Shown: one piece after another, positions 1 to 64,000 of the stretch
Numbering within the stretch: position 1 is the stretch's first letter
Layout of the letters: each line of letters starts with the position of its first letter
Origin: Escherichia coli O157:H7
Lineage (GTDB): Bacteria; Pseudomonadota; Gammaproteobacteria; Enterobacterales; Enterobacteriaceae
Direction: 5' to 3' (one strand)
DNA length: 64,000 nt
Assembly (NCBI RefSeq): GCF_013167455.1
Contig: NZ_CP038328.1
The notes under the pieces: model-generated
Database searches by the model: none
The model's input: only the letters and a program-made list of their open reading frames with translations
Told to the model about the DNA's origin: nothing
Translations under genes and position numbers: made by a program

Positions 1-19415: not shown

Positions 19416-20678
19416 TTACTCCGCCACACTCTCGCGCAGCGGTTTCACAGGAAAAACTTTTACCTGCTTAATCATATTGTCCTGTACGTCGAGAATATCG
19501 ATATCGTACTCGCCAATACGCACGCGGGTGCCTACGACAGGGATCTCTTCCAGTGCCTCAAGAATGACGCCATTAACCGTGCGGGCATCATCTTCCGGTA
19601 GATGCCAGTTAAAGGCTTTGTTGATTTCCCGCACGTTGGCAGTGCCATCAATAATCACCGAACCGTCGTTTTGCGGCGTGACTTCTTCGGCAAGTGTTGG
19701 CGACATCGACGTAGTGAAATCGCCGACAATCTCTTCCAGAATATCTTCAACCGTCACCAGCCCCTGAATGTCTCCATACTCGTTGACGACCAGGCCGACT
19801 TTCTTTTTGTTGCGCTGAAACTTCACCAACTGCGTGCTGAGCGGCGTACCTTCCGGCACAAAATAGATCTCGTCCGCGGCGCGCAGCATGGTTTCTTTGG
19901 TGAACTCTTTTTTCTCCGACATCAACCGCCAAGCTTCACGTACTCGCAGCATACTGATGGCGTCGTCCAGCGAATCACGGTAGAGCACGATGCGCCCGTG
20001 AGGTGAGTGGGAGAGTTGGCGCAGAATAGATTTCCAGTCATCGTTGATATCAATACCGATAATTTCACTGCGCGGCACCATGATGTCATCAACGGTCATT
20101 TTTTCCAGATCGAGCACCGACAGCAGCATATCCTGATTGCGACGGGAAATTTGTGAGCGCGATTCGTGCACGATAGTGCGCAACTCTTCTTTGCTCAAAG
20201 AGCCGCTAACCACGATATCGGTTTTGATACCCATCATGCGCATCAGCATACGGGTGATAGCATTCAGCAACCAGACCAGCGGCATCATCAAAATTTGCAG
20301 GGGAGCCAGCAGAAAACTACTCGGATAAGCGACTTTTTCCGGGTACAGCGCGGCAATGGTTTTCGGCAATACCTCAGCAAAAACCAGTACGACAAAAGTC
20401 AGCACACCAGTCGCAATTGCCACGCCCGCATCGCCGTACAAACGCATCCCAACAATAGTGCCGAGCGCGGAGGCAAGAATATTGACCAGGTTATTGCCGA
20501 TTAACACCAGGCTTATCAGGCGGTCTGGCTTACGCAGCAATTTTTCGACGCGTTTGGCCGAGCGATTACCCTGTTTCGCCATATGTCGCAGACGATAGCG
20601 GTTGAGGGTCATCATTCCGGTTTCGGACCCGGAAAAATAGGCTGAAATGACCACCATGATGATCAGAATAATGATCAA
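19416..20678 (-). CDS. yfjD: CorC/HlyC-family inner-membrane protein (CNNM transmembrane + CBS pair + CorC_HlyC domains)
   Basis: Matches K-12 YfjD over the ORF; the 5' end as listed begins at a TTG codon; the true start is ambiguous (see findings). Confidence 0.8.
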   Translation of the reverse strand: MIIILIIMVVISAYFSGSETGMMTLNRYRLRHMAKQGNRSAKRVEKLLRKPDRLISLVLIGNNLVNILASALGTIVGMRLYGDAGVAIATGVLTFVVLVFAEVLPKTIAALYPEKVAYPSSFLLAPLQILMMPLVWLLNAITRMLMRMMGIKTDIVVSGSLSKEELRTIVHESRSQISRRNQDMLLSVLDLEKMTVDDIMVPRSEIIGIDINDDWKSILRQLSHSPHGRIVLYRDSLDDAISMLRVREAWRLMSEKKEFTKETMLRAADEIYFVPEGTPLSTQLVKFQRNKKKVGLVVNEYGDIQGLVTVEDILEEIVGDFTTSMSPTLAEEVTPQNDGSVIIDGTANVREINKAFNWHLPEDDARTVNGVILEALEEIPVVGTRVRIGEYDIDILDVQDNMIKQVKVFPVKPLRESVAE

Positions 20679-20723
20679 CGTAGTAGTAGAAATGTGTTCC
20701 AGGGGGAAACTCCTTTTCTGGGT

Positions 20724-21515
20724 TTAGCTGATTAACTGCTGGACAATTCGGCTGCCGAAGTAGGCCAGTGTCAGAATGACTGCACCCGCAACGTTAAACC
20801 AGACGACGCGACGTCCACGCCATCCTTCATGATAATGTCCCCATAGCAGCACAATATAGACAAACCACGCCACGATAGAGAGCACAGCCTTGTCGATATT
20901 TTCCATGCTAAATAAGTTGTGCATGTAGAACAGGCCAGTGCAAAGCGTGAGCGTTAGCAGCACCACGCCAATCTGCGTGATGTGGAACATTTTACGCTCG
21001 ATACTCATCAATGGCGGCATTTCCTGGTTAAACGCCAGCTTCTTGTTCTTCAGTTGGTAATCAATCCACGCCAGTTGCAGCGCGTACAGGGCGGCGATAA
21101 TTAGCGTGGCATAGGAAAAGAGCGATAAGCCAATGTGCACCAGCATCCCAGGCGTAGCTTCCAGATGGGTGATGTATTCATTGGGCATGAAGGTTGCCAG
21201 CGCCAGGTTGATAAGCGCAAAGGCATAGACAATGGGTAGCAGCAACCAGCCACGATTGCGAGAAGCCACAATGGTCATTACCGTACAGATCATCAAACTG
21301 ACCAATGAACCAACGTTCAGCAGGCTGAGGTTTTGTCCGCTATCACCGTCGGGCAGGATGCGGGCTTCCAGAGCGATTGCGTGGCAGACCAGCGCAATGA
21401 CCGCAGAAATAATAGCCATGCGCCGCCAGCCGCCGTTTTTTTGCAGCAGACCGGGAACAATCAGCGCAAGACTGACGGAGTAGGCGACAAGCGCGAGCAG
21501 AGCAAAAACGGGCAT
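20724..21515 (-). CDS. ypjD: Inner-membrane protein YpjD (cytochrome c assembly-like family)
   Basis: ORF track gives 288 aa; trimmed to the internal Met (MPVFALLALVAY…) to give the 263-aa form I recall for K-12; start uncertain. Confidence 0.7.
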   Translation of the reverse strand: MPVFALLALVAYSVSLALIVPGLLQKNGGWRRMAIISAVIALVCHAIALEARILPDGDSGQNLSLLNVGSLVSLMICTVMTIVASRNRGWLLLPIVYAFALINLALATFMPNEYITHLEATPGMLVHIGLSLFSYATLIIAALYALQLAWIDYQLKNKKLAFNQEMPPLMSIERKMFHITQIGVVLLTLTLCTGLFYMHNLFSMENIDKAVLSIVAWFVYIVLLWGHYHEGWRGRRVVWFNVAGAVILTLAYFGSRIVQQLIS

Positions 21516-21681
21516 AGTGATGTCGACAGTTTGAGCAATAAGAAAGAGAAGCAGTATAGCGTCAGGTGAACGCTGCTCCAACCGTTGCATAACAACAAAG
21601 ACGCCTTCATGTTATACTGCGGCAAAATACTGATGATGTGTCGCGATTGCGGCCAACCGTTTCCACCCCAGGCGAGAGACA

Positions 21682-23043
21682 ATGTTTGATAATTTAACCG
21701 ATCGTTTGTCGCGCACGCTGCGCAATATCAGTGGCCGTGGACGCCTCACTGAAGACAACGTAAAAGATACGCTGCGCGAAGTGCGCATGGCGCTGCTGGA
21801 GGCGGACGTCGCTCTGCCGGTAGTGCGTGAGTTTATCAATCGCGTAAAAGAGAAAGCGGTTGGTCATGAAGTTAATAAGAGCCTGACGCCGGGGCAGGAG
21901 TTCGTCAAAATCGTCCGTAACGAACTGGTTGCGGCGATGGGCGAAGAGAACCAGACCCTGAATCTGGCTGCGCAACCGCCTGCGGTCGTGCTGATGGCAG
22001 GCCTGCAAGGTGCCGGTAAAACAACCAGCGTTGGTAAACTCGGTAAGTTCCTGCGCGAGAAGCACAAGAAGAAAGTGCTGGTGGTTTCTGCTGACGTCTA
22101 TCGCCCGGCGGCAATCAAACAGCTTGAGACGCTGGCAGAGCAGGTGGGCGTTGATTTCTTCCCTTCTGATGTTGGTCAGAAGCCGGTTGATATTGTTAAC
22201 GCGGCGCTGAAAGAAGCCAAACTGAAATTCTACGACGTGCTGCTGGTGGATACCGCTGGTCGTCTGCACGTTGACGAAGCGATGATGGACGAGATCAAAC
22301 AAGTCCATGCGTCGATTAACCCGGTTGAAACCCTGTTTGTGGTTGACGCCATGACCGGTCAGGATGCGGCCAATACGGCAAAAGCATTCAATGAAGCGTT
22401 ACCGCTTACCGGCGTAGTGTTGACCAAAGTGGACGGCGATGCCCGCGGCGGTGCGGCGCTCTCTATTCGTCACATCACTGGCAAACCGATCAAGTTCCTC
22501 GGTGTTGGCGAGAAAACTGAGGCGCTGGAGCCGTTCCATCCGGACCGCATCGCGTCGCGTATTCTCGGCATGGGCGACGTACTGTCGCTGATCGAAGATA
22601 TCGAAAGCAAAGTTGACCGCGCGCAGGCAGAGAAATTAGCCAGCAAGCTGAAAAAAGGTGACGGCTTCGATCTCAACGACTTCCTTGAGCAACTGCGCCA
22701 GATGAAAAATATGGGCGGCATGGCCAGCCTGATGGGCAAACTGCCGGGCATGGGGCAGATCCCGGATAACGTCAAGTCACAGATGGACGATAAAGTGCTG
22801 GTGCGTATGGAAGCCATCATCAACTCGATGACGATGAAAGAGCGCGCTAAGCCAGAAATCATCAAAGGTTCGCGTAAACGCCGTATTGCTGCCGGTTGCG
22901 GTATGCAGGTGCAGGACGTTAACCGTCTTCTGAAACAGTTCGACGACATGCAGCGCATGATGAAGAAAATGAAGAAGGGCGGAATGGCGAAGATGATGAG
23001 AAGCATGAAGGGGATGATGCCGCCGGGATTTCCTGGTCGCTAA
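21682..23043 (+). CDS. ffh: Signal recognition particle protein Ffh
   Basis: 453-aa ORF with SRP54 GTPase motifs (GLQGAGKTT, DTAGR) and Met-rich C-terminal M domain. Confidence 0.95.
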   Translation: MFDNLTDRLSRTLRNISGRGRLTEDNVKDTLREVRMALLEADVALPVVREFINRVKEKAVGHEVNKSLTPGQEFVKIVRNELVAAMGEENQTLNLAAQPPAVVLMAGLQGAGKTTSVGKLGKFLREKHKKKVLVVSADVYRPAAIKQLETLAEQVGVDFFPSDVGQKPVDIVNAALKEAKLKFYDVLLVDTAGRLHVDEAMMDEIKQVHASINPVETLFVVDAMTGQDAANTAKAFNEALPLTGVVLTKVDGDARGGAALSIRHITGKPIKFLGVGEKTEALEPFHPDRIASRILGMGDVLSLIEDIESKVDRAQAEKLASKLKKGDGFDLNDFLEQLRQMKNMGGMASLMGKLPGMGQIPDNVKSQMDDKVLVRMEAIINSMTMKERAKPEIIKGSRKRRIAAGCGMQVQDVNRLLKQFDDMQRMMKKMKKGGMAKMMRSMKGMMPPGFPGR

Positions 23044-23101
23044 ATGACCTTATGCGACAGAGTTATTAACTGCTGATTGCATTTTCTCCAGAAATCAGTA
23101 A

Positions 23102-23428
<327 letters not shown>

Positions 23429-23446
23429 TCTGTCACGGTGGTCATG

Positions 23447-23995
23447 ATGAGCAAACAACTCACCGCGCAAGCACCTGTTGATCCCATCGTTTTGGGAAAA
23501 ATGGGTTCGTCTTACGGTATTCGTGGGTGGCTCAGAGTGTTTTCTTCCACCGAAGACGCCGAAAGCATTTTTGACTATCAGCCCTGGTTTATCCAGAAGG
23601 CGGGTCAGTGGCAGCAAGTCCAGCTGGAAAGCTGGAAGCACCACAATCAGGACATGATCATCAAGCTGAAAGGCGTTGACGATCGTGATGCGGCGAACCT
23701 GCTGACGAATTGTGAAATTGTCGTGGATTCATCGCAGCTGCCTCAGCTTGAAGAGGGTGACTACTACTGGAAAGACCTGATGGGCTGCCAGGTAGTAACC
23801 ACTGAAGGCTACGATCTCGGTAAAGTCGTCGATATGATGGAAACCGGATCCAATGACGTTCTCGTCATTAAGGCAAACCTGAAAGATGCGTTTGGTATCA
23901 AGGAACGTCTCGTACCGTTCCTCGATGGGCAGGTTATCAAGAAAGTCGATCTCACTACTCGTTCAATCGAAGTAGATTGGGATCCTGGTTTTTAA
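23447..23995 (+). CDS. rimM: Ribosome maturation factor RimM
   Basis: 182-aa product starting [20 protein letters not shown]…; matches RimM. Confidence 0.9.
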
Positions 23996-24025
23996 ACCAC
24001 CGGATAAACGGTAAAAGACGGCGCT

Positions 24026-24793
24026 ATGTGGATTGGCATAATTAGCCTGTTTCCTGAAATGTTCCGCGCAATTACCGATTACGGGGTAACTGGCCGGGCA
24101 GTTAAAAATGGCCTGCTGAGCATCCAGAGCTGGAGTCCTCGCGATTTCACGCATGACCGGCACCGTACCGTGGACGATCGTCCTTACGGCGGCGGACCGG
24201 GGATGTTAATGATGGTGCAACCCTTGCGGGACGCCATTCATGCAGCAAAAGCCGCGGCGGGTGAAGGCGCAAAGGTGATTTATCTTTCACCACAGGGACG
24301 CAAGCTTGATCAAGCGGGCGTCAGCGAACTGGCAACGAATCAAAAATTGATTCTGGTGTGCGGTCGCTACGAAGGTATAGATGAGCGCGTGATCCAAACC
24401 GAAATTGACGAAGAATGGTCAATCGGCGATTACGTTCTCAGTGGTGGTGAGTTACCAGCAATGACGCTGATTGACTCCGTTTCCCGGTTTATTCCGGGAG
24501 TACTGGGACATGAAGCCTCGGCAACGGAAGATTCCTTTGCTGAAGGATTGCTGGATTGCCCGCACTATACGCGGCCTGAGGTGTTAGAAGGGATGGAAGT
24601 TCCGCCAGTGTTACTGTCGGGCAACCATGCCGAGATACGTCGCTGGCGTTTGAAACAGTCGCTGGGCCGTACCTGGCTTAGAAGACCTGAACTTCTGGAA
24701 AACCTGGCTCTGACTGAAGAGCAAGCAAGGTTGCTGGCGGAGTTCAAAACGGAACACGCACAACAGCAACATAAACATGATGGGATGGCGTAA
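24026..24793 (+). CDS. trmD: tRNA (guanine37-N1)-methyltransferase TrmD
   Basis: 255-aa ORF matching TrmD. Confidence 0.95.
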
Positions 24794-24831
24794 GCCCCCG
24801 AGATATCAGTTTACCCAGGATAAGAGATTAA

Positions 24832-25182
<351 letters not shown>

Positions 25183-25212
25183 GATTTCGCTTAAGCGACA
25201 TCCTGTTAAGAA

Positions 25213-25241
25213 GGGCTGGCCAATTGGCTGGCCCTTTTTTT
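25213..25241. terminator. Terminator after rplS (rpsP operon end)
   Basis: GGGCTGGCCAATTGGCTGGCCC hairpin followed by TTTTTTT. Confidence 0.6.
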
Positions 25242-25258
25242 ATCTGTTTGCTCGTGTT

Positions 25259-25741
25259 TTAAGGGGGAGTAATCACCACTGCGACGCGGCGGTTCTCGGC
25301 GCGGCCCTGGGCGGTCTTGTTACTGGCTATGGGATATTTTTTTCCTAAACCCTGTGTGGTGAGATTGCTGCGTGGAATTTGTCCACCCATAGCCCATGCA
25401 TCGGCCACGACATTCGCCCGTTTCAATGATAAGCCTTCGTTGTAACTGTCTTCACCATAGTTATCGGTGTGTCCATCCATACGGGCATGTGTTAGCCCTG
25501 TCGAGGCCAATTTGGCTGCCATGGTTTGGATCTGTTGCTGGCTTTCCGGGAGCAATTTGTAGTCATTTTTTGCGAACAGAATGGCATCTGATAAGCCCAG
25601 CGACCAGTCGCCGGCGGATTCAGTAAATCCATAAGATTGCATAGCGGCGACTTGCTCAGGAGTAAACTTTCCCTGAGGGGACTGGCAGCCAGTCAGTATT
25701 AGTGAGGTGAAAATCAGGGGTGCTACCAGGTGCTTTATCAT
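25259..25741 (-). CDS. yfiB: OmpA-family lipoprotein YfiB (activator in the YfiBNR c-di-GMP module)
   Basis: 160-aa ORF with lipobox (LILTGCQ) and OmpA-like C-terminus. Confidence 0.85.
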   Translation of the reverse strand: MIKHLVAPLIFTSLILTGCQSPQGKFTPEQVAAMQSYGFTESAGDWSLGLSDAILFAKNDYKLLPESQQQIQTMAAKLASTGLTHARMDGHTDNYGEDSYNEGLSLKRANVVADAWAMGGQIPRSNLTTQGLGKKYPIASNKTAQGRAENRRVAVVITPP

Positions 25742-25756
25742 ATCGATATATCCTTG

Positions 25757-26983
25757 TTATCTCACCAGCTTTTCGGCACGCTGGTGTTTGGCCTGATACA
25801 TATTGTGATCGGCCAGCTCTTGTAATTTTTCCGCAGAAGCGTGCGCAATGGTCATTGCGTAACCAATGCTTAATGTCATGGTGGTCTGATGGCCATTATG
25901 AAGATCAAACGGGAGATTAAAGATTTGTGTCAGTGCTGAGCATATCTGCTGCACTTCAGATTCCGACTGTACACCATAGAGCACCATAGCGAATTCATCG
26001 CCGCCCAGGCGGTATGCTTTATGTCGCAGCCCGCCAAATTCAGCTAACCGTTTTGCGATTTCAATCAAGACTCTATCGCCCGTCGCATGACCCCAGGTAT
26101 CATTGATATATTTGAAATTATCGCCATCAAGAAATAGTAACGCCGACGTTTTTCGGGCAGCGGAATTGTTCATCAACGTATTGATGCCGCTACGAAACGC
26201 TGCGCGGTTAGCCAGCCCGGTTAATGGGTCATGTAGCGCGGTACGTAGAAGCTGCGCATTTTTGGCCTGTAAACGAAGCTGCCACTCTTCCATTTCATCC
26301 AGCAGACTGTTGAAGTCGAGAGCGAAGCGGTGAAACTCAGCGATACGTTCTTCCGAAACTCGTCGGGAAAAATTGCGGTTGGAACGCACATCATGTACGA
26401 CATCGGTGATATTTTTCAGTGCTTCCACCAGGCCATTGTGCAAATGGCGGGTGAGGGTAATTGCGATTCCTGATGCCAGCAGAATACAACCGGTCAGTAC
26501 GGCGAGCGAAAACCAGATAAAATGGCTGATTGAACTGTCGCGAGCGGTTAAGCGTACTTCGCCAATGGTTTCACCATTGTGACGAATCGGCTGAATGATG
26601 GGGGCAGGGAAGAGCCAGTGGCTTATGAAATTGCTGAAAGTATCGCCTGGATCCTTACGGGTGTAATGCCAGGATGCCAGAATATTTTGCTGCTTATCAC
26701 GTACTTCTGCAGTTGAAAATTGCCCTTGCTGGCCCAGCGCTGCCAGTGTTTCAGTTGCTGCAGGGCCATCGGCAAAAACGACAGCTGCTTCCAGACTGTA
26801 AGTCATTGTTGCTGCTGTCAGTGCCAGGTTTTTTTGCGCGTACTGTTTCAGGGGCAGCACCGAGGTCACGGAAAGCAGCAACCAGATCAGCATCATAGTG
26901 ATAAATATGCTGGTCATACTGATGTTGCGTAATGCTCTTTTAAACGTGGGGCGCTTATTAAGAGAATTATCGTTATCCATCAT
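25757..26983 (-). CDS. dgcN: Diguanylate cyclase DgcN (YfiN)
   Basis: 408-aa ORF with N-terminal TM segments, HAMP region and GGDEF motif (RLGGDEF). Confidence 0.9.
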
Positions 26984-27491
26984 TTTTCTTCCGTGCGAGC
27001 ATTAAGACATCCGGGTTGACCTTTACACCGCTACGCGATAAGGCATCCAGGTTTACGGCAAATCTGACGTCATTATTGTGGATGATCAGACAAAAGGCGC
27101 TACCAATAATGCACTCGGTATTTTGTTCGGCAATTAATAATAACGCCTTTGACGGATATTGTTCGGTTAATTCCATCTGGAATGTCGGTGACTCGTTGCC
27201 AAAATAAAAACCATTGCAGCCTGAAATCATCGCCTCTTGTTGAGTGTGAATGATGACAGGCAGATAAGGCAAAGATGTTGCGGCATTCTCTTGTAGGGCG
27301 GTACTAAAACGTGAAGATGAAAAGATACATAACTTTGGTGGCCCTGATAGCGCAGGCCAGCGGGTGTAACTGACAATACCGGAAACCATCATACGCACGT
27401 TTTTCGCAACGTCAGAAGGCTCCTGAGCGAGTATTGGTGCTCCCGTCAGCAGGAGAATCAGCAGTAAGAACAGTCGGTGAGAAAAACGCAT
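26973..27491 (-). CDS. yfiR: Periplasmic repressor YfiR of DgcN
   Basis: 172-aa ORF with signal peptide; first gene of the yfiRNB operon. Confidence 0.85.
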
Positions 27492-27640
27492 TCAGGGATC
27501 CCCACCATCTTCGCTCGAAATGCATCGATATTTTTTCAGAATGCTCATTAAAATATCATTATTTCATGCGGTCGTCATCATTGTGAGAAATAAAACATAA
27601 TGAGTAAAATCTTATGTTTAATTTATTTGTGGGGTTTTAA

Positions 27641-28006
27641 TTAATTTAATCGTATTGCGCTGGCATTTTCATCAGCCCCTTTTTGCCATACTTCATGCAG
27701 TTGGCTGGCATTTTCAACATTGTTGCAGCTGGCAGGAAAGCTTTTACCGGAAAGTCCTCGGGCATAAGTAAAATCGGTCTGGCAAGTTTTCTTTTGTCCT
27801 TCGGCATATCCTTTAAGGTATAGACCGCGATCCGCCTGTGAATCGCTAAATGCATCGTCATCTTTTATGGCGCTGCCCGATATCGCATCTTCCATACCAA
27901 CATCATACCAGTCGGTGCTGGTCAAGGTTGGCGCGTGAGTATAAGGATCAATCTGGCATCCGCTAACCAGTAAAGCCAACAAGGGGGCGATAAACTTTTT
28001 CATCAT
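27641..28006 (-). CDS. yfiL: Lipoprotein YfiL
   Basis: Trimmed to the MMKKFIAPLLALLVSGC lipoprotein signal (121 aa); ORF-track upstream extension rejected. Confidence 0.7.
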   Translation of the reverse strand: MMKKFIAPLLALLVSGCQIDPYTHAPTLTSTDWYDVGMEDAISGSAIKDDDAFSDSQADRGLYLKGYAEGQKKTCQTDFTYARGLSGKSFPASCNNVENASQLHEVWQKGADENASAIRLN

Positions 28007-28051
28007 TTCTTTCTCCTTTTTCAAAGCATAGCGGATTGTTTTCAAAGGTGG

Positions 28052-28121
28052 TGTAAATTTATCTATACAGAATCAAGGGTTGAAAGCGCGAATAAATTGC
28101 TTATGTAAAGAAAAATGTACG
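28052..28121 (+). promoter_or_regulatory. aroF promoter region with TyrR boxes
   Basis: TGTAAATTTATCTATACA (28052-28069) and TGTAAAGAAAAATGTACG (28104-28121) fit the TyrR box pattern TGTAAA-N6-TTTACA. Confidence 0.5.
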
Positions 28122-28215
28122 AAATATGGATTGAAAACTTTACTTTATGTGTTATCGTTACGTCATCCTCGCTGAGGATCAACTATCGCAAACGAGCATA
28201 AACAGGATCGCCATC

Positions 28216-29286
28216 ATGCAAAAAGACGCGCTGAATAACGTACATATTACCGACGAACAGGTTTTAATGACTCCGGCACAACTGAAGGCCGCTTTTCCAT
28301 TAAGCCTGCAACAAGAAGCCCAGATTGCTGACTCGCGTAAAACCATTTCAGATATTATCGCCGGGCGCGATCCTCGTCTGCTGGTAGTATGTGGCCCTTG
28401 TTCCATTCATGATCCGGAAACTGCTCTGGAATATGCTCGTCGATTTAAAGCCCTTGCCGCAGAGGTCAGCGATAGCCTCTATCTGGTAATGCGCGTCTAT
28501 TTTGAAAAACCCCGTACCACTGTCGGCTGGAAAGGGTTAATTAACGATCCCCATATGGATGGCTCTTTTGATGTAGAAGCCGGGCTGCAGATCGCGCGTA
28601 AATTGCTGCTTGAGCTGGTGAATATGGGACTGCCACTGGCGACGGAAGCGTTAGATCCGAATAGCCCGCAATACCTGGGCGATCTGTTTAGCTGGTCAGC
28701 AATTGGTGCTCGTACAACGGAATCGCAAACTCACCGTGAAATGGCCTCCGGGCTTTCCATGCCGGTTGGCTTTAAAAACGGCACCGACGGCAGTCTGGCA
28801 ACAGCAATTAACGCTATGCGCGCCGCCGCCCAGCCGCACCGTTTTGTTGGCATTAACCAGGCAGGGCAGGTTGCGTTGCTACAAACTCAGGGGAATCCGG
28901 ACGGGCATGTCATCCTGCGCGGTGGTAAAGCGCCGAACTATAGCCCTGCGGATGTTGCGCAATGTGAAAAAGAGATGGAACAGGCGGGACTGCGCCCGTC
29001 TCTGATGGTAGATTGCAGCCACGGTAATTCCAATAAAGATTATCGCCGTCAGCCTGCGGTGGCAGAATCCGTGGTTGCTCAAATCAAAGATGGCAATCGC
29101 TCAATTATTGGTCTGATGATCGAAAGTAATATCCACGAGGGCAATCAGTCTTCCGAGCAACCGCGCAGTGAAATGAAATACGGTGTATCCGTAACCGATG
29201 CCTGCATTAGCTGGGAAATGACCGATGCCTTGCTGCGTGAAATTCATCAGGATCTGAACGGGCAGCTGACGGCTCGCGTGGCTTAA
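28216..29286 (+). CDS. aroF: DAHP synthase, Tyr-sensitive (AroF)
   Basis: 356-aa product starting [25 protein letters not shown]…; ORF-track upstream extension rejected. Confidence 0.9.
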
Positions 29287-29296
29287 GAGGTTTATT

Positions 29297-30418
29297 ATGG
29301 TTGCTGAATTGACCGCATTACGCGATCAAATTGATGAAGTCGATAAAGCGCTGCTGAATTTATTAGCGAAGCGTCTGGAACTGGTTGCTGAAGTGGGCGA
29401 GGTGAAAAGCCGCTTTGGACTGCCTATTTATGTTCCGGAGCGAGAGGCATCTATGTTGGCCTCGCGTCGTGCAGAGGCGGAAGCTCTGGGTGTACCGCCA
29501 GATCTGATTGAGGATGTTTTGCGTCGGGTGATGCGTGAATCTTACTCCAGTGAAAACGACAAAGGATTTAAAACGCTTTGTCCTGCGTTACGCCCGGTAG
29601 TTATCGTTGGCGGCGGCGGTCAGATGGGACGTCTGTTCGAGAAGATGCTGACACTCTCGGGTTATCAGGTGCGGATTCTGGAGCAACATGACTGGGATCG
29701 AGCGGCTGATATTGTTGCCGATGCCGGAATGGTGATTGTTAGTGTGCCAATCCACGTTACTGAGCAAGTTATTGGCAAATTACCGCCTTTACCGAAAGAT
29801 TGTATTCTGGTTGATCTGGCATCAGTGAAAAATGGACCATTACAGGCCATGCTGGCGGCGCACGATGGCCCGGTACTGGGGTTACACCCAATGTTCGGTC
29901 CGGACAGCGGTAGCCTGGCAAAGCAAGTTGTGGTCTGGTGTGATGGACGTAAACCGGAAGCATACCAATGGTTTCTGGAGCAAATTCAGGTCTGGGGCGC
30001 TCGGTTGCATCGTATTAGCGCCGTCGAGCACGATCAGAATATGGCGTTTATTCAGGCACTGCGCCACTTTGCTACTTTTGCTTACGGGCTGCACCTGGCA
30101 GAAGAAAATGTTCAGCTTGAGCAACTTCTGGCGCTCTCTTCGCCGATTTACCGCCTTGAGCTGGCGATGGTCGGGCGACTGTTCGCTCAGGATCCGCAGC
30201 TTTATGCCGACATTATTATGTCGTCAGAGCGTAATCTGGCGTTAATCAAACGTTACTATAAGCGTTTCGGCGAGGCGATTGAGTTGCTGGAGCAGGGCGA
30301 TAAGCAGGCGTTTATTGACAGTTTCCGCAAGGTGGAGCACTGGTTCGGCGATTACGCACAGCGTTTTCAGAGTGAAAGCCGCGTGTTATTGCGTCAGGCG
30401 AATGACAATCGCCAGTAA
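29297..30418 (+). CDS. tyrA: Bifunctional chorismate mutase / prephenate dehydrogenase (TyrA)
   Basis: 373-aa ORF matching TyrA. Confidence 0.95.
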
Positions 30419-30425
30419 TAATCCA

Positions 30426-30458
30426 GTGCCGGATGATTCACATCATCCGGCACCTTTT
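30426..30458. terminator. Bidirectional terminator between tyrA and pheA
   Basis: GTGCCGGATGATTCACATCATCCGGCAC hairpin with T-run. Confidence 0.6.
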
Positions 30459-30460
30459 CA

Positions 30461-31621
30461 TCAGGTTGGATCAACAGGCACTACGTTCTCACTAGGGTAA
30501 CAGCCCAATACCTTCATTGAACGGGTGATTTCCCCTAACTCTTTCAATGCTTTTTGCATTTCCGCTGATTCAAGATTGGCCTGAATATCCAGATAAAACA
30601 TCTCTTCCCATGGATTACCGTGAATCGGGCGTGATTCCAGACGGGTCATAATCAGATTGTGGTTGCGCAGTACCAGCAACGCTTCAACCAGCGCACCGGC
30701 TTGTTGCCCGGTCGCCATTAACAACGTCGTTTTCGCCGGAACCTGATCAGACACGTTAATGGCTTTACGCGCCAACACCACAAATCGGGTGAAGTTTTGT
30801 CGCTGATTCGCTTCAATCCGCTCCAGTACCTGCAAACCGTACAAAGTGCCGCCAGCTTCGCTTCCTAACGCAGCAACATGCGGTGATTTTGCCTGTGCAA
30901 CCTTTTCCATTGCCGCAGACGTACTTTCGGTATATTCAATCTTCCAGTGCGGATAACGATTAAGGAATTTGCTGCATTGCTGGAATGGCTGCGGATGGCT
31001 GTAGACCGTATTGATGGTGGATAAATCAGTCGTGCCGGAGACTAACAAACAATGGTCGATAGTTAACGTCATCTCGCCAACAATCGACAAGCTGGTATGT
31101 TGCAGCAGATCGTAAACGTCATTTATGGCACCGGAGCTGGTATTTTCAATCGGTACGACGGCATAGTCGGCCTGGCCGGTTTCCACCTGATTAAAAATAT
31201 CGGCAAATTTGGCGCAGCCACTTTCAATGAATTGCTCAAAGTGACGGGCAGCATACTGGCGCGCCGCAAGATGGGAATAAGAACCTTTGGGGCCGAGAAA
31301 AGCGATGCGTGCTGAGTGCGGATTAATTTTATTGAGATGTTGTTGGAGCAAAGCCTGCTGAGTTAATACGGAATCTTCAATGATGAGCTGGAACAGGCGA
31401 GTAATGTAATGGGCGTCCAGATGGTGCGCTTTACCGAGCGTAATTAATCTTTCCAGTAAATCGCGTTCACGATCAATATCACGTACCGGGCGATGCGAGA
31501 GCAGTTTGGCTTTTCCCACCTCGACGGCCAGTTCGCGCCGCTCTGCCAGTAATGCTAATAATTTTTCATCCAGCGCGCTGATTTTCTCTCGCAGCGCCAG
31601 TAACGGGTTTTCCGATGTCAT
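30461..31621 (-). CDS. pheA: Bifunctional chorismate mutase / prephenate dehydratase (PheA)
   Basis: 386-aa ORF matching PheA. Confidence 0.95.
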
Positions 31622-31633
31622 AGTGTTGCCTTT

Positions 31634-31719
31634 TTGTTATCAATAAAAAAGGCCCCCCGATTTGGGAGGCCTTATTGTTCTTCTTCGCATTCTGTTTCAC
31701 ACGACGAAACGCCTCCCAT
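31634..31719 (-). promoter_or_regulatory. pheA transcription attenuator
   Basis: Between pheL stop and pheA start; GC-rich hairpin (AAGGCCTCCCAAATCGGGGGGCCTTTTTTATTG on the coding strand) forms the attenuator terminator. Confidence 0.7.
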
Positions 31720-31767
31720 TCAGGGGAAGGTAAAAAAGAATGCGAAGAAAAACGGTGTGTGTTTCAT
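31720..31767 (-). CDS. pheL: pheA leader peptide PheL
   Basis: 15-codon ORF MKHTPFFFAFFFTFP* (seven Phe codons); note Thr at position 4 where I recall Ile in K-12. Confidence 0.85.
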   Translation of the reverse strand: MKHTPFFFAFFFTFP

Positions 31768-31821
31768 GTTTGTTTCCTTAAGTGACTTTAGTACAGTACC
31801 CGTACTGTTTTCACGCTGTCA

Positions 31822-31848
31822 ACAAAAAACGCGCCCGAAGGCGCGTTG
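31822..31848 (-). terminator. raiA terminator
   Basis: AACGCGCCTTCGGGCGCGTTTTTT on the minus strand, downstream of raiA. Confidence 0.6.
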
Positions 31849-31870
31849 GCGATACACTCAATATAAAGGA

Positions 31871-32266
<396 letters not shown>

Positions 32267-32482
32267 TCAAAATGTGTGATGGAAATCTCATAATTTTGTC
32301 ACTTTTTGTCAACGAATCTTTTTTGTGAGAAATCGCAGGAAGAGGTGTTTTTTTACTTGAGGAATATCTCAAAGCGAGCCATATTTGATGAGATCGATAG
32401 TGACTAAATCGCTTCAGTTTCACAACTGACAGAATAAAAAAACGGCAGCTCAAGGGCTGCCGTTTTGTGTTTCAGGTTTCTG

Positions 32483-33220
32483 TTATGTATTGCTGCTGTT
32501 TGCGGCGATGATTTTCGCTACTTTTTCAGCTTGCGCATTCATCTGCATCTGACGGTATGCATTTTCCATCAGCGGCAGCGCATCACGCGTAGCCTGGGTA
32601 TCCGGGTAGTCGCGCAACATGCCTTCTACGCGGTTAACGACGGCAACCCATGCGCCACGTTCTGTATAGTACTCGGCCACGGAGTATTCATATTTCGCCA
32701 GACGATCTTTCAGGAATACCAGACGTTTGGTGGCATCGGTGGTGTACTGACTGTTTGGATAGCCGCGCACCAGTTTGGAAAAGTCACTAAACGCAGCTCG
32801 TGCATGTTGAGGATCGCGATCGCTACGGTCAACGCCAAAGAACCCTTGCAGCGCACTGTCATCCAGCGCCATATTGGTCAGGCCACGCATGTACATGACA
32901 TAATCGATATTCGGATGGGTCGGGTTAAGGCGAATAAAACGATCGATGGCAGCCTGCGCTAACGGCAAATCGGCGTTTTTATAGTAGGCGTAGATGAGAT
33001 CCAGCTGCACCTGCTGCGAATACGGACCAAACGGATAGCGATTATCTAACGCTTCCAGTTGCGTTATTGCCTGTCTCCAGTTACCGTCCTGCAGCTTTTG
33101 TTGTGCAGTCGCGTAAATTTCATTTGGCGGATTATCAGGTACTTCTTCCTTTGACCCCGAGCAACCCGCCAAAAACAGGCTTAGTGTGGCGGCTGCCACC
33201 AGATATTTCATGCGCGTCAT
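32483..33220 (-). CDS. bamD: Outer-membrane protein assembly factor BamD (YfiO), TPR lipoprotein
   Basis: 245-aa ORF with lipobox (LFLAGCS); matches BamD. Confidence 0.95.
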
Positions 33221-33354
33221 GACGTTTTGACTTTCCTCAAAATGTAATACGGGAGATTCTCTGTTCCTGCTCCCGGTTAAGACCAGCTACAATAGCACAC
33301 TATATTAAACGGCAAAGCCGTAAAACCCCAACGATAAACGAAGAAGCAGTATAT

Positions 33355-34335
33355 ATGGCACAACGAGTACAGCTCACTGCAACGGTGTCCGAAAACCAAC
33401 TCGGTCAACGCTTAGATCAGGCTTTGGCCGAAATGTTCCCGGATTATTCACGTTCGCGAATAAAAGAATGGATCCTCGACCAGCGCGTGCTGGTTAACGG
33501 CAAACTTTGTGATAAGCCGAAAGAAAAAGTATTGGGTGGCGAGCAGGTTGCCATCAACGCTGAGATTGAAGAAGAAGCGCGTTTTGAACCGCAGGATATC
33601 CCGCTGGATATCGTCTATGAAGATGAAGATATCATCGTCATTAATAAACCGCGCGATCTGGTGGTACATCCTGGCGCGGGTAACCCGGATGGCACGGTAC
33701 TGAATGCGTTACTTCATTACTATCCGCCCATTGCTGATGTACCGCGTGCAGGCATCGTCCATCGTCTGGATAAAGACACCACTGGCCTGATGGTTGTGGC
33801 AAAAACCGTTCCGGCTCAGACGCGTTTAGTCGAATCTTTGCAAAGGCGTGAAATTACTCGTGAGTATGAAGCGGTGGCAATTGGTCATATGACCGCTGGC
33901 GGTACAGTAGATGAACCAATCAGCCGCCACCCGACCAAACGTACTCACATGGCGGTGCATCCGATGGGCAAACCGGCGGTGACTCACTATCGCATCATGG
34001 AACACTTCCGTGTGCACACGCGTCTGCGGTTGCGTCTGGAAACTGGACGTACGCACCAGATCCGCGTGCATATGGCCCATATCACTCATCCGCTGGTGGG
34101 CGATCCGGTTTATGGTGGCCGTCCGCGCCCGCCAAAAGGTGCTTCGGAAGCGTTTATCTCCACGCTGCGTAAATTTGACCGCCAGGCGCTTCATGCAACC
34201 ATGCTGCGTCTTTATCACCCGATCTCCGGTATCGAAATGGAATGGCATGCGCCTATTCCACAAGATATGGTGGAGCTGATTGAGGTGATGCGCGCCGATT
34301 TCGAAGAGCATAAAGATGAAGTGGACTGGTTATGA
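33355..34335 (+). CDS. rluD: 23S rRNA pseudouridine synthase RluD
   Basis: 326-aa ORF with S4 domain and RluA-family catalytic motif (HRLDKDTTGLMVVAK). Confidence 0.95.
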   Translation: MAQRVQLTATVSENQLGQRLDQALAEMFPDYSRSRIKEWILDQRVLVNGKLCDKPKEKVLGGEQVAINAEIEEEARFEPQDIPLDIVYEDEDIIVINKPRDLVVHPGAGNPDGTVLNALLHYYPPIADVPRAGIVHRLDKDTTGLMVVAKTVPAQTRLVESLQRREITREYEAVAIGHMTAGGTVDEPISRHPTKRTHMAVHPMGKPAVTHYRIMEHFRVHTRLRLRLETGRTHQIRVHMAHITHPLVGDPVYGGRPRPPKGASEAFISTLRKFDRQALHATMLRLYHPISGIEMEWHAPIPQDMVELIEVMRADFEEHKDEVDWL

Positions 34336-35063
34336 GTAAGCTGATTGTCCCGCAGTGGCCGCTGCCAAAAGGTGTTGCGGCCTGTAGCTCTACTCGTATC
34401 GGCGGCGTGAGCTTGCCCCCGTATGACTCGCTCAACCTCGGTGCCCATTGTGGCGATAACCCGGATCACGTTGAGGAGAATCGCAAGCGACTTTTTGCTG
34501 CGGGCAATTTGCCTTCTAAACCGGTCTGGCTTGAGCAGGTACACGGCAAAGATGTGCTTAATCTTACTGGCGAACCTTATGCCTCAAAACGAGCAGATGC
34601 CTCTTATAGCAATACGCCCGGCAGGGTTTGCGCAGTGATGACTGCCGACTGCCTCCCTGTGCTGTTTTGCAATCGAGCGGGAACGGAAGTCGCCGCCGCT
34701 CATGCTGGCTGGCGTGGACTGTGCGCAGGCGTGCTGGAAGAGACAGTTTCCTGTTTTGCTGATAATCCAGAAAATATTCTCGCCTGGTTAGGGCCGGCAA
34801 TTGGCCCACGCGCGTTTGAAGTGGGGGCGGAGGTTCGCGAGGCGTTTATGGCAGTAGACGCCGAAGCGAGTACAGCTTTCATTCAGCATGGTGATAAGTA
34901 TCTGGCGGACATTTATCAGCTTGCCCGGCAGCGTCTGGCGAACGTGGGTGTTGAGCAAATTTTCGGCGGCGACCGTTGTACATATACGGAAAATGAGACT
35001 TTCTTCTCTTATCGTCGCGACAAGACCACCGGTCGTATGGCAAGTTTCATTTGGCTGATATAA
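34332..35063 (+). CDS. yfiH: Purine nucleoside phosphorylase / laccase-domain protein YfiH (PgeF)
   Basis: 243-aa ORF matching YfiH; ATGA overlap with rluD. Confidence 0.9.
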   Translation: MSKLIVPQWPLPKGVAACSSTRIGGVSLPPYDSLNLGAHCGDNPDHVEENRKRLFAAGNLPSKPVWLEQVHGKDVLNLTGEPYASKRADASYSNTPGRVCAVMTADCLPVLFCNRAGTEVAAAHAGWRGLCAGVLEETVSCFADNPENILAWLGPAIGPRAFEVGAEVREAFMAVDAEASTAFIQHGDKYLADIYQLARQRLANVGVEQIFGGDRCTYTENETFFSYRRDKTTGRMASFIWLI

Positions 35064-35125
35064 CCTAAAGAATCAAGACGATCCGGTACGCGTGATTTTC
35101 TTTTCACATTAATCTGGTCAATAAC

Positions 35126-35153
35126 CTTGAATAATTGAGGGATGACCTCATTT
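35126..35153 (+). promoter_or_regulatory. Sigma-32 heat-shock promoter of clpB
   Basis: CCTTGAA – 13 bp – ACCTCATTTA, close to the sigma-32 consensus. Confidence 0.5.
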
Positions 35154-35192
35154 AATCTCCAGTAGCAACTTTGATCCGTTATGGGAGGAGTT

Positions 35193-37766
35193 ATGCGTCT
35201 GGATCGTCTTACTAATAAATTCCAGCTTGCTCTTGCCGATGCCCAATCACTTGCACTTGGGCACGACAACCAATTTATCGAACCACTTCATTTAATGAGC
35301 GCCCTGCTGAATCAGGAAGGGGGTTCGGTTAGTCCTTTATTAACATCCGCTGGCATAAATGCTGGCCAGTTGCGCACAGATATCAATCAGGCATTAAATC
35401 GTTTACCGCAGGTTGAAGGTACTGGTGGTGATGTCCAGCCATCACAGGATCTGGTGCGCGTTCTTAATCTTTGCGACAAGCTGGCGCAAAAACGTGGTGA
35501 TAACTTTATCTCGTCAGAACTGTTCGTTCTGGCGGCACTTGAGTCTCGCGGCACGCTGGCCGACATCCTGAAAGCAGCAGGGGCGACCACCGCCAACATT
35601 ACTCAAGCGATTGAACAAATGCGTGGAGGTGAAAGCGTGAACGATCAAGGTGCTGAAGACCAACGTCAGGCTTTGAAAAAATATACCATCGACCTTACCG
35701 AACGAGCCGAACAGGGCAAACTCGATCCGGTGATTGGTCGTGATGAAGAAATTCGCCGTACCATTCAGGTGCTGCAACGTCGTACTAAAAATAACCCGGT
35801 ACTGATTGGTGAACCCGGCGTCGGTAAAACTGCCATCGTTGAAGGTCTGGCGCAGCGTATTATCAACGGCGAAGTGCCGGAAGGGTTGAAAGGCCGCCGG
35901 GTACTGGCGCTGGATATGGGCGCGCTGGTGGCTGGGGCGAAATATCGCGGTGAGTTTGAAGAACGTTTAAAAGGCGTGCTTAACGATCTTGCCAAACAGG
36001 AAGGCAACGTCATCCTGTTTATCGACGAATTACATACCATGGTCGGCGCGGGTAAAGCCGATGGCGCAATGGACGCCGGAAACATGCTGAAACCGGCGCT
36101 GGCGCGTGGTGAATTGCACTGCGTAGGTGCCACGACGCTTGACGAATATCGCCAGTACATCGAAAAAGATGCTGCGCTGGAACGTCGTTTCCAGAAAGTG
36201 TTTGTTGCCGAGCCTTCTGTTGAAGATACCATTGCGATTCTGCGTGGCCTGAAAGAACGTTACGAATTGCACCACCATGTGCAAATTACTGACCCGGCAA
36301 TTGTTGCAGCGGCGACGTTGTCTCATCGCTACATTGCTGACCGTCAGCTGCCGGATAAAGCCATCGACCTGATCGATGAAGCAGCATCCAGCATTCGTAT
36401 GCAGATTGACTCAAAACCAGAAGAACTCGACCGACTCGATCGCCGTATCATCCAGCTCAAACTGGAACAACAGGCGTTAATGAAAGAGTCTGATGAAGCC
36501 AGTAAAAAACGTCTGGATATGCTCAACGAAGAACTGAGCGACAAAGAACGTCAGTACTCCGAGTTAGAAGAAGAGTGGAAAGCAGAGAAGGCATCGCTTT
36601 CTGGTACGCAGACCATTAAAGCGGAACTGGAACAGGCGAAAATCGCTATTGAACAGGCTCGCCGTGTGGGTGACTTGGCGCGGATGTCTGAACTGCAATA
36701 CGGCAAAATCCCGGAACTGGAAAAGCAACTGGAAGCCGCAACGCAGCTCGAAGGCAAAACTATGCGTCTGTTGCGTAATAAAGTGACCGACGCCGAAATT
36801 GCTGAAGTGCTGGCGCGTTGGACGGGGATTCCGGTTTCTCGCATGATGGAAAGCGAGCGCGAAAAACTGCTGCGTATGGAGCAAGAACTGCACCATCGCG
36901 TAATTGGTCAGAACGAAGCGGTTGATGCGGTATCTAACGCTATTCGTCGTAGCCGTGCGGGGCTGGCGGATCCAAATCGCCCGATTGGTTCATTCCTGTT
37001 CCTCGGCCCAACTGGTGTGGGGAAAACAGAGCTTTGTAAGGCGCTGGCGAACTTTATGTTTGATAGCGACGAGGCGATGGTCCGTATCGATATGTCCGAG
37101 TTTATGGAGAAACACTCGGTGTCTCGTCTGGTTGGTGCGCCTCCGGGATATGTCGGTTATGAAGAAGGTGGCTACCTGACCGAAGCGGTGCGTCGTCGTC
37201 CGTATTCCGTCATCCTGCTGGATGAAGTGGAAAAAGCGCATCCGGATGTCTTCAACATTCTGTTGCAGGTACTGGATGATGGGCGTCTGACTGACGGGCA
37301 AGGGAGAACGGTCGACTTCCGTAATACGGTCGTCATTATGACCTCTAACCTCGGTTCCGATCTGATTCAGGAACGCTTCGGTGAACTGGATTATGCGCAC
37401 ATGAAAGAGCTGGTGCTCGGTGTGGTAAGCCATAACTTCCGTCCGGAGTTCATTAACCGTATCGATGAAGTGGTGGTCTTCCATCCGCTGGGCGAACAGC
37501 ACATTGCCTCGATTGCGCAGATTCAGTTGAAACGTCTGTACAAACGTCTGGAAGAACGTGGTTATGAAATCCACATTTCTGACGAGGCGCTGAAACTGCT
37601 GAGCGAGAACGGTTACGATCCAGTCTATGGTGCACGTCCTTTGAAACGTGCTATCCAGCAGCAGATCGAAAACCCGTTGGCACAGCAAATACTGTCTGGT
37701 GAATTGGTTCCGGGTAAAGTTATTCGCCTGGAAGTTAATGAAGACCGGATTGTCGCCGTCCAGTAA
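35193..37766 (+). CDS. clpB: Chaperone disaggregase ClpB
   Basis: 857-aa product from ATG 35193 ([11 protein letters not shown]…) with RBS GGGAGGAG; two AAA+ modules with Walker A motifs ([16 protein letters not shown]). Confidence 0.95.
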
Positions 37767-37770
37767 TGAT

Positions 37771-37797
37771 AAAACGAGCCCTTCGGGGCTCGTTTTT
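37771..37797 (+). terminator. clpB terminator
   Basis: AAAACGAGCCCTTCGGGGCTCGTTTTT. Confidence 0.7.
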
Positions 37798-37870
37798 GTC
37801 TATAAGTTAGACGGAAAAGACTATATTTAAGATGTTTTGCCTGAAAAATGAGCGAACGATAAAGTTTTTA

Positions 37871-37898
37871 TATTTTTCGCTTGTCAGGCCGGAATAAC
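37871..37898 (+). promoter_or_regulatory. rRNA operon promoter P1
   Basis: TTGTCA – 16 bp – TATAAT followed by GC-rich discriminator (GCGCCACC). Confidence 0.7.
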
Positions 37899-37999
37899 TC
37901 CCTATAATGCGCCACCACTGACACGGAACAACGGCAAACACGCCGCCGGGTCAGCGGGGTTCTCCTGAGAATTCCGGCAGAGAAAGCAAAAATAAATGC

Positions 38000-38077
38000 T
38001 TGACTCTGTAGCGGGAAAGCGTATCATGCACACCCCGCGCCGCTGAGAAAAAGCGAAGCGGCACTGCTCTTTAACAA
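38000..38077 (+). promoter_or_regulatory. rRNA operon promoter P2 and leader boxA antiterminator
   Basis: TTGACT – 16 bp – TATCAT (38000-38027); boxA TGCTCTTTAACAA at 38065-38077. Confidence 0.65.
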
Positions 38078-38208
38078 TTTATCAGACAATCTGTGTGGGC
38101 ACTCGAAGATACGGATTCTTAACGTCGCAAGACGAAAAATGAATACCAAGTCTCAAGAGTGAACACGTAATTCATTACGAAGTTTAATTCTTTGAGCATC
38201 AAACTTTT

Positions 38209-39750
<1,542 letters not shown>

Positions 39751-39835
39751 CCTTAAAGAACTGTACTTTGCAGTGCTCACACAGATTGTCTGATAGAAAG
39801 TGAAAAGCAAGGCGTCTTGCGAAGCAGACTGACAC

Positions 39836-39911
39836 GTCCCCTTCGTCTAGAGGCCCAGGACACCGCCCTTTCACGGCGGTAACAGGGGTTCGAATCCCCT
39901 AGGGGACGCCA
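39836..39911 (+). tRNA. gltW: tRNA-Glu (UUC) in 16S-23S spacer
   Basis: GTCCCCTTCGTCTAGAGGCCCAGGACACCGCCCTTTCACGGCGGTAACAGGGGTTCGAATCCCCTAGGGGACGCCA. Confidence 0.95.
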
Positions 39912-40104
39912 CTTGCTGGTTTGTGAGTGAAAGTCGCCGACCTTAATATCTCAAAACTCATCTTCGGGTGATGTTTGAGATATTTGCTCTTTAAAAATCT
40001 GGATCAAGCTGAAAATTGAAACACTGAACAACGAAAGTTGTTCGTGAGTCTCTCAAATTTTCGCAACATGATGATGAATCGAAAGAAACATCTTCGGGTT
40101 GTGA

Positions 40105-43007
<2,903 letters not shown>

Positions 43008-43099
43008 ACAACGCCGAAGGTGTTTTGGCGGATGAGAGAAGATTTTCGGCCTGATACAGATTAAATCAGAACGCAGAAGCGGTCTGATAAAACAGAATT

Positions 43100-43219
43100 T
43101 GCCTGGCGGCCTTAGCGCGGTGGTCCCACCTGACCCCATGCCGAACTCAGAAGTGAAACGCCGTAGCGCCGATGGTAGTGTGGGGTCTCCCCATGCGAGA
43201 GTAGGGAACTGCCAGGCAT
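43100..43219 (+). rRNA. rrfG: 5S ribosomal RNA
   Basis: TGCCTGGCGGCCTTAGCGCGGTGGTCCCACCTGACCCCATGCCGAACTCAG … CTGCCAGGCAT; 120 nt. Confidence 0.97.
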
Positions 43220-43230
43220 CAAATTAAGCG

Positions 43231-43258
43231 AAAGGCCATCCGTCAGGATGGCCTTTTT
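43231..43258 (+). terminator. rRNA operon terminator
   Basis: AAAGGCCATCCGTCAGGATGGCCTTTTT. Confidence 0.7.
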
Positions 43259-43274
43259 GCGTTGGTGAAAAAAA

Positions 43275-43310
43275 TGCCTGATGCGACGCTGCGCGTCTTA
43301 TACTCCCACA
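43275..43310. repeat. REP-like element (partial)
   Basis: GCCTGATGCGACGCTGCGCGTCTTAT resembles REP consensus (GCCGGATGCGGCG…CGCCTTATCCGGCCTAC). Confidence 0.35.
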
Positions 43311-43539
43311 TATGCCAGATTCAGCAACGGATACGGTTTCCCCAACTTGCCTACTTCCATACGTGTCCTCCTTACCAGAAATTTATCCTTAAGCTCCTCA
43401 ATAACCATTTTCCTGCTAACTAAATTCATGGTTAAGGTTGCATAATGATACGTAACAAATGTATAACATTTTCTTTGCCAAAAGAAATAAACAAAAGCGA
43501 CCGACAAAAGCATCGGATTACGGCAGGAGACATAATGGC

Positions 43540-44838
43540 ATGGCTGAAAGTACTGTAACGGCAGACAGCAAACTGACAAGTAGTGATACTCGTCGCCGCA
43601 TTTGGGCGATTGTGGGGGCCTCTTCAGGTAATCTGGTCGAGTGGTTCGATTTCTATGTCTACTCGTTCTGTTCACTCTACTTTGCCCACATCTTCTTCCC
43701 TTCCGGGAACACGACGACTCAACTACTACAAACAGCAGGTGTTTTTGCTGCGGGATTCCTGATGCGCCCAATAGGCGGTTGGCTATTTGGCCGTATAGCC
43801 GATAAACATGGTCGCAAAAAATCGATGCTGCTATCGGTGTGTATGATGTGTTTCGGCTCACTGGTAATCGCCTGTTTGCCTGGTTATGAAACAATCGGTA
43901 CGTGGGCTCCGGCATTATTGCTTCTCGCGCGTTTATTTCAGGGATTATCCGTTGGCGGAGAATATGGCACCAGCGCCACCTATATGAGTGAAGTTGCCGT
44001 TGAAGGGCGCAAAGGTTTTTACGCATCATTTCAGTATGTGACGTTGATCGGCGGACAACTGCTAGCCCTACTGGTTGTCGTGGTTTTACAACACACCATG
44101 GAAGACTCTGCACTCAGAGAGTGGGGATGGCGTATTCCTTTCGCGTTAGGAGCTGTGTTAGCTGTTGTGGCGTTGTGGTTACGTCGTCAGTTAGATGAAA
44201 CTTCGCAACAAGAAACGCGCGCTTTAAAAGAAGCTGGATCTCTGAAAGGATTATGGCGCAATCGCCGTGCATTCATCATGGTTCTCGGTTTTACCGCTGC
44301 GGGCTCCCTTTGTTTCTATACCTTCACCACTTATATGCAGAAGTATCTGGTAAATACTGCGGGAATGCATGCCAACGTGGCGAGTGGCATTATGACTGCC
44401 GCATTGTTTGTATTCATGCTTATTCAACCACTCATTGGCGCGCTGTCGGATAAGATTGGTCGCCGTACCTCAATGTTATGTTTCGGTTCGCTGGCAGCCA
44501 TTTTTACCGTTCCTATTCTCTCAGCATTGCAAAACGTTTCCTCGCCTTATGCCGCTTTTGGTCTGGTGATGTGTGCCCTGCTGATAGTGAGTTTTTATAC
44601 ATCAATCAGTGGAATACTGAAGGCTGAGATGTTCCCGGCACAGGTTCGCGCATTAGGCGTTGGTCTGTCATATGCGGTCGCTAATGCTATATTTGGTGGT
44701 TCGGCGGAGTACGTAGCGTTGTCGCTGAAATCAATAGGAATGGAAACAGCCTTCTTCTGGTATGTGACCTTGATGGCCGTGGTGGCGTTTCTGGTTTCTT
44801 TGATGCTACATCGCAAAGGGAAGGGGATGCGTCTTTAG
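43540..44838 (+). CDS. kgtP: Alpha-ketoglutarate permease (MFS transporter)
   Basis: 432-aa product starting [39 protein letters not shown]…; ORF-track upstream extension rejected. Confidence 0.9.
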
Positions 44839-45179
44839 TGACGGGTCAGTTGCCAGACGGTATAGCCGGTGCTTGCACCGGCGACATCCCAGGCCAAATC
44901 CTTCCAGCTCCAGCCGCTCCCTTCGGGGCGGCTATCCCAAAACTCTTTTGACGCCCCCAAACTGACAGAGAACATCAAACCAAACATGGCACTGCGATCC
45001 CGGCTCATCCCCTGATGCTGTGAATATTCATTTCCGGCGGCGGAAAGCATCGCCGAGGCGATAAAGTGTTGAGCTTTATCCTGCCCGCTCCAGCTATCGT
45101 TAGCCATATGGCTGCATCCAGAAAGTAACAATAGCGAACAGACAAAAAGAATACGCAAAACGTGGCCTCCAAAAAACAA
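44835..45179 (-). CDS. yfiM: Lipoprotein YfiM
   Basis: 114-aa ORF with lipobox (LLLLSGCS). Confidence 0.75.
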
Positions 45180-45203
45180 ACCCCGTACAGGACGGGGTTG
45201 TGA

Positions 45204-46559
45204 TTACAGGATGCGGCTAATTAATCGGTCGATGCGGATACGGCGCAAACGGCGGATGAGTTTACGAACCTTCACCGGATAATCGGCAATACTTTGCAGA
45301 TCGCGATAGTGCTTAACGATGGTGGTATGCTCGCGGATCAGCTCCAGTTCTTTCTCTCGCTGCGGCGCAAGCTCCAGTTGTGGATCGTGGATCAAAATGG
45401 CGTTTTCCAGATCCAGACGCCAGGCGCGCGGGTTCAGGTTATTACCGGTGATCAACATCCACTTATCATCAACCCACATCCCTTTTAGGTGATAGGTGTT
45501 GTCGTCATCTTTCCATAACCGAACCACTAGCTGGTCAGTATTGACGTAATACTGCAAACGGCTCAGGAAACGACGCAGATTGATCTCATAGAGATAAGGC
45601 AATGCGCCAATTATCTTGAAAGGTTCATCTTCCGGAATGTAGAAGTCGTTCGCGGTTTTATCACCAACAATAATTTCGACCTTTTTCCCTTCGCGCAGCA
45701 ACTGGATAATATTGCGCACAAGGATTGCTGGCAGGTTGAAGTATGGCGTACAGATGGTTAGTTTCTGCTCGGCACAAGGCATAAGATGGAAAATGGTCTT
45801 GTTCAACAGACTCGATTTCCCCAGCCCCACTAGCGGCGTTACGGAAAGCTGATCGTTGTCGGCATCGCCCTGGAAATGATAAGCGGCATCACGCAGCTCC
45901 TGGCGGAACAGACGAATATCGTTCTTGATTTCCGGGCTTTTTGGCCGATTAACATCATCCAGACGATTAACGCCGCGGCCATTCATAATATTCTGTGTAA
46001 CCCATTCAAACATAATGTCTGACATCTTACGGTTACGGATAAGATGATAACGGTCGTAGCGATATTTATCGTGCTGATGCAGGTAAACATCGTTCAGGCT
46101 GGCACCGCTATAAAGTACGCTATCGTCGATGATAAAGCCTTTAAAGTGCAGAACACCAAGGGCTTCACGGGTATTGATTGGAACGCCATAAACCGGAACA
46201 TCTACGCCCGGATTTTCCTGCGCCATGCGACAGTACCAGTCAGCGTTAGTGTTAGATGCCGCAGCGCCAATGCGTCCACGTTGTGCACGATGCCAGTCGA
46301 CCAGCACCCGCACATCCAGTTCCGGACGCTGCCTTTTAGCTTCATACAACGCGTTCAGAATGCCTTTGCCACCGTCATCCTGTTCGAGATACAGGGCGAC
46401 AATGCAAATGCGCTGCTTCGCGCTGGCTATTTTTTCCAGCAGCGTCTCCCGGAAGTCGGCGGGAGCGTAAAAGAAATCGACATCATCAACTGATTGAGAA
46501 ATCTTGGGTAGTTGGGCAAGGTGTTGTTGATGTTTATTACGCTTAAATTTTGACAACAT
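45204..46559 (-). CDS. pssA: CDP-diacylglycerol–serine O-phosphatidyltransferase (phosphatidylserine synthase)
   Basis: 451-aa product starting MLSKFKRNKHQQHLAQLP… with two PLD-type HxK motifs (HFKGFIID, HLKGMWVDD). Confidence 0.9.
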   Translation of the reverse strand: MLSKFKRNKHQQHLAQLPKISQSVDDVDFFYAPADFRETLLEKIASAKQRICIVALYLEQDDGGKGILNALYEAKRQRPELDVRVLVDWHRAQRGRIGAAASNTNADWYCRMAQENPGVDVPVYGVPINTREALGVLHFKGFIIDDSVLYSGASLNDVYLHQHDKYRYDRYHLIRNRKMSDIMFEWVTQNIMNGRGVNRLDDVNRPKSPEIKNDIRLFRQELRDAAYHFQGDADNDQLSVTPLVGLGKSSLLNKTIFHLMPCAEQKLTICTPYFNLPAILVRNIIQLLREGKKVEIIVGDKTANDFYIPEDEPFKIIGALPYLYEINLRRFLSRLQYYVNTDQLVVRLWKDDDNTYHLKGMWVDDKWMLITGNNLNPRAWRLDLENAILIHDPQLELAPQREKELELIREHTTIVKHYRDLQSIADYPVKVRKLIRRLRRIRIDRLISRIL

Positions 46560-46672
46560 CACAGTGCATTTCTTCTCTGTTCATTGAAGGGTCCTCTGTG
46601 CAATGCAGACGACATAAGCGTGCAATAATAACACCAGTCCCGATTAAGTGGTCAACATTTCCAGTACCTTAC

Positions 46673-49333
46673 TCATGATTCCTCGCGTTGGGCAAGATTT
46701 AGCGTAAGCCCAACGATCCCCTCTTCGAGCTGGATATCAACGTTAAACCCGAGCTTGCGGGCCAGCGCCACCATGCCACGATTGTTTGGCATCGTAATAC
46801 CATTCAGACGTTGTAGTCCGTGATCTCGCGTATAGGTAATCAACTTTTCCATTAAGCGTCGACCCAAGCCTAACCCTTTGAGATCCGAGCGAACCAGCAC
46901 GGCAAATTCGGCATCGATGTTATCAGGGTCGGAGATCGCACGCGTGACGCCGAGGATCTCTTCCGTTTGATCAATTCGTCGTACCGCTACAAACGCCATT
47001 TCCCGATCGTAGTCGATCTGCGTCATGTTGGCTAAATCTTCATGGGTAAATTCGTTGATCTCGCTAAAGTAGCGGTAATAAAGATCTTCTTTGGTGACCC
47101 GCGAAATGAATTGCTGAAGTTGTGGCTCATCTTCTGGCAAAATCGGGCGGAACAAGCAGCGTTCACCGTTTTTCAATTCTACCCATTCTTCCAGCTGATG
47201 CGGATAAGGGCGCACTGCCAGCCGACTCTCGTTATCGCCTTCAAACGGCGCGATATCCAGAGTGACATCCAGCGCGGTAAATTCACTGCCAGAAGCCAGC
47301 AAAGGATGAATATCCAGACGCTGAATTTCCGGGCAATCGACAATCAAGTTGGAAACCTGCACCAGAAGCTGGCTCAAGCCTGCAACATCCAATGGGCGTA
47401 GCGCACTGCGCGCACGAATCTTTTTACTTTTGATCCCCTGAATAACCAGATAGCGGGCCAGGTTCATATTCAGCGGCGGCAGTGCGACGACGGCTTGATC
47501 TTCAGGACGCCACTCCACACCGCCTTCACCCAGCATGATCAACGGCCCAAAAACCGGATCGTGCTCAACCACAACCCGCAACTCCTGAGCGCCAGCACGG
47601 TTAGCCATACTTTGCACCAACAGGCCGTGGACCCGCGCCTGCGGCCAGGTCATTTTTACGCGATCGAAAATAGCGTTTGCCGCTTGCTGGACTTCATTGG
47701 CTGTACGCAGGTACAGCATGACGCCCTGAACTTCCGATTTATGTGGAATATCCGGCGAACGCAATTTCAGCGCCACCGGATAACCAATCTGTTCGGCAAT
47801 ATGCACCGCTTCGGTGCTATCGCTGGCAATCCAGGTAGGGAGCGTGTTCATCCCATACGATTGCAGGATGGGCTGAACTTCATGGGTATCGAGCGACGTA
47901 GCCCCTTCGGCAATCGCCTGTTGCAACAGAAGATGCGCTTTTGCGGTATTGGAAGTCAGATTGCTGGGCAACGCCGGCGTTTCGCGTAGTTGCTTCTGAT
48001 TACGCCGGTACTCCACCATATGCATAAAAGCAGTGATGGTTCCTTCCGGGGTACGGTAGGTCGGCAGCCCGGCTTCGCTGAATAAACGTCGTGCCTCTTG
48101 CGAGGAGTGCTCGCCGCACCAGTTCGTCAGCAGAGAAACATACTTGCTGCGGGGATGATGCTTTACCGCTTCAATTAATACTTGCGCGATTTCTGTTGCG
48201 GGAGCAGCGGCGCTGGGCGAATGAATAACCATCAGCGCATCAAAATCCTGGCTGTGGAGCAGAATGTCCAGCGTTTTGACATAATGCTCGCTGCTGGCGT
48301 CATCGCGCAGATCGAGCGGGTTAGAGATTGCCACATGTCCTGGCAGTGCATCGCGCAGTTTCTGGCAGGTTTCTTCGCTTAGCGTTGCCAGCTTGCCATT
48401 GCGTGACCATAAGGCATCCAGCGCCAGCGCGGCAGGCGCAGCACCGTTGCTGATAATCATCAACCGGTCGCCACGCAGCGGGCGCATATGGCTGAGGGTT
48501 TCCACCGCCGAAAACAGCTCGTGGGTATCCTGCACCCGCAACAAACCGGCACGCTGAATCGCCGCATCCCACGCCGGATCCATTCCTGCCGTCGTGTTGA
48601 GCAGTCGCTGTGCTGCCGGGCTACGTCCGCTTTTAATCACCAGAATCGGTTTATTACGCGAGGCACTACGGGCCGCCGAAACAAAGCGTCGCGCGTCGCT
48701 TAACTGTTCGAGATAGAGCAGGATGGCGCTGGTTTTACTGTCGCGTGCCAGATAGTCAAGCAATTCATCAACGTCGATATCTAGGCTGTCGCCGAGCGCA
48801 ATAAAGTAGGAAAAGCCCATCTCACGCTGTTGCGCCCAGTCGAGGATGGTGTTGGAGACGGCAGCCGACTGTGAAATAAACGCCAGCTTGCCGCGTTTAA
48901 TCGGCACAGGCGAAAAGCTGGCATTCAGACCTTGCCAGGGAGCCAGTAAACCCAGACTGTTTGGTCCAAGCAGGCGCATGTTATGGCGCAGGGCGCAGGC
49001 GCGGAGATCTTCGTGTTGCGATGCCGGGGCGGAAAGAATAATGCAGGTTTTACAGCCTTTCTCGCCGAGCTCTTCCAGAAGAGCAAGATTACGGCTGGCA
49101 TTGGTACATAAAACCGCAAGGTCGGGTGTAAAGGGCAAGCTGGCAATATCCGGCCAGGCCAACACACCCAACACCGCTTTCCAGGCTGGCGTCACCGGGA
49201 GTACCGGTCCGTTAAAGCCTCCCGCCAGCAGGTTACGCATCATCAGGTAACCTGCGCGATTGGGTTTCATCGACGCGCCAATTACCGCTATCGATTTTGG
49301 TCGCAGTAGTGCTTCCAGTCCTCGCTGACTCAT
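46673..49333 (-). CDS. patZ: Protein lysine acetyltransferase (YfiQ/Pka/PatZ): CoA-ligase-like NDP-forming domain + C-terminal GNAT
   Basis: 886-aa ORF matching YfiQ. Confidence 0.9.
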   Translation of the reverse strand: MSQRGLEALLRPKSIAVIGASMKPNRAGYLMMRNLLAGGFNGPVLPVTPAWKAVLGVLAWPDIASLPFTPDLAVLCTNASRNLALLEELGEKGCKTCIILSAPASQHEDLRACALRHNMRLLGPNSLGLLAPWQGLNASFSPVPIKRGKLAFISQSAAVSNTILDWAQQREMGFSYFIALGDSLDIDVDELLDYLARDSKTSAILLYLEQLSDARRFVSAARSASRNKPILVIKSGRSPAAQRLLNTTAGMDPAWDAAIQRAGLLRVQDTHELFSAVETLSHMRPLRGDRLMIISNGAAPAALALDALWSRNGKLATLSEETCQKLRDALPGHVAISNPLDLRDDASSEHYVKTLDILLHSQDFDALMVIHSPSAAAPATEIAQVLIEAVKHHPRSKYVSLLTNWCGEHSSQEARRLFSEAGLPTYRTPEGTITAFMHMVEYRRNQKQLRETPALPSNLTSNTAKAHLLLQQAIAEGATSLDTHEVQPILQSYGMNTLPTWIASDSTEAVHIAEQIGYPVALKLRSPDIPHKSEVQGVMLYLRTANEVQQAANAIFDRVKMTWPQARVHGLLVQSMANRAGAQELRVVVEHDPVFGPLIMLGEGGVEWRPEDQAVVALPPLNMNLARYLVIQGIKSKKIRARSALRPLDVAGLSQLLVQVSNLIVDCPEIQRLDIHPLLASGSEFTALDVTLDIAPFEGDNESRLAVRPYPHQLEEWVELKNGERCLFRPILPEDEPQLQQFISRVTKEDLYYRYFSEINEFTHEDLANMTQIDYDREMAFVAVRRIDQTEEILGVTRAISDPDNIDAEFAVLVRSDLKGLGLGRRLMEKLITYTRDHGLQRLNGITMPNNRGMVALARKLGFNVDIQLEEGIVGLTLNLAQREES

Positions 49334-49364
49334 ACCGGTCTCCCGCAGAAGTGACCGAATGATT

Positions 49365-50063
49365 TTAAACGCTTTCTAACTGTTCTGCTGTGATGCTACC
49401 CAGATGTTGCGTTTTTCCTGCCAGATAGCGCGTTTTAAAGCGGGTGAAGTGCTCGCCTAACCCTGCTGCCGCCCCGGTATCGCCGGCCATATCTAACAGT
49501 GCGATGGCTACCTCGGCAGTACAATATTGGCCTTCAGCCTGGGCTTCACGCAGGCGATAGGCAGAAAGCCGGGAAAGATCGACGGAAATGACGGGAAGAT
49601 TATCCAGATACGGACTTTTACGAAACATCTTGCGAGCTTCCGGCCAGGTACCATCGAGCATGATAAACAGCGGTGGCTTACCGGCAGGTGGTGTGAAGAT
49701 CACTTCCCGTTGCTCATCAGCATACGAGGCGGGAAAGACCACCATTGGCTGATAATCCGGGTTTTGTACCAGATCCAGCAAATCCTGCGAGGGTTCGGTA
49801 CGCGACCATTGAAACGCAACGGTATCAGGCAAAATATCAGCAATCAGACGCCCGGTATTACTGGGCTTCATTGGCTCGGTGTCGAACATCAGCAAACAGA
49901 AGCGACTTTTTGCTTGTGCTGGGGTAATTGTCGAACAGAGACATAATTTCTCTGGCAAAAGACAGCGTTGGCAGCGACGAACGCGATTACCGCGGGCAAG
50001 AAAAGGACGTGTTGCGCGCGCAATACGCTCGGCGCGTAACTGGAGAACAGCGTTTTCGGTCAT
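49365..50063 (-). CDS. yfiP: DTW-domain protein YfiP (tRNA acp3U transferase TapT)
   Basis: Trimmed to MTENAVLQLRAERIARATRPF… (232 aa) with CxxC…CxC motifs; ORF-track N-terminal extension rejected. Confidence 0.8.
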   Translation of the reverse strand: MTENAVLQLRAERIARATRPFLARGNRVRRCQRCLLPEKLCLCSTITPAQAKSRFCLLMFDTEPMKPSNTGRLIADILPDTVAFQWSRTEPSQDLLDLVQNPDYQPMVVFPASYADEQREVIFTPPAGKPPLFIMLDGTWPEARKMFRKSPYLDNLPVISVDLSRLSAYRLREAQAEGQYCTAEVAIALLDMAGDTGAAAGLGEHFTRFKTRYLAGKTQHLGSITAEQLESV

Positions 50064-50131
50064 AAGAGAGCGTCGAAAAAACGCCATTGTCGCAGAGGAG
50101 AAAACGGGGCACAAGATGCGCCCCGGTAAGA

Positions 50132-50551
50132 TTAAAGAGATTCGTTCAGCCAGCTATCGAACGGCGCTTTCGGTACTGCGCCATTAAGCATGTCGACAAC
50201 CTGACCGTTTTTGAAAATCATGATCGTCGGTATACTACGAATTCCAAAGCGACTGCTCAATTCACGTTCAGCTTCGGTATTCACTTTCACAAAGCGCACT
50301 TTACCGCTACGCTCTTGCGCGACATCTTCAAAAATTGGTGCGAAATTACGGCAGGGGCCGCACCACGGTGCCCAGAAGTCGATCACCACTGGTAGATCAT
50401 CTTTCAGCAATTTGTCGAGCGTTTCACCGGTCGCATTAATCACCTCTCCGTCAAACAAGTCGTGACCGCAGCGTCCGCATTTTGCCGCATCTTCGATCCG
50501 ATCGTCGGGAATGCGATTGATGGCCTGACAATGGGTACAAACGGTATTCAT
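50132..50551 (-). CDS. trxC: Thioredoxin 2
   Basis: 139-aa ORF with N-terminal zinc-finger CxxC pairs and WCGPC active site. Confidence 0.95.
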
Positions 50552-50757
50552 AACTAACCTCGGGATGAGTAAGGAGACTTATCGGCAACAACGCCGGTAT
50601 GTTTCTAATATGTTACATATTATCGGGGACATTGTTCCAGACAACAATCTGTTTTATTCAATAGGTATGATAGTCGCAGGCTTTGGTACGAAATCATGGC
50701 GAACCGCGCGGACTTCGGGTAATCTGCGCGCTTCGCGCAGCGCTGGTGGAGAAAAGC

Positions 50758-51795
50758 ATGAACGATGAAATGAAAGGTAAAAGCGGCAAGGTCAAAGTGA
50801 TGTATGTCCGCAGTGATGATGATTCTGATAAACGTACCCACAACCCGCGTACCGGGAAAGGGGGCGGGCGTCCAGGAAAATCTCGTGCTGACGGTGGCCG
50901 TCGCCCCGCCCGCGATGACAAACAGAGTCAGCCCCGTGACCGCAAGTGGGAAGATTCGCCGTGGCGCACGGTTTCCCGCGCGCCGGGTGATGAGACGCCG
51001 GAAAAGGCCGATCACGGTGGCATCAGTGGTAAAAGTTTTATTGATCCGGAAGTGTTGCGTCGTCAGCGTGCGGAAGAAACCCGCGTCTACGGCGAAAACG
51101 CCTGTCAGGCACTGTTCCAGAGCCGTCCGGAAGCGATTGTTCGCGCCTGGTTTATCCAGAGTGTAACGCCGCGTTTTAAAGAAGCCTTGCGCTGGATGGC
51201 AGCAAACCGCAAAGCGTACCATGTGGTAGATGAAGCGGAATTGACAAAAGCGTCAGGCACGGAACATCACGGTGGCGTTTGCTTCCTGATCAAAAAGCGT
51301 AATGGCACAACCGTGCAGCAGTGGGTAAGCCAGGCAGGCGCGCAGGATTGTGTTCTGGCACTGGAAAACGAATCTAACCCGCATAACCTGGGTGGCATGA
51401 TGCGCAGCTGCGCGCACTTTGGCGTGAAAGGTGTTGTGGTGCAGGATGCGGCACTGCTGGAGTCGGGGGCGGCTATCCGTACCGCAGAAGGCGGCGCAGA
51501 GCACGTTCAGCCGATTACTGGCGACAACATTGTTAACGTGCTGGATGATTTCCGTCAGGCGGGTTACACCGTAGTGACAACTTCCAGCGAGCAGGGTAAA
51601 CCGCTGTTCAAAACCAGTCTGCCAGCGAAAATGGTACTGGTGCTGGGTCAGGAATATGAAGGGTTACCGGATGCCGCACGCGATCCGAACGATCTGCGCG
51701 TGAAGATTGATGGTACTGGCAACGTTGCCGGGCTGAATATCTCTGTCGCAACCGGCGTTCTTCTTGGCGAATGGTGGCGTCAGAATAAAGCCTGA
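50758..51795 (+). CDS. yfiF: SpoU-family RNA methyltransferase YfiF
   Basis: 345-aa product starting [22 protein letters not shown]…; ORF-track N-terminal extension rejected. Confidence 0.85.
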
Positions 51796-51842
51796 TAAAT
51801 CAGCCGGGTGGCAACTCTGCCATCCGGCATTTTCCCGCAAAT

Positions 51843-52532
51843 TTACTCACTCTCTGCCGGTAATACTGGCATCCAGTCAATCGGCGTCTCGCCATGTTGT
51901 TCCAGCCACTGATTTGCCAGCACAAAATGGTTGCAGCCAAAGAATCCACGATGAGCCGAAAGCGGCGACGGATGCGGTGCTTTCAGTACATGATGGCGTT
52001 GCTTATCTATAATCGCCCCTTTCTTTTGCGCATGCGATCCCCACAACAAAAACACCACGCCTTCGCGATGCTGGTTAATCAGGCTGATCACTTTATCGGT
52101 GAAGGTTTCCCAGCCGAGGCTGGCGTGGGAATGCGCCTGACCTGCGCGTACCGTCAACACAGTATTGAGTAGCAGAACGCCCTGACGCGCCCAGCTTTCA
52201 AGATAACCATGATTAGGGCGGGTGAAGCCCGGAATAGTATTTTCCAGCTCTTTATACATATTCAGCAGTGACGGAGGAGTGGCGATTCCGGGGCGAACGG
52301 AAAATGCCAGCCCATGCGCCTGTCCCGGTCCGTGATAAGGATCCTGGCCGAGAATCACCACTTTAACGTCACCCAACTCGGTAAAGCGGAACGCGTTAAA
52401 GACATCTTTTTGTGGTGGATAGATAGTGACGCCGGACTGCCGCTCGCTGGCGACGGTCTGAAGGGTATTAAGAAAATAGGGTTGCTGCTTCTCTTCAGCC
52501 AGCACGTCATGCCAGGTTAATTCGTTAGCCAT
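51843..52532 (-). CDS. ung: Uracil-DNA glycosylase
   Basis: 229-aa ORF with UDG motifs ([17 protein letters not shown]). Confidence 0.95.
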
Positions 52533-52836
52533 CTCGCTCTCCTGCGAATCTTCAATCCGCCTAGCTTAACTGCTTCTTTCTACAGAACAAAATCATGCTC
52601 ATTTTTTAGACTTAAACGAGTGCAAAAAAATGTAAATTGGTAAAATTTCACACCCGCATAAGTTGATGTAAAACAATAAAATCTATTTGCGACCACACTT
52701 GATGTGTGGTTTTTATTGATTTAAATCAAAGATTCAAGGGTGTTTGAGGAGTATATATACACTCAAGCAACAATGGTTTTACCAATTGGCCGCGACAGGC
52801 TGAACAAATCAAATAATTTTGCCGGGGAGGCATCAC

Positions 52837-53220
52837 ATGATTACAGGTATCCAGATTACTAAAGCCGCTAACGACGATCTGCTGAACTCTTTCTGGCTGC
52901 TGGACAGCGAAAAAGGCGAAGCGCGTTGCATCGTTGCGAAAGCAGGTTATGCAGAAGACGAAGTGGTTGCAGTAAGCAAACTGGGTGACATTGAGTACCG
53001 TGAAGTTCCAGTAGAAGTGAAACCAGAAGTTCGCGTTGAAGGTGGTCAGCACCTGAACGTTAACGTTCTGCGTCGTGAAACTCTGGAAGATGCAGTTAAG
53101 CATCCGGAAAAATATCCGCAGCTGACCATCCGTGTATCCGGTTATGCAGTTCGCTTTAACTCTCTGACTCCGGAACAGCAGCGCGACGTTATCGCTCGTA
53201 CCTTTACTGAAAGCCTGTAA
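52837..53220 (+). CDS. grcA: Autonomous glycyl radical cofactor GrcA (YfiD)
   Basis: 127-aa product [14 protein letters not shown]… …[17 protein letters not shown] (glycyl radical motif). Confidence 0.95.
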
Positions 53221-53275
53221 GGCTTAAGTAGCATGTTACTAAGCGGAAGAGGGCGACCTCTTCCGCTTTTTTTCA

Positions 53276-53863
53276 TTAATAGAAAATGCGTACCGCGCAA
53301 TAGATCAGCAGCAGCGCCAGCACGATATTTAACTGGCGACCATACTGGCGAAACAATCGCTGAAACAGATGCCCCGCCAGCGCCCAGCACACATTACCAA
53401 ACGTCCCAATCATTGCCAGCAAAACGCTGACGCCAACTATCCAGCTTAACGCCTGTGTTTGCGGCAGAACAAATGTCGACAGTGCCGTAACACCGTACAA
53501 AATGATTTTGACGTTCACAAACTGCAAAGCAAAGCTGGCCCAAAAACTGATTGGTTTTGTCTGAAGCCCGTCTTCCTTTGTTGGACTGGTAGCGATTTTC
53601 CACGCCAGCCAGACAATATATGCCGCCCCCGCCCAACTCAACAGATGCACAGCTGCCGGGTCGATAACAGCCAGTGAAAACGAAATGCCCGCACACAGCA
53701 ACATGACGATTAAAAATCCCAGACTCATCCCTGCCAGCACGCGGGTACTCTGATGAAATCCGTGCGTTGTGGCTGAGCTAAGGGCGAGAATATTGTTCGG
53801 TCCTGGCGTCATGGCGGTAATCAGGGTGTAAGTCCAAAAAGCACTTAAAAGGGTCGGTGTCAC
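53276..53863 (-). CDS. eamB: Cysteine/O-acetylserine exporter EamB (YfiK), LysE family
   Basis: 195-aa hydrophobic ORF matching YfiK. Confidence 0.85.
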   Translation of the reverse strand: MTPTLLSAFWTYTLITAMTPGPNNILALSSATTHGFHQSTRVLAGMSLGFLIVMLLCAGISFSLAVIDPAAVHLLSWAGAAYIVWLAWKIATSPTKEDGLQTKPISFWASFALQFVNVKIILYGVTALSTFVLPQTQALSWIVGVSVLLAMIGTFGNVCWALAGHLFQRLFRQYGRQLNIVLALLLIYCAVRIFY

Positions 53864-53965
53864 TTGTTATCTCCTCTGTTTTGGTAGACAGTACCCGACA
53901 CAGAATATTTAAAAAAATGAATGTTTTTACATTCTAAATTCGATATTTTCGATAGGTTTGGGGTT

Positions 53966-54847
53966 ATGGATCTGCGCCGTTTTATTACGCTTAAAACCGT
54001 GGTGGAAGAGGGTTCCTTTTTGCGAGCTTCGCAAAAATTGTGCTGTACACAATCGACGGTGACTTTTCATATTCAGCAGCTTGAGCAGGAGTTCTCGGTA
54101 CAGTTATTTGAGAAAATTGGCCGACGGATGTGCCTCACTCGCGAAGGTAAAAAGCTGCTGCCGCACATTTATGAACTCACCAGAGTGATGGATACCCTTC
54201 GTGAGGCTGCCAAAAAGGAGTCGGATCCGGACGGGGAACTACGCGTTGTTTCGGGCGAAACGTTGCTCTCTTACCGAATGCCGCAGGTGTTGCAGCGTTT
54301 TCGGCAACGCGCCCCAAAAGTGCGTTTATCGTTGCAGTCTCTGAACTGTTACGTGATCCGTGATGCGCTATTGAATGATGAGGCCGATGTCGGGGTTTTT
54401 TATCGCGTAGGGAATGATGATGCCCTGAACCGACGAGAATTGGGTGAGCAATCGCTGGTGCTGGTAGCTTCACCGCAAATTGCAGATGTCGATTTTACTG
54501 AGCCGGGAAGACATAACGCCTGTAGCTTTATTATCAACGAACCGCAATGTGTATTCCGGCAGATATTTGAGAGCACGCTGCGCCAGCGGCGGATCACGGT
54601 GGAAAACACCATTGAGCTGTTAAGCATTGAAAGTATCAAACGTTGTGTCGCGGCGAATATCGGTGTCAGTTACTTGCCCCGCTTTGCGGTGGAAAAAGAG
54701 CTTGAGAGCGGAGAATTAATTGAATTGCCTTTTGGCGAACACTCGCAGACCATTACGGCAATGTGCGCTCACCATGCCGGAAAAGCGGTTAGCCCGGCGA
54801 TGCACACTTTTATTCAGTGTGTTGAAGATTGTTTTTTGCCGGGATAA
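53966..54847 (+). CDS. yfiE: LysR-family transcriptional regulator YfiE
   Basis: 293-aa product starting MDLRRFITLKTVVEEGSFLRASQKL… (HTH); divergent from eamB. Confidence 0.85.
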   Translation: MDLRRFITLKTVVEEGSFLRASQKLCCTQSTVTFHIQQLEQEFSVQLFEKIGRRMCLTREGKKLLPHIYELTRVMDTLREAAKKESDPDGELRVVSGETLLSYRMPQVLQRFRQRAPKVRLSLQSLNCYVIRDALLNDEADVGVFYRVGNDDALNRRELGEQSLVLVASPQIADVDFTEPGRHNACSFIINEPQCVFRQIFESTLRQRRITVENTIELLSIESIKRCVAANIGVSYLPRFAVEKELESGELIELPFGEHSQTITAMCAHHAGKAVSPAMHTFIQCVEDCFLPG

Positions 54848-54879
54848 AAATAATGCCGGGCTTAAACCCGGCATTGAGA

Positions 54880-56214
54880 TTACTCTTCTGTCGTTTGCGG
54901 TGGCACGCCCGTTCCGCTTGGTTTACGGCGCTTACCAATATTTTTGGTATCGCGATGGCGTTTTTTCACCCGCGGCTTCTCTTTCTCTTTTGCTTTTTTC
55001 TTCTCGGCGCGTTTTGCCAGTACTTTCTTCGATGGCTTGCCGGTCTGCTTCTCGCTTGGTGCACGCGTTTTCGGGCGTAACTCATCAATTACGCGAGCTT
55101 TAATTGGCTCTTCAATATAGCGACCAACTTTGCCCAGCAGCAGATGGTCATGGGCTTCTACCAGCGAAATTGCGGTGCCTTTACGACCGGCGCGCGCGGT
55201 ACGTCCGATACGGTGCAAATAAGTATCGCCACTGCGCGGCATATCGAAGTTAAAGACGTGGCTGACGTCAGGAATGTCGATACCGCGCGCGGCAACATCG
55301 GTTGCAACCAGTACGTTTACGCGACCTTCGGTCAAACGTTTGATCGCTTCGTTACGCTTGCCCTGTACCATCTCACCTTCGAGATAGCAGTTGTTGATGC
55401 CCGCTTCGCGCAGCCAGTTTGCCAGCTCATGCACACGCTCACGCTTACGCACAAACACAATTGAGCGGGTCGCTTCCGGCTGTTTTAACAGATGCACCAG
55501 CAATGCGGTTTTATGTTCCAGGTCATCGGCGCGGTAATACCACTGATGAATTTTTTTGCGCTCACGGGTGGACGGATTGGCAGAAACCTCCACCGGATCT
55601 TCCAGCAGACGCTCGGCAAAGTCCTGAATCGCATCGCCTTCCAGCGTTGCCGAAAAGAGCAGGGTCTGTTTACGCCAGCGCGTTTCGCCAGCAATATGTT
55701 CGATATCCTGAGCGAAGCCCATATCCAGCATACGGTCTGCTTCGTCGAGGATCAGCGTTTCAACCGCGCGGCAATCGAAGTTCTCTTCTTTTATGTATTG
55801 CAGCAGACGTCCGGTCGTGGCGACCACGATGTCCTGATTTTCGCTGAACACTTCCGCGTGGTTCATATAGGCTACGCCGCCGGTGATGGTGGCGATATCC
55901 AGATGCGTATGTTTCGCCAGTTCGCGGGCATGATCGGCCACCTGCATCGCCAGCTCGCGAGTTGGGGTGAGGATCAAAATACGCGGCGGACCGGATTTCT
56001 TACGCGGGAAATCGAGCAGGTGCTGCAACGCTGGCAGCAGATACGCCGCCGTTTTACCGGTGCCTGTCGGCGCAGAACCGAGTACATCACGGCCATCGAG
56101 CGCAGGCGGAATGGCGGCAGCCTGAATGGCGGTCGGGCGAGTGAAACCTTTATCCTGGAGGGCTTCCAGCAGGCTTTCGTCGAGTTCAAGTTCGGAAAAA
56201 GTCGTTACAGTCAT
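54880..56214 (-). CDS. srmB: ATP-dependent RNA helicase SrmB (DEAD-box)
   Basis: 444-aa ORF with DEAD-box motifs ([23 protein letters not shown]). Confidence 0.95.
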
Positions 56215-56345
56215 GTTCTACCTCTGTGTGGGGCGCTGATTATAGACGTTACGGCTGCAATCTTCATCTGTTTGTATGGATATCGCTTCTCGGGTATTGT
56301 TCTCACCCGGTGCTATCGCCGTTTTTCCTGCAAGGTTTTATTTTC

Positions 56346-58699
<2,354 letters not shown>

Positions 58700-59097
58700 T
58701 TAATTTACTAAACACGGTTTGGTCAGCATAGCATCATGTTGTGCGAATAAACACCTGCTATTTTAATATTTGTTACAGTGACTAAACACGCTGACGCAGG
58801 GCGGCGAGAAAAAGAGAAGTTACTGGCTGGTGGAGGATTAGGTGGTGAAATAAAAAGGCCGTTGGGTTACTCTTCAGGCAGTTAAATGGGCATTTCTACA
58901 CAGATAATGCGATGTTCAGATTCTGTAGACTTATAATGATAGATAATGATCCGTCTACAGCATGACAAACAAAAACAGATGCGTTACGGAACTTTACAAA
59001 AACGAGACACTCTAACCCTTTGCTTGCTCAAATTGCAGCTAATGGAGTGGCGTTTCGATAGCGCGTGGAAATTTGGTTTGGGGAGACTTTACCTCGG

Positions 59098-59673
59098 ATG
59101 AGCGAGCAGTTAACGGACCAGGTCCTGGTTGAACGGGTCCAGAAGGGAGATCAGAAAGCCTTTAACTTACTGGTAGTGCGCTATCAGCATAAAGTGGCGA
59201 GTCTGGTTTCCCGCTATGTGCCGTCGGGTGATGTTCCCGATGTGGTACAAGAAGCTTTTATTAAAGCCTATCGTGCGCTGGATTCGTTCCGGGGAGATAG
59301 CGCTTTTTATACATGGCTGTATCGGATTGCTGTAAATACAGCGAAAAATTACCTGGTTGCTCAGGGGCGTCGTCCACCTTCCAGTGATGTGGATGCCATT
59401 GAAGCTGAAAACTTCGAAAGTGGCGGCGCGTTGAAAGAAATTTCGAACCCTGAGAACTTAATGTTGTCAGAAGAACTGAGACAGATAGTTTTCCGAACTA
59501 TTGAGTCCCTCCCGGAAGATTTACGCATGGCAATAACCTTGCGGGAGCTGGATGGCCTGAGCTATGAAGAGATAGCCGCTATCATGGATTGTCCGGTAGG
59601 TACGGTGCGTTCACGTATCTTCCGAGCGAGGGAAGCTATTGATAACAAAGTTCAACCGCTTATCAGGCGTTGA
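59098..59673 (+). CDS. rpoE: RNA polymerase sigma-E (sigma-24)
   Basis: 191-aa product starting MSEQLTDQVLVERVQKGDQKAFNLLV…. Confidence 0.95.
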   Translation: MSEQLTDQVLVERVQKGDQKAFNLLVVRYQHKVASLVSRYVPSGDVPDVVQEAFIKAYRALDSFRGDSAFYTWLYRIAVNTAKNYLVAQGRRPPSSDVDAIEAENFESGGALKEISNPENLMLSEELRQIVFRTIESLPEDLRMAITLRELDGLSYEEIAAIMDCPVGTVRSRIFRAREAIDNKVQPLIRR

Positions 59674-59705
59674 CGATAGCGGGATACTGGATAAGGGTAT
59701 TAGGC

Positions 59706-60344
59706 ATGCAGAAAGAACAACTTTCCGCTTTAATGGATGGCGAAACGCTGGATAGTGAGCTGCTTAACGAACTGGCTCATAACCCAGAAATGCAGAAAAC
59801 CTGGGAAAGCTATCACTTAATCCGTGACTCAATGCGGGGTGATACTCCCGAGGTGCTCCATTTCGATATCTCTTCACGCGTGATGGCCGCCATTGAAGAA
59901 GAGCCAGTACGTCAACCGGCGACATTGATCCCGGAAGCCCAGCCTGCGCCGCATGAATGGCAGAAAATGCCATTCTGGCAGAAAGTACGTCCGTGGGCGG
60001 CACAGCTTACCCAAATGGGCGTAGCCGCATGCGTATCGCTTGCAGTTATCGTTGGCGTCCAGCACTATAATGGACAATCTGAAACGTCCCAGCAGCCCGA
60101 AACGCCGGTATTTAATACACTGCCGATGATGGGTAAAGCCAGCCCGGTTAGCCTGGGAGTACCTTCTGAAGCGACCGCAAATAATGGTCAACAGCAGCAG
60201 CGTCGTCGCATTAATGCAATGTTGCAGGATTACGAACTGCAACGCCGACTCCACTCTGAACAGCTTCAGTTTGAGCAGGCGCAAACCCAGCAAGCCGCTG
60301 TACAGGTGCCAGGAATTCAAACTTTAGGAACGCAATCGCAGTAA
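59706..60344 (+). CDS. rseA: Anti-sigma-E factor RseA
   Basis: Product starting MQKEQLSALMDGETLDSELLNELAHNPEMQ… with a single TM segment. Confidence 0.9.
   Translation: MQKEQLSALMDGETLDSELLNELAHNPEMQKTWESYHLIRDSMRGDTPEVLHFDISSRVMAAIEEEPVRQPATLIPEAQPAPHEWQKMPFWQKVRPWAAQLTQMGVAACVSLAVIVGVQHYNGQSETSQQPETPVFNTLPMMGKASPVSLGVPSEATANNGQQQQRRRINAMLQDYELQRRLHSEQLQFEQAQTQQAAVQVPGIQTLGTQSQ

Positions 60345-64000: not shown

What the first reader, a model, noticed from the sequence alone, without database searches (positions are those of the whole stretch)
20640..20710. Ambiguous start codon for yfjD
The in-frame N-terminal extension (…LEHISTTTLIIILIIMVV…) is preceded by a strong AAGGAG Shine-Dalgarno 7 nt upstream of a CTG codon (plus-strand 20700-20702), whereas the nearest canonical starts (TTG at 20678, ATG at 20657) lie 24 and 45 nt further downstream. 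Either translation initiates at a rare CTG, or this strain carries a start-codon substitution relative to strains with ATG at that position.
Basis: seen in the sequence. Interest (0 to 1): 0.25.

Follow-up and report, generated by a model that had tools for sequence, protein, structure and literature searches.

The report
Known CTG start codon of yfjD
The E. coli membrane-transporter gene yfjD really does begin at a rare CTG codon behind a strong ribosome-binding site, but this is already documented, already in the reference annotation, and is not peculiar to this strain.

Summary
On the minus strand, AAGGAG (20715-20710) lies 7 nt upstream of CTG (20702-20700). TTG (20678) and ATG (20657) follow in frame.

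[quoted passage not shown] The curated MG1655 record and PGAP both start the 428-aa CDS at this CTG.

The second reading, a strain-specific loss of ATG, is refuted:
- At least 5424 of 5425 complete E. coli genomes that carry the locus have CTG here.
- Across 80 Enterobacteriaceae sequences the homologous codon is CTG 36, TTG 31, GTG 13, ATG 0.

Other comparative evidence agrees. Codons 2-8 (EHISTTT) are conserved as protein with many synonymous changes. Codon 9 is an ordinary, variable Leu codon. ATG16 would cut into the first transmembrane helix.

One small new point: across genera, CTG co-occurs with a full AAGGAG, while TTG/GTG species have AAGGA[A/C/T]. Five of seven inferred changes in each character fall on the same branch, which suggests compensation.

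Verdict: real, correctly spotted, already known, low interest.

The parts
19416..20702 (-). yfjD coding sequence. It is 1287 nt, giving 428 aa plus stop, and encodes a CNNM/CorB-type 'HlyC/CorC family transporter'.
   Evidence: The RefSeq CDS in a related O157:H7 record (100% identical over the 301-nt query) maps exactly to these coordinates. The MG1655 b4461 CDS starts at the same ctg. Pfam finds CNNM at residues 11-184, CBS and CorC_HlyC. The window protein differs from K-12 at one residue, V390A.
20700..20702 (-). CTG (CUG) initiation codon of yfjD.
   Evidence: Read. It is the annotated CDS start. EcoGene 3.0 reports confirmation by mutagenesis. The homologous codon is always NTG in 80 Enterobacteriaceae sequences. 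CTG is present in at least 5424 of 5425 E. coli genomes carrying the locus.
20710..20715 (-). Shine-Dalgarno sequence AAGGAG.
   Evidence: Read. An AAGGA core is present upstream of the start in nearly all 80 sequences; three (Pluralibacter, Enterobacter sp. kpr-6, Franconibacter pulveris) have AAGGG or GGGAG instead. The full AAGGAG occurs in 32 of 36 CTG-start sequences but only 1 of 44 TTG/GTG-start sequences.
20702..20706 (-). C5 run whose last C is the C of CTG. Its length is polymorphic: C5 gives a 7-nt spacer (this window), C4 gives a 6-nt spacer (K-12).
   Evidence: Alignment with K-12. The C5 context is found in 330 genomes and the C4 context in 5094.
20724..20726 (-). TAA stop codon of the upstream gene ypjD, 21 nt before the CTG. 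It is in frame with yfjD only in C5 strains.
20676..20678 (-). TTG at codon 9. This is the formerly annotated start and is an ordinary Leu codon.
   Evidence: Codon 9 is CTG, CTC, CTT, CTA, TTA or TTG across species, and TTG in only 9 of 80. No SD precedes it. Mutating it had no effect on expression according to EcoGene 3.0.
20655..20657 (-). ATG at codon 16, an internal Met within transmembrane helix 1. Some automated gene callers mistake it for the start.
   Evidence: It is invariant in all 80 sequences. No SD precedes it. The CNNM profile already begins at residue 11, and the hydrophobic helix spans roughly residues 4-24. Versions of 413 aa beginning 'MVVISAYF' exist in non-NCBI sources.

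Best explanation
yfjD (b4461) is translated from the CUG codon at window 20702-20700 on the minus strand. It encodes a CNNM/CorB-type inner-membrane protein.

Proposed mechanism:
- The 30S subunit is positioned by the 6-nt Shine-Dalgarno AAGGAG, 7 nt upstream here and 6 nt in K-12.
- Initiator fMet-tRNA reads CUG with a first-position C-U mismatch, so the protein begins fMet-Glu-His-Ile-Ser-Thr-Thr-Thr.
- CUG initiates at about 1% of AUG efficiency in reporter assays, so the codon sets a low translation rate. The full-length SD partly offsets this.
- ypjD ends 21 nt upstream, and no promoter-like or convincing terminator-like site lies between the genes. Ribosomes finishing ypjD may therefore also feed the site (translational coupling).

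What is shown and what is inferred:
- Shown here: position, annotation, fixation in E. coli, conservation as NTG, and protein-level conservation starting exactly at codon 2.
- Shown in the literature: mutagenesis confirmation.
- Established knowledge: an fMet N-terminus.
- Inference: a low expression set-point, SD compensation and coupling.
For: - Literature. [quoted passage not shown] Mutating the previously annotated TTG at codon 9 had no effect. This made yfjD the second CTG-start gene in E. coli K-12, after hda.
- Annotation. The curated MG1655 record starts b4461 (YP_026171.3) at ctg. PGAP does the same in O157:H7 and K-12 AB1157.
- E. coli population. 330 genomes with the C5 context plus 5094 with the C4 context carry CTG. 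That is 5424 of the 5425 genomes holding the locus. The most divergent strain also has CTG.
- Codon 1 across 80 Enterobacteriaceae sequences. It is CTG 36, TTG 31, GTG 13, with no third-position variation and no ATG.
- Codons 2-8 and 9. Codons 2-8 keep EHISTTT with abundant synonymous changes. Codon 9 varies like a normal Leu codon. Upstream in-frame codons are unconserved and often stops.
- SD. AAGGAG is correctly spaced, and no SD precedes TTG9 or ATG16.
- Indel tolerance. The C4/C5 indel immediately 5' of the CTG is tolerated, so nothing upstream is coding.
- Domain. ATG16 would truncate TM1 and the CNNM domain.
- Efficiency. CUG gives 1-2% (10.1101/063800) or 0.86% (PMC11497404) of AUG.
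- Compensation. CTG and GGAG change together on 5 of 158 branches.
Against: - The mutagenesis is cited only as unpublished results (Dague and Rudd) inside a database paper. I found no primary data.
- I found no ribosome-profiling or N-terminal proteomics evidence for yfjD. It is absent from the TetRP supplements, and the Ribo-RET supplement is not held.
- The invariant ATG16 cannot be excluded by sequence alone as a minor secondary start.
- The AAGGAG-spacer-CTG motif is not rarer than chance in the window.
- The predicted local RNA structure is unremarkable, with z about 0, so nothing structural explains efficient use of CUG.
- Coupling to ypjD is untested. Several genera (for example Raoultella and Intestinirhabdus) have different sequence upstream.
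Confidence: 0.93

Rival explanations
1. Translation starts at TTG, codon 9 (20678), giving a 420-aa protein. This was the older annotation and is the first canonical start in the ORF.
For: It is the first ATG/GTG/TTG after the upstream stop. A start there would still leave the whole Pfam CNNM domain, which begins at residue 11.
Against: - No SD-like sequence lies 5-10 nt upstream.
- Codon 9 is TTG in only 9 of 80 Enterobacteriaceae sequences. Elsewhere it is CTN or TTA, which are not start codons.
- Codons 2-8 are under clear protein-level constraint.
- EcoGene 3.0 reports that mutating this TTG had no effect on expression.
Confidence: 0.02
2. Translation starts, wholly or partly, at ATG codon 16 (20657). 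This would give a 413-aa protein, as several automated gene callers predict.
For: ATG16 is invariant in 80 of 80 sequences. Proteins of 413 aa beginning 'MVVISAYF' exist in Logan, JGI and ENA predictions.
Against: - No SD precedes it.
- It lies in the middle of the first hydrophobic helix, and the CNNM profile already aligns from residue 11.
- Codons 2-15 are conserved as protein.
- The reported mutagenesis identifies the CTG as the start codon.
- The invariant Met is explained as a conserved TM1 residue.
Confidence: 0.04
3. The CTG is a strain- or lineage-specific substitution of an ancestral ATG.
For: None found. CTG is one mutation away from ATG only in the sense that any NTG is.
Against: - At least 5424 of 5425 complete E. 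coli genomes carrying the locus have CTG.
- E. albertii, a Salmonella, some Citrobacter species and the Enterobacter, Kosakonia and Raoultella sequences sampled also have CTG.
- No ATG occurs among the 80 sequences. The parsimony-inferred root state is TTG.
Confidence: 0.01
4. YfjD is made as a read-through fusion with YpjD, because the ypjD TAA is in frame with yfjD in this window.
For: TAA (20726-20724) is in frame with the CTG in the C5 variant.
Against: - The in-frame relationship exists only in the 330 C5 genomes. In the 5094 C4 genomes the frames differ.
- From general knowledge, TAA is the least leaky stop codon.
- The seven intervening codons are not conserved across species.
Confidence: 0.005

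Closest known systems
yfjD (b4461) of E. coli K-12 as annotated by EcoGene and RefSeq
   Same: It is the same gene, the same CTG codon and the same AAGGAG. The protein is 427 of 428 residues identical, with one change, V390A. The CTG start is reported as experimentally confirmed (PMC3531124).
   Different: The window (O157:H7-type) has one extra C in the spacer, C5 rather than C4. This gives a 7-nt instead of a 6-nt SD-start spacing and puts the ypjD stop in frame.
hda of E. coli, the first chromosomal E. coli gene shown to start at CTG (cited in PMC3531124)
   Same: It has a CUG initiation codon in an otherwise ordinary SD-led gene. Standard gene finders mis-annotate it.
   Different: It is an unrelated protein (a DnaA regulator) at an unrelated locus. 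I did not examine its ribosome-binding site here.
infC and pcnB AUU starts (near-cognate start codons discriminated by IF3). This comparison rests on my own knowledge.
   Same: A near-cognate start codon keeps translation low. For infC it also makes translation sensitive to IF3 levels.
   Different: No autoregulatory or IF3-dependent control has been shown for yfjD. The codon here is CUG, a first-position mismatch, not AUU, a third-position mismatch.
Start-codon and SD compensatory evolution in prokaryotes. This general phenomenon is recalled from the literature and was not checked here.
   Same: A weaker start codon is accompanied by stronger SD complementarity. Here AAGGAG goes with CTG and AAGGA[A/C/T] goes with TTG/GTG.
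   Different: This is a single-gene, multi-genus example involving the rare CUG. The test used only a rough NJ gene tree.

Membership tests
Bacterial genes with a CUG (non-AUG/GUG/UUG) initiation codon | A near-cognate codon sits at the 5' boundary of protein-level conservation, and no canonical start is available upstream in frame. | tested here: met
   Codons 2-8 are conserved as amino acids with synonymous variation. Codon 1 is always NTG. Upstream codons are unconserved or stops. There is no ATG, GTG or TTG between the ypjD TAA and the CTG.
Bacterial genes with a CUG (non-AUG/GUG/UUG) initiation codon | A Shine-Dalgarno sequence lies at functional spacing from that codon and not from the downstream candidates. 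| tested here: met
   AAGGAG lies 7 nt (window) or 6 nt (K-12) upstream of the CTG. Nothing SD-like precedes TTG9 or ATG16.
Bacterial genes with a CUG (non-AUG/GUG/UUG) initiation codon | Orthologues in other species carry a canonical start codon at the homologous position. | tested here: met
   TTG in 31 and GTG in 13 of 80 Enterobacteriaceae sequences at the same aligned codon.
Bacterial genes with a CUG (non-AUG/GUG/UUG) initiation codon | Experimental proof: mutating the codon abolishes expression, or the N-terminal peptide begins there with fMet. | not testable with these tools
   EcoGene 3.0 reports this as confirmed by start-codon mutagenesis and fusions, citing unpublished data. I found no profiling or proteomics data.
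CNNM/CorB ('HlyC/CorC family transporter', UPF0053) | Domain architecture of a CNNM (DUF21) transmembrane domain, a CBS pair and a CorC_HlyC C-terminal domain. | tested here: met
   Pfam PF01595 (8e-54, residues 11-184), PF00571 and PF03471 (1e-19). YfjD P37908 is listed with Salmonella CorB among bacterial CNNMs in 10.1101/2021.02.11.430706.
CNNM/CorB ('HlyC/CorC family transporter', UPF0053) | Mg2+/Co2+ transport activity. | not tested
   There is only family-level annotation. No functional data for E. coli YfjD were examined.

The most novel reading that the evidence does not exclude
The weak start codon may be a selected regulatory feature rather than an accident. It is never ATG in 80 sequences across Enterobacteriaceae, and when it is CUG it co-evolves with the SD.

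The most interesting version concerns magnesium. Initiation at near-cognate codons depends on IF3 proofreading and on Mg2+-dependent ribosome fidelity. A CUG, UUG or GUG start on a putative Mg2+ efflux (CNNM/CorB) gene could therefore make YfjD synthesis rise with free intracellular Mg2+ or fall with IF3 activity. That would be a built-in translational feedback.

Nothing here tests this. It rests only on the absence of ATG, on the SD/start co-variation and on family-level function.
Probability: 0.07. Interest if true: 0.6.

Novelty: already known. Interest (0 to 1): 0.15.

Why it matters
CUG starts are extremely rare in bacteria. One paper puts them at about 0.024% of annotated start codons (PMC11497404), and yfjD is one of only two confirmed in E. 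coli K-12.

The practical point is annotation quality. Gene finders that allow only ATG, GTG and TTG truncate YfjD by 8 or 15 residues and remove part of its first transmembrane helix. Such truncated versions exist in public metagenome-derived protein sets.

The finding adds nothing new for E. coli, because the reference annotations already use the CTG.

The cross-genus pattern is a tidy natural example of start-site compensation: CTG, TTG and GTG interchange, ATG never appears, and the SD is one base longer where the codon is CTG. It could be used in teaching or followed up with reporter fusions.

Tried and rejected
- Chance test of the motif. AAGGAG-N5-9-CTG occurs once against 1.79 expected, so the motif alone is not informative.
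- RNA structure around the initiation region. Both the C5 and C4 variants fold no better than shuffles, with z about 0. I propose no structural element.
- Promoter and terminator scan of 19300-21800. It found no minus-strand promoter-like site and no convincing terminator between ypjD and yfjD. This is weak negative evidence, used only to say that co-transcription is plausible.
- Ribosome-profiling evidence. The TetRP paper's supplements do not mention yfjD. The Ribo-RET preprint's supplements are not held. Neither main text discusses yfjD.
- A broad literature query on CTG, CUG and hda returned only myotonic-dystrophy and HDAC papers.
- The MazF-regulon paper lists yfjD with a cleaved ACA '17 nt from the start'. 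No ACA lies 17 nt upstream of the CTG. The distance fits an ACA in codons 3-4, measured to the old TTG start. I therefore treated it as an artefact of older annotation, not as evidence on the start site.
- Reaching beyond Enterobacteriaceae (Yersinia, Serratia and others). The single genome scan kept only the 80 best loci, all at least 87% identical. The protein search likewise listed only close relatives. The start codon in more distant orthologues is therefore unknown.
- A first attempt at a MAFFT codon alignment timed out. I replaced it with an ungapped 1200-nt comparison.

Full report
**What is in the sequence**

Reading the minus strand of window 20400-21000 gives ...CAG CAG TTA ATC AGC TAA ACC CAG AAA AGG AGT TTC CCC CTG GAA CAC ATT TCT ACT ACT ACG TTG ATC ATT ATT CTG ATC ATC ATG GTG...

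The features sit at these coordinates:
- The TAA at 20726-20724 ends the upstream gene ypjD.
- AAGGAG occupies 20715-20710, followed by the 7-nt spacer TTTCCCC.
- CTG occupies 20702-20700.
- The in-frame TTG (codon 9) is at 20678.
- The in-frame ATG (codon 16) is at 20657.

The mechanical ORF list starts the ORF at the TTG, giving 420 aa.

As a bare motif this is not remarkable. AAGGAG-N5-9-CTG occurs once in the window, against 1.79 expected from shuffles.

**What the locus is**

The window is E. coli, and 301 nt around the site are 100% identical to O157:H7 chromosomes. The neighbours are nadK, grpE, yfjD, ypjD and ffh.

The protein has the CNNM transmembrane domain (residues 11-184, E = 8e-54), a CBS domain and a CorC_HlyC domain. 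It is a bacterial CNNM/CorB-type protein, and E. coli YfjD (P37908) is listed beside Salmonella CorB in a CNNM structure paper.

**It is already known**

EcoGene 3.0 (Nucleic Acids Res 2013, PMC3531124) has a section titled 'CTG start codon verification'. It makes three points:
[quoted passage not shown] The reference annotations follow this:
- In NC_000913.3, yfjD (b4461, YP_026171.3) is a 1287-nt CDS whose first codon is ctg.
- PGAP annotates the same 1287-nt CDS in O157:H7 PV15-279 and in K-12 AB1157.
- Mapped to the window, this CDS is 19416-20702 on the minus strand.
- The window protein differs from K-12 at one residue, V390A.

**It is not a strain-specific substitution**

I used 30-nt megablast queries in which every possible 28-nt seed contains the CTG. 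The two queries share no exact word longer than 20 nt, so neither can seed a match on the other variant.
- The window-type context (GTTTCCCCCTG) is present in 330 complete E. coli genomes.
- The K-12-type context (GTTTCCCCTG, one C fewer) is present in 5094.
- Together that is 5424 of the 5425 genomes that carry the locus.
- The most divergent strain in the first search (ChlosBP-23-1, 93% identity) also has CTG.

The only polymorphism here is the C-run length, which changes the SD-start spacing between 6 and 7 nt. This indel is tolerated immediately 5' of the CTG. It also puts the ypjD TAA in frame in C5 strains only. Both facts show that nothing upstream of the CTG is coding for YfjD.

**Comparative evidence for the start position**

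A scan of one genome per species returned 80 Enterobacteriaceae loci at 87-99% protein identity. I compared 79 usable loci plus the window.

| Position | Pattern across 80 sequences |
|---|---|
| Codon 1 | CTG 36, TTG 31, GTG 13; no third-position change; no ATG |
| Codons 2-8 (E-H-I-S-T-T-T) | 77-80 of 80 identical at each position as amino acids; free synonymous variation (e.g. codon 5 TCT/TCC/TCA/TCG, codon 4 ATC/ATT/ATA) |
| Codon 9 | Normal Leu codon: CTG 49, CTC 11, TTG 9, CTA 6, CTT 4, TTA 1 |
| Upstream in-frame codons | Unconserved and frequently stops |
| Codon 16 | ATG in all 80 |

First-position-only variation among NTG codons marks codon 1 as an initiation codon rather than a Leu or Val sense codon. 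Because codon 9 varies like ordinary Leu, the E. coli TTG there is incidental.

ATG16 is invariant, but three things argue against it as the start:
- It lies inside the first hydrophobic helix, which spans roughly residues 4-24.
- It lies after the CNNM profile begins, at residue 11.
- It has no SD.

Automated callers in non-NCBI sources nevertheless produce 413-aa 'MVVISAYF...' versions. NCBI proteins begin 'MEHISTTT', including those from the CTG-start genus Enterobacter.

**How it most likely works**

The strong SD (AAGGAG, six pairs with the anti-SD) at 6-7 nt positions the 30S subunit. Initiator tRNA reads CUG with a first-position mismatch, so by established knowledge the product starts with fMet.

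Reporter measurements put CUG at 1-2% of AUG (bioRxiv 10.1101/063800). A later paper cites 0.86% and notes that CUG makes up about 0.024% of bacterial start codons (PMC11497404). The codon therefore implies a low translational set-point. That is an inference, not something measured for yfjD here.

Other observations bearing on mechanism:
- The local RNA is not predicted to be unusually structured or unstructured, with z about 0.
- ypjD stops 21 nt upstream.
- No minus-strand promoter-like site and no convincing terminator-like site were found between the genes.

Co-transcription and some termination-reinitiation coupling are therefore plausible but untested.

**A small new observation**

Across the 80 sequences, 32 of 36 CTG starts have the full AAGGAG. 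Only 1 of 44 TTG/GTG starts does; the others have AAGGA followed by A, C or T, or a weaker core.

On a neighbour-joining tree of 1200 nt of the CDS, parsimony gives:
- 7 changes between CTG and non-CTG;
- 7 changes between GGAG and non-GGAG;
- 5 of these falling on the same branch, out of 158 branches.

By my own calculation, a naive hypergeometric probability for that overlap is about 6e-7. It ignores branch lengths and tree error.

The co-changes separate these groups:
- the Enterobacter/Kosakonia/Lelliottia clade from its TTG-start neighbours;
- the Raoultella group from Klebsiella pneumoniae;
- the Escherichia/Salmonella/C. amalonaticus group from the Citrobacter freundii complex.

This looks like compensation of the weak CUG by one extra SD base pair. 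ATG is absent even though CTG, TTG and GTG have interchanged at least eight times by parsimony. That hints that strong initiation is disfavoured for this gene, but it could also be history.

**Verdict**

The 'rare CTG start' reading is correct and already documented and annotated. The 'strain lost an ATG' reading is refuted. Novelty: already known. Interest: low.

The remaining soft spot is the primary experimental evidence. It is cited as unpublished, and I could not find initiation-profiling or N-terminal proteomic data for yfjD.

Noticed in passing
window 20702-20706 (-): There is a C-run length polymorphism immediately 5' of, and including, the C of the CTG. C5 (7-nt SD spacing) occurs in this window and in 330 complete E. 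coli genomes. C4 (6-nt spacing) occurs in 5094. Only in C5 strains is the ypjD TAA in frame with yfjD.
   Followed up: yes
L003-L082 (position 1501 in most), and window 20700-20715: Across Enterobacteriaceae the yfjD start codon is CTG, TTG or GTG and never ATG. CTG co-occurs with a full AAGGAG SD (32 of 36), against 1 of 44 for TTG/GTG. On an NJ gene tree, 5 of 7 inferred changes in each character fall on the same branch. This looks like SD compensation for the weak codon.
   Followed up: partly
window 20724-21590 (-): The ypjD ORF from its first ATG is 288 aa (start 21590). RefSeq and MG1655 annotate 263 aa, starting at the second ATG (window 21515, 'MPVFALL...'). I did not examine which is right.
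   Followed up: no
L083 440-452 (E. coli ChlosBP-23-1): This divergent strain carries a 9-bp tandem duplication (CCCCAGTAA) in the ypjD-yfjD spacer. The duplication copies the end of ypjD, including a stop codon. The SD and CTG are unchanged.
   Followed up: partly
proteins P0002, P0093: Non-NCBI gene calls (Logan, JGI, ENA) give YfjD versions that start at Met16 ('MVVISAYF', 413 aa). One 640-aa entry is additionally frameshifted at its C-terminus into the antisense of grpE. These are annotation or assembly artefacts caused by CTG not being an allowed start.
   Followed up: partly
window 20691-20699 (-) (codons 2-4, GAACACATT): The MazF-regulon paper (PMC5001579, Table 1) lists yfjD with a cleaved ACA 17 nt from the start. 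No ACA lies 17 nt upstream of the CTG. The distance fits the ACA in codons 3-4, measured to the old TTG start. The reported '5'-UTR' cleavage would then actually be inside the coding sequence.
   Followed up: partly
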